From assembly GCA_963765605.1 (NCBI GenBank), contig CAVXXA010000006.1:27495-91494 (forward strand): a stretch of 64,000 nucleotides of DNA, written 5' to 3'. Of the stretch, positions 1-64,000 are shown piece after piece. The position numbers were made by a program, and so were the translations under genes. The DNA comes from Candidatus Bathyarchaeota archaeon (lineage in GTDB: Archaea; Thermoproteota; Bathyarchaeia; Bathyarchaeales; Bathycorpusculaceae). Numbering within the stretch: the first letter of the stretch is position 1; every line of letters starts with the position of its first letter. Under the pieces are notes generated by a model that saw only the letters and a program-made list of their open reading frames with translations, searched no databases and was not told the origin of the DNA.

Positions 1-873
1 TAACTAGAGTTGTATATTTCCTGCAATTTTTGGTTACTCCAAACATAACCCTGTGTCTCAAAACTGTTGCCTCGAACGTCCGTTTGACCAACCCACAGAA
101 ATCGGACATCTGGGAACTCAGGTTTAAGACTTTTCGAAAGCTGCATGAAATGGTAAACACCTTTTTGTTTGTTAATTTGATCAGAGAGAAACAGGACTGT
201 TTTTGGCTTACTAAAGGAATAATGTTGGTTTCATCTTGTCAAATAAACTCCGTTGTATACAACGTTAACTTTCGAAGTATCATAGCTTAAGCTCGCCATA
301 ACTTTCTTCAGAAACAGACTATCACTTACAATTGCTGAAGCATGACTAAGTTTTCGACATAATATTAATACTTTTCATCATAGCAAGTTGAGTAAAAGGT
401 AAACATGCGATAGAAGGAATAGTAGAAGGCATTTGCCCAGTAGCTTTTGCCCGTTTTGCCAAACATAGACCACAACTCTTGCTTGGCCCATCACAAGGAG
501 AATCAGTAATCTCATTAAAAAGGCAACTCAACGTGCAAACAGGCCAAAGAATCTGAGCTTGAGCAATCGTTGGTATTCCTGACAGCACGCCAGCCCAGAA
601 AGCAGAAAGATCGTAGTCATACCACGTCATAATGATATCTGGTTTAATTTCCTCGAAGTGCTGTCTATACGCATCTACGAATTTTCGATCCAAGACAGAC
701 TCAGCTGTCCATGGATTCAAAACACTCCATTTACGAGGTCGGTCACGGGGTAAGAAACATTTAGCGACCTGAATATCTTGTGCCAAGAACGCTCTATCTA
801 ATATTCGAGCAACACATGGCTCTCCGCCCGTCCAAGAAGGCTCTAATATGACACCAACAAAAAGAACTTTCAT
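1..873 (-). CDS. GT4 family glycosyltransferase, frameshifted, runs off window start
   Basis: N-term MKVLFVG..GGE (ORF 346-873). Other frames below 346 continue with VVYNGV and KTVLFLSDQINKQKGVYHF. Contains a Cys-rich loop. Confidence 0.75.
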
Positions 874-1079
874 GCATTGTCTCCTGCTACGTGAGATACA
901 AAGAATAATTATATTTTAGGACTAACTTTTTCGACCACCATTTATTTTACTTAGAAACCTGTTTTTGCCGTCTTAATTAGACAGAGATCAGTCAATATTA
1001 CTGTGATGCTCTGCCAGCAAGCACTGATATAGTGCATGCTCAGATACAATTAGCTCCGATGCTATTACTTTCATTGATA

Positions 1080-2234
1080 TCACCTTTGATTTTGGGAACC
1101 TCTTTTGTTCTCGACTAATTTTTCAGAGTGCATGGCATTAACAGGGATTTCCCCTTGAAAATTTTCTTGAGGCGATTTATTGGAGACAAAATCGGTCTTA
1201 GGGTTAATCTTTCGGCTCATGACATCGTGAAGGGCTATTAATGTACGGGCGGAGAGAGGCCAAGTAGGGTTTATTGGCATTCCATACCACTCCCTACATT
1301 TGGAACAGACAGAAATTTCTTTAAGATCCATTTTTTTATGTTTTTTTCTCAAATCTAAGAATTGTTTTGAATTCCAAATATCCTCTAGCTTTTTTTCCTT
1401 AAGGTTTCCAAGGGCTATTTCGCCATTAAAATCTCGACAGCACATTACTACAGTTCCATCAACCAAAACCACTACATCCTTCCATAACCATTTACAAGGA
1501 TACCGGAATCTCTGATTACAATTGTAAAGATATTCATCCTTAGTGCCGCTTGTTCCAACGCTTCCTGCAAATGTGTCGAAGCCTTTAATACGTATAGAAT
1601 CCACTCCAGCGGTCTTCCAAAAATCATAGAATAATTTAATGTCCCCGTCAGTTTCTTTCATTCTGATGATTTGTACTGTAATAAATGGGTTCTTTGCACC
1701 TTTTTCTTGCTTTAGCTTGATAAACGAAACTATGTTTTCTTTAACGTTATAGAAGTTTGCACCAATCCTAATTTTTTCGTATGTTTCTTTAGTTGCTCCA
1801 TCAAAGGAAAACACAATATAGTCTAAGCCGGCCTCTATCAAATTCCGACCAATATCCGGCGTTAGAAGTGTGGCATTGGTTGAGATGCCAGTATGCACGT
1901 GTTTTCTTTTGCAATACCTTATCATGTTAGTTAACTCTGGGTGCAGAAGAGGTTCTCCAAAATTATGCAACCAAACAGTTCCTAAATGTGGGTTTTCGTC
2001 AATGATCTTCGAAAGTAACGAAAAATCCATGAATTGCTTTTCACGTTTCATTTTAGTGATAGGACACATAATGCATCTGAGGTTGCAGAAATTTGTGATT
2101 TCAATATTGTCAATATTGGGTTTTGCAGGACTTCTAATTGTTCGAAGGTTATAAGAAAAGCTTGAAAGCAATTGATTTTTTGCGGATTCTACAATCTTTC
2201 TAAATCTTGGCTCGCGTATCCCGATATTTTTCAT
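1080..2234 (-). CDS. Radical SAM protein with SPASM/twitch domain
   Basis: CxxxCxxC (FCNLRCIMC), GEPLLHP, and C-terminal PCKWLW...VDGTVVMCC...CSKC. Confidence 0.9.
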   Translation of the reverse strand: MKNIGIREPRFRKIVESAKNQLLSSFSYNLRTIRSPAKPNIDNIEITNFCNLRCIMCPITKMKREKQFMDFSLLSKIIDENPHLGTVWLHNFGEPLLHPELTNMIRYCKRKHVHTGISTNATLLTPDIGRNLIEAGLDYIVFSFDGATKETYEKIRIGANFYNVKENIVSFIKLKQEKGAKNPFITVQIIRMKETDGDIKLFYDFWKTAGVDSIRIKGFDTFAGSVGTSGTKDEYLYNCNQRFRYPCKWLWKDVVVLVDGTVVMCCRDFNGEIALGNLKEKKLEDIWNSKQFLDLRKKHKKMDLKEISVCSKCREWYGMPINPTWPLSARTLIALHDVMSRKINPKTDFVSNKSPQENFQGEIPVNAMHSEKLVENKRGSQNQR

Positions 2235-2362
2235 TTTGCTGTCTCCTACAGTTACAGTATTTTCTGCAATCTAAAACGGGGGCTAAGTCGCGTTGATGTT
2301 TCCAATATTTTGACTATGTAAACATTTACTATTCAGTTATGCACTAATTTTTTTTTCGTATG

Positions 2363-3425
2363 TTACGCATTGATTATGATACAATGAATATCTCGAAGTT
2401 TAGATGGTATTACGCAAAGAGGAAATTGGAGTTTTATTCGTATGAATTTTGCAAGAAGCATTTCAGGAGAGATTTTTGATTTGCTCCAATGTTCAAGCCT
2501 ATTTTTCCACACATGCTTGAAATTCTTTCAGTAGCCACGCTAAGGCGCGAATGTTTCCAGAAATTTCTGGCAGGTCATTCCTTTCTTACTAATAGCAACG
2601 ATTCAACGGCAATTGAAAAATGTAGAATTAACAAAGCCTTTAACAAATCTCTAAGATTGAAATAAACATCAAACATCAAACACATTTTGGCTCTCAAAAG
2701 AGAGAAAGTTGCAGATTGATTATCCAAAATTTCTTTTGTGGTTGCCCCGCCAATGTGACGTATTCTTGAACTTGAAACCGATACAACTCGTTTGCCAGCA
2801 GAGCCAGGTTTTCAGACGCCCAGCAAAGTATCATCATAATTATAATGGTATTTCAGAATCAAACAATCCGATTTCATCAAGAAACTCTTTTCTTGCTATC
2901 ATTGAGCATCCCGATGCAAACGACACTTCAAATTGGAAGAAACTCAAAATCGTCTTTTCTTCCAGTCCCTACTGGACAAAGGAACAAGGAGATAATCACT
3001 CCAAAGCCCGCCTGCTCCTCGGAGTTTCTTCCCATCGATTCGATAGTATAGTACTCCCAGCCAATCCAATCGTTTTGTCTTTTTCCATGCTATTGACTAA
3101 GGGAGCAAGCCAATAGGGGTCAGCGATTGTGTCGTTGTTTAAAAAAGCGATGTATTCTCCTCTTGCATGACTGAAACCAAAATTATTGCCACCGCTAAAC
3201 CCTAAGTTTTGATTGCTTCTGAAAATTCTTAATCGACTGTCATTTCCGAAGGTATTTTCGACTATTTTCAAGCTAGAATCAGTGGATGCGTTGTCTACGA
3301 AGATTACCTCAAAATTTGGATACTTTGTGCTTAAAACGGAAGAAAGACATTGACTCCAAATAGTTTTCTCCATTGAAATTCAAAATAATAACCGAAACGA
3401 GAGGAGCATTTTTCTGGGCAATCAC
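2363..3425 (-). CDS. GT2 family glycosyltransferase, multiply frameshifted
   Basis: GTG start gives APLVSVIILNFNG. ORF 2996-3373 has VDNASTDSS, NLGFSGGNN and FLNNDT. Downstream frames continue; the end coordinate is approximate. Confidence 0.75.
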
Positions 3426-3537
3426 ATTTTTGGCCTCGATTGGGTTAAGTGGATGGGCAGTTTCAACGTTCTATTAATTCTTCTAACTCAATTTACCTTT
3501 AATCCACCAAACTCGGCGGAAGCACTCCGAATTTTTG

Positions 3538-4734
3538 TCATAAATAGTCGAAGTTAGATCTGATGAGTGATTTGTAAATATCAGCTATGGAAGGGGCAAC
3601 ATTTTGAATATCGTGTTTTTCTGACACAGTCTTAATGCCGTTCGCTGTAATCTCTGCCTGCAAGTTTTTGTTTTTAACCAAACCTATCAAGTCCGAGGCC
3701 AATTGATTCACGCTACCAGGTGCTGACAACAAACCATTTACGCCATTAGAAATTAATTCTTTCATGATTCCAAAGTTTGGGGCAACAACTGCGAGGCCTG
3801 CTGCCCAAGCTTCAAGTGTAGTTATGTAGCTTCCCCTTGTCCCAATAAAGATGTCACTATTCCACAAAAACTTTCTAACGTCGAATTTAGCTCCATAAAA
3901 TGTAACGGCCTCTTCAAGTTTCATGTCTTGAACTAGACGATTTGCGTATTCGTAAAGCGGCCCGTATCCGACAATTTTTAAAGTTGCAGCAGGTATCTCC
4001 TTTCTGACTTTTGCAAAAGCTCGAATTGGAGTTATTGGATCCTTGGCTTTGCTTAGTCTGGAAATCATTAATATTCTATTTCCAGAACCATTTTGAATTG
4101 AATTAGCACGTTTAAAGGATTTTGCGTCAACAAAATTAGGGATCAACCGACTTTTCTTGCCTAATCCTAATTTCTGCAATAAATTATAAGTTTCCTTGAA
4201 ATAAGTTGTAACAACGTCAGCGCGTCTGAGGACACTAAGCGTTGTTTGATCTCTAATGGGCATGGCCAATGGGTCAGCAGGGTTCACTGAATCGCCATGA
4301 AGAGTAACTACCAAAGGACGATGAAAATGTTGGCTCAGGAAAAGACCGATTTTCGGGTAAATTGGCTGCCAAAATCCGTGAATATGAAATATATCAACTT
4401 GATCAATCCCACGGACATTCGCTGCTACTTTGCAAAGATTCGATGTTAATGAGTCATCAAATATTTTGTAACTTCGATGAAAAGTCTTGTAAGATACTTT
4501 TCTTAGAAGACTTGGGAAAACAGCGTTTAGCCTATGTACTTCTAAGCTATTAATTCTCTCACAGTCATATATTCGAAGTGCCCGCAAGAGAGACATACCA
4601 GATTTATCTGTAAGCAAAACAAAATGCATAGCTTGATCTTCTTGCGACAAATAGTCAGATAAGCTAAGAATATATCGCTCTACTCCCCCGATTTCCAATG
4701 GAAAGAAGTTTTGCCAGATGTGACAGATGCGCAT
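3538..4734 (-). CDS. GT4 family glycosyltransferase
   Basis: GGVERY, VVTLHG, IPNFVD, LEAWAAGLAVV. Confidence 0.9.
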   Translation of the reverse strand: MRICHIWQNFFPLEIGGVERYILSLSDYLSQEDQAMHFVLLTDKSGMSLLRALRIYDCERINSLEVHRLNAVFPSLLRKVSYKTFHRSYKIFDDSLTSNLCKVAANVRGIDQVDIFHIHGFWQPIYPKIGLFLSQHFHRPLVVTLHGDSVNPADPLAMPIRDQTTLSVLRRADVVTTYFKETYNLLQKLGLGKKSRLIPNFVDAKSFKRANSIQNGSGNRILMISRLSKAKDPITPIRAFAKVRKEIPAATLKIVGYGPLYEYANRLVQDMKLEEAVTFYGAKFDVRKFLWNSDIFIGTRGSYITTLEAWAAGLAVVAPNFGIMKELISNGVNGLLSAPGSVNQLASDLIGLVKNKNLQAEITANGIKTVSEKHDIQNVAPSIADIYKSLIRSNFDYL

Positions 4735-4871
4735 AAGTTTTTTTCAACTTCTTAGATTCTTTCTGGAAAAACCGCATTACACTAGGTAAGCGTTTTGCTA
4801 CACAAAAAAATGCTCTGATGATTGCCAGCATACTTAAGTAATGGTTTCGAGCACGGGATTAGAAATCTGCA

Positions 4872-5933
4872 TCATTCACACAAGTTTTTGTACAATGAGA
4901 TGTATTTTTCCGCGATTTTTTCCCAACTGTAGCTCGTCACTTTTTCATATGCATTACGCGTTAATTCTTCCTTCAGGCGAGAATCTCTATATAAAGCAAT
5001 AACTTCCATGGATAGTGCGTTAGCATCTTCTGATTTGAACAACAGACCATTAACTCTATTAGAAATAATTTCTCGAAAACTTGGAATATCTGACGCTATT
5101 ACTGGAATTCCTGAGGCCATAGCTTCAAGAACAACTATTCCAAAACCTTCATGTCTCGATGGAAAAATGCAAACATCTGCAGACTTATAGTATTCTGGAG
5201 TCATAGAGTGCTGAAACCAACCGTGAAAAATTACATGTTTTTCAATTCCTATCTTCTTGGCCAAACGCAGGCAAAATCGATCATTACCCTTTCCGACAAG
5301 ATGCAATTTAATGTTTGGAAATTCAGATCTAAGGTTGGCTACCGCTTGAAATAAAATATCGATGCCTTTTAGCCTCGAGAGGTGACCAATATACAGGACA
5401 GAAGGATCACCTTCTAACATTATTGTCTTATTATTATCTGTATACATTTTTAGGTCTACCCCATTGGGAATAACCACAACTTTTTTGCGATCTAAGCCGT
5501 ACCAAGTAGCGACGCTATCACGCATAAACTCCGAGTTCACCACTATTCGATCTGCCAACTTACAGTAACTCAGTATATTCATCCAATCATTAAACGAAAC
5601 AGAACCATTCCACTGTTCTGCCCTCAGTTCCAGCTGAGGGATACCGTGAATATTGAGAACCGTACGGGCTTGTCTTAACCTAGCAAATCTTAGCAGAATA
5701 GAACTTCCATTGATCCAAGTGGGAGTTGTGTTGAAATGAATAACGTCGAAATCCTTTTTAATAAATTGACTGAAAACATTGAGGTAAAGTTCTAGGAAAT
5801 CTTTGTTGGACTTTATTCCGCTTAAATAAGTGACACCTATTTTTTTACTTAAAGCCAAAGGTAGGTAATAGGCTACATTGGCTACTCCGCCGCCTGCTGC
5901 TTGATTCGATTCACCATAGTACAAGATCTTCAA
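4872..5933 (-). CDS. GT4 family glycosyltransferase
   Basis: IPNGVD, KGIDIL, PSRHEGFGIVVLEAMASGIPVI. Confidence 0.95.
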   Translation of the reverse strand: MKILYYGESNQAAGGGVANVAYYLPLALSKKIGVTYLSGIKSNKDFLELYLNVFSQFIKKDFDVIHFNTTPTWINGSSILLRFARLRQARTVLNIHGIPQLELRAEQWNGSVSFNDWMNILSYCKLADRIVVNSEFMRDSVATWYGLDRKKVVVIPNGVDLKMYTDNNKTIMLEGDPSVLYIGHLSRLKGIDILFQAVANLRSEFPNIKLHLVGKGNDRFCLRLAKKIGIEKHVIFHGWFQHSMTPEYYKSADVCIFPSRHEGFGIVVLEAMASGIPVIASDIPSFREIISNRVNGLLFKSEDANALSMEVIALYRDSRLKEELTRNAYEKVTSYSWEKIAEKYISLYKNLCE

Positions 5934-6053
5934 ATGTCATCAGCCAAAATTGGTAGCAGAACAAGCATGAGCCGCGGAATTGTCCAAATAGATGGTTAAC
6001 GGATAAATTATCAGGTACAATAGTAAGGGTAAACCTGGATACTGTTTTTCAAG

Positions 6054-6935
6054 TTAAATCAAGAATATTTTTTCTCTTGCGCACATGTCCCAGAAGATTA
6101 GGCGTTCATAGATTAGCCTTACGTAAGTGAAGGGGAACAAATCAAAATCCTCTTTTGTTTTGTATCTATTGCTAATAAAACTGCGAATAATTAGAGGGGG
6201 AAAAAAAATGGCTACCAAGTTCATTGGGAACAGAATTCTCCATGTGTAAAAAGATTTGTCGTGGAGTTTTTTGTAAATCAAGACCCGATTTCTTATTGTT
6301 TCCGCTTTCCGCAAAAATTGTCTCGAGTTGAGTGTTTTCTTTTGATGATAAACTATCATGTTAGGGTTGAAACATATCTTTCCAAGCCTTTTTGCCCTGA
6401 ATGCGAGATCTCTGTCTTCCATGTAAGTATATCTTTCATCAAAGCCGCCGATGCTGTTCAAAACACTTTTCATGTAGGCAATGTTACAGGTTGGATACTC
6501 TCCACCATATATGTTATCGACCACGTCATCTGAACGGGTTGGTTTGTATTCTTTTGAAACGTAGTAAGTCTTTCCTTCTACGCCAATGCAATCTGAGTTT
6601 TTTAGATATTTCAGCCCTTCCTCAACCCAGTTTTTTGATACTAGGCAGTCACCATCTGTGAAGAAAACATGTTCTCCAGTGGCATACTTCAAACATTTGT
6701 TTCTGCTTGCTGGAAGCCCAAGCTGCTTTTCATTCCTAAAGTATCTTATTTTTTGATCCTTAAATTTCTCAATTATTTCTTTTGTTTTGTCGGTGCTTAC
6801 GTCATCGACCATGACAATCTCAAAATCACTAAATGTTTGATCTAAAAGATTTTTTAGGCAAAGCTCGAGGTGCTTCTCAGCATTCCTAACAGTGATCAGA
6901 ACGCTGATATTGGCCCCCACTTCTTCGATCCCCAA
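6054..6935 (-). CDS. GT2 family glycosyltransferase
   Basis: ISVLITVRN, VDDVSTDKT, FTDGDC, GGFDERY..EDRDL. Confidence 0.92.
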   Translation of the reverse strand: MGIEEVGANISVLITVRNAEKHLELCLKNLLDQTFSDFEIVMVDDVSTDKTKEIIEKFKDQKIRYFRNEKQLGLPASRNKCLKYATGEHVFFTDGDCLVSKNWVEEGLKYLKNSDCIGVEGKTYYVSKEYKPTRSDDVVDNIYGGEYPTCNIAYMKSVLNSIGGFDERYTYMEDRDLAFRAKRLGKICFNPNMIVYHQKKTLNSRQFLRKAETIRNRVLIYKKLHDKSFYTWRILFPMNLVAIFFPPLIIRSFISNRYKTKEDFDLFPFTYVRLIYERLIFWDMCAREKIFLI

Positions 6936-7000
6936 AAAATGAGCATGTGCTCAATTTTCTTATTATCTTCATTAAAGTTATGACAATCAAATATCAAGAT

Positions 7001-8209
7001 CTAACTGTTACAATATATTATGCTATTAATTGTACTCAAAAGTTCCGTCCGCTGTTTCTCCGCTAAAGATAGGGCGTGTTTTCGATTTTGTAAGCCCATC
7101 TCCACAATCTTATCTCCCCCAAACTCCAGCAGTTGAAGTAATTTTGCTGCTAAGTCTTGACCATCAACATATGAATACTCGTAAGGAAGTAGGTCTCCTC
7201 GCACACCAAATTGGTCTGAGAAGATAACTAGACCAGCCATGGCGTAGTCATATTTTCTTTCGTTGGAACCAGCCATGTGAATGCCTAGATTTATGCCAAT
7301 CCAAGATTTACTAAGAGTTCTCAAGTATTCTACCTTGCTTGGGATGAATTCAAAGCTCTCAAGTTCAATGTTTGTGGAAACTTGTTGAGGCTCAACACCA
7401 ATTGCATAGACCCTAATTTTCCTATGCACATATGCTAAGGCTTTGAAGATTTCCTTAAGAGATTTATCGGCTTCCGGGCCCCAATGTTCTCGTAGGACTA
7501 TGCTTATGCTTGGACATTTGTCCTTGGCACTTGGCTCAAATTCCGATTGCGGATAAATATTTGGATAAAAAACTGCTTTTCTGGCGCCCATTTCGATATA
7601 CTTGAGCTTATCTCTTTCACTACAGGCTATAACTACATCTGCAAGAGCAATTGCCTTCTGTTCAAATTTGTACATCAATTCTTTTGCGATTAAATTGTCT
7701 TTGAAGCCGTAACGATTTTGCGCAATATCTTGCGACACGTAGATAATAACCCCTAATTGTTTGAGTTTTTTTAGATTCACAGTGTTTATGCTCAAGAATT
7801 CATCTATTAAGAAGGCCCTTGGAGCCCCCAGCCCCTTCAAAAAGCGGATTAGGCTATCTGTTCGGGATTGCGTCGCAAAATAATAATATAATGCTTGTGA
7901 AAGGATCGAAAGGAAACCTTCATTGAAAAGCACCTGTGCTCTCGGCCTACTGAACAAACGTCTTAGGATTCCATCACGTAGATCACGAGGGCTCTTCAAC
8001 ATCATTAATAAAAAATAAGCCAAAATTCCTGAAGCGGAAGTGGCCAAGTCAATCCTGTTGTAAGCCCAGTTTTCGGTAAACTTTCTTGACTGTATTCTTG
8101 AAACCCGAAGCACCTCAGCCATAGAAGCTAAACCAAAAAGTTGAAGCACAAATCTCGTTTTCTGTGAAAGCTCTTCCCCATCTCTAATTACGATTAGCAT
8201 ACAAGTCAA
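7001..8209 (-). CDS. Hypothetical protein, probable divergent GT-B fold glycosyltransferase
   Basis: 402 aa ORF in the glycan locus; ADVVIACSERD and RKYDYAMAGLVIFS resemble the GT-B C-domain. Confidence 0.55.
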   Translation of the reverse strand: MTCMLIVIRDGEELSQKTRFVLQLFGLASMAEVLRVSRIQSRKFTENWAYNRIDLATSASGILAYFLLMMLKSPRDLRDGILRRLFSRPRAQVLFNEGFLSILSQALYYYFATQSRTDSLIRFLKGLGAPRAFLIDEFLSINTVNLKKLKQLGVIIYVSQDIAQNRYGFKDNLIAKELMYKFEQKAIALADVVIACSERDKLKYIEMGARKAVFYPNIYPQSEFEPSAKDKCPSISIVLREHWGPEADKSLKEIFKALAYVHRKIRVYAIGVEPQQVSTNIELESFEFIPSKVEYLRTLSKSWIGINLGIHMAGSNERKYDYAMAGLVIFSDQFGVRGDLLPYEYSYVDGQDLAAKLLQLLEFGGDKIVEMGLQNRKHALSLAEKQRTELLSTINSIIYCNS

Positions 8210-8391
8210 CTTTTGAAAACGGAATTTTTAAAATTCAATCCTTTTATTTTTCAAGTGCCCAATCTTATGTTAATACCAGCAGAACCGAGGAGTGCAAAGT
8301 ATTTAACTTCTTAAAGAAAACGTTTAATCGTTCTCCAAGCGCGTCAACGCTTCTTTAATGAGTCAGGCAGAGTCTTATGGTAATTAAGGTA

Positions 8392-9019
8392 TCAATGAGC
8401 GCCCGCAAGTTCGTTTCGCAAAATCTCCGTAGCTCGAAACCAACAGTTCCGTGAACCTTTGTCTGATATTTTCTTTGCTGGACAGCCAGCAATAGTAATG
8501 TCAGGCTCTTTAAAAGATTTGTTAACATATGAGTTTGCTCCGATGGCTATCCCATCAGCAATTTCAATATCTCCATCTATAACTGCACCTGGTCCAATGA
8601 AGACATTATTGCCTATTTTCGGGGCAGCAGCGGGATAATAAATACTTCCAATTGAGACACACCGATCTATCCTGCAATTTTCCCCAACCACAGCTTTTGG
8701 ATGCACTATTATTGGACCTCCATGTGCAATTGACAAGCCTGGTCCAAACACGTTACGACCAATCGTAAGATGCTAATTTCATGCTTAATTTTTGAAGACT
8801 AAACCTTGCCTGCAAACAAACAATCTTATCTAAAGGATTATTTCCACAATTCTCCAAGTATTCGACTTTGCGTAGCAACCGTTCGAATTTCCAAGTTTCG
8901 TTTTGAAGACTTGAAACTAAAAATCCGCGAGGACGCTTATGCTTAATCGCTAGCGCAAGCCGATCAGCTGCTAAATAGAATTCATAATCTTCTTTGGATT
9001 TAATCATACTTATTCTCAA
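8392..9019 (-). CDS. Serine O-acetyltransferase-like hexapeptide acyltransferase (split into ORFs 8753-9019 and 8392-8751)
   Basis: FGPGLSIAHGG, PKIGNNVFIGPGA, IGANSYVNKSF, AGCPAK; N-term IKSKEDYEFYLAAD. Confidence 0.8.
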
Positions 9020-9093
9020 TCAACCCGAATACCTACAGACTTTTTCAAAACAACTTTTGGCACATTAAATCGAGTTTCTCGCATTAAATACCC

Positions 9094-10211
9094 TTAGCAC
9101 AACGTCAATATGTTGTACAATTTGTCGCCAACAACGTCTGCTTTTCTTTTCTCGTATTCTTCGTACCCGTTCTTCTGCAGGTTCTGGTAGAGTTGAGTAT
9201 CATCATAGAGACGATTAATGTTTGAAACAAGATCATTCTCATTTTTTGCTACTACCGCATTTACGTTATCGATTACATAGTTGTCGTCATGTGTCATCAC
9301 AATCGGAGTTCTCATACTCCAACAATCACCAATGAAGCCCCATCCGCCAATTTTTACAGGTGAATAAGCGTAATAGCTACTTCGATATCAATCTAAGTGC
9401 CTCAGTTCTTGATAAATGGTTAACATAGCGAATTGCTTCACCATATCGCACTTTTAGTTTCTTTATTATTGGAGCATGTGGACCTGAACCTACTACAACA
9501 AATTGCTGAGTTTTTGTTTTTTCTAATATTAATGGTAAGGTTTTTTCAAATTCTTGTGTGTTCTTGAAGGGGTAGAGAGATCCAATGTATAAGCCCCTAC
9601 AATTTTCACGTGTGGACGCATACATTCAAAGTCGTCAGGTATGTAAGATGGCCAAGGGAGATAGAATACAGATCTATTGTTTTCTTGATAACAGTCCAAG
9701 ATTTTGCTGATCTCTTGGACTACACGTAATCAAAACGTTGGCTTTTTCGCATAACCAAGACCAGAACTTGGGACCATGAGACATTCCAAAGAAAGCCATA
9801 ATACTCTTCATTTTGCGACTGTTATAGACTTTCGCCTGAGAAAATTCTGCCTGCATCTTCTACCATTAATACTATAGGTTTTTTCAAATATTTTTGAATT
9901 AAAAGAGCGAGCCGCATATTTAGCTCTTGATCGCAAAATATCAAGTCAGGTTTTAGATCTTTAGCTATTTCCAAAATTCTGTTTAATTTTTTGGATGGAA
10001 AAAGGAACATATCTTTGGCATTTTCGTAAAGCCTGTATATTTGAATACCAGTCCATATTTTCATATGATGGAAAATTACCTTCTCCCTTTTGACCCATAG
10101 ACCTACAGGCAACAATTGCCAATTTACACCTTTGTCGTGAAGTCTAATGAGCATGTAAGCGTTATCGTTTACTTGCTTGCTCATTCCAGGGAATATGCAT
10201 AATATATTCAA
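9094..10211 (-). CDS. GT4-like glycosyltransferase, split into four ORF fragments
   Basis: Consecutive fragments: MNILCIFPG, KPDLIF, LYIGSLYPFKN, VVGSGP, TPIVMT..LQKNG. Confidence 0.65.
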
Positions 10212-10286
10212 ATGATCACCGAAACTTTGGGATTATGTCCTGAACAAATACAAGATTTTTTGCTTTTCACAACGGCCTAACGGAAT

Positions 10287-11864
10287 TTACTTGGCTTTCA
10301 CTGCTATGTAAGAGGGACCAGAATTGTAAACTATATCAAATTTCGGTAGTTGAGAATTATTTTCAATGGAAATACCTTTACCTTGAAGACTACTTTCTAA
10401 ACCGACCGAATAGATTATGGAATCATAGTCCGTAATATTTGCTAAGCCGAAACGTGCTTCATTGTCAGCATCTACTTGAGTTTTTCCTTGAATTTGTGTA
10501 GAGATATAATAAGACATGGCGGCATCAGCAATTAACACACTACTTGAGTTCCAGTTTGTATTTTTCAATCATAAAGTTTGCCGTCTTTGCATCATTTTTA
10601 GTTTGAAAAGTTATTGGATAACCACTAAAAGAGGAGTGAATTGGAATGGCAACAAATAACATCAATAGAATTAGAAATAAACCTGTCAAATAGGATTTGA
10701 ATCTTGTTTGAAATAAATATGTAACTCCTAGAAACAGGAATAACTAAAATTCCAAGAGCCCTTTCACCCAAAGATGAAACAGCAAGTCCCATAATTGAAT
10801 AAGTTGCTCCCGCAAGAAAAATGGCTCCGTCAACCGCCCTCAATTTTCTTTTGACCAATAGAAAAACGAAGCCCACTAAACATACTAAAACAACCATGAT
10901 AGTTATCGATCTTGACACAGTTTGCGACATTGCTTCAATTGCTGGCGGAACCGTGACTGGTGTACTCAATGTTGAACTTACTATTGTGCCGTAATCTGTT
11001 GGCAAACGAAAGAGGCTCGTGATGTTTAATCCGATCCAATAGGAGCTAAACGTGAATTGAGTAAGCAAAAAAATGTTAGTGGCCACTAAGCACAGTTCAG
11101 CATAAAGTTTACTTCTGCTAATAATGCTTCGGAACAACAAGTAGAGAATAAAAAATAATGCGACAAAACTATGAGCGAGTGAAATGCCGAAAAACAAGAA
11201 TAACATCGTCACCATTATAGAAGTGCTTTTTCTTCGAGTTTCCAGCATGAATAAGACAAAGAGAAGTGCATAGAGCGAGCGAAAATGGAGCGGCTTGATA
11301 GTTTAAGAAATAAAACATTGAAATAAAAAAAGAAGCTACAGCCAAGATAGCTCCTTTCTCGTAGATTTTAGCGACATAAATGTACAATGTTATACCGAGT
11401 AAAGAACCAATGATTGCGTAAAGCAAAAATTCGTAACTAATCAGTGACAGCCCACTTACAGAAGTTACAATATCAGCTAGTAAGAAAAAAGCCGGCCATG
11501 AATAATACTCGTGAATCAATTGAGATGGATCCAAGCTTTTAGTGTTTATGAAATTTTGAGCTAAGCCTGTGAAAGCTTGTGAATCTCCTGTGGGCAGCGA
11601 AAAGTAGAAGTAGGATAAGGAGTAAATCGCAAAGATGATTCCTATAGACGCGGCACATTTTAAAGAGTGACTTTTTGAAAATATTCCCAGCATATAAAGA
11701 GAACCCAACACTAAGGGAAGACTGACCCAATAGAAAAACGATATATGATTGAAAGCGATGTCGCCTGGGAACAGAAAAGATATGGGATAAGTTACGTACC
11801 AAGAGTAGAATAAGAGCACTAAACCGACGGTAAGCGGTATGAATGCTAATTTATTCTTCTCCAA
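10287..11864 (-). CDS. Multi-pass membrane protein (GT-C/polymerase-like, DUF2206-like), frameshifted
   Basis: Three consecutive hydrophobic ORFs with more than 10 predicted TM stretches, YYSWPAFFLL, and a soluble C-term ending IVYNSG. Confidence 0.6.
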
Positions 11865-12008
11865 GTTTTAACACCATATTAGTAAGCTTAAAGTTCCAAA
11901 GCAAATGTGAGCAAAGGTAATTGCAGCAGTGAACATGCAAAGCCAAATCTCGGCGGGTGATTGAAACAAAAGATAGCAGCCAAGCTGTTGGCAAAATCAA
12001 CTCTGCAA

Positions 12009-13010
12009 TTATTTCCTGAAAAGATTATTTTGTAGTTTGAGCTTGAAACCTCTGAACAAACCATAGTAGAAGCCAGACAATCTAGCCAAAGAAAACACGA
12101 TAGCCAATGGAAAGTAGATAATTCGCCGACTATACGTGTGTGTTCGGATTATAGTAAACAAAATGTAACCCAATAACAAAAAAACAAAAGAAAGAGCAAA
12201 AATCTTTATTGAGATAAACAACATAGCAACCAGAACTATGCAAATAAAATTTATTATGTAAAAAGAAGCGAAAAGCGATTCATGCCTTGCATATTTTAGA
12301 GTTTTCCAACATAAGAAAAACGATGCCATATTTGAGCTATTCCAAAAAGTATGATTCAACCCTTGCCTGTGATGCCAAACTGAGATTCTGGGATCAAAAC
12401 GGATATTATACCCATTTTCAGCTAAACGAATATGAAACTCCCAATCTTCTCCTGACCTGAGCGTCTCATTTAGGCGACCGATTTTATCAAAGATTATTTT
12501 TCGGTAGGCAACGTTGCAACCTGCAACCTTTCCTACAGCCGACCGATCATGGATAACTTCTTCGCCCAAATGTGATTCTAAAAATGACCCCTCAACAAAT
12601 CTTAACGGGTTTCGTTCGCTTTCTTCAGGGGGAGTTAGATGCGCTCCGCCTAAGCAAATCAAAGACTGATGCTCCTGAAATGTAGAATATATTTTACTCA
12701 GCCAATCATCGGGGGCTTCGGCATCATCATCTATGAAAACAACAATGTCGCCCTTTGCATATTTCACGCCCAAGTTTCTCGCTGCGCCCAATGTCTTCCC
12801 GTTTTCTTTCAAAGTAAAAATGTTGCAATCTTCAAAGAGTTTACTGAGCCTAGCAGGGTAGAATGAATACACCACTATTACTTCAAACTGTTGAAATATC
12901 TGATGTTGTAGTGATTTAATACATCTTTCCAACAGCAGGGGTTTATTGCCTTTAGTAGCTAAAATAATACTCAATAAAGGCTTAGCGGTTGTGTCAATTG
13001 CTTCAAACAT
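12009..13010 (-). CDS. GT2 family glycosyltransferase with C-terminal TM helices
   Basis: GAARNLG, VFIDDDA, AGCNVAYR, GEDWEF. Confidence 0.92.
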   Translation of the reverse strand: MFEAIDTTAKPLLSIILATKGNKPLLLERCIKSLQHQIFQQFEVIVVYSFYPARLSKLFEDCNIFTLKENGKTLGAARNLGVKYAKGDIVVFIDDDAEAPDDWLSKIYSTFQEHQSLICLGGAHLTPPEESERNPLRFVEGSFLESHLGEEVIHDRSAVGKVAGCNVAYRKIIFDKIGRLNETLRSGEDWEFHIRLAENGYNIRFDPRISVWHHRQGLNHTFWNSSNMASFFLCWKTLKYARHESLFASFYIINFICIVLVAMLFISIKIFALSFVFLLLGYILFTIIRTHTYSRRIIYFPLAIVFSLARLSGFYYGLFRGFKLKLQNNLFRK

Positions 13011-13082
13011 CTAAGATCCACGATGAGCTTTTTTTCGTGAACGCTACTGATCTCATGCTAAAAATGACTTGAAATGATCTTT

Positions 13083-13682
13083 CTATTCAGTAAGGTTTTT
13101 TATGAAAGAGGCAGGATTGCCGCCAAATAACTGGTTAGAAGGAACACTTTTGGTGACCACGGAACCTGCTGCTATGATTGAATTGTCTCCAATATTAACG
13201 CCTTTCAAGATTATTGATTGCCTGCCTACCCAAACGTTGCTGCCAATTATTATTGGACGAGAGGGAACTTCGTTGCACCGACGTTTAACTGGATCAATCG
13301 AAATGTTATGACAATCATGATCCGAAATTATGACGCCGTGACCAAACATGCAGTTATCGCCAATAACTATTTCACTTCTTGCGTATATCATTGTTCCATT
13401 TAACCAACAGTCGTTTCCTATCGTGATCGAAGAAGAGTCCGTATACGTTATCAGACCAGTTCTGTAAGATTCTCCATCAGGATTGGATTGTAAACAAACA
13501 TTGTTTCCCAGTTTAATTTTTCCCACATTCTTTATTACACACTGGTTGCCTGTTAGATTTTTCCCGCAATTAATGCCAATCATTTGAACGTACAGTCGAA
13601 GCAATAAAGTTGAAAACCGCCATTGGACATAACGTTTGTAAGCAATGGCCCATTTCAAGAATGAATTTCTCATTTCTTTCAA
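13083..13682 (-). CDS. Hexapeptide-repeat sugar O-acyltransferase (maltose/galactoside acetyltransferase-like)
   Basis: [32 protein letters not shown]...GGNPA. Confidence 0.9.
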
Positions 13683-13732
13683 CCAATTGTTACTTTGTTG
13701 AATCTGAGAGACAGGACTGGGCTAATGCGAAT

Positions 13733-14338
13733 TTAGGATCCAGTATGCGTGCCAAATTTTTCAATGAAATTAGTAATATCTCCATAAATGAAATCGAGAT
13801 TTTCAATAATTTTCTTTTCATCCCAATTCCACCAAGCAATTTTTAGTAATTTATTTATTTGTTCTTGATTATATCTATAATTAATGACTTTAGCTGGATT
13901 TCCAGCTACAATAGCGTAAGGTTCTACGTCGTGAGTCACTACTGAACCAGAACCTATTACGGCTCCATCTCCAACTTGGACTCCTGGATTAATTATTGCT
14001 CGTGCTCCTATCCAAACATCGTTGCCGATAGTGATAATTCCATCATTTTTTCTACTCGGATGCTCATATTCAGGTTTCCAACAATTTTTTTTTAACAAAT
14101 TGAAGGGATATGTTGAAACATAAAAATTCCTATATTCTTTGGAAAGTAAATGACCCATCCCAGGAATCAAAATTACATCTGTACTAATCGAACAATAATC
14201 GCCTATGGTGACCTTGTTATTTTTCCAAACTGATTGTATAAGGGGACTTCCATAAGTATGCTTTCCTATTGTCACTTTTCCTTTTGGAAGACTGCCCACA
14301 TGAAGTAAATTTGCAAAAATAAATTTGAGACGAAGCAA
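13733..14338 (-). CDS. CatB/Vat-related O-acetyltransferase
   Basis: IGKHTYG, STYPF, IGNDVWIG, AGNPAKVINYRY, IAWWNWD. Confidence 0.9.
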   Translation of the reverse strand: MLRLKFIFANLLHVGSLPKGKVTIGKHTYGSPLIQSVWKNNKVTIGDYCSISTDVILIPGMGHLLSKEYRNFYVSTYPFNLLKKNCWKPEYEHPSRKNDGIITIGNDVWIGARAIINPGVQVGDGAVIGSGSVVTHDVEPYAIVAGNPAKVINYRYNQEQINKLLKIAWWNWDEKKIIENLDFIYGDITNFIEKFGTHTGS

Positions 14339-14403
14339 AACAAATCACAATCGAGACATATTTGATACGTTTTTTGTGTCAACGTGGCTTGTTATCTGAT
14401 GAC

Positions 14404-15618
14404 TTAGTTCAAGCCCCGAATTAGTTCAAGGTACTTGTCGACATATGCTTTAGGCGAAAAATTCTCCTCGTAAACTTTCTTAACTTTCTTCGTAGAAAAC
14501 TCGCTTCGGGAAAATGCTAATAGAAGATCTTTTAGCCCACTTGTGTCATCAAAAATAAGCTTTTTGTCTACTTTTTCTATTATCTCAGGTAACCCACCTT
14601 GATTTGACGAAATAACAGGTGTTCCAACAGAAAGAGCCTCTAAAGCAACTAAAGGGGCATTTTCTGGCCAAATGGAAGGAATTATTACCGCTGAAGCATC
14701 TGAGTACAAAGAGTATTTTGTCGGGTCGTCAACGAAGCCTAAAAAAGAAATTAAGTTGTTTAGCGAATTCTTCTGAATGTACTCGCGGACATATGGACTA
14801 AGGCTCCCTCCACCCGCAATAATTAACTTCGTTTTGAGGTTATATCTTTGTTCATTAAACAGTTTTAGAAGATTTAGAATGCCTTTGTGTTTTTCTATCA
14901 CACCTAGAAAAAGAAAATAATTCTCGTAACCTGAAGAGGCGATATTTTCAGGTGGATATGGCACGAAATTAGGCAAAGTGACGGCGGGCACATTTATCTC
15001 TTGAACCAGCCGCCTTCGAACATACTCACTGGGCGATATCAGAAGATCGATGTTCTTTGTGGCCATCTTGAAGCTTCGACGTGAACGCCAGATTTGAGGA
15101 ATTCTTCTAGATTTGAGAGAACATGAAGAACAATTCTTTACAGCACAAGTCTCTTCTTGATTCTTGAAGAGATTACTAGTTGGACAGACCAGCCAGTAAT
15201 CATGAGCTGTGTACAAAGAAAGATAATCCGCTCTTTTCCTGAGAAGATCATATCCCAAAAGAGAAATATTATGATGATGAACTATGTCCGGATGAATCGC
15301 TTTTACGGCTTCCGAAAACTTTCTTCCAATCCATAAAGAATTGCCAAAAGCATAAGTTATTAACGGATCCAGAGTTCGTAGTGGTGATTTGATGGTGTTA
15401 ATAAAAAGGTTCTTTTGCTTCTCGGTTTGTTTGATAATTAATTTCTTGTTCCTCTTTATTTTATAAGCATCTAAACTGTGAATTACGTTTACTTCGTGGC
15501 CTTTTTTTATCAGTTCCTCTGCCAGATATTCAACGTGGGTGGCATCTCCACCGATGTGGTATGGGGGATAAAACGTTGTTGTAAATACAAACCGCAAGCT
15601 TTCCATTAAACCCCTCAA
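14404..15618 (-). CDS. GT4 family glycosyltransferase with Cys-rich loop
   Basis: YPPYHIGG, TAHDYWLVCP..C...C..C, PSIWPENAPLVALEA. Confidence 0.92.
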   Translation of the reverse strand: MRGLMESLRFVFTTTFYPPYHIGGDATHVEYLAEELIKKGHEVNVIHSLDAYKIKRNKKLIIKQTEKQKNLFINTIKSPLRTLDPLITYAFGNSLWIGRKFSEAVKAIHPDIVHHHNISLLGYDLLRKRADYLSLYTAHDYWLVCPTSNLFKNQEETCAVKNCSSCSLKSRRIPQIWRSRRSFKMATKNIDLLISPSEYVRRRLVQEINVPAVTLPNFVPYPPENIASSGYENYFLFLGVIEKHKGILNLLKLFNEQRYNLKTKLIIAGGGSLSPYVREYIQKNSLNNLISFLGFVDDPTKYSLYSDASAVIIPSIWPENAPLVALEALSVGTPVISSNQGGLPEIIEKVDKKLIFDDTSGLKDLLLAFSRSEFSTKKVKKVYEENFSPKAYVDKYLELIRGLN

Positions 15619-15692
15619 GCTACTCTCAAAAATAACCAGAATACTAATTTGAGCGCTTTAATCATTCAACAAAAATAATCTTTTAAAAAAAA

Positions 15693-16796
15693 TTATTGTT
15701 TATCTGTAAGTGAAGAATAAATTTTTTCGAGTAGATTTGTAACCATTTCCCAATCGTAATTTTCTCGAACACGGCTGATCGCTTTTTCTTGAATTTGGTT
15801 AACTAAGTCGGGGTTTGTAAGTAGAAATTGAAGCTTTTCTTTAAGATCCTCTGAATCTGCATGTCGGAACGAAAAACCAGCGTCGCCGATGGTTTCCAGA
15901 TTTTCTGGGATGTCACTCACTAATACGCATCGACCTAATGCCATGGCTGTGAGCAAGGCAGGTGATGTACCCTCAAGATTAGAAGGCGTCACGTAAAGAT
16001 ATGCGCCTTTACAGATGTTTTCATAATCTTTTCCATATACATACCCCAAAAACTTGGTGTTTTTGTTAGCTTTTTTCCTTAGAATTCGCTCGTATTCCTT
16101 ACTGTATGGGTCTCCGCCGATAATGACTAATTCAAAATCTGTTTTAAGGCGCTTGAAGGCGTCGATTAAGTAATGAACCCCTTTTTCGTAAACCAGCCTT
16201 CCAACAAAAAGTATGTATTTCTTGTTTTGAAGGGCATTCTTTTCGAGAATCAGTTCATCAGGTTCTGATAGATCAACATTGGCGCCATAAGGAATATAGA
16301 TAGGAGATTTTCGAAAACTCTTAAAATACCACTCTTGCACAAACCTTGAATCGACGATTGTTGCATGGGGCAAATATAACGCGAAACGAGTTGTGGAACT
16401 TAAAATTTTTCGAACCCACATCGGATAGCTCGTTCTTTTCCAAACTAGTCCATCAAGAGTAAGAACAGTTTTCGAGGAAACTAACCGTGGCAAAACTACG
16501 AAAGGCCACGCATCAGAACCATAAAAATGAACGACGTCAACGTTATCGTGCAATGCGTTAACCGTAGAAACAAATTCACGGAAAGGAAAATCCAAAAATT
16601 TATTTTTTAGACAGCGCACGTATTTCAACTTGATATTTTTATATGATTTCAGCTCTGTTTTTGGGCCCCTGTACCCACAATATACGGTTATTTCATGCCC
16701 TTTTTTGGCGAGTCTAGTGGCAACCTCCTCTACGCAAGTTTCAAACCCACCGTACCTTGCGGGGATGCCCATGGTTCCTACGTAAGCAATTTTCAT
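15693..16796 (-). CDS. GT4 glycosyltransferase (DUF1972/rhamnosyltransferase-like)
   Basis: GTMGIPARYGGFET, DGLVWKR, IPYGA, EGTSPALLTAMA. Confidence 0.9.
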   Translation of the reverse strand: MKIAYVGTMGIPARYGGFETCVEEVATRLAKKGHEITVYCGYRGPKTELKSYKNIKLKYVRCLKNKFLDFPFREFVSTVNALHDNVDVVHFYGSDAWPFVVLPRLVSSKTVLTLDGLVWKRTSYPMWVRKILSSTTRFALYLPHATIVDSRFVQEWYFKSFRKSPIYIPYGANVDLSEPDELILEKNALQNKKYILFVGRLVYEKGVHYLIDAFKRLKTDFELVIIGGDPYSKEYERILRKKANKNTKFLGYVYGKDYENICKGAYLYVTPSNLEGTSPALLTAMALGRCVLVSDIPENLETIGDAGFSFRHADSEDLKEKLQFLLTNPDLVNQIQEKAISRVRENYDWEMVTNLLEKIYSSLTDKQ

Positions 16797-16929
16797 ACAA
16801 TTAACCAGTCGAAATTTTAAATTGGCGATGTGTTGAGGGAGGATTTTGTGTGCAGCCGTGAAGAAAAGTTGAAATATGTTTATTGATTGATGAAAAAAGA
16901 AGATTTTTGTGTCGAAAACTCTGATGCAT

Positions 16930-17895
16930 TTAAGTCAAAAGACTGGGAGTGCGGTTTTCCACCTCAATTTGGACTGGACTCCTGTATCGGTCATTATTCT
17001 TCATACTCACGACACCTTGTTTCCAATATTTGTCGATGTATTCTTTCAATGCTATTTCCCAATGCCTAGTCGAATCCATCCCAAGCAATTCAAGCTTATA
17101 GTTTCTGGACATTTCAGATCTAGCTCTTGCTGCCGATAATGGAAAATAGGCTGAGTTAACAGGGTCCACAGTAACACCCTTTCTTCCCATAAACTCAACA
17201 ATCTTCCTAGCTACATCAAACCTTGACCCGGAACCCTTGTTTGTGCAATGGTAGAGTCCGTAGAAACCAGAATCGACCAAATCGGCTAAGCATCTAGAAA
17301 AGTCATGGGTATACGTGGGGCTACCGATTTTATCAGTGACTGCCTTAAGCCTCTGTGTTTTATTTATTTGCCTGATGATTTTTCCTACGAATTTTTTGTC
17401 CTTCTTTGGCCCGCCCCCAACCATCCAACCCGCGCGAATAATGTAGGCTTTTTTCAAGAGAGACTGAACAATTTTCTCGCCTTCAAGTTTGCTTTTGCCA
17501 TAAACGTTTATTGGATTTGGGTCATCAAACTCGGTGTATGGTTCGGATTTGTCTCCATAGAAGACACCTATGGTACTTATGTATACCATTTCAATGTTCT
17601 GTTTTTGACAGACTAGGGCAACATTTTGAGTCCCTATGGTATTTGTGAAAAATGCGTGGTCAGGTTCGACTTCACATTTGTCAACATCTGTTTCAGCTGC
17701 TAAATGCATTATAATGTCAGGTTTAACTTTGTCGACAATTTCTTTTATTTGATTGTAGTTTCGTACGTCCAGTTGTGTACTTCCTTCATTTGATGGAAAA
17801 AGATCGGTGGCTAATACAATATATCCTCGCTTCGCTAGCGTAGGGCACAATGCGCTACCAAGCATACCATCGGCTCCGGTTACTAATGTTTTCAT
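16930..17895 (-). CDS. rmlD: dTDP-4-dehydrorhamnose reductase family SDR
   Basis: TGADGMLG, HLAAETDVDKCE, NPINVYGKSKLEGE, GSPTY. Confidence 0.9.
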   Translation of the reverse strand: MKTLVTGADGMLGSALCPTLAKRGYIVLATDLFPSNEGSTQLDVRNYNQIKEIVDKVKPDIIMHLAAETDVDKCEVEPDHAFFTNTIGTQNVALVCQKQNIEMVYISTIGVFYGDKSEPYTEFDDPNPINVYGKSKLEGEKIVQSLLKKAYIIRAGWMVGGGPKKDKKFVGKIIRQINKTQRLKAVTDKIGSPTYTHDFSRCLADLVDSGFYGLYHCTNKGSGSRFDVARKIVEFMGRKGVTVDPVNSAYFPLSAARARSEMSRNYKLELLGMDSTRHWEIALKEYIDKYWKQGVVSMKNNDRYRSPVQIEVENRTPSLLT

Positions 17896-18034
17896 TTTGC
17901 ATCACCATAAAATTGGTTTTTTTGCTTTATCTCCGAAGGTTGAATTAAACCGAAGGGAAAAATATCGACATGACTTATCACCAAAATTCCAAAATATTAA
18001 GGAGATGACTGGTTCGGTTAAGTTTCCAAGTATT

Positions 18035-18223
18035 TTAAAGTTTCAAGGCTTTGGCTGTTTCTACGCCGACTTGGCTGCCTCTAAAAGAAGCAAGGTGGAC
18101 GGTTGATTCGTAGGCTAAATACCTCTTTTCTTTTTGGGAAATGTGGCATCGCAGAGCTTCTCGTTTTTTAGCAACACAGCCTGTTACGTTTACAAAACAA
18201 GTTGGCAAGAAAGCTGCCTGCAT
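18035..18223 (-). pseudogene. C-terminal remnant of a PIG-L/LmbE family deacetylase
   Basis: FLPTCFVNVT..KKREALRCHISQ...ASFRGSQVGVETA matches the PIG-L C-terminus; no catalytic N-terminal HxDD part found upstream. Confidence 0.6.
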
Positions 18224-18532
18224 ACCGTTTTGATCACCAGTATTTATTTCAAAATTTAAAGAGATTATTATTTAATCGATTCAAATAGAAGTAAATAATT
18301 AATTTGTTCAACAAAAGAGCTCTTAAAATGCAAGTTTTCATAGAAAATCTGAAGACCAAAAAGGTGGCAGAGTTCATTCGCCCTCAGGCCTATTATCTTA
18401 AATTTAATAAAGGAAATAAGCATAGAATCAAATTATTTTCTTAAATTAAGAAATAACTCGATGCAGATTCAATGTACCTTTGTCACTGTTAGACAAAGCT
18501 TTTCCTGAAAATCTAGAACACACCGCATGGAT

Positions 18533-19294
18533 CTATTGTTTTATTAGTGGCACATTTGCCCAGAGAGGAACTGTTTTGTCTTCTACAAACGTTGCCACAT
18601 TCAGAACCTTGACAATCTCATCATTCTTAACAACAAGCGGCAAGCTCAAGTCATTTACATGTTTGAGAATAAAATCGAGATCCCTAATTTGACCACTTTT
18701 TCTAAGATATTCCGCGCTTTTTCCTTCGGCGCAAACAGTCACGGGCTTATCCCTCCATTCGTTTACAAGTTCAAGTGTTTTGTCGTCTTTGCAGGAATAC
18801 CCGGCTTTCATGAGGCCAGATGCAATCCAAGAGCAACACAACTTATCCTCCTCACGGAATTCACCGAGCGTGGGTGCACAAAGGATTTCTATATAATCAT
18901 ATAATCCAGCAAGATGATCAACAGTTGCACCGTAATTTCGTAGGCATGCCACATAAACTGAACTGCAATCCCTCAACGAGTAAAGTAAAGGCATTCCAGA
19001 AGAAGAAACTACGATTGCAGAACGATCAATATCCTGGCGCTTTTCAATTTCTACTGGACTATTATTAATGTCAAAGCCGAAAGGCATTTTGCCTCCTACC
19101 TCGCCAACAAGCAAGGACCGGTCAAGCCGTTTTGCAAGCGCAAATGCGGCTTCAACTGATGGCGCAAAAAAGCATCTTCGCGCAGATTCGATGGCGGTGG
19201 CTGCCACTGTCATTGAACGGATTACGTCAATAACGACAACAGCAGATTTTTTATCATAAGTTTTTGAGCTTTCAGCTAGACAGTCGATAGCCAC
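18533..19294 (-). CDS. comB: 2-phosphosulfolactate phosphatase
   Basis: VVIDVIRS, GEVGG..PFGFDINNSP, CLRN, ED.LC. Confidence 0.88.
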   Translation of the reverse strand: MAIDCLAESSKTYDKKSAVVVIDVIRSMTVAATAIESARRCFFAPSVEAAFALAKRLDRSLLVGEVGGKMPFGFDINNSPVEIEKRQDIDRSAIVVSSSGMPLLYSLRDCSSVYVACLRNYGATVDHLAGLYDYIEILCAPTLGEFREEDKLCCSWIASGLMKAGYSCKDDKTLELVNEWRDKPVTVCAEGKSAEYLRKSGQIRDLDFILKHVNDLSLPLVVKNDEIVKVLNVATFVEDKTVPLWANVPLIKQ

Positions 19295-20157
19295 TAATTT
19301 TTTGTCCAGAAAACTTGGGCCTCCTTACACAAATTTTGTTCTAACGGGAGTCGCGGACGCAGAATATCTTTGTTAAAAGCATCTGAATGCAAGCCGCGAC
19401 GATAAATCTCCACTCGCAACAACTCTTCAAGTCTAACGTTGCAAAGATGGACTTCTCTACCGAAGTGATCTAACAATGCGAATTGACTAGGTTTGTTAGG
19501 CGCCTCAAACGTAACGGTGCCATGGCCAAATGCGTCGGCGAACCGATCAGCAAATCCAACATTAAGATTGCCTTCGTCATCAAACAGTCCAACGCCCTTG
19601 GCGCTTTCTCGTGCCTCAACAACCAGTTGAACAGCTCCAGCATCCAGCCATCTTCTTCCTTGACTAATTAACTCTTCAACAATATCTTTAGTAAAAGCTC
19701 CAATGTGTTTTTTTCCAAGCTCAAACTGTACCTCTAGACCGCGAGAATTTGCAGTCTCCACAATCTTTCGCGCATCTAAATTTATGTCAGTGAACCCTTC
19801 CCCGCATTCTATCCGACTAAACCCAAAATCAGCTACTAGATCAAGATATTGATGCAGTTTACCCTGCACAAAAGCAACTTCAAATGGACCGCCGCCTGTG
19901 GTAGTGGATACTCGGTATTTCTTCGCAATCGCAATCTTTTGACGCGAAACATCCTCATTTGCAATCATCCAACATGCCATTGAAATTTTCAAAATTGAAA
20001 TAAGGTGATGACTTTGTTTAAGATGACTTGAGAATGTCGCAAGATCGTATCCTGGATCAAACGGGCTCGTCGCTGGACTGATTTCTGGAACACCGATTGA
20101 TCTGAGATATTCGTTGGTATGAAGTCGATTTTTCAAAGAGCCAGGAGGACTATTCAT
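19294..20157 (-). CDS. comA: Phosphosulfolactate synthase
   Basis: DPGY, TGGGPFE, IECGEGF, ELGKK, VVEARES, FEAP, LCNV, EIYRRGL; stop overlaps the comB start. Confidence 0.88.
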   Translation of the reverse strand: MNSPPGSLKNRLHTNEYLRSIGVPEISPATSPFDPGYDLATFSSHLKQSHHLISILKISMACWMIANEDVSRQKIAIAKKYRVSTTTGGGPFEVAFVQGKLHQYLDLVADFGFSRIECGEGFTDINLDARKIVETANSRGLEVQFELGKKHIGAFTKDIVEELISQGRRWLDAGAVQLVVEARESAKGVGLFDDEGNLNVGFADRFADAFGHGTVTFEAPNKPSQFALLDHFGREVHLCNVRLEELLRVEIYRRGLHSDAFNKDILRPRLPLEQNLCKEAQVFWTKN

Positions 20158-20341
20158 GTTTTCACTCTATCTTTCAAAAATCATGTTTGTTGTTTTTTCT
20201 AGTTTTCAAACAAATTTACAATAGAAAAAATTAAAACAGCAAGCGACAAAGCTTTCGTTTCCAAGATTCATTGAGGCTGGAAAGAGATTTGTAAAGAAAA
20301 ATTTAAGTGTTCTTTCAATTTGTTCACGAAATTAGTTTTAC

Positions 20342-21199
20342 TTATCTTCTTTTTTGGGATAGAACAAGGTATTGTGATCCAGTTGAACGTAAAATTGGAT
20401 ATCCGCTGTCAGCGTATTCTTGTAGCTTCAGTTGAATTTTGATTCCTATCCGATCAGGGAACAAGCGATAACTAAAAAAGGTGAATGGCCCGAATCCTAT
20501 ACTTTTGCTCTTTAATACGTTTAGACCTGCCACCCGCAAAGCTTGATTGAATTCTTTTATTGAGTGTTGTCTGTAAGGTGGAGCATTGATCCAGGAACCC
20601 CAGTAAGTGATTAATCCTGCTCTTTCGAGTTTATGCCTCCCCCATCTTCTGATGTTTGTGATGGCAGGGAAAGTAAAAGGATCAAGTAATGTTGTCGCTC
20701 GTAAAACGTTATCCATTGTCAAAATAACGTATCCGTAAGGTCTTAGAACCCTGACGATTTCGCACAAAGCTTTTTTAAAATCATGCAGCCAAGGCATTAC
20801 ACCTAAAGCAACAATCAAATCAAACGATTGGTCTCTGTAAGATAATTTGTGTGCGTCTCCTACAGTTGCATTGATTAGATTTCCAATGCCTCTTAGCCTT
20901 ACAAGTTCAAGGGTTAAATCAATCATCGTTTGAGAATGATCTATAGCTTCTACGGCAAAACCTCGGTTTGCAAGAGCCGCCGTCATGAAACCGGCTCCGC
21001 AGCCTACTTCAAGAACATTGACAGTTCTTGGAAGCGATAATCCATCGATATAACCTAAGGCCGCAGCTTGGCGCCGTTGATATATAATTCCATTGAGGTC
21101 GCTCTCTTTGTAAGTATCCCGCCAGTAAGTTGCATTTTTATCAAAAAGGTCATCTATACTCTTTTGGAGATTATTGTTTTGTACTTTTTGCGTAAACAA
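20342..21199 (-). CDS. Class I SAM-dependent methyltransferase
   Basis: VLEVGCGAG, GDAHKL, SFDLIV, RVLRPYG. Confidence 0.9.
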   Translation of the reverse strand: MFTQKVQNNNLQKSIDDLFDKNATYWRDTYKESDLNGIIYQRRQAAALGYIDGLSLPRTVNVLEVGCGAGFMTAALANRGFAVEAIDHSQTMIDLTLELVRLRGIGNLINATVGDAHKLSYRDQSFDLIVALGVMPWLHDFKKALCEIVRVLRPYGYVILTMDNVLRATTLLDPFTFPAITNIRRWGRHKLERAGLITYWGSWINAPPYRQHSIKEFNQALRVAGLNVLKSKSIGFGPFTFFSYRLFPDRIGIKIQLKLQEYADSGYPILRSTGSQYLVLSQKRR

Positions 21200-21506
21200 T
21201 TGTAAACAACCTGTTCTGTTTAAGCAATTTCATTAGTTGAAGCAAGTTAAATTAGAAGAGATAGATCCTTTCAAATTTGACCACAAAATAAGAAAAAATG
21301 GGTCTGCTGCAATGAATATTCATTTATTGGCTAGAGAAACCTAACCAAAAAAGATGAATCCGGTTAATTTTTTTTGTAAAATACCATGTCTCAAAAAATG
21401 TCGATAATCCTTAAAAGTGAAACCCAACCTATAAATCCTAAATCATGATTATAGACACGTTAGTTAAAAATAAAGGTGATGAAATTCTACACAATTTCAT
21501 ATAACT

Positions 21507-22058
21507 TTATTTTGTCATATTCAAAGCGAGGCTCACATACCTATTGTTATACTGAATAGTGCCCAATGTTGAATTGTAAATCGAGAGTTCTACAAAAAGA
21601 TTGTAATAAAAGCCTGTTTGTTTAGCATTCCAAGTTGATGCGGTACTGACAGGATAGTTTATTCCGTTAATGGTTATTCCAGAAAGCTGACATTCACCAT
21701 TAGTAAAGGCTAAATTGTTGACCTGGAATGTTAGGGGTGCCTCCCATGTTGCTCCATTGCTGATAAAAAACTTGTATTCGTACAAAGCAGGCAGAGAACT
21801 GGCTGTTCCAAGCGTTGAATCGGGAAGAATCGCAGTCTCGTTTCCAAGTTTGATAACACAAGTATAGTATTCGGATGATCCCATCTCATTATCTACTCCC
21901 AAATAAACGGAATACGTTACACCGGACTTAATGTTGAATGGAATGTTGCTAAAGGTATAGCTTGACCCGAGAAGATAGATTACTGAAAACTGCTCACTAG
22001 CTGGTGGGGTTACAAAGAGAGCAATGGACGGAGAAGCGAACAGCAAAACGCCAATCAA
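21507..22058 (-). CDS. DUF1616-like membrane-anchored protein
   Basis: N-term TM, EQFSVIYLLG, VYLGVDNEMG, LFVELSIYN. Confidence 0.6.
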   Translation of the reverse strand: MIGVLLFASPSIALFVTPPASEQFSVIYLLGSSYTFSNIPFNIKSGVTYSVYLGVDNEMGSSEYYTCVIKLGNETAILPDSTLGTASSLPALYEYKFFISNGATWEAPLTFQVNNLAFTNGECQLSGITINGINYPVSTASTWNAKQTGFYYNLFVELSIYNSTLGTIQYNNRYVSLALNMTK

Positions 22059-22089
22059 GGCAAAACTTAAAAAAATCGCTTTATAGTTT

Positions 22090-22587
22090 TTAAGCTCCGT
22101 TGTTAACCACCTTTGGCTTTAGTGCAAGTAGTCTTTTGTTATAACCGCGCTTAAATCGGCGCCAACCAACCAAAAAAATGACGACGTAAATTAAGGGGGA
22201 GGCAATAGAAAATATGATGGTAAACAAAAAACGGTTGTGCGATTGGCTTATACTTACATTTTGTAAGGTAAGGGCATCACTATTGACTTGGTTTGCTATT
22301 GAACGAGCATTGTCGGCGTTCGAAGAAACCCCATTTGTATCTCCGCTTTGATAAGCATTATTAGCCTCTGATAAAAGCTCTACTGCGTTGTTGAGGTTTG
22401 TTAATAATTGAGTGACATTGCCTCCTGTTTTTTCTGCAGCTAAAACATTTTTGAAAGCCTGGTTAATAGCAGAATCGGCTGCTTGAATGCTAGCACTATC
22501 GCTGCTTGCAGCAAACGCCATCTTAAAACTTGGAATTATAGTTACAATAATAAGTATACCAACTACTAATAACATCCGTTTATCCAA
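22090..22587 (-). CDS. Secreted/membrane hypothetical protein
   Basis: Signal-like N-term, helical Ala/Asn-rich middle, C-terminal TM plus basic tail. Confidence 0.7.
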   Translation of the reverse strand: MDKRMLLVVGILIIVTIIPSFKMAFAASSDSASIQAADSAINQAFKNVLAAEKTGGNVTQLLTNLNNAVELLSEANNAYQSGDTNGVSSNADNARSIANQVNSDALTLQNVSISQSHNRFLFTIIFSIASPLIYVVIFLVGWRRFKRGYNKRLLALKPKVVNNGA

Positions 22588-22742
22588 GAAGTTGCCTCTT
22601 TTAAGATCTTAGTTTCCGTTTTAGAGATTTTATTAAACTATTTACCATAAATTATATGACTGGGCAAGATGCTTTGATAACAACAATAATTTAAAAAAAT
22701 ATTTTTGATAAATTATTTTCTGAAATTTTTCTTATCAGTATT

Positions 22743-24362
22743 TCAGGTCATCTTTTTCCTTCTCAGTTTGCTAGGTAACAGAACAGCTATAACCGAGAGT
22801 ATTCCTACTATTACCAAGATAATCCATATTGGGAATGGGGTAACTATGGGTTTTGACCCGAAGATTATTTGTAATTCATATACGCTGTAGTATGTTGTGT
22901 ACCAAACGTAGTAGTTGTTGGCATCTTGTGTGTATCCCTGGATCAGGGCTGCTTGGTTGTTCACGTAGACGGTTGGGTTTGTTCCACAGGGTAATGCCGT
23001 TTTGGGGATTGTTAGGTTGTCAAAACCTTTTATCACGTTATCTGTAACTAGCGATAGGGATAGGGTTGATGAAGTGTTAGATTGGTCAGTTTCTATGGTA
23101 GCGCTGATTATTCTTGAACCTGGTATGTCACCGTAAGCGGTGAGGTTAATGCTTGAGCCATTGTTTAGGGTTGCAGATATGGTTATAGAGCTTGGAATCG
23201 GTGTAGATGAAGGTTGAGGAGCAGGTGTGGAACCGGTACTCGGTTTTGAATTTGGGGTTGATGTTGGAGTTGGTGTGTAAGTAGGACCTGGCGTTGGGGG
23301 AACCAAAGTGAAGGCGGCAGTTATAGTGCCAGCCCCATTAATCGTTGCCGTCGTGGAGGCAGAGCTTGCATTGTTGAACGTTACTGAGCTAGATGGACTT
23401 GCACTCCAAGACGAAAAACTATAACCATCACCAGGAGCGGCATTTATCGAAACTACCTGACTATCATTATACGTTTGAGTCCCAAATGGGCTTGTTAATG
23501 AGCCGGAGCCGCCACCACTGGTCGCAAAGGTCACTTGATAAGTAATCTGAGAGAAAGTCGCAGTAATCGTGCCAGCCCCGTTAATCGTTGCCGTCGTAGA
23601 GGCAGAGTTCGCATTGCTGAACGTTACTGAGCTAGACGGATTTGAACTCCAAGACGAAAAACTATACCCAGATGCGGGCGTAGCAATTATCGAAAGTTGA
23701 GAACCAGCATTATATGTATAAGTCCCAGTGGTAGGGGTAGTCGTTCCGCTACCGCTCGTGGAAAAAATAACCTGATAGGTAATCTGAGTGAAAGTTGCAG
23801 TAATAGTGCCCGCACCGTTAATAGTTGCCGTCGTAGAAGCAGAGTTCGCATTACCAAAAGAAACCGATCCGCTAGGACTTGCACTCCAAGACGAGAAAGT
23901 GTAGCCGCTACCAGCAGTCGCAACTACAGCAACTTGTTGTCCAGCGTAGTAAGACTGGGTGCCAGATGGGCTTGTTGTCCCTGACCCTACGGTATTGAAA
24001 GTCACTGAAATTGGTGTTGGAGGAGGTGTAGGGGTTGGAGTTGGGATCGGAGTTGGAGTGGGGGTTGGAGAAGGAGTCTGGGTGGGTATGGGAGTTGAAG
24101 TAGGAGTTGGTGTTGGGCTAGGGTTTGGCGTTGGATCAGGAGTTGATAAAGGCGAGGGGGTATTTATTGAATCTAAAGTAAGGGTTGAGGCAAAGGATGC
24201 AAAGGAGGTATGTGCAGGCACAAAATAAGCTGAGTAAGCAATCAATAGGCAAATTAGAACACATGCAATTATGCCTAAACATGGTTTTTTAAAATTGCCC
24301 ATAAATTCCTCACAGCTATCTTCCTTAGGAAGTAAGGATTTAGCGATTGTGTCTATTGTCAA
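22743..24362 (-). CDS. Cell-surface protein with Pro/Thr linkers and three InlB-B/Listeria-Bacteroides-type repeats
   Basis: N-term TM, (PT)n tracts, 3x GY.FSSWS...ASTTATINGAGTITA.F, C-term TM plus RRKK. Confidence 0.85.
   Translation of the reverse strand: MTIDTIAKSLLPKEDSCEEFMGNFKKPCLGIIACVLICLLIAYSAYFVPAHTSFASFASTLTLDSINTPSPLSTPDPTPNPSPTPTPTSTPIPTQTPSPTPTPTPIPTPTPTPPPTPISVTFNTVGSGTTSPSGTQSYYAGQQVAVVATAGSGYTFSSWSASPSGSVSFGNANSASTTATINGAGTITATFTQITYQVIFSTSGSGTTTPTTGTYTYNAGSQLSIIATPASGYSFSSWSSNPSSSVTFSNANSASTTATINGAGTITATFSQITYQVTFATSGGGSGSLTSPFGTQTYNDSQVVSINAAPGDGYSFSSWSASPSSSVTFNNASSASTTATINGAGTITAAFTLVPPTPGPTYTPTPTSTPNSKPSTGSTPAPQPSSTPIPSSITISATLNNGSSINLTAYGDIPGSRIISATIETDQSNTSSTLSLSLVTDNVIKGFDNLTIPKTALPCGTNPTVYVNNQAALIQGYTQDANNYYVWYTTYYSVYELQIIFGSKPIVTPFPIWIILVIVGILSVIAVLLPSKLRRKKMT
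23310..24010. repeat. Three tandem ~240-bp intragenic repeats
   Basis: GTTGCCGTCGT.GA.GCAGAG and CTCCAAGACGA.AA recur near 23345, 23587 and 23824. Confidence 0.85.
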
Positions 24363-24412
24363 AATGCCTACTTTTAGAAATTGACCAAAAAATTAAAGCA
24401 GAATATCCTTCT

Positions 24413-25177
24413 TTAAATTCTTAAGCCTTCAACCAGAATTCTTTTCATTATACCCAAGCCGTGTCTAAGCTTAAGTTTTTTTTCGCCCATTCTAATCCTG
24501 TAATCAATGGGAAGCTCAACGATTCGGAAACCTTTTCGTTCAACAATCGAGTTCATTTCAGCCTCAACATCAAAGCCTTTGCTCTTAGGCCTCCAATTTT
24601 CTAGAATTTCACTTCTAACAACACGCAAACCAGACAGAGGATCATCAAGCTTAACACCATTCATTACAGCTTGGGCAAGCGCCAGAAGCCTGTTGCCAAC
24701 GTAAAACGGGTTAGTCAATGACTTGCTGTCGTTTAATCGGCCTTTAAACCTGTCACCGATAACCATGCCCACGTTAGGATTTAGATCTAAAACCTCAATC
24801 ATTTTTGGAACAAATCTAGCTGGGTAAGTAAAATCGCCATCAGTAAAAACAATATAGGGCACTTTCGAGCTCAGGTTTCTGAAACCCTGAAACAGCGCAT
24901 TTCCTTTACCCTTCCCTTCCTGTAACATAACATCGGCGCCCATATTTTTCGCTATTTCAATAGTTCTGTCAACGCTATTGCCATCAACGACAACTAAGTA
25001 GGGATTTTCCAGAACAGTTTGCAACTCATCTATAGTTGCCCCTATGCCTTCTTCCTCGTTAAGAGTTGCAATAACCACTGATACATTTGACCGATGAAAC
25101 TCAACCAATTCTGACCCCGCTCTTTCTTCGTTAAAATTTGTAATTACGATCGGGTCATTTGATCGAATTGCAGTCAT
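24413..25177 (-). CDS. GT2 polyprenol-phosphate glycosyltransferase (DPM1/AglJ-like)
   Basis: VVIATLNEEEGIG, VDGNSVDRT, GKGKG, TDGDFTYP, GFDVEAE. Confidence 0.88.
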   Translation of the reverse strand: MTAIRSNDPIVITNFNEERAGSELVEFHRSNVSVVIATLNEEEGIGATIDELQTVLENPYLVVVDGNSVDRTIEIAKNMGADVMLQEGKGKGNALFQGFRNLSSKVPYIVFTDGDFTYPARFVPKMIEVLDLNPNVGMVIGDRFKGRLNDSKSLTNPFYVGNRLLALAQAVMNGVKLDDPLSGLRVVRSEILENWRPKSKGFDVEAEMNSIVERKGFRIVELPIDYRIRMGEKKLKLRHGLGIMKRILVEGLRI

Positions 25178-25379
25178 AAAAACACTCTAAAAACGTAAAA
25201 TTAACGTTATGAACTATGCGGAGAATCAAACTATTAAAGTCGTAAGGATAATATATCCTGAACAACCAGAAAAATGTTCTATAGCTTTAAAAAAACTCTG
25301 TCATAGAAGAGTGCTGCATTTGGCTACTGAGCAGAAAGAGAAGTCTTATCAGGAAAGATCGCTTAATTGGCTTATTATG

Positions 25380-25718
25380 TCATGATTTGTTTGCCTGAAT
25401 GCAAGTTTTCCCTGGACACAAGTTTTCCAGAATTTTTTTCTTCAGTGAAAAATCGTTAAGATGTCTCTCCATATTTTTGTTAGATCGAGAATAATTCCTG
25501 TAAGCGTTTAGATATTCTTGTCCCTTGAAAGTTAATTTGTAGGATTGGTTATTGTTCTCGAATTTTATAAGCGATGCGTCGACGATTTCGCTTAGATAGC
25601 GCTGCAAGACTTTATAGCTTAAATTAGCCTGATACATTATCTGGGTCTTTTTAGCTGCCTGGCTTGCAACATTTAGGATGTCAGCTATTATATCCAATCT
25701 GTCTCTATAATTACCCAA
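25380..25718 (-). CDS. Winged-helix transcriptional regulator (archaeal HTH_45-like)
   Basis: RDRLDIIADIL...KKTQIMYQANLSY...YKLTFKG. Confidence 0.85.
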   Translation of the reverse strand: MGNYRDRLDIIADILNVASQAAKKTQIMYQANLSYKVLQRYLSEIVDASLIKFENNNQSYKLTFKGQEYLNAYRNYSRSNKNMERHLNDFSLKKKILENLCPGKTCIQANKS

Positions 25719-25759
25719 CCGGAGTTTCCCCTTAAAACAAAATAATATTTTAAAAACTT

Positions 25760-26128
25760 TTAGACGTGCAGCCAGCCTCTGCCATTTTTCTTTAATTGCT
25801 TCTTTTCTTCAAAAGGCAATTGAGTTAAACTTTTACTTTCTGACTTGTGGGTGTTAATACTATTTTTGATGAATTTTATCCATCCGCCAACATGTGGATC
25901 AGGAGGGATGTATCTTTCTGCGTTTAGGATTTCGTGTTCTTTCAGAATTTCTTTAAAGTTTAAAGCTTTGAAGTCTCTTGTTGCATGAATTATTGTGCCT
26001 TTGTCTATGAACAGTTGATCGTAGTTATTGACTGCTATACCTTCAGCTCTCACTTTGTCATCGTATCTTTCGTTCCAAAGTTTTTTCCACTCTATTTTTA
26101 TTTCTTCAACTAATTCTTTTTGTTCCAA
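25760..26128 (-). CDS. Hypothetical protein
   Basis: 122 aa ORF co-oriented with the regulator, RBS-like GGAGG upstream. Confidence 0.6.
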   Translation of the reverse strand: MEQKELVEEIKIEWKKLWNERYDDKVRAEGIAVNNYDQLFIDKGTIIHATRDFKALNFKEILKEHEILNAERYIPPDPHVGGWIKFIKNSINTHKSESKSLTQLPFEEKKQLKKNGRGWLHV

Positions 26129-26550
26129 AGGCGTAGCTAATGAAATCCCTCCATAATAGAAGCGGATTAGAAAAAGCTTTTTTTTAACTTGATAAAACTA
26201 GCGTGAGGATTATTCCTCAATTAAGTATGGTTGAAGTCTCTTATTTAAATTGTAAGGATGAATTGTTCTATTTTTATCTAACATTAAATAGTTTTTTCTG
26301 TATTTTTATTGATTTTATGTTGGATTTTGTTATTGTTTGCTTTAGAACAATTCGTGTTTTGTGATGGAAGAATGTTATCAATGAGTCTGCTTCGGGAAGG
26401 TTAAGCTGGGTTGGGAAACGCGTGGTTCTTTTACTAAATTGTTTAAATTAATTTTGGCTTAGGTTAAGTTTTACCGTATGCTTCTTTGGCAGCCTGGCTG
26501 CTTTGCAACGTTTAAATTCTACTTTTGCAATTAATTGGGAAGGGATTGTT

Positions 26551-27732
26551 ATGGCAAGCTTAGTTTTTGCTAAAAATGTGTTCTTAAAGGGATTTAACTC
26601 TGTTCAGGAAAATGATACACTTTCCAGATGTTTAGAAGCCTTTGAAACAGGTATGCCTCCGGTTTTAGCCGTTTTAAATGATAAGGGCAAGTATGAAGGC
26701 ATCATTACTCGACGCTCGATTTTAAGGTCACGACTTGATTCTACCGCGACCAAAGTCAGAACGTTAATGAAGGTTGCGCCCCCTGTTACCTTGGATTTTT
26801 CCTTAAGTAAAATAGCTAAGTTGATGATTGAGAGTGAGATGCGGCAGCTTCCAGTTTTTGAGAAGAATAAGCTGTTGGGGTTTGTTACTGACGAGAACAT
26901 TATTCATGCGGCAGTTCTTGAGGAGTGGGGTAACACTGCAATAGAGAAAATCATGACGCGGGCACCTCACACTATTGAAGCAAATCGCTCTGTCGGAGCG
27001 GTTCTGAGTTTGATGCGGGAATATGGTATTTCACATATTCCAGTGATGGACAGCGGCAAAATTGTAGGCATGATTAGCATTCAAGATATTTTGGAGAATA
27101 TTTATTGGCCGCAGAAACGGCAGACAACTGGAGACATTGTTGGAGAGAAAATTGAAACCTTAAGTGTGCCAGCTAAGGGCATAATGGCCAGACCTGCAAT
27201 TACGGTTGAACCTCAAACGAGCCTGCGTGAAACAGAGAAATTAATGCATGATCGGGACATTTCCTGTCTAGCAGTTGTTTCAAACGAGCGTTTGGTTGGC
27301 ATAGTGACGAGGCGGGATTTTCTTGAGCCGATCTCGCAGCTGGAAACGGTTGAAAAGAAGTTGTCTGTTCAGTTCGGCGTTAAAGATGTAGATGTTACTC
27401 CTGATCAGCAGGGCTTCATGATGGAAGAATTCGATTCCTTCACACGCAAGTACCAGGACGCTTTCCAGCTGGGAACACTTTTTGTCTACATGAAGAGCCA
27501 CGGCAACACAAGCCTAAGGGGAACGCCGCTGATTCATTGTCGTCTGCAGTTCAGGACTGTGAGGGGAACGTTCTTTAGCGCCAGTGAAGGCTGGGGTGTT
27601 GAGCCGACTTTCAGAGTGGCATTAGACCGGCTTGAGAGGAGACTGCTGAGAAGCAAAGAACTGTTAGCTTACAACCCCAGATACGCCAAAGACTACCTGC
27701 GCAAGATCGGGTTACCCCAAGAAGAAACCTAA
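26551..27732 (+). CDS. Four-CBS-domain protein with C-terminal HPF/RaiA-like domain (putative ribosome hibernation factor)
   Basis: Four CBS repeats (GIITRRSI, GFVTDENI, GMISIQDI, GIVTRRDF). C-term CRLQFRTVRGTFFSASEGWG..FRVALDRLERRLLRSK resembles the HPF fold. Confidence 0.75.
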   Translation: MASLVFAKNVFLKGFNSVQENDTLSRCLEAFETGMPPVLAVLNDKGKYEGIITRRSILRSRLDSTATKVRTLMKVAPPVTLDFSLSKIAKLMIESEMRQLPVFEKNKLLGFVTDENIIHAAVLEEWGNTAIEKIMTRAPHTIEANRSVGAVLSLMREYGISHIPVMDSGKIVGMISIQDILENIYWPQKRQTTGDIVGEKIETLSVPAKGIMARPAITVEPQTSLRETEKLMHDRDISCLAVVSNERLVGIVTRRDFLEPISQLETVEKKLSVQFGVKDVDVTPDQQGFMMEEFDSFTRKYQDAFQLGTLFVYMKSHGNTSLRGTPLIHCRLQFRTVRGTFFSASEGWGVEPTFRVALDRLERRLLRSKELLAYNPRYAKDYLRKIGLPQEET

Positions 27733-27936
27733 GCCCTCTTTCCTCTTTTTGATTGTTTTGTTTTTTTGCGCGATAGTTTTAGTTTTCGTGTGTTTTTGTT
27801 GTAAATAGTAGGGTGGGGAGGTTTTTTGGTGTTTGTGTTTTGGGTTGCTTTTTTTCGTTGGGGTTTAAATCTTGGTTTTTTCATGGTGAATTTTGGTAAT
27901 TTATGGTAAAAAATGGTGAAAAAAGGTGTTTGAAAC

Positions 27937-28008
27937 ATGCCGTTAACTGAACTTATAAAATTACAAAGCTAAACTCCAGCGCAACAACGACTTACGGTTC
28001 CGACGCTT
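27937..28008 (+). pseudogene. 5' part of an interrupted AbrB/MazE-like small gene
   Basis: AGGTG RBS then ATG; with indel correction reads MPLTELI-YKAKLQRNN-LTVPTL. Confidence 0.55.
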
Positions 28009-28553
28009 CAAGGGTGACGCTGCAAAATGAGATCGGCGATGAAGTAGTTTTCAATTTAAAAAAGAAAAAAAGAGGGTCTCTGATCAGATATCTGCATCAA
28101 ATTTGTTTTGGACTATCGGATTCTATCGTTACAGCGGCTGCTTGGCGATAGTGGCGTGAGAGTTGTCCGCCTATGAGGATGAATTATACTGCTAATGCGA
28201 TTTGGGAAACGCGAATTTAACGTGTGAAAAGGTATCAAACATTTTTCCGAAATTATCAATCGACAGATAAGTTTTAAGTCAGACATTATATCTTCTGCGC
28301 GTCATTTAGCGGGAAGCGCTTGCTCCAATCTATTTCAGCGCGCATGCGTGTTCCAAAATTAGGTTTCAAATGGTAATAAGTCTCGCCTCGCATCCTTTTT
28401 TTGGATGCGAACACGAAGAGATTCGAGATCGTTGAGACACGCTAAAAAACGTTATCTTTTTAGGTCTCGATAATGAATCATATTTGTATAGGCGTCGACT
28501 TCTATATACGGTCATTAGCGAGTCCATGACTCTGGTCGACTGGGAGTGAGTAA

Positions 28554-28754
28554 ATGGCTAAGAAACCGAAAAAGAAGGAAGGCATCGACCAGGGTAAACT
28601 TCTTAAGAAAGCCCAGCGAACCCGTTCGAACCTTCAGCATGTGGCAACGGCGACCGACATTAACACTCTTTCATTTTTGATGTTCCAAGCGACAGCGTTT
28701 GGCGTCGAGCGAGTTCGCCCCGCAGATTCGTATAGCCTGAGGCGACCTTTGTGA
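28554..28754 (+). CDS. Small basic hypothetical ORF
   Basis: GGAGTGAG RBS, MAKKPKKKE; stop overlaps the next GTG (GTGA). Confidence 0.35.
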   Translation: MAKKPKKKEGIDQGKLLKKAQRTRSNLQHVATATDINTLSFLMFQATAFGVERVRPADSYSLRRPL

Positions 28755-31700
28755 ACGTCGTAGTTGCCGGTAGTCAAAACGACGCGAGTTTTGCTGTTGT
28801 GGATTTCACTAACCCCGCTACTCCCACGGTGGCTATTGTCGCCGCACCGTTCCAGGGGGGCTGCATGGTTGACTGTTCCGGGACGCTCGCGGCCGTGGGC
28901 AACTTCAATGGCGGTCAGGTCGCGATTTACGATATCTCAATCCCTTCAACCCCGGTTCTCAAAGGAAGCGTCAGCACGGTGCTTGGGGGCATCGGAGCCA
29001 TCTCGATTGACGGCAATCGCGTTCTGGTCGGGGAAGTGAACGGACTGCGCGTCATCTTGATCGATGTCTCTACGCCCTCGAACCCGACGATTCTGTCCAC
29101 TTTCAGTAGTGCCATCTCCAGCATCTCGTCCGCTGCGCTGAAAGGCACCAAGGCGATCATATCGGGCCCCAACGACCTCATCTTCGCCGTGCTGGACTAT
29201 ACCGTCCCTGCCACCCCCACCCAAGTCAAGTTCACCCCGGGAACCGGAGGCGTTTTCTTCGGAGGCGCGGTGGCTGGGGATCTTGACGGCACGAACGCCG
29301 CGCTTGCGGACATCGGCGACGGAAATGTTTACCTTTTCGATGTCGGCGGCGCCAGTCCAGTGTTGCTTGGCAAAATGCTCACGACACAAGCGGGCGTCTC
29401 GTCGTTATCAATCAGCGGAACCACTGTCGTCGCGGCCTCCTCCAACGACGCGACCCTGTCAGTGGTCAGCTTTCAAGCCCCGGCGACTCCGACGGAAAGC
29501 GACATCTCCAACGGCCTTAACGGCGGGGCCACCGTGAAGCTCGCTGGTGCCTTTCTTAGCCGCCGGCGATATCCTTGGGACTAAAGTCAATCTCTTCAAC
29601 GTGGTCGGCACCACGGCCACGCTCCTAGGCACAGCCGATACCACCCTTCCCTCCATCGCCACGGTCGGCTTCACCTCCTTCACCGTGGTATCCCCACAGT
29701 CGAAAATCAACGCGACGCCAGCCTAGTTTGGCGTTCGGGACTGTGCGCGTGAACACTGGAAAGACGATCTCGGTAACGCTGTCGAACACTGGCACTGCAA
29801 CCCTCAACGTGACGAACCTCAAGTCGTCTGCGGCGCAGTACGTGCCGTCGCCAACCGGATCGCTAAGCATCGGGGCTAGTGGTGGCACGCAAGCAGTACA
29901 GGTCAAGTTCACACCGACCGCTGCGCAATCTTTCCCGGCATCCCTCACCATGAACACGAACGACCCGGCGCATGCGAGCTTTACCATCCCACTAACTGGA
30001 AGCGGCGGCCTTCCGCACATAATAGTCCCTGGTCCAGTGGATTTTGGAAATGTGGCAGTCTGTCTCTCGCACACGGTGAACGCGACCATTGGCAACACGG
30101 GCACAGTAGACTTGCATCTCACGGCCATCGTCGTTTCGGGTACAGGGTTCAGCGAAAGCTCGGGTACGTCGCTGGTCGTGCCTGCTGGCGGTAACAGCAA
30201 TATTGTGGTCACTTTCAAGCCATCGGCCACAGGTGCCGCATCGGGAGTCTTGACCTTCCTCACTGATGACCCAAATACTCCAAACGCCTCGGTGAGCCTG
30301 ACTGGAAACGGCACGCCGGAGCCACCTCCTGCTATTCTTGTGACTCCCACCTCGATAGATTTCGGGGTCATACCATTACAATACTTTGCGGGCGTAGCGG
30401 TCACTGTTTCGAACAACGGCCCATGCGAGGATCTGGTCGCCACCCTGACCGTTACGGGAGCGGCGTTCTTGATCACCAGTGGCAATCCCACCACCTTACC
30501 GGTCAATAATCCACCGATCACCACCACAATCCCGGCAAGTACGTCGCAGTCCTTTACAGTGGTCTTCGCGCCCACGGCGCTCGGCGCCGCCGGCGGCACG
30601 TTGACGATCACAAGCAACGACCCTTCCAAGCCCTCCGTATCCGTGCCGCTGACTGGGACCGGCGTGGCCGTTTCGCCAGCGGCGATCGAGTTGATTCTAG
30701 ACCGTTCTGGCAGCATGGCCACACCTATCACCAACGGCACTCGGATGACCGCCTTGCAGAGCGCAGTGGCCGTGTTCGCCGATCTGGTCATACCGGACAC
30801 CGGTTTCTCCATGGGATCGGTGCAGTTCGACAGCCAGTTTGCGGTGCTGACGGTGCTCCAGAACTTCGACGCCGCCCAGCAGAGCGCTATCATTGTCGGT
30901 GCAAATTCGCTGGCACCTCGCTTCCTCACCTCCATCGGGGGCGGACTCGCACTCGGTCAGACGTCCCTGAACGCGTCGACACAGACTCGCAAGGTCGCCG
31001 TCGTTTTCACAGACGGGTATGAGAACACACCGCCGCTCGTCGCGTCGGTCGAACAAGGGATTCTCACCGCGGGCACCGAGGTATACGCGGTTGGGCTGGG
31101 AGATCCCGCGTATCTCTCAGTTGCGATCCTTTCCCAACTGGCGGCCAGTTCGAACGGCAAGTTCTTTCAAACCAGCGACCCGCTGGTGCTGCGCAAGCAG
31201 TTCGTCGAAATCCTTGCCGACGCCTTCCGCCAAAACATGGCTGCCGACCCAATCCTAACTTTGCAGCAAGGCATTCCCGTTACCGTCCCCGTGAGAATCA
31301 CAAACTGTGAGAGCCGGATAAGCTTCGTCCTGCTCTGGGAAGACCCCACAGCGCAGGTGCAGTTCTCGATCCAGGCCCCAGATGGCACGACCTTCGGAAG
31401 TCTCTCCGCCAATAACAACCGACTGGTGCGTTATATCGAGCGGCCAGGCTACCGCTTCTTCCAAATCGCGCTGCCCCCGGTCCGAATGCGACAATAGGGC
31501 CGAAGCAGCTGGGTCAATGGCTGATGCGGATTGATCCCGTGGCGATTGCCGGCGGGAGCACGCGGGCTTCGACCAGCGTGTTGGTAGAAGGCTCGCTGGA
31601 GATCACCGCGCGCATTACCGCGGGCAAAGTCACCGATCCGCTGACGGTGCGCGTGGCCCTGACCCAGAGCGGCCAGATTGTGAGGGGCGCGAACGTGCAA

Positions 31701-32012
31701 GTGCGCCTGACCGCGCCTGTCACTTCGCTGGCGCAGCTCTCGACCCCGCTGGTGCGCCACCGAGCGCTTGCGGCGGACACGCATCTGATTCCTCCGGGGC
31801 TGCAGCAACTGACGAAAACGCAAATGACCACCTACGAATTGAAATTTAACGAACGAGAATATGTCTTGCAACTGCCGCCACCCAAGGTCGATGGCGTTTA
31901 TCACGCCGAGGTCACCGCTAGCGGCCAGGCCTGCGGCGGAGTCTTCCAACGCTATTGGTCCGGGTCGGTCTACATCGGGCCAAGTGAGAAATACTATTCT
32001 CGGGAGCAATAA
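28751..32012 (+). CDS. ~1085 aa LVIVD-type beta-propeller + 3 Ig-like (choice-of-anchor D/ASH) + vWA domain protein, split by indels
   Basis: Repeats IYDISIPSTP and LIDVSTPSNP; 3x FG.V...SN.G...ND.....PLTG.G; MIDAS DRSGS..T..TDG. Bridging frames LAAGDILGTKV..NATPA/SLAFG and PGPNATIGPKQLGQWLMRID join the three ORFs. Confidence 0.8.
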
Positions 32013-32018
32013 CAGAGT

Positions 32019-35000
32019 ATGGCTTCTTCCAAATCCGGAAAGGTTCGCGTCCCTAAGGGCTATCAAGAACTCAAGGGCAGCGAGCGCCCTCGTTCTACAG
32101 CCGCAAAAATCGCTAGGTCCGCTGGACCCCAGGAACCTGTTTCCGTCACCCTCGTCCTGCGACACAAACCCGGCAGCCCCGATCTTCCCGATCACGAACA
32201 TTGGCGCAACACGCCCGTTGGCCAGCGCCGGTTCTTATCTCCCGAGGAGTACGCCAACTCCTACGGTGCCTCGCAAGCCGATCTCGACGCGGTAACCTCC
32301 TTCGTCGCCTCCCACGGCCTGACCGTGCTCAACGCCCACGCTGGTCGCCGCACTGTCAGCATTTCCGGCACTGCATCGCAGATGAACGAAGCCTTCGGCA
32401 TTCGACTCAACCGCTACGAATCTCCTCGCCCCAAACAGAAGCAACGGACCAAGGCGGCAGACGAATCGCTTTCCACACACATCCACCACGGCTACGACGG
32501 TCCCGTGCACATTCCCGCGGAACTCTCAGGTATCGTCACCGCCGTAATAGGTCTTGACAATCGTGCCCTCGGTGGTCCCGGCGGTAGCTCGGGCGATCCG
32601 ACAAATTCCAATTCACTCTCCGTTCCGAGAGTGGCCAACCTCTACAACTTCCCCAACCCCAGTGCTTCCGACCAAGTAATCGGCGTGATTGCTCCTTCTG
32701 ATCCCGTTGGCACCACCAATCAACGCCTATCCGGCTATCTCGCCAACGATATCAACAACAACTACTTCCCCAACCTCTCCGATTCGACCTATCGCACCAC
32801 GCCGGCCTCCCTTAACGACATCAACCTCACCGTCGGGACCAACACCTACACCAACAGCACCGCCACGGTTCAGGGAATCACGTCGGGAAGCCTCGGCTCC
32901 AATCCCACCCTTTTCGCGATGGAAGTCACTCAGGATATCTCCACCGCTGTTACGATCGCGCAGGGTGCCGCAGTCAACGTTTACTTTACGGAACTCACCG
33001 AGCAAGGTCTCCTTGTTTGTCTGAATCGAGTCCTCCTGCCCGAAGGTGAAAAGCAGCCCACCGTCGTCACTTGCAGCTTCAACTTTTTTGTCACCGACGA
33101 CTCGGGCTCGATTGGCGACGCAAGCAATACTGGTTCGGCTGCCTATCAAATGTCTTCTCTCTTCCAGGCACTCGCGCTCTTGGGTGTCGGTGTATTCATC
33201 ATTGCTCAAGATAATGGCAGCAACGATGGTGATAGCGACGGGAAGACTCACGTGAACTACCCCGGCAGCGATCCCTGGGTCACCTGCGTTGGCGGCACGG
33301 TCATCGGCAACATAAAAACCGGTCCGCCTGTCACTTTCGATGAATATGTCTGGAGCAATGTGGGTTCCGCGACTCAGGTCGGCGGTTTCGGAGGGGCCAG
33401 CGGCGGCGGTGCCAGCTCGAACTTCCCGATTCCTTCGTACCAAACCAGCGCCGGCATCACCAGCATTACCGACTCCAATGGGAACAAATCCACCAAGCGT
33501 TTCATCCCGGATGTCGCCGGCATGGTCTCCTACGGCGGTTCGGGCTCCCAGGACTGGTTCTGGATAAATGGGCTCAGCTACAACTTCACTGGCACGAGCT
33601 GCGCCTGCCCTCTCTACGCTGGGCTCTACGCTGCCTCCGCAGTGCCTTTGGCGTGCCTCTCGGTTTCTTTAATCCAACGATCTATCAGATCGGCAGCAGT
33701 GTCTGCAACGACATCACAAACGGCAACAACGATCCCAGCGATGGCTCGAAGGCTCCCTTCTACACCGCCGCTGCTGGCTGGGATCCGTGCACTGGCTGGG
33801 GCAGCATTGACGGCACCAAGCTTCTAAACGGTATCGCCGGCCTCATGTACAACCCAGACCTTCTATTTCCAAGTCGAAAAGAACACCTACGGCCTCGACG
33901 AAGTCTCCGTCAATTCCAGCTATTCCCCCGCGTTCTGGCTTGTCCTCGAAGGCTACACCTTCACGGCTGCCAAGAATATCAGCCCGCAGTCACCGGAGCA
34001 TTTTCCGCGCTTGCGGGCGTCACGATCACCGTCGGTCCCGCCACTCCAGAGATCAATTCCCTTCCAAACACGCCCCAGCGCGTCCTTTATCCCTGCAGCA
34101 TCAGTTTTGCCTCTTCCGCGATCAGGACCGTTGCCGATGGCGGTATATTTCCCGCCCCGGCGGTTCTGCCTTCTCACTACCCCTCACGGCTCTGATCACC
34201 ATCTCAGACCAAATTCTCGGCGCAGCCTCTGTGTTCGAACTCGTCCCCGGTGCTGATCCCGGCTTTGCAAATTTCAATTCGGCCGGTTCAAACGCATTCT
34301 ATCTCAGTGAAGATCTCCCGAGTCTTCACAATTACTCCCGGCATCAACAATACTCCTATCGCGGGCGTTCCCCTCCTGCCCGCGGACAATACCAAGTACG
34401 ATTCCGGCGCCGCTTACAACTACATCCAAACCCTTATAGCTCTTCTCAACGCCAACAACGGCGACGCTACCGGCGCCGACGTTTTCACTTCTTTCCCAGA
34501 CCAATCCAGCGCCCTCATCGGCGATTCCTCGGTCACCCCCAGCTCCGTGGACCCCGCTCATCCCACAGGTACTCGTTTCTCCAACTACAATTTCGCTGTC
34601 GCTCGTGTCCGTCTCAACGGCTCTCCCAACACCTCCTCCGTCAAGAACGTGCGCGTGTTCTTCCGCATGTTCGCCACGGAAACCGGCGACACCGACTACC
34701 TCACCGATTGGACCTATCCTTCGAACTTCTCGGGGGGGTTTCCCCGCTCACCGATTATCGGCACGGGGAATCCTCCCGTAACCATCCCATTCTTTGCCAC
34801 CGGTAACTACGAGGGGAACTCAGACCACCCCATCAACGTCGATTACTCTGCAAACAGCGTCAACAATCAGCCCATCCAGATCGGCGCCAGCGGCAAAGCT
34901 TGGGCCTACTACGGTTGCTACATCAACGTCTACCCCACAAATAACACAATCAACGGGCGGTCAATTCAATCCATGCTGCCAGGCACGCATCACTGTATCG

Positions 35001-36115
35001 TGGCACAAATCGCCTTTGACGATGCTCCCATCGTCAACTCCAATGGCACCACTGAAAATCCTGAAAACTCCGACAAGCTCGCCCAGCGCAACCTGGAAAT
35101 CACTTTTTCCGACAATCCCGGGCCTCCTTCCACGCATCGCATCCCGCAAACCTTCGACACGCGTCGTAGCGCAGCCCTGATCACGGGCGGTGGCGACCTG
35201 CTCGACTACCCCGATGAACTAATGATTGACTGGGGGAACACTCCCGTGGGCGCCTCCGCTCACATCTACTGGCCACAGGTTAACGCTTCCGAGGTTCTTT
35301 CCCTCGCAAAGAAGCTCTATTCTACTCACCAGCTCTCTGCGGCCCATTCCAACACCATCCACTGCAGAGTCCCGAACGGGTTCACCTATGTGCCCATCCC
35401 TCCAGGCGTTGGCGACAATTACGCTGGACTCTTCACCGTCGATCTTCCTCCCGGCGTTGTCGTCACAGGGCAGGTCTTCACCATCACCATCCGTCGCATC
35501 TCAACACGCCGCGCCGGCGTTATTTTTGATCGCCCCACGATTTCTGCCAGCCCTGCGGGCGCCGCGTCCGCGCCTCAGATCGAAGTGCTCTCGCCTGACG
35601 CGGCGGTCGTGGGCAAGAAGATGGTCAACTGGCGCTACGTAACCGGTAGTTTTGCCGTGCGTATTCCTGTCACTACCTCAAAAGTCATGCTTCCGTTCGA
35701 GGAAGACACCCTCGCCATCATGAAGTGGCGGCTCACCCAGATGCTTCCCACCAACCGCTGGTATCCCGTTCTCGTTCGCTACATCTCTTATCTCATCGGC
35801 CGCGTCGACGGACTCGGCGGCAACTCCACTTCCATCCTTCCCAACCCCTACGGCGTCCCTTCTTCGCAAGTCGCCTACGAGGACCGCTGGGGATTCACCG
35901 GCAAGGTCATCTGCATCCTTTATGATCGCTTCGGTGACTTCGAAGGTTTCACCATTCTTACCGAGGAAGGCCACGAGCAGTACTTCCACGCGCGGGAACG
36001 CCAAATCGAATTCCTTGTTCGCACCGCATGGATTGAACGCATGATGATCACCGTCTTCGTCCACCCCCACGCCCCGCATGAGCCCGTTTCCATTGGCATG
36101 CGTCGTGCACATTGA
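32019..36115 (+). CDS. ~1360 aa S53 (sedolisin/kumamolisin) peptidase with pro-domain and long unknown C-terminal region, split by indels
   Basis: Pro-kumamolisin domain (YGASQADLDAV..F...GL.V), catalytic MEVTQD, QDNG, YPGSDPWVTCVGGT, PDVAG, GTSCACP, Ca-site NDITNGNN/GWDPCTGWGS. Continues through ORFs 33653-34195 and 34250-36115. Confidence 0.85.
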
Positions 36116-36205
36116 CCTTGTTGGAACGCCAAAGCCACATAGAGCGTTGTGCAGCGTTGCGCAGGGTAATCCTGGGGAGGAGGATACTTTTTCTAGAAGG
36201 AACTT

Positions 36206-36420
36206 GAACTCTGGCGTTACAAAATCGAGGCAGGCGAACTCCTAAAAGTCACCCCCAAACCCCTCGAACCAGAAAGCTACCAAGAAGCGTTACTATCAAA
36301 AACAGCCACCGACGGACGCCTAACCATCCTCAAACTAACCATGAAACCCCCCCAGCAGAAAGAAAAAACTCACCGCAAGCATCTTCCAAGCCACCATCAG
36401 CCCCGCAGGCAACCCAAACG
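36206..36420 (+). pseudogene. 3' part of the interrupted AbrB/MazE-like gene
   Basis: Reads ELWRYKIEAGELLKVTPKPLEPESYQEALLSKTATDGRLTILKLT, then after a shift KLTASIFQATISPA; no start of its own. Confidence 0.55.
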
Positions 36421-36421
36421 A

Positions 36422-36603
36422 CGCCATGCCCCCAGCCGAGGCAAATCCCCCAGAAAGCACCGAAAAAGTTCCTCGGCAAAATCAAACGCATCTGAAAAAA
36501 CCTCAACAACAAAACCCCATAACAACATTACCCGTCCAAAAACCAAGTGACAAACAAAACAATTCTTCAAAAAGCTCAAGGTTAGGCTTAAAAAGCTTGG
36601 GAT
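36422..36603 (+). repeat. Diverged ~185-bp direct repeat, copy 1
   Basis: CGCC.TGCCC..CCGAGGCAAATCCC.CAGAAA.CACCGAAA...GCAAAATCAAA...ACCCCAT...TCAAAAAGC...TAAAAAGCT.GGAT shared with 37157-37343. Confidence 0.8.
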
Positions 36604-36648
36604 GGAAATTGAAATGGTAGGTTAGTCCAAAGTGATATTGAAAAAGGT

Positions 36649-36879
36649 TTATACTGTGTCTAATATTTTAACGAATTCTTCTTTCGTTAATCCCGTATCT
36701 TTAATAATCTTGTTCAGCAGACCCGTGCCTAATTCTTCTCCTGCATGAACCGGCACAACAGTAAGCCTTCCATCCGCATGTTTCATAACGACGTGGCTGC
36801 CTCGCTTTCTCACAATCTTAAATCCCAATTTGGAAAGAGCTTTAATTATCTTTTTGGCTTTCTGTGGCTTCAAGCTCAT
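36649..36879 (-). CDS. hicA: HicA family toxin (mRNA interferase)
   Basis: LGFKIVRKRGSHVVMKH.DGR..VVPVH...LGTGLLNKI. Confidence 0.92.
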   Translation of the reverse strand: MSLKPQKAKKIIKALSKLGFKIVRKRGSHVVMKHADGRLTVVPVHAGEELGTGLLNKIIKDTGLTKEEFVKILDTV

Positions 36880-37091
36880 TCAGCTTGAACCTCTACGAAC
36901 TGAACTCCGACAAGCTCGGTGCGCCCATGCCCTTTCATCCCATCAGCTTCCAAATAAACTTCAATAGCCTCCTTGATCCTTTTCATTACTTCATCAAGAG
37001 TTTTAGCTTGGGTATGGCATCCAGGTAACTCTGAAACGGAAGCAACGTAGTAGCCGTCCTCATCTTTCTCAATCAATACTCCGAATTTCAT
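36876..37091 (-). CDS. hicB: HicB family antitoxin
   Basis: MKFGVLIEKDEDGYYVASVSELPGCHTQAKTLDEV..IKEAI; overlaps hicA (ATGA). Confidence 0.92.
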   Translation of the reverse strand: MKFGVLIEKDEDGYYVASVSELPGCHTQAKTLDEVMKRIKEAIEVYLEADGMKGHGRTELVGVQFVEVQAE

Positions 37092-37156
37092 CTTAACCAC
37101 CAGAAAGTACTGTGAATAGGAAACAATTACTAAAGCCTTCTTCCTAACTTCAGCGG

Positions 37157-37343
37157 CGCCGTGCCCTACCCGAGGCAAATCCCACAGAAAACACCGAAAC
37201 AAAATTACTCAGCAAAATCAAAGACACCCGAAAAAACAGCTAACAACACAACCCCATCAACCCAAACAGCTCTAGACAACACCACCTAGAAAAAACTCAA
37301 ACAACTCATCAAAAAGCCTAGGGGCCGCCTAAAAAGCTGGGAT
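37157..37343 (+). repeat. Diverged ~185-bp direct repeat, copy 2
   Basis: Aligns by eye along its length with 36422-36603. Confidence 0.8.
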
Positions 37344-37468
37344 TGGGCTTTTGAGTTGAGGTGCGATTCCCTTCCTCGTCTAGGGTTTAAGGAAGTGGTT
37401 TGCATGCTAATTACCTTGGATCCTCCAGTGGGCAATCTTACTTATAAAAAGAGCCTCAGAAACAGCAA

Positions 37469-37536
37469 GCCGAGCCGAATTTGAACCCAAACGGGTTCAA
37501 GCCGCAGACCAAAATCGCCGACCAACTAGGCATCGG
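37469..37536 (-). other. Degenerate tRNA-like sequence with an 8-bp hairpin
   Basis: Minus strand reads GCCTAGTTGG..GGCG...CTGCGG...GGGTTCAAAT.CGGCTCGGC; TTGAACCC-AAAC-GGGTTCAA hairpin at 37481-37500; stems do not form a full cloverleaf. Confidence 0.25.
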
Positions 37537-37625
37537 AAATGGCTAAGGTGACGTAGCTTATCCACGAGTAGTTCATGACTTTTTGTTAATTCTTTTGTTA
37601 CTATCACAATATTCACCCGATCATT

Positions 37626-38320
37626 TTACGGAAGCATTTTTTCCCTTCTAATTAGCCTACTTGACAAAATCAACAACACAATTGACAGGCCACCTGCAAT
37701 CACAGCAATAGACAAGTCAACTAGGAAGGCGATAGAAAATGGTAAGAACGAAATATAAAACGTTGGAATGATAACCACGGCGCCAATGGACAATGCAAGA
37801 GGACTATTGGCGCCCACTCTCTGTTTTTGTAATGAACTGAAAGCCATCATAGCAACTGTAGCTAAAGAAACGGCAGAGAAACCAAGCACGGCGGTAAGAG
37901 CTAACAGCGCTAGAGCTAAAAGTGTTGTCCCTGCAATAACGCTTGAGACGACATCGGCGGCGAATTCTGCAATGAAAAGAGTTAGTGCAAGGAAAAGCGC
38001 GGTTTTTAAGTAGCGTTTAAAGATGTCGCTTTGACTCCAGCCGAGTGAAAGTAGATACTCCAAAACGCCGTTGTTTTTGTCATAGACGTAAAGCATAATA
38101 ACAGAGGTAGTGAACATAAGAATTGCTAAAGCCATAAACGGAACGGCAATAAGGAAAAGTGCTTCAGGCGCACCTTTAGCAAGAAAGGTAATGGCGTCTG
38201 CTATGAAGATTCCAAAGGAAGCAAAGAAAATCCCCATTCCAGAATATATTTTGCTCAAACTGAGGCTTCGTTTAGCGAAAATCAATGTGTTATTTGGCAA
38301 CTTGCTGTGGCTCCTTTTGT
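37626..38320 (-). CDS. ABC-2 type transporter permease
   Basis: About 6 TM helices, YDKNNGVLEYLLSLG; start approximate. Confidence 0.75.
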
Positions 38321-39183
38321 GCTTTTTCCAGTTTTCCGTTGGGTGACTCAAAAAGCTCTTGCAGGGGATTATCAAGCTGCCGCATTTCGGTGACCAGAAC
38401 ACCGCTTTCAACCAATTTCTTCAAAGCAAGCCCTGCTTCTTCAGGGCTAGACGTATTCAAAACAAAGTAATCGCCCTCACGTTGGGCATCTATGATTTTA
38501 GATATGTCCTTTGAGGCTTTGATGCCTACTCGGTACTGTTTGGGTTTAATGTTTGAGATCTTATCAAACAATGTTACAGAACCATTCTTGATCAAAATCA
38601 GGTAAGTTCCAATGTCAGTTGCTTCATAGAGGTTATGGGAAGAGTACAGAATCATCTTGTCCTTACTTAATTTTAAAATGATGTCTCGAATTTCCTTTGA
38701 AATTGACGGGTCTAAATTGGCAGTAGGCTCATCTAACAGGTACAAATCGCTTTCGTGAAGAAACACCTTTGCAATAGCGGCTCTCTTTTTTTGTCCCTGT
38801 GAAAGATCCGAGAACCTTTTGTTTTTCAGTTGGCCGAGGTCCAGCAGGTCAATCACTTCGTCGGGATTTCCTCCTTCTATATCAGAGTAAAACTTGAGTG
38901 CGTTATACACAGTCATCTCTTCGGGCATTGCGTTGTACTGCGAGAGATAGCTCATTCTTGTTCTTGCTTAACCTGACGTGGTTGTGTTTTCGTCATCGAG
39001 AAGTATCTTCCCGCTGTATGGCTCTAGTATGCCAGCGATTGTTCTAAACAGAGTTGTCTTGCCCGCACCGTTTGGCCCTAAAACAACATATATTGACGGT
39101 TCTTGCAGTTTAAAGCTAATATTATGCAAGACGATTTGCCCATTGTACCCCGAAGATACATTATTCAATTCCAAAGCATGCAC
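38290..39183 (-). CDS. ABC transporter ATP-binding protein (split at ~38960)
   Basis: Walker A GPNGAGKTT, signature LSQGQ, LLDEPT, SSH. Confidence 0.9.
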
Positions 39184-39263
39184 AGTAATTTACCGCCAGT
39201 GTCTAATTCTTAATCTTTAGCTTACTTTGGGCGTTGACAAAGTAAAAAGATTGCTGTTGGGAC

Positions 39264-39495
39264 TTGAACCTCATGAGGCTGTATTCCAAAGTTGCCAACA
39301 AGCTTGCATTAAACAATGAGCAATTAATCTTTCTCAGAGAGCTAACTTCAGCAGCTTACGAGACAAGATAATATGGATTTTAGTTTCAAGCGCCCAAGAG
39401 AAAATTATACTAAGGATGTTGCAGATGAATACATGAACAAAGCGCTATTAATAATAGAGCAGATAAAAACAACCATAAAGGCGGAGAAAAAATGA
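39264..39495 (+). pseudogene. Degenerate HEPN-domain gene
   Basis: Reads NLMRLYSKV...LRELTSAAYETR*Y...RENYTKDVADEYMNKALLIIEQIK with stops and a shift; stop overlaps the MNT ATG. Confidence 0.55.
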
Positions 39496-39848
39496 CAACA
39501 GACGCGCTCATACTTAATGATCCCAGACCGCTCATGGAAAGAGTACATGAGTGGATAAGCAAAGTAGATGCGGAAGTGCACGTTGAAAAAGTGCTACTTT
39601 TCGGGTCTACTGCAAAGGGAACGCGCCGAGAGGAAAGCGACGTAGACTTAATAGTAGTGTCAGCAAGTTTCAGAGGAGTAAACGACTTGAAGAGAATCAG
39701 CACGTTACTTCGCTTATGGTCATACGTTGAAGAACTAAACATCATAGCATACACTCCCGAAGAATTCAACGAAGCCAAAGAACAGTTCATGGTCAAGAAA
39801 GCTCTCTCTTACGCAGTGGATTTGACGCCTAAGAAACCTCAGCGATAG
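39492..39848 (+). CDS. Minimal nucleotidyltransferase (MNT)
   Basis: LLFGSTAKG..EESDVDLIVV, YTPEEF. Confidence 0.9.
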   Translation: MTTDALILNDPRPLMERVHEWISKVDAEVHVEKVLLFGSTAKGTRREESDVDLIVVSASFRGVNDLKRISTLLRLWSYVEELNIIAYTPEEFNEAKEQFMVKKALSYAVDLTPKKPQR

Positions 39849-39887
39849 TTAAGTCACTTCCAAAGAGTCACCAGAACGAATATTTTC

Positions 39888-40082
39888 TTAATGCCTAATG
39901 TCATCGAGCGAGGGGTTTGGCGTGTCTGGGTCGTTCAGATATTCAATTATGAGTTCATTCATGTTTTCTTTCACTTCTTTCTCACTCTTTCCTTGAGTAG
40001 CAATATCTAATATGGGGCATGAAACAACAAGCCATTTTCCTTCTTTCGTTACCAATATTGGAAGAGGTATCTTGGCGCTCAT
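39888..40082 (-). CDS. Solo HicB-like antitoxin-domain protein
   Basis: KEGKWLVVSCPILDIATQGKSEKEV..N..E.I..YL. Confidence 0.75.
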   Translation of the reverse strand: MSAKIPLPILVTKEGKWLVVSCPILDIATQGKSEKEVKENMNELIIEYLNDPDTPNPSLDDIRH

Positions 40083-40125
40083 AATCGGTGGAAAAGCGGT
40101 TTTAGCTCATAAGTATTTTAGTAAT

Positions 40126-40413
40126 TCACTTGGTTTTGATACTGAAGTCTGCTTCGAAGGTTCTTGGATTAATCTGCCTTGTCTTGCCCACTTTCAACTC
40201 TGCTTTGCTGGTTAACGCTTTGAATTGATGGGCGAAGCTTTCAACATAATCTAGTATGCCGCAGCCATAGCAGAAGCCGCCTGAAAAGGAAATAGTAACC
40301 GCAACAGGCGAGGCTAATACGAGTTTAGCTGTTATTTCTGGGCTTCTAAGCCTGTTATAGAGGGCGATGGCTTTGCGAACGAGCTCTTCCATTTCCGCCT
40401 GAGACAAACTCAT
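40126..40413 (-). CDS. Archaeal hypothetical protein with CxxC
   Basis: Likely start MSLSQAE; YNRLRSPE, FSGGFCYGCG. Confidence 0.7.
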   Translation of the reverse strand: MSLSQAEMEELVRKAIALYNRLRSPEITAKLVLASPVAVTISFSGGFCYGCGILDYVESFAHQFKALTSKAELKVGKTRQINPRTFEADFSIKTK

Positions 40414-40426
40414 GATAAAACGCCGT

Positions 40427-41246
40427 TTAGAAGGGGATTCTTGAGCCGTCAAAGCCCAGTTTTGAAATTCCCAACTCTTCCTTAACTTCGCGCAGCTGTG
40501 CGGCATTGAAAACTGGTCCGTCTCTGCAAACGCGGTATTTGCCAATCACGCAGCTTCCGCACAAGCCTATGCCGCAACGCATCAGCCGTTCAAGGCTTGC
40601 TTCTATGGGTAGTTTGCGTTGCTCGGTTAACTCAAAAATTTTCTTCACCATAACTTCGGGTCCGCAGGTGTAGATCATGTCGAATTTTTCCCTGTCCAGC
40701 AGCTTGCCCAGAGGCTCTGTTACCATGCATTGCAAGCCGTAAGTGCCGTCTTCGGTTGTTGTAGTCAAGCTTTTCTCGTTGCAGATGCCGTTGAGTTCTT
40801 TGATAAAGAGAAGTTCGTCTTTGGTTTTGGCGCCTTCAACAAACGATAACCGCTCCGTTTTAGCCGCAAGCTGCTTTGCCAAAAAAAGGAGAGGCGCTGT
40901 TCCTGTTCCGCCGCTTACTAAGAGTACTCTGCCTCGGCTTTCAGTGAAGCTGTTGCCGAAAGGTCCACGTATGCCGATGGTTTCGCCTGCCGCCATGCTG
41001 TGCAGATGACGTGTTGCATCGCCGACCTGCTTGACCGATACCGAGACCAGCCCGTTGCCTGCATCCATTATGCTCAGCGGGATTTCGTCCACTCCGGGAA
41101 TCCAAAGCATCAAAAACTGCCCAGGCTTAGCTTTAGAGCACAGCCTATCAGGCATGATGAAGGTTTTAACGGTTGGGCTCTCCGCTCGTAACCCTGACGA
41201 TTTCCGTGGTTCTGAGCGTATTAGCTGCGGTGAGCGAGGCCGACAA
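40427..41246 (-). CDS. pyrK: Dihydroorotate dehydrogenase electron transfer subunit (frameshift near the 5' end)
   Basis: PGQFLMLW, RGPFGN, GGTGTAP, CGPE, MRCGIGLCGSC..VCRDGPVF; directly downstream of pyrD. Confidence 0.92.
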
Positions 41247-42144
41247 TTTCTTTCACACTCCCATAATGTTTCTTTCTCAAATAAACTTCCACTCCCTTAG
41301 TTATGGCTTGGAAAACATCCGTGTCCTCCAACGCGATGGCGCTGCCAACTTGAACAGCTGAAGCGCCAGCCAAGAAAAACTCAACGGCGTCACGCCAACC
41401 TGTTATTCCGCCGCAGCCTATTATTGGCACGTCGGGCAATTCTTCGCGGATGTCATATACGCATCGTAGGGCTACGGGCTTGATGGCTGGTCCAGACAAG
41501 CCGCCTTTTATGTTGCTTAAAATTGGACGCATCGTTTCAGAATCAATCGCCATCGCCTTAAGCGTGTTTACGGCTGTTAAGGCGTCTGCGCCAGCTTCGA
41601 CTGCCGTCCGAGCTATTGCAGCTATATCTGCGACGTTTGGCGAAAGCTTCACAATTACAGGTTTGCCAACTGCCGCCTTTACACCTTCAACCACTTCAGC
41701 GAGGAGCCTTGGGTTTTGACCGATTTCTGCGCCAGTTTGCTTAACATGGGGACAGGAAACATTAAGCTCGACTGCATCGGCGCCCGCATCAACGGCTTTT
41801 TTGGCAACTGCTGCGTATTCTTCTGCTGAGTAGCCGAACACGCTGACTATAAGCGGGATGCGCAGGAGGATTTTAGAGTACTTTATTTCTTCTGTGTACA
41901 AGTCGATGCCAGGGTTCGGCAGTCCCATAGCGTTGATTAATCCTGCCTCTGCCTGAACCACTGTTGGGTTTGCGTAGCCGACTCTGGGTTCTAATCCGAT
42001 GGATTTCGTGACTACGGCTCCTGCGCCGCCCTTGGCTACGCGATGCAGTGATTCAGCCGAGTAACCGAGTATTCCAGATGCTAGAATGGTCGGGTTTGCC
42101 AGCTGCAAGCCTGCTAAGCTGGTGCCTAACGGATTGCTTTCCAA
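41221..42144 (-). CDS. pyrD: Dihydroorotate dehydrogenase family 1B
   Basis: NAMGLPNPG, ELNVSCPH, VKLSPN, GGLSGPAIKP, AGASAVQVG. Confidence 0.95.
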   Translation of the reverse strand: MESNPLGTSLAGLQLANPTILASGILGYSAESLHRVAKGGAGAVVTKSIGLEPRVGYANPTVVQAEAGLINAMGLPNPGIDLYTEEIKYSKILLRIPLIVSVFGYSAEEYAAVAKKAVDAGADAVELNVSCPHVKQTGAEIGQNPRLLAEVVEGVKAAVGKPVIVKLSPNVADIAAIARTAVEAGADALTAVNTLKAMAIDSETMRPILSNIKGGLSGPAIKPVALRCVYDIREELPDVPIIGCGGITGWRDAVEFFLAGASAVQVGSAIALEDTDVFQAITKGVEVYLRKKHYGSVKEIVGLAHRS

Positions 42145-42347
42145 CTTTTCTCACCGTTCACAATCTAGTTATTTACTTTTAAAAAGATAAAGCTTCACTT
42201 AGCCAACTGCATCATTCGTTAAAAGTAGGTTATAGCGTCACTTTGAAAGTTATAACACTTTTTATGTTTACTTTGCTGCGTCATTGAAAGAAATCAGTAT
42301 TTTTTGTGAAAAAAGAAAATGAGGATTAAGTTAAACCTTTTAATGCC

Positions 42348-42398
42348 TTATTTCTTCTTTTTAGCCTTTTTAGCTTCTTTTTTTGGAGCCTTAGCCAC
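42348..42398 (-). CDS. 16-aa lysine-rich micropeptide MAKAPKKEAKKAKKKK
   Basis: GAGGT RBS 7 nt before GTG and a TTTTAAATA TATA-like box upstream; isolated in an intergenic gap. Confidence 0.5.
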   Translation of the reverse strand: MAKAPKKEAKKAKKKK

Positions 42399-42685
42399 TG
42401 CAATAACCTCAAAGTTACATTTGGCTTCAATTTGTATTTAAAATTTGCTTATGGCTAAAGCATTCTGACGCAACCAATAAAATGACTTAAAAATAGGCGC
42501 TATAAGCAAAATAACCCTAAAATTAGGCGACTAATTATGGGGTTTTCCCATGCTTTTTTAGTTGGTCAGATTTTACATTTACGTGTCAATAGCAAGGGCT
42601 TGCTATTAGGAAGTTTTTTCACTTTGGAAACTCTTTTATAGCACCCTGTTGTAAAAAATTACACAGCAATGCAAAAAAATTCACG

Positions 42686-43493
42686 GTGACTAAGGAAATG
42701 TTTAGCCCAGAAAAATTCACTCCGAGCCAAACAAGCCAAAGAACCAAACAAATCGCTTTGCTTGCAATTTTTAGCGCGCTCTACATTGTTTTACGATTCA
42801 TCCCGTTCAGTTTGCTCATAGGAGCAACAGGAGGCTACCTATCGTTCTCCGACTTTCTCGCCCCAATAATAGGCATCCTCTTAGGACCCTACCTAGGCGG
42901 GTTAACTGTATTAATCGGAAACTTTGGAGCAATTGGGTTTGGTAGAGCCACAAATTTCCCGACGCTTTTCGGGTTAGGCGACTTCGTGCCAGACTTTGTT
43001 GCAGTTGTTTCAGTGGGCTTTCTAATGAGGCGCAAATGGCTACCAGTCGTTGCCCTGAATGCTGGGTTACTGGCACTGTTTTTTGTTGACCCATTAACAA
43101 GCATATTTGTAACTGTCCCAGGCACATCGATTTCAATTCCTATTCGCTTGGATGCATATCGCCGCATTCGCGGTGTTGCTTTCACCGTTGTCGCTAAAAG
43201 CGGCAAAATGGGTAGAGTCAGGCACCAAAAAAATCGCTGCGGGAATGGCTGTTTTAGCGTTTATTGGAACAATGATGCAGCACCTTGCAGGAAACATACT
43301 GTTTGAAGTGTCATTCGGTCAAATCAGCCCGCCTATAATTCCAGCGGCGGCATGGCCAGCAGAGTGGACAGCGGTACTCTTTGCCTACCCAATAGAACGA
43401 ACAATACTGATTGTTTGCGCTGTACTAGTTGGAACACCCATAATACTGACAGTTATGAGAAACCACTTCCTAAAAATCGGAAAACAAAAATAA
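42686..43493 (+). CDS. ECF transporter S-component-like membrane protein (frameshift ~43145)
   Basis: IALLAIFSALY, PIIGILLGPYLG, about 7 TM helices, YPIER. Confidence 0.65.
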
Positions 43494-43518
43494 GTCCAAG
43501 ATAACTTACTCAAAACAG

Positions 43519-45101
43519 CTAAAGCTTATTCCTAAACAAAGCAGCGTCCTGAATGTATTCTTTCCCAGTTCGCAGTGCCACTTCAGCCTTCGCCAACTCA
43601 GCCCCTAAATAAGCTGCATGGTCAAGCCGCGAAACCAAACCAAGTTCAACAATTTTCCCATATAATCCATCGGCGGTTTTTCCCTTGATTATTCTGTCAG
43701 GTTTCTCCATTTTCGCAGAAGCATAGTGCAACGCCACGATGCATCCGTTCACGCGGTCCAGCAAGATTGTGAATGAACCCTTCGGATCCAATTCCGCCAA
43801 ACATGGTTTTTCTGCTGCAATTACCTGAACGTTTTTTTCAAAAGCTTCATCGTATGGTTCTTCCCGGTTCCTTTTGTCTTTAAGTACCAAGCAGGTCTAC
43901 GCCGAGGTCTTTGGGCACTGAATTCCGTTTTTTGGCTAAAAACATCATTTTAGCCGCTGCAACTTCCTCTGCAACCGTGCCTTTTGCCTTGTCGCTTTTC
44001 TCCGTTGCCAACAGGATGCTTGCCCCAACTTCGGAGGATAAGCGTGCAAGCAAAGCGTTAACTCCAACGGAGTCCGCATCCATCAATTCAGTAACGTTTG
44101 AAACGCCAACAAACAACGGCACGTTCGGGTTTCTTTCGGCAAATTGGCGAAAAGCAATAAACGACTCCAAAACGTCGGAAGGCTCCAAAATCAAATCCGC
44201 CAGGCACTTTGATACGCCCAGCTTCTTTGCTTTCTCAAGGGTTTCCTCCATGAATTTGACGCGGTCCTCGGCTTTTTTTGGAAAATAGCCTTGGCTCTGA
44301 TTGGTCGGAATAACAACCACGGCTACATTTTTGACATAGGGCGCAATCGCTTCAATGTTTCCTGCATCTGCACTTAACACAAATTCTGCGCCAGCGTCCA
44401 CTGCCTCCTTTAATCTCGGCTGGGTCAAGCGTATCTATGCTCACAGGCACATCCACAACTTGCTTGACAAGCTTAACGATACGTTTTGCATCGGAAGGTC
44501 TGGATTCACCTGCAACCATGCCGACGTCGATTATGTGGGCGCCAGCGTTGACGAAGTTTTTTGCTAACCTCTGAATTGTTTCCTTAGCCAATAAGGGTGC
44601 ATCAACAATTTCAGCCAAAATGCGCATGGGAAACTCTTTGCCGACCGCCAAGTTTCCAATCAGCATGCTGCCAGGCTTCTTAAGCAGCGCCTCGCGGTTT
44701 TGCTCAATTTTCTCAATTTCCTCCAAGGCTTTTTTCTGGAGCTTCTCCCGCATCAGATCGCAGGCGGGCACAACTGTTGAAAGCTTGACTTCACCGAGCG
44801 AATCCAGCACTGTCGGCAAGTCGGCGGCGTATCTTGGACCTTTAAATGTCTGGACACCGAACGCTTTTGTAATTATTGTTGTGTCTCCTCGGACGAGGCC
44901 CGGCACCAAAATCAAGTCAAAACCCCTTAGGTTCATGTTTTCTATGGCTTTAGCGATGGTTTCGGGTGTTAGTAGGGCAGCAACTGGAATCTTGAGCGCA
45001 ACGGTTTCAGTCTTTACGTTGCTTTCTTTGGCGTAGCGTTTAACTGTGTCCTCTGCCAGTGCGCCTGTGATCAGCAGAACCTTGCTGGGTTTAGTTGCCA
45101 A
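43519..45101 (-). CDS. Dihydropteroate synthase-like protein (methanopterin pathway, DUF4346 C-term), split in three ORFs
   Basis: LLITGALAE, GPRYAADLP, ILAEIVDAP, GAHIIDVG, SIDT, NVTELMDADSVG, LDPKGSF, SRLDHAAYLGAEL. Confidence 0.88.
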
Positions 45102-46069
45102 TTTTTACGGTTGCTCCCTTATTGTTTGCTTTGGCAATGAAGGCTTGTCCCCCGACGCCTTTGTTCAGGTAGGCTATGACTTTATGAAGCGCCTCTTTAG
45201 CTTCTTCCTGCTTGACAACGCCGTAGAGGGCTGGTCCCCAAGAGCTCTGTCCAACGCCGAAGGCGCCCATTTCCTTCATGAACTCTATGGTGTCGGCGAC
45301 GTCAGCTCGGGTGAATTTTCCGCCCTGAACCTGCGCAAAGTACCCGCCGATTACTTCTTGAATGCTGGTTAAGGCTTCGCCGAAACTTTTGATGTCACGC
45401 TCAGAGAGGGCTGGAAGCAGCTTGAGCATGGTTAAGCGGCATATTTTTCCAACCTCTTCGGCGCTCATTTTTTGCAGTTTGTCGAAGGCATGGTTTTCTT
45501 CTGAATTAGAGAGACCTTCAACGAGGTTCGGAATCGCAACAATGAACTGCCATTCAGCGGGGAAAAGGTTGGCGGTAGATCAGCGGCGGAAACTTGGCAG
45601 GTACACCGGGGCTTGGGATGGCTCTTCCTCCGTCAACTACAAATCCGCCTTTTTCAAAAATCGCGGTGCCGACGCCTGTCCTTCTGGCTCTGCCCATGGC
45701 AACTGTTAGTTCCTGAATTGAAGCTTTCACGTTGAACAGTCGTGCAAGAGCTGTGGCGATGGCTAGGGACAACTGTGTTCCGGAGCTTAAGCCGACATGC
45801 GCTGGAATTACCGCTTTAACGTCTATGTGAACATGGGGTTGAGCTGGGTAAGCGTTGAAGAACCGTTTTGCCAGAGCAGCTACAAGTTCAGCTTCGTGGC
45901 CTGTAACCGAAAAGTCTGCTGACGATTGGGCTTCAATTATGACGTTGGGGTGGTCTATTCCTACGCCTAAGCCGCCGAACATTCGACCTAAATCCCCGTT
46001 CAAATCTATTAATCCGAGGTGCAGCCGAGAGGGAGTTTTAACGTAAACCTTCACTTTATGGTCCTCCAT
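45091..46069 (-). CDS. mptG: Beta-ribofuranosylaminobenzene 5'-phosphate synthase (GHMP fold), frameshifted
   Basis: TPSRLHLGLIDL, HVGLSSGTQL, GGFVVDGG, GQSSWGP. Confidence 0.88.
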
Positions 46070-46704
46070 GAATTGATTCGCTTCATTAAATCAGCCATGA
46101 CCATAGAGTAAGTTGAGTCAGGAGCCACTCGATTGACCACATCGTTACAGTTGTCAATGAGCCCCAGCATTTTGTTAACTTGCTTTCTCTCTTTTGCGTC
46201 TGTTGCAAAAGCTTTAACGCGGGTGGCATATATGATGGCTTCAATTGTTGCGGCTATTGCGCGGCAGTGCACTTGAGGGTACTTTTTTGGCGCCTCCAAA
46301 AGTGTGACGCTTAACGTGACTTTGGTTTTTTCCTCGCCCAGAGACACCATGTCATTTAGCAAAACATCGATTGTTGCGTCTGCAAAACGCAGTTTCGGCG
46401 CGTTAACGGAGCCTGCTTTTTCGAACCATTCCAGCGGCAGTTTGCCGTTGGGGTTTGCTTCTTTGAAGGCTGTTTTGTAGTAAACCTCAACGTTGCCTGT
46501 TAAGTTTACGACTGCACATCTGGTCGCTTTAATGTTTCCAAAGGTTTGTGACAAATTGAAAAAGTTAATGGTGAGGTGCTGCTCATCCTGCATGACTGCA
46601 CCCATTGGCGCCGCGTTAGGTTTTCCATCGCCGTTGTAGGTGGAGACTATGGTCTCTTCAATTGTGCCTTTCGAGAAGCCTAAATCAGTTAACTTAGCCG
46701 TCAA
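46051..46704 (-). CDS. DUF447 family protein
   Basis: ETIVST...PNAAPMG, SQTFGNI, RAIAATIEAIIYATR. Confidence 0.85.
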   Translation of the reverse strand: MTAKLTDLGFSKGTIEETIVSTYNGDGKPNAAPMGAVMQDEQHLTINFFNLSQTFGNIKATRCAVVNLTGNVEVYYKTAFKEANPNGKLPLEWFEKAGSVNAPKLRFADATIDVLLNDMVSLGEEKTKVTLSVTLLEAPKKYPQVHCRAIAATIEAIIYATRVKAFATDAKERKQVNKMLGLIDNCNDVVNRVAPDSTYSMVMADLMKRINSWRTIK

Positions 46705-46939
46705 ACTAACCCAACCGCATAGGAGTAAGTATTTTGTTTCAACCGAATGTAAAATTTCACAGTGGGATAATAAAGTTTTGCCAACACGATACTAAGTTAA
46801 GGTATCTAACGCTCAATCTATCGGTGTTGATGCATTAAATTGCTTCTGTGAATGCCTTCATTGATGCGTACAAAACCTTTTTTTCTCGATCTTGCCTAAA
46901 GGGGGTTGTCTGCTTCGGGTCGGAAGGCTGGGTGTGAAC

Positions 46940-47569
46940 ATGACGAATGAACTGATTTTCAGAGCCATCTTCTCAACCCTGTGGATTATTTTCGTAATTG
47001 GTTTAGCATTGGTAAGGTACTCAACGAGAGAGAATAGAAGCAAACAGCCGAGTGACCAGACGGTTCGGCATGAAAAACGGCTTTACATCGTAACTCGCGC
47101 CTTGCTTGCTCCATTCTGGTGGGTGGGTATAATTCTCTTCCTTGTATTTCCCGGTTGGATAATGTTTCTCTCGATTCCGATGCCTGATTGGTTCAGGTTA
47201 ATCATGGTCAGCATAAGCGCTCTGAGCATTTTATTGACGCTGTGGGGTTGGCGGACGCTTGGTAAGAACTGGGTTCACTGCCTAGACCCATCGGAGTTCC
47301 AACGTAGAAAGGCGACGACGCTCGTGACGAGTGGGCCATACCATTATGTTAGACATCCGATGTACTTGGGAGCCTTCACCTTCCTAATAGCTCAAGCTCT
47401 TGTGGCAGCCAATTGGCTCATCCTTTTGCCTGCACTCGCCACAATCGTGTTATTTTACGTGCAGACAGGTAAGGAGGAAGCAATGCTGATTGATAGATTC
47501 GGCCACGAATATCGTGAATATATGAAACGAACCCCACGATTCATTCCGAAGTTTAGACATGACAGATGA
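46940..47569 (+). CDS. Isoprenylcysteine carboxyl methyltransferase (ICMT/PEMT) family
   Basis: TLGKNW, LVTSGPYHYVRHPMY, EEAMLIDRFG.EY.EY. Confidence 0.9.
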   Translation: MTNELIFRAIFSTLWIIFVIGLALVRYSTRENRSKQPSDQTVRHEKRLYIVTRALLAPFWWVGIILFLVFPGWIMFLSIPMPDWFRLIMVSISALSILLTLWGWRTLGKNWVHCLDPSEFQRRKATTLVTSGPYHYVRHPMYLGAFTFLIAQALVAANWLILLPALATIVLFYVQTGKEEAMLIDRFGHEYREYMKRTPRFIPKFRHDR

Positions 47570-47662
47570 GCTCCAACGTTTACTTCATGAAAATGCGTGA
47601 TTTTACAGGTAGACATTTAATCTCATACTGCAAAATAAGCAAGACAAAATATCACTGCAAAA

Positions 47663-48178
47663 GTGCAAACCATCTTGCATAAACTGATTCTAATTCCAGC
47701 AATCGTAAGCTCATCGAGAATTGCAGTTCTAACTCCCTTTCTTTACTTCTACAGCGCAGGAAACATAGCTGCATGCTTAATCTTGCTTGCTTTTTCAGCT
47801 GTCACAGACTTTTTTGACGGCTACTTAGCAAGAAAACTCAGGGCAACCTCAAGGTTTGGCGCCTACTACGATGCCGGCACTGACTTTGTTCTTGTGGCGG
47901 GCATATTTGCGTTTTTCACCGCCAAAGGATTCTATCCTGCGTGGCTACTGCTTGTTATAGCGTTATCGTTTGTTCAATTCTTAGCCACAAGCCGCTACGC
48001 CAAAAAAATCTATGACCCAGTGGGAAAATACACTGGAAGCGCCCTGTACATAGGCATAGTGTTAACATTGATTTTTCCAGTGCAAGCAACATTTAACTTC
48101 GTTGAGTTTGCTTTCCTGGGATTTTTCTTACTTTCGCTTGCAAGCCGCATCATAAGCTTAGCTAAAAACCGCAGTTAG
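47663..48178 (+). CDS. CDP-alcohol phosphatidyltransferase family
   Basis: TDFFDGYLAR....SRFGAYYDAGTD. Confidence 0.9.
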   Translation: MQTILHKLILIPAIVSSSRIAVLTPFLYFYSAGNIAACLILLAFSAVTDFFDGYLARKLRATSRFGAYYDAGTDFVLVAGIFAFFTAKGFYPAWLLLVIALSFVQFLATSRYAKKIYDPVGKYTGSALYIGIVLTLIFPVQATFNFVEFAFLGFFLLSLASRIISLAKNRS

Positions 48179-48223
48179 ACAGCCTAAACTAATATACCGT
48201 TTTCCCCATTATGCTAACGTTAA

Positions 48224-49258
48224 TTGGGTGCAGCCTTGCCAGAGAAAACAGGCCAAAAGCAAACCAATTTGCCGCAGCAGATTCGGGTTTCATTAGGCAC
48301 CGCCATCGTTCTCGGGCTGTTAACTGGCAAGTTGGATGCTGAGCCTACAACCGCGTACTTGATGACTTACAAAGAAGGCAAGTGCATGGCTAACTGCGGG
48401 TTCTGCCCCCAAGCCCGAGCCAGCAAAAGCAACACCGCGCTTCTGGCTAGGGTTTCGTGGCCAACTTTTCCGACCGCAAGCGTTATGACATCACTCGGCA
48501 CCGCGGCTAAGCAACGGAAAATTAGGCGCGTCTGCATCCAAGCCATAAATTACCCCAGCGTTTTTGGGCATCTCCAAGCTCTTGTGAAGGAAATAAAGAA
48601 GCAAGTCGCTGTTCCCGTTTCAGTTTCTTGCCAACCGCTTAACGCCTCCAATATTGAGTTGCTGGCAAAAGCAGGCGTTGACAGGCTGGGAATAGCATTG
48701 GATGCGGCGACCGAAGCCTTATTCGAAAAAGTTAAGGGTAAAGGCGCAGGCAGCATTTACAATTGGGAAAACCAGTTCAACCTGCTGAGCGAGGCAATTG
48801 CGGTTTTTGGAGAAGGAAACGTTAGCACTCACCTGATAGTCGGGTTAGGCGAAACGGAGAAAGAAGCAGCCCAGTTAATTCAGAAATGCGTAGACATGGG
48901 TGTTTTGCCGGCTCTTTTCGCTTTCACGCCTATTCGAGGCACAAAAATGGAAAATAATTCTCCGCCGCCGCTTGAATCGTACAGGCGAGTGCAGCTTACG
49001 AGGTACTTGATGGTTAATGGTTTAGTGCGGTTTGAAGATCTGCGTTTTGATGATGACGGCAAAATCACAAGTTTCGGCGTGGCAACCCAAGAGTTGAAGC
49101 GGATAATTGAAGATGGAACTGCTTTTCTCACCTCAGGCTGTCCAGATTGCAACCGACCATTTTATAATGAAAAACCAAGCGGGCCAATCTACAATTACCC
49201 AAGAAAAATAAGCCGCGAAGAGATGGAGAAAATAGAAAAGCAACTGAAACTCTGTTAA
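48224..49258 (+). CDS. Radical SAM protein, archaeal lipoyl synthase LipS2-like
   Basis: CMANCGFC plus C-terminal TSGCPDCNRP motif; HLIVGLGETE. Confidence 0.75.
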   Translation: MGAALPEKTGQKQTNLPQQIRVSLGTAIVLGLLTGKLDAEPTTAYLMTYKEGKCMANCGFCPQARASKSNTALLARVSWPTFPTASVMTSLGTAAKQRKIRRVCIQAINYPSVFGHLQALVKEIKKQVAVPVSVSCQPLNASNIELLAKAGVDRLGIALDAATEALFEKVKGKGAGSIYNWENQFNLLSEAIAVFGEGNVSTHLIVGLGETEKEAAQLIQKCVDMGVLPALFAFTPIRGTKMENNSPPPLESYRRVQLTRYLMVNGLVRFEDLRFDDDGKITSFGVATQELKRIIEDGTAFLTSGCPDCNRPFYNEKPSGPIYNYPRKISREEMEKIEKQLKLC

Positions 49259-50602
49259 GTTAGCAGTTGATCAGCTGTTTGCTGGGAGTGCTGTTTGTCC
49301 TTGGGCAATTTGGGTTTTTGCCGTGTTACCTGTTCAACTAAACGCCAGAACTCCTCCATAGTGTAGCCCTTAAGTAGCTCCTTCATGAGTTTTTTCACTT
49401 GGTAGTAAATCATTTGGGCTTCGCCTTTGTCTAAACTTTCCTGCGGACCCTTAATGCGCCTGAAAAGCTCATCCATCTGCCTTGGAGAAGCTCTGATTCC
49501 CGCTTTCTCCAAAAGTTTCTGGATGAGGGTTTGCCCAGTGTTTCTGCCGACGAAAATCGTTGTTTCTCTGCCTACGATTTCAGGTGGGAAAGGCTCGAAA
49601 ACCAAGGGGTGAGCCATCATTTCCTCGACGTCCTCTTCTACTTCATGGGTGAAAATGTTTTCGCCAATTATGGGTTTGTGAAATTGAATGGGCAGGGCGA
49701 ACGCTTTTTCGGCGGATTGGGCGATGCGGTAGATTTTTCCTAAATCAACGCCTGTGTCAATATTGTAGAGAAGCTCCAATGCGGTGTACAACTTCTTCAA
49801 AGGGGGCGATGCCAGCGCGTTCTCCAAAGCCAGCGATGCATGTTTGCACGTACGACACGCCTTCTTCCACCGCGGCCAAGGTGTTTGCAGTTGCCAAGCC
49901 GAAATCGTTGTGGCAGTGAATTGAAAGCGCCACTTTTTTCTTCACTGAATCAGGTAAACCATCTCGAACATGGGACATCAAGTAACGCATGGAAAGCGGT
50001 CTTATGAACCCGACGCTGTCAGCTATCGCCAGCCTTTTTGCCCCAGCGGTGGCTGCCACTTCAAAAATTTGTAAAATATCTTCCAGCGGAGTTCTGGTGC
50101 CGTCCATGAGAACGAAGTTTACGGTTGCCCCACGCTTTTTTGCGTAGTCAATGCTTTCAACTATTCTTTGTTGGGCTTGCTCCTTAGTTAATTTCAGTTT
50201 TGACTCCAGATTTAATCCATTAAAAGGCGATTCGATAGTTACCTCTTTTATACCGCATTCTAAGCAGGCCCCTACACTGTTTTTGGTTGCTTCCGCCGAA
50301 GCCGTAAGCTTCACGTTTGAGAAGCTTTCGTTTACGATTCGTTTAATATTGCGTTTTTCATCTTCAGACAAAGCTGGGAAACCCACATCTATCTCAGCGA
50401 CGCCTGCTTCATCCATTAACTTTGCCAGCCTAACTTGCTCAACGTAAGTTAAATAAACGGTGGGCGCTTTGATGCCTTCCCTAAATGTTTGATCTGAAAT
50501 GAAAACGCGGTCTGGAAGTTTAGGAGGCAAATTCTTCCTTAAACGATTATAATTCGCAATTAACCCTTGCGCTTCAAGTTTTTTAAATATCGTCTTTCTC
50601 AT
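49255..50602 (-). CDS. Homocitrate/isopropylmalate/citramalate synthase family (frameshift ~49790)
   Basis: DQTFREG, HCHNDFGLATAN, GFGERAG, KPIIGENIFTHE. Confidence 0.85.
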
Positions 50603-50839
50603 TGAGACTCCAGTCCAACAACATGAAAGATAAGCAGTATGTTTAATTTGCAAATTCATATATAAAAGCTACATTTTTCAAAAGCCACAGCCGTGTTTAA
50701 AATTAATAAAAAAGAGTTTTCACTTATCTTTTTGACCGCTTTTTGCAAGATTCAAAGTTCTGCTCTCTTCAAGCAAAGTTTAATGCAAAAGTTTTAAGAG
50801 CAAAAAAAGAAATGTATTAGCCGCCGAGGGCAAAACGAA

Positions 50840-51052
50840 ATGAGCAGCTTAAAAGAAACCATAGAAAAAATAAAAGATTTAGAAGCAGAGAAGAAAAACC
50901 TTTTACTTGAAATTGAAGAACTTAAAAAAATGGCTGATGCAAAAGTTGTTGCTTTAGAAAGTGAAGTTGCCGCGTTGCGTGAGGAGGCTAAATCGCTGAA
51001 AATTCTGGTGGGGCAAGAACAACCCGGCGTAGGCCAGCTTAAGGTGGGTTAA
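50840..51052 (+). CDS. Small coiled-coil protein
   Basis: 70 aa heptad-rich ORF with a GAGG RBS. Confidence 0.7.
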   Translation: MSSLKETIEKIKDLEAEKKNLLLEIEELKKMADAKVVALESEVAALREEAKSLKILVGQEQPGVGQLKVG

Positions 51053-51068
51053 GCGCCCAGTTTTTATG

Positions 51069-51935
51069 TTATTCGGGCTGCTGAGGTTGAGGCGGTTGAG
51101 GAGTTCTTTGAAAAAGGGCGTTTATGGCGTTACCCAACGCTTTGCATGCTGTTTGCCTCGCTTCTATTGATGTGTCAGTTTCGAGCCTTTCAAGTTCTTT
51201 ATGTAAACTTTCGATTTTATCGGTGATTTCTTGTTTTTTCTTCTCGTAGTTGTCGTGGAGTTTCTCTTGGTCAGCGGTGAAGGTTTGCAGTGTAACTTCT
51301 AACTCGTTCTTTGTAGATTTTAGTTCTTGTTTTGTTGTGGCAAGTTTTTCTGCTGCCCGCCTTCGAGCCCTCACTTTGTAAAAGCTTATCTTAATCTCTT
51401 CTTGACCTGCCACGTCATCTTCTAACTCGCGAATTTTAGTGCTTAAACGCTGAACATCCGCATTTCGTCTGAAGCTTAGTTCTCTCGTTTTTTCAGCATA
51501 TTCCTTGTCGGTTTCCACCAGGAGATGGTTATTGTCAGCTAATTCCTTTGCTTCGCCTGTGAGGTTTGTTTCTTGAAGCCTTTTTTCGGCAAGTGCACCT
51601 TCAACGTCTAGGAAAATCTGGGTGCGCTCTTTAACAAATTGCTCGTCAACTGTTATGGCAGGGTTTGACTCGAATTCTGAAACCATTTGCCGCAGATTAA
51701 TCAGCCAATCATCGTAATACTGGCTGAAAGGTGAAAGAGCAAAAATTTGGTTGCCGAACCGCTCCAAGCTTCCGAGAGTTTTTTCAACAACTTCTTTAGC
51801 GGAAACCTCTGTTTCTTCTTCCATGTACCTGCCGGCAGCCCGCTGCTTTTTTTCTTTTGCCTTCTTTTCGTGTGAAGACTTCGAGAATTGCCTAGCAGCA
51901 CCTCGTCGTGAACCAGTTTGAGTTCTAAAGCTCAT
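51069..51935 (-). CDS. Coiled-coil hypothetical protein
   Basis: 288 aa, E/K-rich, GNQIFALSPFSQYYDDWL. Confidence 0.75.
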   Translation of the reverse strand: MSFRTQTGSRRGAARQFSKSSHEKKAKEKKQRAAGRYMEEETEVSAKEVVEKTLGSLERFGNQIFALSPFSQYYDDWLINLRQMVSEFESNPAITVDEQFVKERTQIFLDVEGALAEKRLQETNLTGEAKELADNNHLLVETDKEYAEKTRELSFRRNADVQRLSTKIRELEDDVAGQEEIKISFYKVRARRRAAEKLATTKQELKSTKNELEVTLQTFTADQEKLHDNYEKKKQEITDKIESLHKELERLETDTSIEARQTACKALGNAINALFQRTPQPPQPQQPE

Positions 51936-52008
51936 AACAATTCACAGTGCACAAGAAATATTTAAACAATGATGCGCTTCTCGAGAAGACTGTGGGTCAT
52001 GGCAAATT

Positions 52009-53097
52009 TCAGCGCTTCACTTGTTTTTTGGCTTTTTTCACTTCTTTAATCGTTTTAGATTTTTTCACTTGTTTAACAGTCTTAGGAGGTGCCCGTTTTC
52101 TTAATGCCAAAATGGCTCCGGCTACTGCGGCAATGACAACCACAATGACTATTGCGTAGATTGTCGTTGTGTTGGAGGCATTATTTGAGTGCGAGCCAGC
52201 GTTTACAGGGGTTGATGAAGTTGTTGGCGAGCTTGTAGTGCCCTCAGATGGAGAATTTGTCGGGGCTGCAGTTGGAGAATTTGTAGTGCTTGATGATGAG
52301 GAGCTTCCGCTGTTTGGATTTGGAGTAATTATAGGTGTATTTCCTTGAAGAACGGGACCTTGCGTCTGAACCAGTAAATAATAGCTTGTGACTGTATTGG
52401 CTGTAGATGCCCCTGTCTCATTTAAGTCAAATGCAGCAACTTGGAAGTTGAGCGTTTTAGAAGGGTCTAAAGAAGCGGGAGTTAGCCAATCTGTGTATCC
52501 TACCGCGATTACGGTGCCTGAAGAATTATAAAAGCTTGCAACCACCGTTAGGTTTGTTGCTGTTTGAGTGCCTGTATTTTCAATTTTGCCGTTGACCAAG
52601 TATGCACCTCTTAGGTCTCCGCTGGTGCCTATTGTATGAGAATTGCTTGTGATTGTTAAGTCTGGGTATTGGTAGCTGGTCGTCGCATTTGCCGTAGCAA
52701 CAGAGAGGCTAACACTGCCGATTTGAGATGGATCCCAAGCTTGAGTTCCCGTTCCTGTTCCAGTTATGTCTTGGGAGCTGCTTGGCGGAGGGAACGGCAT
52801 GGAAAAGGGCGCTTTCTGCTGTGGGGCTAAATATGCCACATAAACTTGACAGTAAGAATCTGATAGGTCAGTTTGGTCTGGAGAATAGACTGAACCTACC
52901 AAAATAACTGGGTTGATTGTGTTAGGCCCCACATTTTGGACTTCACCGACTACCTCGAGAAAACCTGTTGAATCAACATACCAGCTGTAAGTTAGGATCT
53001 TGATATTTTGTGTTTGACTGTGAACGCTGGGCACTGATACCAACCCTATGGACAGTAATGTCAACACAACAACAAAGTAAACTATACTTTTTCTCAC
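52009..53097 (-). CDS. Membrane-anchored surface protein with two FxLYD-like Ig domains
   Basis: Signal peptide, VVGEVQNVG and VNGKIENTG..FYNSSG, S/T linker, C-term TM plus basic tail. Confidence 0.8.
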   Translation of the reverse strand: MRKSIVYFVVVLTLLSIGLVSVPSVHSQTQNIKILTYSWYVDSTGFLEVVGEVQNVGPNTINPVILVGSVYSPDQTDLSDSYCQVYVAYLAPQQKAPFSMPFPPPSSSQDITGTGTGTQAWDPSQIGSVSLSVATANATTSYQYPDLTITSNSHTIGTSGDLRGAYLVNGKIENTGTQTATNLTVVASFYNSSGTVIAVGYTDWLTPASLDPSKTLNFQVAAFDLNETGASTANTVTSYYLLVQTQGPVLQGNTPIITPNPNSGSSSSSSTTNSPTAAPTNSPSEGTTSSPTTSSTPVNAGSHSNNASNTTTIYAIVIVVVIAAVAGAILALRKRAPPKTVKQVKKSKTIKEVKKAKKQVKR

Positions 53098-53373
53098 GAA
53101 ACTCTTCCCCTCATCGTATAAATCCCAACAATACTACAGGGTACTATAAAATACTTTTTCAAAATTACACCTAAATGCCAAAAATTGTTTTTGCCCAAGA
53201 TCTTTAAAACAGCATGGCATTTGGCTGAAAATTCAAACTATAGAACAAAGAGAAGAAGCCAGCAGGATCTGGCAGAAAATACTGATTTTACTTGTCCTAA
53301 GGCATCAAGCGGTAGCGGGGAAGCATAATAGTTAAATCTAAAAGGGCAGATATGATGTTCACAAGGGAATCTT

Positions 53374-53878
53374 ATGATTGAAAAGTTACATCCCTATGTA
53401 GTATTTCTGCCAACCGAAAAAAAAGATAAGATACTAAGCGCCATATTTGGGTCAAAAGCCGGCGTTGACCTATTAAGGTTCTCTCTTAAACAAGGGATAT
53501 GCAAAAAGCATCTACCAAAAAGACCTCGTTAAAAAACTAAACTACTCAAACAAAACAATAATCGAAAACCTAAAAGCCTTAACCACACTGGGCGTTCTGA
53601 ACGAAAGCATGGAGAAAAATGAGAAAGAAGGAAGAATCATCTGGATAAAAACCTACCAGCTAACAAACCTCGGCAAATGGTTTGCCCTATTGCTGGCGGA
53701 AGAAAAAGAACTTTCGGAAGAAGAAAAAGCCGAAATTCTCCAAAGCCTCTTCCGCACCTACGTCAAACAGGTAAAACGGTTGGCAGACGAAATCGGCATA
53801 AACAAAAAAATGCTCGAAGAAACCTTCCGCGAAGAAATGAAAGAAAACTCCAAAGAACCCAATTTAGCAGCTTCTTAA
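53374..53878 (+). CDS. Winged-helix regulator (frameshift ~53508)
   Basis: MIEKLHPYVV... joins IYQKDLVKKLNYSNKTIIENLKAL and ORF 53609-53878 (YQLTNLG). Confidence 0.7.
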
Positions 53879-53895
53879 AAATCGCTAAAAAAAAA

Positions 53896-54169
53896 GTTTT
53901 ATTGGGTTGTGGGGTTTGGAGATATCTTTGGTTTTGGTGCTAGATTTTTAAGTTGCGACTTTTGGTTTTTGGAAAGTTGATACTTTCAGCCTTGGATCTG
54001 TGTTTTGGGTTGTTTTTTGGTTTGGGGCTTAAGCTTTCGGGTTGCGACTTTTGGGAAGGGCTGAAAACAATTTTTGGGGCGTTTGACGGCAGTTATTTTC
54101 GGCGCTTAGTTAACTATTTGATTTGATTCGACTTGAAGGGGTTTTATTGGGTTGTGGGGTTTGGAGATA
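53896..54169. repeat. Perfect 29-bp direct repeat pair (53896-53924, 54141-54169) enclosing a 14-bp repeat pair
   Basis: GTTTTATTGGGTTGTGGGGTTTGGAGATA twice; GTTGCGACTTTTGG at 53952 and 54041. Confidence 0.9.
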
Positions 54170-54262
54170 ATTGAGGGGGGAGAAGGGAGAGCGTAAAAAA
54201 TTAATTGAGTCTCCAAACCTTTCCACCCAACCCGTTTTTTGTCTTGTTTTTGCCTCCCGTAA

Positions 54263-55459
54263 CTATAAGCTTTGAAAGCTTCGAACCATCTGTTGTACAT
54301 AGACAGCATATCTAAGGAAACGCTTGGTTTGCGTTCTTCCAAGATTTGGCGGAAATCAGCCATCGTTAAAGATCTCGGCTTAGCCTCTTTATCCATTGCT
54401 TTTCCTGACTCGAAGAATTCTCCGATAAGGCTTAGCTGGGCAGATTGGCAAACGTCACGTATGTCGCTTCCTGAGAAACCTTCCGAAAGCCGTGCTAACT
54501 CCTGCAAGTCCACATCTGGGTCTATTTGCAGATTGCTTGAGTAAAGCTTCAGCATGCTTAATCGTGTGCTGTTATCAGCTAAGGGGTACGAGAATTCTTT
54601 TCTGGAACCGCCTGATAAACGCCCAATCCAAATCCCAAGGCTTATTCGTAGCTCCGATAACGTAAACGTGAAGAGCTTTGCCTTTGTCCACGATGCCGTC
54701 CATTTCTTTTAGGAACTGGTTGCGGACGCGAATTTCTCCGCCGACCTCATTGGAGTGCGCTCCCATCAGCGAGTCTAATTCGTCAACAAACACGATGGCT
54801 GGTTTGCCCTCGGTTGAGGATTTGCGAGCTGAACCGAATAGTTTAGCGACGTTCTGCTCTGCTTCCCCGAGCCATTTTGACATGATGGATGCGGCATCAA
54901 TAGAGTAGAAGTTAGCGTCAATCTCGGTTGCGACCGCTGCCGCCAACAAAGTTTTGCCGCAGCCAGGCGGACCAAAGAGTAGTATGCCTCGTGGCCACCC
55001 TAAGGGGAACAAGTCAGGTCTTTGAACTGGATAAACTATGGCTTCTTTTACGGCTTTTTTGGCACTATCTAAGCCTATGACTTCAGCCCAATTTACTTTT
55101 GGTTTCTCCGTGATCACGAGTTCCTCATTATTTGGTTTACCATTTCCGTTTCCGTAGCTGCTGCCGTCCATGGTTGCTCCAGCGCCGCCTCCTTGGCTGT
55201 CATTGTTGCTTGCTTCATTCATTTCAGCTGATGAAACAGCTCCTTGCAAAGCTTTGATTCTTTCTTGGTAGGCAATTGCTCTTTGAACGTAAACTTTATT
55301 CAAACCGTATTCGGGGTAAAGCTGTACAAGCTGCAAGAGACTCTCGATTGCTTTTTGATAGAGGGTTATGGCTCTTCCTTTTTGTCCCTGCTTATCTAGT
55401 CGTACAGCATCTAAAGCGTAAGCTGTTGCTGCTTTTTCAAGTTCATTTGAGGCGCTCAT
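54263..55459 (-). CDS. cdvC: Vps4-like AAA ATPase with MIT domain (frameshifts ~54577 and ~54267)
   Basis: MIT helices (AVRLDKQG..AITLY), GPPGCGKT, VDELD, ATNKPWDLD, RRFQKR, EGFSGSDI. Confidence 0.93.
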
Positions 55460-55473
55460 TTTTTTTCCTTCTC

Positions 55474-56373
55474 CTATTCAGGCGATTTTAACTCAATTTT
55501 TATCTTGCCCTTTGTTCCTAAACTTTCAAGGGCACGTTCAATTTCTTCATTGGAAGTTTGCAGTTCACTTGAACAGCGGCTTAAATCTACTTCACCATTA
55601 GTCTTCCGGACATATTCAAGAAGCACATCTTCCAAGCAAGGCTTCTCAACCTTAAGCGAGAACTCTTTAATTTCAGATTTCTTGTATGAAAACATCGCTT
55701 TCGCTGGGTCAAAACCGCTTTCTTCCACGGTTTTATGACCAAACACCTGCGATGAGCTAGCGGTGAGAGCAACAAGCTCTTTTATCGGCGTCTTTTCTTG
55801 AACTGGTGCACTTGCAGGCGGCTCTGGGAGATTTTCAGCTATTTTCTTCTGCATGAAGCTTGTTACTTCGTTTAGTATTTCTTCCCCAGCTTCCGTTTTC
55901 TTGCCGACTGGAATCAAAGTTTCGTCAGCGGAGAGCTTTGTTGCATGAAGGGTCTCTTGGATCGTGGAATTAACGGTGTCAAGTTCAGAGCTAACGTCAG
56001 GTAAGACTTGGAATAGTTCTTGAGAAACATTTTGAAGCAGGCGAAGTGCAGGCTTCAAATCAGAAACAATGTCGCCGAGCTCTTTGATTGTTTCAAGACG
56101 AAGAATCACACGTTCAATAGCTAACTGGACATTGTATAGAAACTTTACAAGCTTTCGGACTTCAGCAAGTTCAGTGGCGCATATTGCAGCCTTTTCCCTG
56201 TTGTTCTTTTTCAACGCACCCATGCAGGTTTCAAAAAGTATTCGGTCTCTTTCTTTTAAACGAAAACTTGCCTGCTCCAGTTTGTTTTGCTGGACTCTAA
56301 GGGTGGTGATAGATTTGTTTGCAACTTCACGTATAGGTGGAGGGGTTTGATTAACTAAACTAAGGCTTTTGAT
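55474..56373 (-). CDS. cdvB: ESCRT-III protein with C-terminal winged helix
   Basis: Snf7 core (ELAEVRK, IERVILRLETI), LPEPP, C-term LLEYVRKTNGEVDL..IERALESL; frame stays open upstream to ATC at 56373. Confidence 0.85.
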   Translation of the reverse strand: MKSLSLVNQTPPPIREVANKSITTLRVQQNKLEQASFRLKERDRILFETCMGALKKNNREKAAICATELAEVRKLVKFLYNVQLAIERVILRLETIKELGDIVSDLKPALRLLQNVSQELFQVLPDVSSELDTVNSTIQETLHATKLSADETLIPVGKKTEAGEEILNEVTSFMQKKIAENLPEPPASAPVQEKTPIKELVALTASSSQVFGHKTVEESGFDPAKAMFSYKKSEIKEFSLKVEKPCLEDVLLEYVRKTNGEVDLSRCSSELQTSNEEIERALESLGTKGKIKIELKSPE

Positions 56374-56419
56374 GACCTATCCCTCCACCAAACGATGCTT
56401 TCCGCTTGTCTGGCTATTA

Positions 56420-57133
56420 TTATATGCCAGCTTTACCGATCTCTTTAACGTAGACAACCACTGGAGGCTCAGGAAGCTTTTGAGCAACACTTACCTGTTC
56501 AGCGTAAGTTTTCGATTTCTGCATGGAATCCTGTGACTCGCCTAGCAGCACGCTTGAAACTTTGCTTTTTGTCAGCTCATAATCAGTTTTTTCCATAATA
56601 GCGCGTTTCAATGTTTCTTGCAGAAGAGCGAAAGCGTTCTTGTAGTTTTCTTCGTCAACTTTTCCTATTTCATGTTCAATTTCAAGGTTAGCGATGGCGT
56701 AGCTAAGCGACGTTATTTCTTCCTGGCAACGCTCAATCTCTATTGCTGCTTCATCTATCATGATTTGAGCTTCTTTTTTGAGTTGAGTTAAGACATTGGA
56801 GAAACTTCCGTGAAGATCTTGGAAGACGGCAGGAGTGATTTTTTTCTTGTCCAGGAGATCTTTCAGTGCTTCGTCTTTGCGCCAGATCAATGGTATCTGA
56901 TCACAAAGTAGGCCTGCTTGAGACTTTATTTTTGTTATGTAGGTAACATCAGCCCCATTAAATCGTATGTTTTCTATGGGGTGTTTTGTGAATTGGCCAT
57001 CTCCGAATTCAAGAAATACGGCTTCAAATTTGCCGCTTGGTGATAATGCGAAAGATGCAACTTTACCGATTACTCGTCCATATTCGTTTTTAATAGGTTT
57101 TCCAATATAAAGAAAAAGATTGGAGTTAGACAT
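56420..57133 (-). CDS. cdvA: CdvA-like cell division protein
   Basis: PRC-barrel-like N-term (IGKPIKNEYGRVIGKV), coiled coil, LEIEHEIG, C-term PEPPVVVYVK. Confidence 0.85.
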   Translation of the reverse strand: MSNSNLFLYIGKPIKNEYGRVIGKVASFALSPSGKFEAVFLEFGDGQFTKHPIENIRFNGADVTYITKIKSQAGLLCDQIPLIWRKDEALKDLLDKKKITPAVFQDLHGSFSNVLTQLKKEAQIMIDEAAIEIERCQEEITSLSYAIANLEIEHEIGKVDEENYKNAFALLQETLKRAIMEKTDYELTKSKVSSVLLGESQDSMQKSKTYAEQVSVAQKLPEPPVVVYVKEIGKAGI

Positions 57134-57154
57134 GTTTTTTGTTTTCCTCCTATT

Positions 57155-57817
57155 TTAGAAACTCTGTGTTGATTTCTCTGTTGAAGCTGGGGATGATGGC
57201 ATTCCTGGGGGCAGATCTGGGAACTTGTCCTTTATCTTCTGCTCTGCAACGGTTGCTGCTTCTGTAAGAATCTTTGATGCGTCCTCGTTTACTGTGTCAA
57301 AGTTTAATGTCATTCCTGAACCTTGGCCTGCTTCGATCATGATTCCGCTTAACATGTTACCAATTTCGCCCAGTTCGCTCTCTGCTTCCGGAAACACGCT
57401 TACTAAGCCTGCTTTAACTGAACGTAGAACACCTACGGCTGGGCCTAAGGTGGATACTACGTCGCCTAATTCTGAAACTGTTCGTAACCTTAATGTAATT
57501 TGTTCAAGTGCAAGTTTAGCATTCATTATTAACTTTGACATTTTTCGAACTTCAGCTAACTCGTTGGCGAATACGTTTGCGCGCGCGCTGTCATGCTTTG
57601 CATAAGCATCAACTATTCTGGCGAAAATTGCTTTGTCTCTTTGGCTGAATCGGTCAGTTGCCTGGTCAAGCTTCTGAACTTGAAGATCAATGCGCCTGAC
57701 GGCGAAGTCAAGTCGTGGCTTCAATGGTCCCGGCGGTTTTACAGCGTCTTTAATGCGGTTTGAGAATGGCTCATCTTCCCTTTTACTTTCCCACTTTTTA
57801 GCAAATCTTTCTGACAA
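57155..57817 (-). CDS. ESCRT-III/Snf7 family protein (CdvB1/B2-like)
   Basis: ANELAEVRK, LALEQITLRLRTV.ELGD, EASKILTEA, KFPDLP (MIM-like). Confidence 0.92.
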   Translation of the reverse strand: MSERFAKKWESKREDEPFSNRIKDAVKPPGPLKPRLDFAVRRIDLQVQKLDQATDRFSQRDKAIFARIVDAYAKHDSARANVFANELAEVRKMSKLIMNAKLALEQITLRLRTVSELGDVVSTLGPAVGVLRSVKAGLVSVFPEAESELGEIGNMLSGIMIEAGQGSGMTLNFDTVNEDASKILTEAATVAEQKIKDKFPDLPPGMPSSPASTEKSTQSF

Positions 57818-57885
57818 TTTAGATTACCTCTAAAGACAGAGGAATGCGGAAAACAATCTTATACATTGTTAATATGTTCAAGATA

Positions 57886-57903
57886 TGCACGTATATACGT
57901 ACA
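57886..57903. promoter_or_regulatory. Palindrome upstream of the cdv operon
   Basis: TGCACGTATATACGTACA with a perfect 12-bp core ACGTATATACGT, about 70 nt upstream of the first cdv gene. Confidence 0.35.
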
Positions 57904-58045
57904 GATATACACCGCTAAAAAACATGCCTTGAGCTTTAACTAGAAGAGTTAAACATGGTATAAGCGCTAAACCGATTAGACAGAAATGTGTAAGTTAGAC
58001 TAAAAAGAAGCGGGGAGCAATCCTAAAATAAAAAAGGTGAATTGA

Positions 58046-58270
58046 ATGAATAGCAGATTAAAAATATTCGGTTTAATAGCTCTCTTGGGCTTTGTAGCAG
58101 GCATTATTGCACAGGTTACAGCAACATACTTTATCCCATGGCTGATCGTATCTTTGCCAGCGCTAGCGGGTTTAACAAGCTTCATGGTTGCAGGATTTGC
58201 AGGCGCAGTCTTAACAGTCGCAATTGTTGGCGCTTGGGCCTACATGACTGGCAAAAAAGAGCCATACTAA
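58046..58270 (+). CDS. Small two-TM membrane protein
   Basis: AGGTGA RBS, 74 aa hydrophobic. Confidence 0.75.
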   Translation: MNSRLKIFGLIALLGFVAGIIAQVTATYFIPWLIVSLPALAGLTSFMVAGFAGAVLTVAIVGAWAYMTGKKEPY

Positions 58271-58469
58271 ACCAAAGCTAACTGCCCAGCCCTCTTTCTT
58301 TTATTCCCAAAATATAGGTTACCCTTTCTTTGCATCGATCGGTTGCGATTTTTCTTCTATACCTCCCGTATATATTGGCAGAATTGTTTCTTCTTAAGAA
58401 AAGACTTGTTTGCTATGGCTACTCCTCCTTTTGATAAGATTCAAATGCAGAATAAATTACTGGTTGAAT

Positions 58470-60020
58470 TCAAAGGGGTTTAGTTCTGGTGCTCTTCCGA
58501 GATACCTTCTTTCTCAACATTACAACCGCAGCCAAGACCACGATAGCAACGATAACTGAGGTTACCATCGGATATTGGCTGACGATTAGGGATTCAAGGT
58601 TTGGAGTTTCAGAAGTTGGAATCTCTTCGGTTGGAATGGGTGTTGAAGCCTCCGCTGTTGGGCTCGGTGATAGTGGAGTTGGCAGATTCACTGAAGGAAT
58701 GTTTACGGCAAAGAAACGGTCATACGCTGAAAAGTAAGCGATGTTGTCCGCCTCACCCAAAAAGTAACTATAGTAAATACCATACACATTATCTATTGTG
58801 GTTGGGTTCAGCTTAAAGCTCCAAATAACGGTTCCATTCATTGGATTCCAAGCCTCTAGAACATAATTTATGGGGTCGTAAGAATAAATGACGCCGGAAC
58901 TATAATGGTTCCAAACCTCTAAGCCGTTAGTGGCATTTAAACCGCAAAATGTAGAGCCCCATGTAAGGATAACTATCCCATAATTAACGGATGCAATATC
59001 CAACTTCCAATAACCATTTATCGAGTAATTCCAAAGCTGTTTGCCTGTGGCAGCATCCAAGGCGTAAGCGTTGGGTCTAGTATACATTGCTTGATATCCA
59101 ATGGCGTAGACATGGCCGCCAGCTGTATAGGAAGGATTTACAAAACTGTAGCCGTTGGAGGAGAAACTCCAGACTTTCCCCCCGTTCTGAGCACTTATGG
59201 CATATACTATGTTACCTGTTGTCATGTATATTTTGCCATTGGCATATGGTGCCTGTTTTTCGAAATAGAAACCTTCAAGATTGCCGCCAGTAAGATTGCC
59301 AATTTTGACGTCCAAACGCTGGTTGCCGTTGTTGAGGTCGTAAGCGTAATAGCGGTCATCTGCACCGAAGTAGAGTGCACCATCCCCAACAGCAGGCTCT
59401 ACAAAATTATAATTATAGCCAAATTCATGTCTCCAGACTTCTTCGCCTGTCGCTTGGTTCACAGCGGAAACATAGCATTTGGAATCAGATGAGGGCGTGT
59501 TCTCAACTCCGAAGCATATCACCCCATCAGTGGGTGGCAAATACCATGCAATGCCCCCTTCTACGCTGTAATTCCATTTTTGCGCCCCGATCATTGCATC
59601 TATAGCATAAAAGTTGCTGCCATCTTCAGTGTACAAAACGCCGTCGACTATGGTCGGGTCACCGAGACCTTCAGTGTCAGTGAACACCCAAACCTTTGAG
59701 CCGGTAGATGCGTTCCAAGCATAGATGGTGTCATATTCATAATGGTTATTCCCATGTTCCTCATTGTAAGATTCATACGCATGGGCGTAAACTATACCAT
59801 CTACCACAGTAACCGACTTCCAAACTGGCTGCCCCAACGTGCCTGGAGGATGGTTGCATTTGGCTTGCCATCGTTCGGTTGGAAAAGACACGGGAGCAGC
59901 TGCTTGCTTCGCACTCGGAGGAGGATAAACCTGTGCGCCGCAGTTTGCAAAAGAAGCCAACAAAACACTAGAAACAAAATATACGCTTATCAGACCTGTA
60001 AGCAAACGAGATTTGTTCAC
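58470..60020 (-). CDS. PQQ-like/BamB beta-propeller surface protein
   Basis: Repeated YA.DA.TG...W.Y; signal peptide and C-term TM anchor. Confidence 0.88.
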   Translation of the reverse strand: MNKSRLLTGLISVYFVSSVLLASFANCGAQVYPPPSAKQAAAPVSFPTERWQAKCNHPPGTLGQPVWKSVTVVDGIVYAHAYESYNEEHGNNHYEYDTIYAWNASTGSKVWVFTDTEGLGDPTIVDGVLYTEDGSNFYAIDAMIGAQKWNYSVEGGIAWYLPPTDGVICFGVENTPSSDSKCYVSAVNQATGEEVWRHEFGYNYNFVEPAVGDGALYFGADDRYYAYDLNNGNQRLDVKIGNLTGGNLEGFYFEKQAPYANGKIYMTTGNIVYAISAQNGGKVWSFSSNGYSFVNPSYTAGGHVYAIGYQAMYTRPNAYALDAATGKQLWNYSINGYWKLDIASVNYGIVILTWGSTFCGLNATNGLEVWNHYSSGVIYSYDPINYVLEAWNPMNGTVIWSFKLNPTTIDNVYGIYYSYFLGEADNIAYFSAYDRFFAVNIPSVNLPTPLSPSPTAEASTPIPTEEIPTSETPNLESLIVSQYPMVTSVIVAIVVLAAVVMLRKKVSRKSTRTKPL

Positions 60021-60320
60021 GGGTATTTAGCACCGCCGTATATTCTGACGTTAACAGTAACATTGTATAAAGCTTTGCAATTACTGGGTTGCTTGGGTGT
60101 TTATCGTCGGCTGACCAGTTTCAAACAAAGAAGGACAGATGATGGAGGATATTAGTGTCGGTTTGCCATTAAAACAAGCGTATTAATGGGTTCTCTAATG
60201 GATTCAGGGTCTTTAACAGGCATTATTGTTAGAACAGGTTTTACTTTCGTGTTTGCTCTACGGGTATTTTTTTGCAAATCTTTATAACCATAACCCCACC
60301 AGCGATTACTCGGTGAAACG

Positions 60321-61898
60321 ATGCGTCGACTCTCCTGCTTCCTGTTAACCGTAGCGATTTTATGTCCATTATTTTTCGTCGGTAACTTTGTGCATGCTTA
60401 CACTGAAGTGGCTGGCTTAGTTGAGTCTGATGCTACTTGGACACTGGCCGAAAGCCCAATTCGGTTGACGGGTTCAGTAACCGTTAACCCTGGTGTGACA
60501 TTGACGATTGAACCGGGCGTCACTGTGGATATTTGGGAGTACGACCTTGACGTAAAAGGAGCGCTTAACGCAACAGGGACAAGCGAAAACAAAATCATCA
60601 TCACTACCTCGATCTACAAAGACAGCGGTCTTTATGCCAACAATCCGCTACCCGAAGAACTTAGATTTGATCCGGTCGGTACGGGCTCAACAATCGAAAA
60701 TACCAACATAACTGAAAGAGTCGTTATTGATTGTTCAATAAAAGTAACTAAATCGTCTCTCCAAGACTTTGTTGAAGTCAATGATGGCTCATCAATATTC
60801 TCCGGAAACGACATAACAGGCCAAGTAAGCGTATTTAATGGTTCATCAACCTTTACGAACAACAAAATAGAGGTCATAGACGTATTGGGAGGTACACCCA
60901 CAATCGCCAGTAACAATATCAATACATTGGCTATTTACGGCGGAACACCAACTGTCACAAACAACACTGTCCAGGGCGCAGCATCGGCTGGACCGATCTC
61001 ATTTTATCATAAACCCGAGTCACCCATTTTATCAGGGAACAAATTCCTCGGCAGCGTATCTGTTAGCGGGTCAACTGTTCTCTCAGGAAACGAATTCATT
61101 TATGGACTCGCCATCAGCGACGGACCAGTGACTGTAACAAACAATACCTTCAACTCAGCCTATAACAACACAATAATCACTGTGAGCGGGATAGGCACAA
61201 ACATTTCAAACAACAGAATCATCGGAATTAACAATGACCCATTTGACTTATCAAAGCATGGACGGCCTCCGCGGCAAATTGGAATAAGTATTGGAGCAGA
61301 GTACGGTCAAAACTCATCTGCCGCCATCACTGGAAACTACATCGAACACTGCCAAATAGCAATAGACGTTTTTCCAAGCAGTATACAAATATGCAAAAAC
61401 GTTATTTCCAACAATTACTGCGGCATCAGCATCGCATCACAGCTCGTAAACCCATCTGACCCCAACCCACCAACAATCAACACAGCCATTGACATCCATC
61501 AAAACAATATCTCAAACAACTCTATAGGTATCGAATACTTACCTTATAAATCGCCTGCCAACATTACAAACAACGACATTTACGGCAATGTAATATACAA
61601 TTTTAAACTGATGTGCTCAAACGACACAAATGTTGCTGATAACTGGTGGGGAACCACCGATTACGGAACGATTAGTCAATCGATCTATGACCGCCAAGAC
61701 AATAATAGTTTGGGCAAAGTGACTTTTTCGTCAATACTAACGGGACCTTATGCCCAGTCGCCTTCTACATTGAATTTACAGTCGCCCATCGATAGCAACA
61801 CTTTGATAATAGTATTGGTTGTCTTAGTGGTCGTAATTTTATTTGTAATTGGAATAGTACTTGCTTTAAACAAAAAAATCAGAAAAAATAAGGGTTGA
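60321..61898 (+). CDS. Right-handed beta-helix (NosD/pectin lyase-like) surface protein
   Basis: TWTLAESP..VTVNPGVTLTIEPG, Asn-rich I..N.I repeats, NWWGT, C-term TM. Confidence 0.85.
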   Translation: MRRLSCFLLTVAILCPLFFVGNFVHAYTEVAGLVESDATWTLAESPIRLTGSVTVNPGVTLTIEPGVTVDIWEYDLDVKGALNATGTSENKIIITTSIYKDSGLYANNPLPEELRFDPVGTGSTIENTNITERVVIDCSIKVTKSSLQDFVEVNDGSSIFSGNDITGQVSVFNGSSTFTNNKIEVIDVLGGTPTIASNNINTLAIYGGTPTVTNNTVQGAASAGPISFYHKPESPILSGNKFLGSVSVSGSTVLSGNEFIYGLAISDGPVTVTNNTFNSAYNNTIITVSGIGTNISNNRIIGINNDPFDLSKHGRPPRQIGISIGAEYGQNSSAAITGNYIEHCQIAIDVFPSSIQICKNVISNNYCGISIASQLVNPSDPNPPTINTAIDIHQNNISNNSIGIEYLPYKSPANITNNDIYGNVIYNFKLMCSNDTNVADNWWGTTDYGTISQSIYDRQDNNSLGKVTFSSILTGPYAQSPSTLNLQSPIDSNTLIIVLVVLVVVILFVIGIVLALNKKIRKNKG

Positions 61899-61929
61899 TC
61901 GTTGGCAGGGTACTAAAAGGCTGGTTTTT

Positions 61930-62936
61930 TTAGGCTGTCTTTCTAAGTCTGCCGTAAACCATCAGGGGTATGCCTAGGAAAACAAGCGCTATGACCCACA
62001 GGTTGGGGTTATGCAGGGGACCGATAACCTCGTACCACACGCTTGGGTGCGCGCTGTAGCCGCCTGTTAAGTAATAGTAGAGGGTGGTTATGATGAAGTA
62101 GCCGCCTAACCCCGCTAACGCGGCACCTATGCGGGTCAGGTTTGGCTGCATGTGTTGTTTTTTGATGAGCGGCAGAGTAGTTACCAGCGCTGTTACTGCT
62201 ACGGCTAATAGACCGAACAGGGTGAGGCAAAAGCTAAACAGGTTAGCGGGCTGCAAAATGAAAACCAGACCATATGCTCATAGACTCTAGTGTACGGCAC
62301 CAATACGCCTGTCCACATCATCGAAAAATTAAACCAGAAAACAACGAAGAGGTATCCGACGCCCGTTAAACTAGCCCATTTGGCGATTTCTTGAACGGGT
62401 GCCTGATAATTGATGGATGCGCGTAGCTTAAGCAGAAGCGGCGGAACCACAATGAAGATGGCTAAGCAGGGAATCAAAGTGACGTACAGCAAGAGCGCTT
62501 CCGGGGTGTGGCCGAAATAGAAGAGGCTTGGGTCGTGTGCCAAATTGTACGCGGCGGCGGCAATCACCGAAGCAATCAACGTGAGAAAGAATATGGCTTC
62601 CAGAAGCAGGACGACGCTGACGCTCTTTCTTATGGTTGGCATTGAGGTGTCTTTTTTTCTCCAAAAGAGAAAAGCGCCGTAAACAGCAAAGGCACCCGCG
62701 ATTGCACGGGCGATTATGGCGATTGAACCAGCGACGCCTTCGCTGCTATAGAACAGGACCAGCCACCACCAGGGGTTCGCTGACAGCGAACTGTAAATAT
62801 ATTGGTTGGAGATCATGCCGATGCTGTCGCGCATTCCGCTGGCCGCGTAGTAGAGCGCATAAGCGAAGTAGGTGGCAGCGACAATTAAAATCCAAAATCG
62901 AATAGAACCCGCATATTTTTCAAGCCATTTACCCAT
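61930..62936 (-). CDS. Multi-pass membrane hypothetical protein (frameshift ~62270)
   Basis: Two overlapping hydrophobic ORFs, 62205-62936 and 61930-62256. Confidence 0.7.
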
Positions 62937-63392
62937 CAGAGCTCACCGCTCAACCTTTTGGCTTTTTGGCTATTTAGTTCTACTGAAGGAACAGAACGTT
63001 CCATGTCTGGAACACATCATTTGATTACCTGGAGCGTTAACTGGGCGGGCATAAACTGTTTGTGGACTCAATAGCGGAAAAAGCACTCACTAGCCTCCAG
63101 CTTAATTTCCCCGCCTTCAGCTTCGGCGTACCTCGATTTTCTCATCGTCCAAACTATAGGAAATCTACCGACTTATTTACGCTTTCTGAACATCTTGAAT
63201 CCTTCAACATATTTAGTAGTTTCCAATGTCTAAATATGTGGAAATCTATTTTAAGTAAATTGGGATTGCAAAACTGGCCGCCAGACGCTTCCTCGCAAGT
63301 GCCTGCGTGTGGTAACAGCATATTTCCAAAGTAAATTAGATAGAAAACTTAAATCTAAACTGAATTTAATAGAGAATGGAGGTTGAAACTTC

Positions 63393-63608
63393 ATGGTGGA
63401 TGATAATGTTTTGGTTGCGGTAACTGTAAGCCGAGAAAAAGGCGAAATTGCATACAAAGTTGATTGCTCCAGTGACCTGACTAATGAAGAACTTGAATAT
63501 TACCTTCAAGAAATAATTGAAGGCATATGCAAATGGAAACCAGGCGTTTGCCAAGAAACAGTGAAAAGCTTCAAAGGCACAATCAGAAAAAGAAAAGCAA
63601 AAAAGTAA
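63393..63608 (+). CDS. Small hypothetical protein
   Basis: GGAGG RBS, 71 aa. Confidence 0.5.
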   Translation: MVDDNVLVAVTVSREKGEIAYKVDCSSDLTNEELEYYLQEIIEGICKWKPGVCQETVKSFKGTIRKRKAKK

Positions 63609-63808
63609 TAAAACCTAAAATTAGCGAGCGCGCGTTCTTTTCCATCTCGTTTGATTCGTATCTAAACGCCGTTCATTATTTAAAAGCAAATAAACGTTAT
63701 GGGTTTGAAGCTTTATGCTAAGTAAATAAATATGCCATTGCCATATGTTTGTGAATCAATGAAAACGTAAACCGGTTTAAGCCGATAGCTGACTTTGGGT
63801 TGACTAAA

Positions 63809-64000
63809 ATGAAGTACATACTAGTTGTTGGAGACGGAATGGCTGATTACCCTATTCCTGAACTGGGGGACAAAACGCCTCTTCAAGCAGCATACAAACC
63901 AAACATGGATTCCATAGCAGCCAAAGGCCAAAGTGGCCTCATAAAAACAGTTCCTGACGAGTTAAACCCAGGCTCAGAAACCGCGATATGCTCACTGCTG
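63809..64000 (+). CDS. apgM: Cofactor-independent phosphoglycerate mutase, archaeal type (partial)
   Basis: MKYILVVGDGMADYPIPELGDKTPLQAA.KPNMD...PGSE. Confidence 0.9.
   Translation, partial: MKYILVVGDGMADYPIPELGDKTPLQAAYKPNMDSIAAKGQSGLIKTVPDELNPGSETAICSLL

What the first reader, a model, noticed from the sequence alone, without database searches (positions are those of the whole stretch)
27937..36420. 8.2-kb recombinase-free GC-rich insertion precisely splits an AbrB-like gene
Seen: the left flank reads MPLTELI-YKAKLQRNN-LTVPTL (ending CTT 28006-08) and the right flank reads (CTT 36203-05) ELWRYKIEAGELLKVT...TDGRLTILKLT. Joining at the shared CTT gives one continuous small protein, and TTCAAG/CTTGAA form a 6-bp inverted pair across the junctions. 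The interval has a sharply different composition and no integrase or transposase. Knowledge (from recall): the joined sequence resembles tandem AbrB/MazE-like proteins (MPLT...RVQVP..RW.FK...DGRI.IPKL) that are multicopy in Bathyarchaeia. Inference: foreign cargo is captured into members of this dispersed gene family by a trans-acting recombinase or microhomology repair, making the family a landing pad for accessory DNA.
Basis: partly seen in the sequence, partly recalled or inferred. Interest (0 to 1): 0.8.

Follow-up and report, generated by a model that had tools for sequence, protein, structure and literature searches.

The report
Bacterial gene pair in archaeal cassette
Two whole bacterial-type genes (a large surface-type protein and a predicted acid protease) sit inside an already broken copy of a small archaeal DNA-binding gene, likely a recent gene transfer patched in by the host's own DNA repair rather than a precise cut by a dedicated enzyme, though an assembly error is not excluded.

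Summary
The GC-rich block is real in the assembly (57% vs 42% GC), has no recombinase, and lies between the 5' and 3' parts of a PHS018/MraZ-like tandem-AbrB gene. That gene is intact in 6 of 8 orthologous sites seen in the genus. The split is not precise. The left part runs to 28039, not 28008, so 26-35 bp of the gene lie on both sides, in diverged form. About 350 bp of host-type debris follows, so foreign DNA starts near 28390. The TTCAAG/CTTGAA pair is chance-level. The cargo is two whole genes, found in the same order on an acidobacterial-type contig, and shows no drift toward host composition. Partial copies in relatives break at scattered positions, and none of 64 other cassette loci had a comparable GC-rich block. 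Best reading: a recent bacterial islet likely inserted by host repair into a decayed, recombination-prone cassette that had already gained a HicAB pair. An assembly chimera remains about 25% likely: the cargo is frameshift-rich, nothing bridges the foreign junctions, and the same assembly has a second bacterial block at a contig end.

The parts
26503..27732 (+). Host CBS-domain gene; left anchor of the orthologous locus
   Evidence: 84-87% DNA identity to four relatives
27795..27936 (+). Cassette leader: conserved T/G-rich core plus a row of 10-bp-phased boxes (27879-27936). The boxes are those of the genome's other copy (C6:11.7k), not of the CBS-linked orthologues
   Evidence: array 95% to the paralogue, 62-71% to CBS-linked orthologues
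27937..28039 (+). 5' third (nt 1-104) of a PHS018/MraZ-like tandem-AbrB gene, frameshifted, with an in-frame stop; a mosaic of paralogue-type and CBS-type segments
   Evidence: a 151-base contig of run X1 matches 27937-28087 with 1 mismatch and no gap
28025..28061 (+). 38-column look-alike (33 identical) of the host's own ribosomal protein S24e coding sequence (C7:297370-297405), overlapping the end of the gene part
   Evidence: 0 of 100 dinucleotide shuffles as good; among 120 genus genomes the closest other match to a 22-mer is G000's own gene
28040..28390 (.). Host-type spacer, 40% GC, ending in two dispersed repeats of the host genus (28265-28335 and 28337-28383)
   Evidence: (matches in 21 of 119 other genus genomes)
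28391..28750 (.). Foreign-type leader of the cargo; the true left boundary of foreign DNA is inferred to lie near 28390
   Evidence: TCG/CGA count above all 2373 GC-matched host windows; no host match beyond chance
28751..32012 (+). Cargo gene 1: LVIVD / choice-of-anchor D (Ig-like) / VWA protein of about 1090 aa, with 3 frameshifts (near 29555, 29725, 31481)
32019..36115 (+). Cargo gene 2: pro-kumamolisin-domain (S53-like) protein of about 1365 aa, with 5-7 frameshifts and no in-frame stop in the aligned frames
   Evidence: (90% identical to intact P0243)
36116..36211 (.). Unassigned 96-bp trailer. 36183-36207 weakly resembles 28392-28417 (47 of 1000 shuffles as good)
36212..36603 (+). 3' part (from nt 79) and tail of the tandem-AbrB gene, with frameshifts
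36649..37088 (-). HicA-HicB toxin-antitoxin pair, absent from this site in G004 and G079
37154..37378 (+). Second copy of the cassette's 3' tail. 37154-37343 duplicates 36419-36603 at about 73% identity and brackets HicAB
37626..39183 (-). Host ABC transporter genes; right anchor, syntenic in G004 and G079

Best explanation
A two-gene block of bacterial type sits inside a broken copy of a multicopy archaeal regulator cassette, and was likely inserted recently by the host's own recombination or break repair rather than by a site-specific enzyme. Shown: the cassette (core, phased boxes, tandem-AbrB gene) is a mosaic of the genome's two copies. It is broken with a diverged 26-35 bp overlap, carries 350 bp of host debris, and has separately gained HicAB between duplicated tails. 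The cargo is two whole genes with donor-like codon composition. Inferred: gene conversion and unequal recombination between cassette copies broke the gene first, making a neutral, recombination-prone spot. Foreign DNA was then joined into that dead spacer, near 28390 and 36180-36211, by microhomology-level or homology-assisted illegitimate recombination, perhaps only in part of the population. Whether the host expresses the cargo is untested.
For: Host DNA resumes in the right gene, order and strand on both sides, matching intact alleles at 6 of 8 CBS loci seen; a single chimeric join would not do that. Both cargo ends fall outside the two genes, a roughly 3% chance for random cuts, and the same pair occurs in the same order on contig L142. 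Run X1 holds 99-100% identical pieces of the left flank, the broken gene with its frameshifts, the debris and the cargo. Another genus member, G123, carries an older homologue of cargo gene 1 (46-52% identity, about 52% GC) near toxin-antitoxin-type genes. Order of events: the overlap copies differ at 11 of 35 positions, while cargo fourfold-site GC is 0.716, like its homologues (0.715-0.734 for five of six genes, 0.836 for one) and unlike host genes (0.35-0.54). Partial copies in relatives begin or end at nt 84, 99, 105, 114, 135, 136, 160 and 367.
Against: No listed X1 piece bridges 28390-28750 or 36116-36212 (8 of 14 pieces were shown), and X1 may be the source sample. The cargo has 8-10 frameshifts in 7.3 kb against 2-10 in 25.5 kb of host genes (p 0.03 to 0.0002) and no nonsense codon, which suggests few supporting reads. 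No close homologue of either cargo gene was found in 119 other genus genomes. The assembly has a second bacterial block at the start of contig C4 that cuts a gene. The repair mechanism itself is inferred from the absence of other signatures; the only end repeat is borderline.
Confidence: 0.52

Rival explanations
1. Assembly artefact: a piece of a co-occurring bacterium was spliced into an error-prone long-read contig at a repetitive, decayed cassette. The broken gene and the debris are real, but the cargo is not part of this chromosome.
For: Excess frameshifts without stops in the cargo; no amelioration; second foreign block at C4:1-6900 with a cut gene; no bridging piece at the foreign junctions, and 7 of 8 listed X1 pieces fall in 27937-35520 (p 0.006 per piece, 0.03 if mates are merged). 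Multi-domain chimeras are documented for long-read assemblers (10.1101/2025.04.22.649783, passages).
Against: It needs two joins that return to the same host gene in order, and ends that spare both genes (about 3%). The C4 block has the one-join, cut-gene form expected of an artefact, and this block does not.
Confidence: 0.25
2. Cassette-to-cassette transfer: the cargo was first captured in another copy of the cassette (another locus or strain) and then moved here by double crossover using cassette homology, so the family works as a recombinase-free landing pad.
For: Segments near both junctions are paralogue-type: box array 95%, first codons 90%, 36212-36245 94% to the C6:11.7k copy. The overlap copies are too different for a recent duplication. 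Partial copies bracket accessory genes in G003, G019, G088 and G117, and HicAB here. Toxin-antitoxin-type genes lie within 1.5 kb of 5 of 29 copies against 6 of 300 random G000 windows, but the queries partly came from those loci.
Against: No second cassette with this cargo or any GC-rich block among 64 loci. The segment 27966-28008 is CBS-type, so the mosaic is finer than one double crossover.
Confidence: 0.16
3. Site-specific insertion by a tyrosine recombinase acting in trans on a site inside the gene.
For: G000 has 6 PF00589 matches at 5 loci elsewhere. An imperfect direct repeat flanks the interval, and several breakpoints of partial copies fall between nt 79 and 136.
Against: The repeat copies match at only 24 of 35 positions and breakpoints are not shared. 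The 6-bp inverted pair is chance-level. No integrase-like hit within about 6 kb of 20 other cassette loci (four query integrases). No tRNA in the window, no attC or IntI.
Confidence: 0.07

Closest known systems
PHS018 of Pyrococcus horikoshii (PDB 2GLW) and MraZ (PDB 1N0E, 9QLG, 9R4J)
   Same: Two AbrB-type repeats in one chain; profile E 3e-5, Foldseek E 1e-5 with TM 0.72 on the target, MraZ next. PMC4333400 (passages) describes PhS018 as an archaeal AbrB-related barrel predicted to bind DNA.
   Different: Multicopy and dispersed with its own box array; some copies have a 35-aa tail; no Pfam family hit; the copy here is broken.
Recombinase-free genomic islets gained by illegitimate or homology-facilitated recombination (recalled, no call)
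   Same: Few foreign genes, donor-like composition, no mobility gene, placed in a neutral variable spot.
   Different: Cross-domain, and the spot is a decayed regulator cassette with a patchwork of host snippets at the left end.
Archaeal integrative elements that split a gene at an att site (SSV1 and pNOB8 types; recalled, no call)
   Same: Cargo lies between two partial copies of one gene.
   Different: No integrase, no tRNA target, no identical att core, no shared breakpoint.
Archaeal integrons and CALINs (PMC9668308; abstract and passages)
   Same: Cross-domain gene capture without an adjacent recombinase; toxin-antitoxin genes nearby.
   Different: No attC-like site at the ends and no IntI over cut-off in G000.
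Multi-domain chimeric contigs of long-read metagenome assemblies (10.1101/2025.04.22.649783; passages)
   Same: Abrupt GC and taxonomy shift inside a contig; indel-rich sequence.
   Different: Host sequence resumes in the same gene and both cargo genes are whole.

Membership tests
PHS018/MraZ-like tandem AbrB (swapped-hairpin-type) proteins | Two AbrB-type beta-alpha-beta repeats in one chain forming one barrel | tested here: met
   Intact orthologue: (pLDDT about 90 over residues 1-90)
Curated AbrB/MazE or MraZ sequence families | Pfam or NCBIfam hit over cut-off | tested here: not met
   0 Pfam families for three copies; TIGR01439 E 0.07, 12.8 bits against cut-off 28.3
PHS018/MraZ-like tandem AbrB (swapped-hairpin-type) proteins | Binds DNA boxes in its own promoter | not testable with these tools
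   Phased boxes seen upstream; binding not tested
Site-specific integrative element | Integrase in or beside the element | tested here: not met
   tyrosine recombinases only elsewhere in G000
Site-specific integrative element | Identical att core at both ends and a fixed crossover point | tested here: not met
   24 of 35 identity between copies; scattered breakpoints
Integron cassette / CALIN | attC site at the cassette end; IntI in the genome | tested here: not met
   no strict attC pattern, no Rfam match, TIGR02249 best 44 bits against 265; IntegronFinder's own model was not available
IS, MITE or composite transposon | Terminal inverted repeats, transposase, exact target duplication | tested here: not met
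   inverted match of the ends reached by 603 of 1000 shuffles
Peptidase S53 (sedolisin/kumamolisin) | Pro-kumamolisin activation domain | tested here: met
   PF09286 E 8e-18
Peptidase S53 (sedolisin/kumamolisin) | Glu-Asp-Ser catalytic residues and oxyanion Asp | tested here: inconclusive
   Candidate motifs at residues 302, 397 and 525, read against a recalled pattern; no Pfam catalytic-domain hit
Genuine chromosomal insertion (versus chimera) | Independent reads spanning both host-foreign junctions | tested here: inconclusive
   X1 spans 28008 and 28039 but not 28390-28750 or the right junction; source reads not available

The most novel reading that the evidence does not exclude
The dispersed box-array/MraZ-like cassettes of this archaeal genus act as recombinase-free landing pads. 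Breaks in them are repaired by template-switching that stitches in short host snippets (such as the S24e piece) and captures whole foreign operons, even bacterial ones, and gene conversion between copies then moves the cargo around the chromosome and the population.
Probability: 0.14. Interest if true: 0.78.

Novelty: new member of a known kind. Interest (0 to 1): 0.38.

Why it matters
If real, this is a bacterium-to-archaeon transfer caught before any compositional drift, with empty alleles in sister species. It offers a direct view of how these peat archaea gain large extracellular-type proteins without mobile elements, and it marks a multicopy regulator cassette as a site where accessory DNA piles up. 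If it is an artefact, it is a clear example of a cross-domain chimera that passes marker-gene checks (2.7% contamination) and looks like a precise insertion. Either way, the striking claim of a precise split by an unknown recombinase does not hold.

Tried and rejected
Precise CTT join and 6-bp inverted pair: rejected. Shared breakpoint in paralogues: not found. Integron, IS, tRNA-targeted or viral carrier: no support (both viral-contig scans found no relative). A close donor: best DNA matches were 73-78%; 2 of 401 genomes in the order of the nearest Acidoferrales genome have the S53 gene and none matched gene 1 or the leader at E 1e-20. Host methylation signature in frameshift contexts: too few events to read. 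An 85%-threshold contig with two indels at 32105 and 32130 offsets a frameshift pair, but it dropped out at 96%, so it may come from a relative; not used as proof. A depth-2 contig joint skipping 27988-36257 has only 24 bases on its short side; not used. Lack of X1 cover on the right flank is not evidence of absence. One search used a wrong Rfam accession and tested nothing. Literature searches for this cassette or this kind of islet in Bathyarchaeia gave nothing specific in the listings; subscription papers are not covered, and no supplements were read.
Full report
Observation. The start codon is at 27937 and CTT triplets are at 28006-08 and 36203-05. The interval 28009-36205 is 57.2% GC against 41.6% elsewhere in the window. 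In a genome-wide Markov scan it is one of the two lowest-scoring blocks. Removing it at the CTT gives DNA colinear with the only other copy of the gene in this genome, C6:11381-11823. The host is archaeal (ribosomal protein S24e; archaeal-type PyrD below cut-off).

The split gene. An intact orthologue matches 67 of 120 genus genomes. It has no Pfam family, but a 12-sequence profile hits PHS018 (2GLW, E 3e-5), and the predicted fold matches PHS018 and then MraZ. Copies carry a conserved T/G-rich core and 10-bp-phased boxes upstream, as earlier scan notes describe. Of 8 relatives' CBS loci seen, 6 have the intact gene directly behind the CBS gene (G004, G019, G020, G071, G079, G123), G016 has only its 5' third, and G003 has none. 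G004 and G079 also share the ABC genes on the right, so the empty allele is established.

Against the G004 allele the left part continues to 28039 (nt 104) and the right part resumes at 36212 (nt 79). Over nt 70-104 the left matches 26 of 35, the right 27 of 35, and they match each other 24 of 35; 0 of 8019 insert positions reach the left score. TTCAAG lies within this homologous stretch, and such a pair occurs in 21% of random zone pairs. Both parts are frameshifted. Both are mosaics: the box array and first codons are 95% and 90% like the C6:11.7k paralogue, the next 43 bp are 86% like CBS-linked orthologues, 36212-36245 is 94% like the paralogue, and the next 100 bp are 87% like G004. I infer gene conversion between copies.

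After 28039 come about 350 bp of host-type DNA at 40% GC. It begins with a 33-of-38 match to the host's own S24e coding sequence (0 of 100 shuffles as good; a 22-mer's closest other match in 120 genomes is G000's own gene). It ends in two dispersed repeats found in 21 of 119 other genus genomes. Foreign-type composition starts near 28390. On the right, a HicA-HicB pair sits between two copies of the cassette tail, 36419-36603 and 37154-37343, a second accretion event.

The cargo. Gene 1 (28751-32012) encodes an LVIVD / choice-of-anchor D / VWA protein of about 1090 aa; gene 2 (32019-36115) a pro-kumamolisin-domain protein of about 1365 aa. Best homologues are 86% (gene 1, central part) and 90% (P0243, whole gene 2) identical and unnamed. 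The nearest named genomes for gene 2 are Ca. Acidoferrales at 80% and Actinomycetota at 77%, and the family is scattered over many soil phyla. The pair occurs in the same order on metagenome contig L142, whose neighbours look acidobacterial by my recall; none of the 80 genome loci of gene 2 had gene 1 within 10 kb. In 119 other genus genomes gene 2 gave one 69-residue match and gene 1 one distant homologue, in G123. Fourfold-site GC is 0.716, as in its homologues, against 0.35-0.54 in five host genes.

Is it in the chromosome? One public run, X1 (peat, contigs only, 7% of sampled words), was found. At 96% likeness 12 records were laid and 8 of 14 pieces were shown: one in the left flank (196 of 196), three over 27937-28390, and four in the cargo. 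The piece at 27937-28087 confirms the frameshifts and the gene-to-debris join. Nothing shown crosses the host-to-foreign boundaries, and X1 may be the source sample. The cargo has 8-10 frameshifts in 7.3 kb and no nonsense codon, against 2-10 in 25.5 kb of host genes (p 0.03 to 0.0002), which suggests a thinner consensus. The assembly also begins contig C4 with 6.9 kb of fragmented bacterial-type genes ending in a cut PCC-domain gene. Long-read assemblers are reported to make multi-domain chimeras and to report regions backed by one read (10.1101/2025.04.22.649783, passages). Against an artefact: host DNA resumes in the same gene and order, both genes are whole (about 3% by chance), and G123 shows that this family can reside in the genus. 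I put a real insertion, perhaps in a minority of cells, at about 75%.

Mechanism. A site-specific enzyme predicts a shared breakpoint and matching ends. Partial copies in relatives begin or end at nt 84, 99, 105, 114, 135, 136, 160 and 367. No integrase-like gene lay near 20 other cassette loci, although G000 has tyrosine recombinases elsewhere. There is no tRNA, attC, IntI or terminal repeat. The overlap and debris are 13-31% diverged from their sources while the cargo is unameliorated, so the gene likely broke before the cargo came. The most likely route is host repair or illegitimate recombination into a dead, recombination-prone cassette. A weak 26-bp direct resemblance between 28392-28417 and 36183-36207 (47 of 1000 shuffles) may mark the ends. 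Transfer of a pre-formed island between cassette copies is the main biological rival. Toxin-antitoxin-type genes were near 5 of 29 copies against 6 of 300 random windows, with partly circular queries, but 0 of 64 other loci (some overlapping) held a 1-kb window above 55% GC.

Novelty and verdict. A recombinase-free islet from bacteria in an archaeon is a known kind of thing. The cassette family is not described in the listings but is already noted within this scan. What remains unusual is the patchwork left end and the nested accretion. Papers: 10.1101/2025.04.22.649783, PMC4333400 and PMC9668308 were seen as listing, start of abstract and passages; all others as search listings only. Interest 0.38; new member of a known kind.

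Noticed in passing
L002:1-6920 (G000:C4 start): 6.9 kb of 58% GC bacterial-type genes (siroheme decarboxylase pair, GH26, histidine kinase pieces, TPR/zinc-ribbon protein), heavily fragmented, joined to host DNA through a cut PCC-domain gene at a contig end; likely a chimera.
   Followed up: partly
window 28025-28061: 33-of-38 copy of the host's own S24e coding sequence at the break of the regulator gene; unexplained, possibly a templated repair snippet.
   Followed up: partly
window 28047-28079 and L020 near 9900-9955: G016's copy breaks at nt 99 and is followed by an A/T-rich stretch resembling the one after the break here (0 of 1000 simple shuffles, a weak control for such sequence).
   Followed up: partly
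window 28265-28335 and 28337-28383: Two dispersed intergenic repeats of the genus (for example G000:C5:81205-81272), one with a small hairpin; no Rfam match.
   Followed up: partly
L198, L199, L200, L201: Arrays of three cassette copies (some partial) alternating with toxin-antitoxin-type and accessory genes, with no integrase-like hit in the fetched stretch.
   Followed up: partly
L209:8193-11577 (G123:C1): Older, about 52% GC homologue of cargo gene 1 in another genus member, near toxin-antitoxin-type genes and not in a cassette gene.
   Followed up: partly
G000:C4:242000-246000: Cluster that looks like head and portal-type proviral genes at 50-58% GC (by eye).
   Followed up: no
L001:5204-5292 and L165:11428-11511: ARAGORN calls a tRNA-SeC beside a SepSecS-like gene in G000 and G071 (gene label recalled), hinting at selenocysteine use.
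   Followed up: no
L018:15766-15840 and 19365-19439: Two tRNA-Cys copies 3.6 kb apart in G004, a few kb from the orthologous CBS locus; possibly an integrated element.
   Followed up: no
window 38290-39183: The ABC ATPase gene appears split at the same place in G004 and G079, so the split is probably real rather than a sequencing error.
   Followed up: partly
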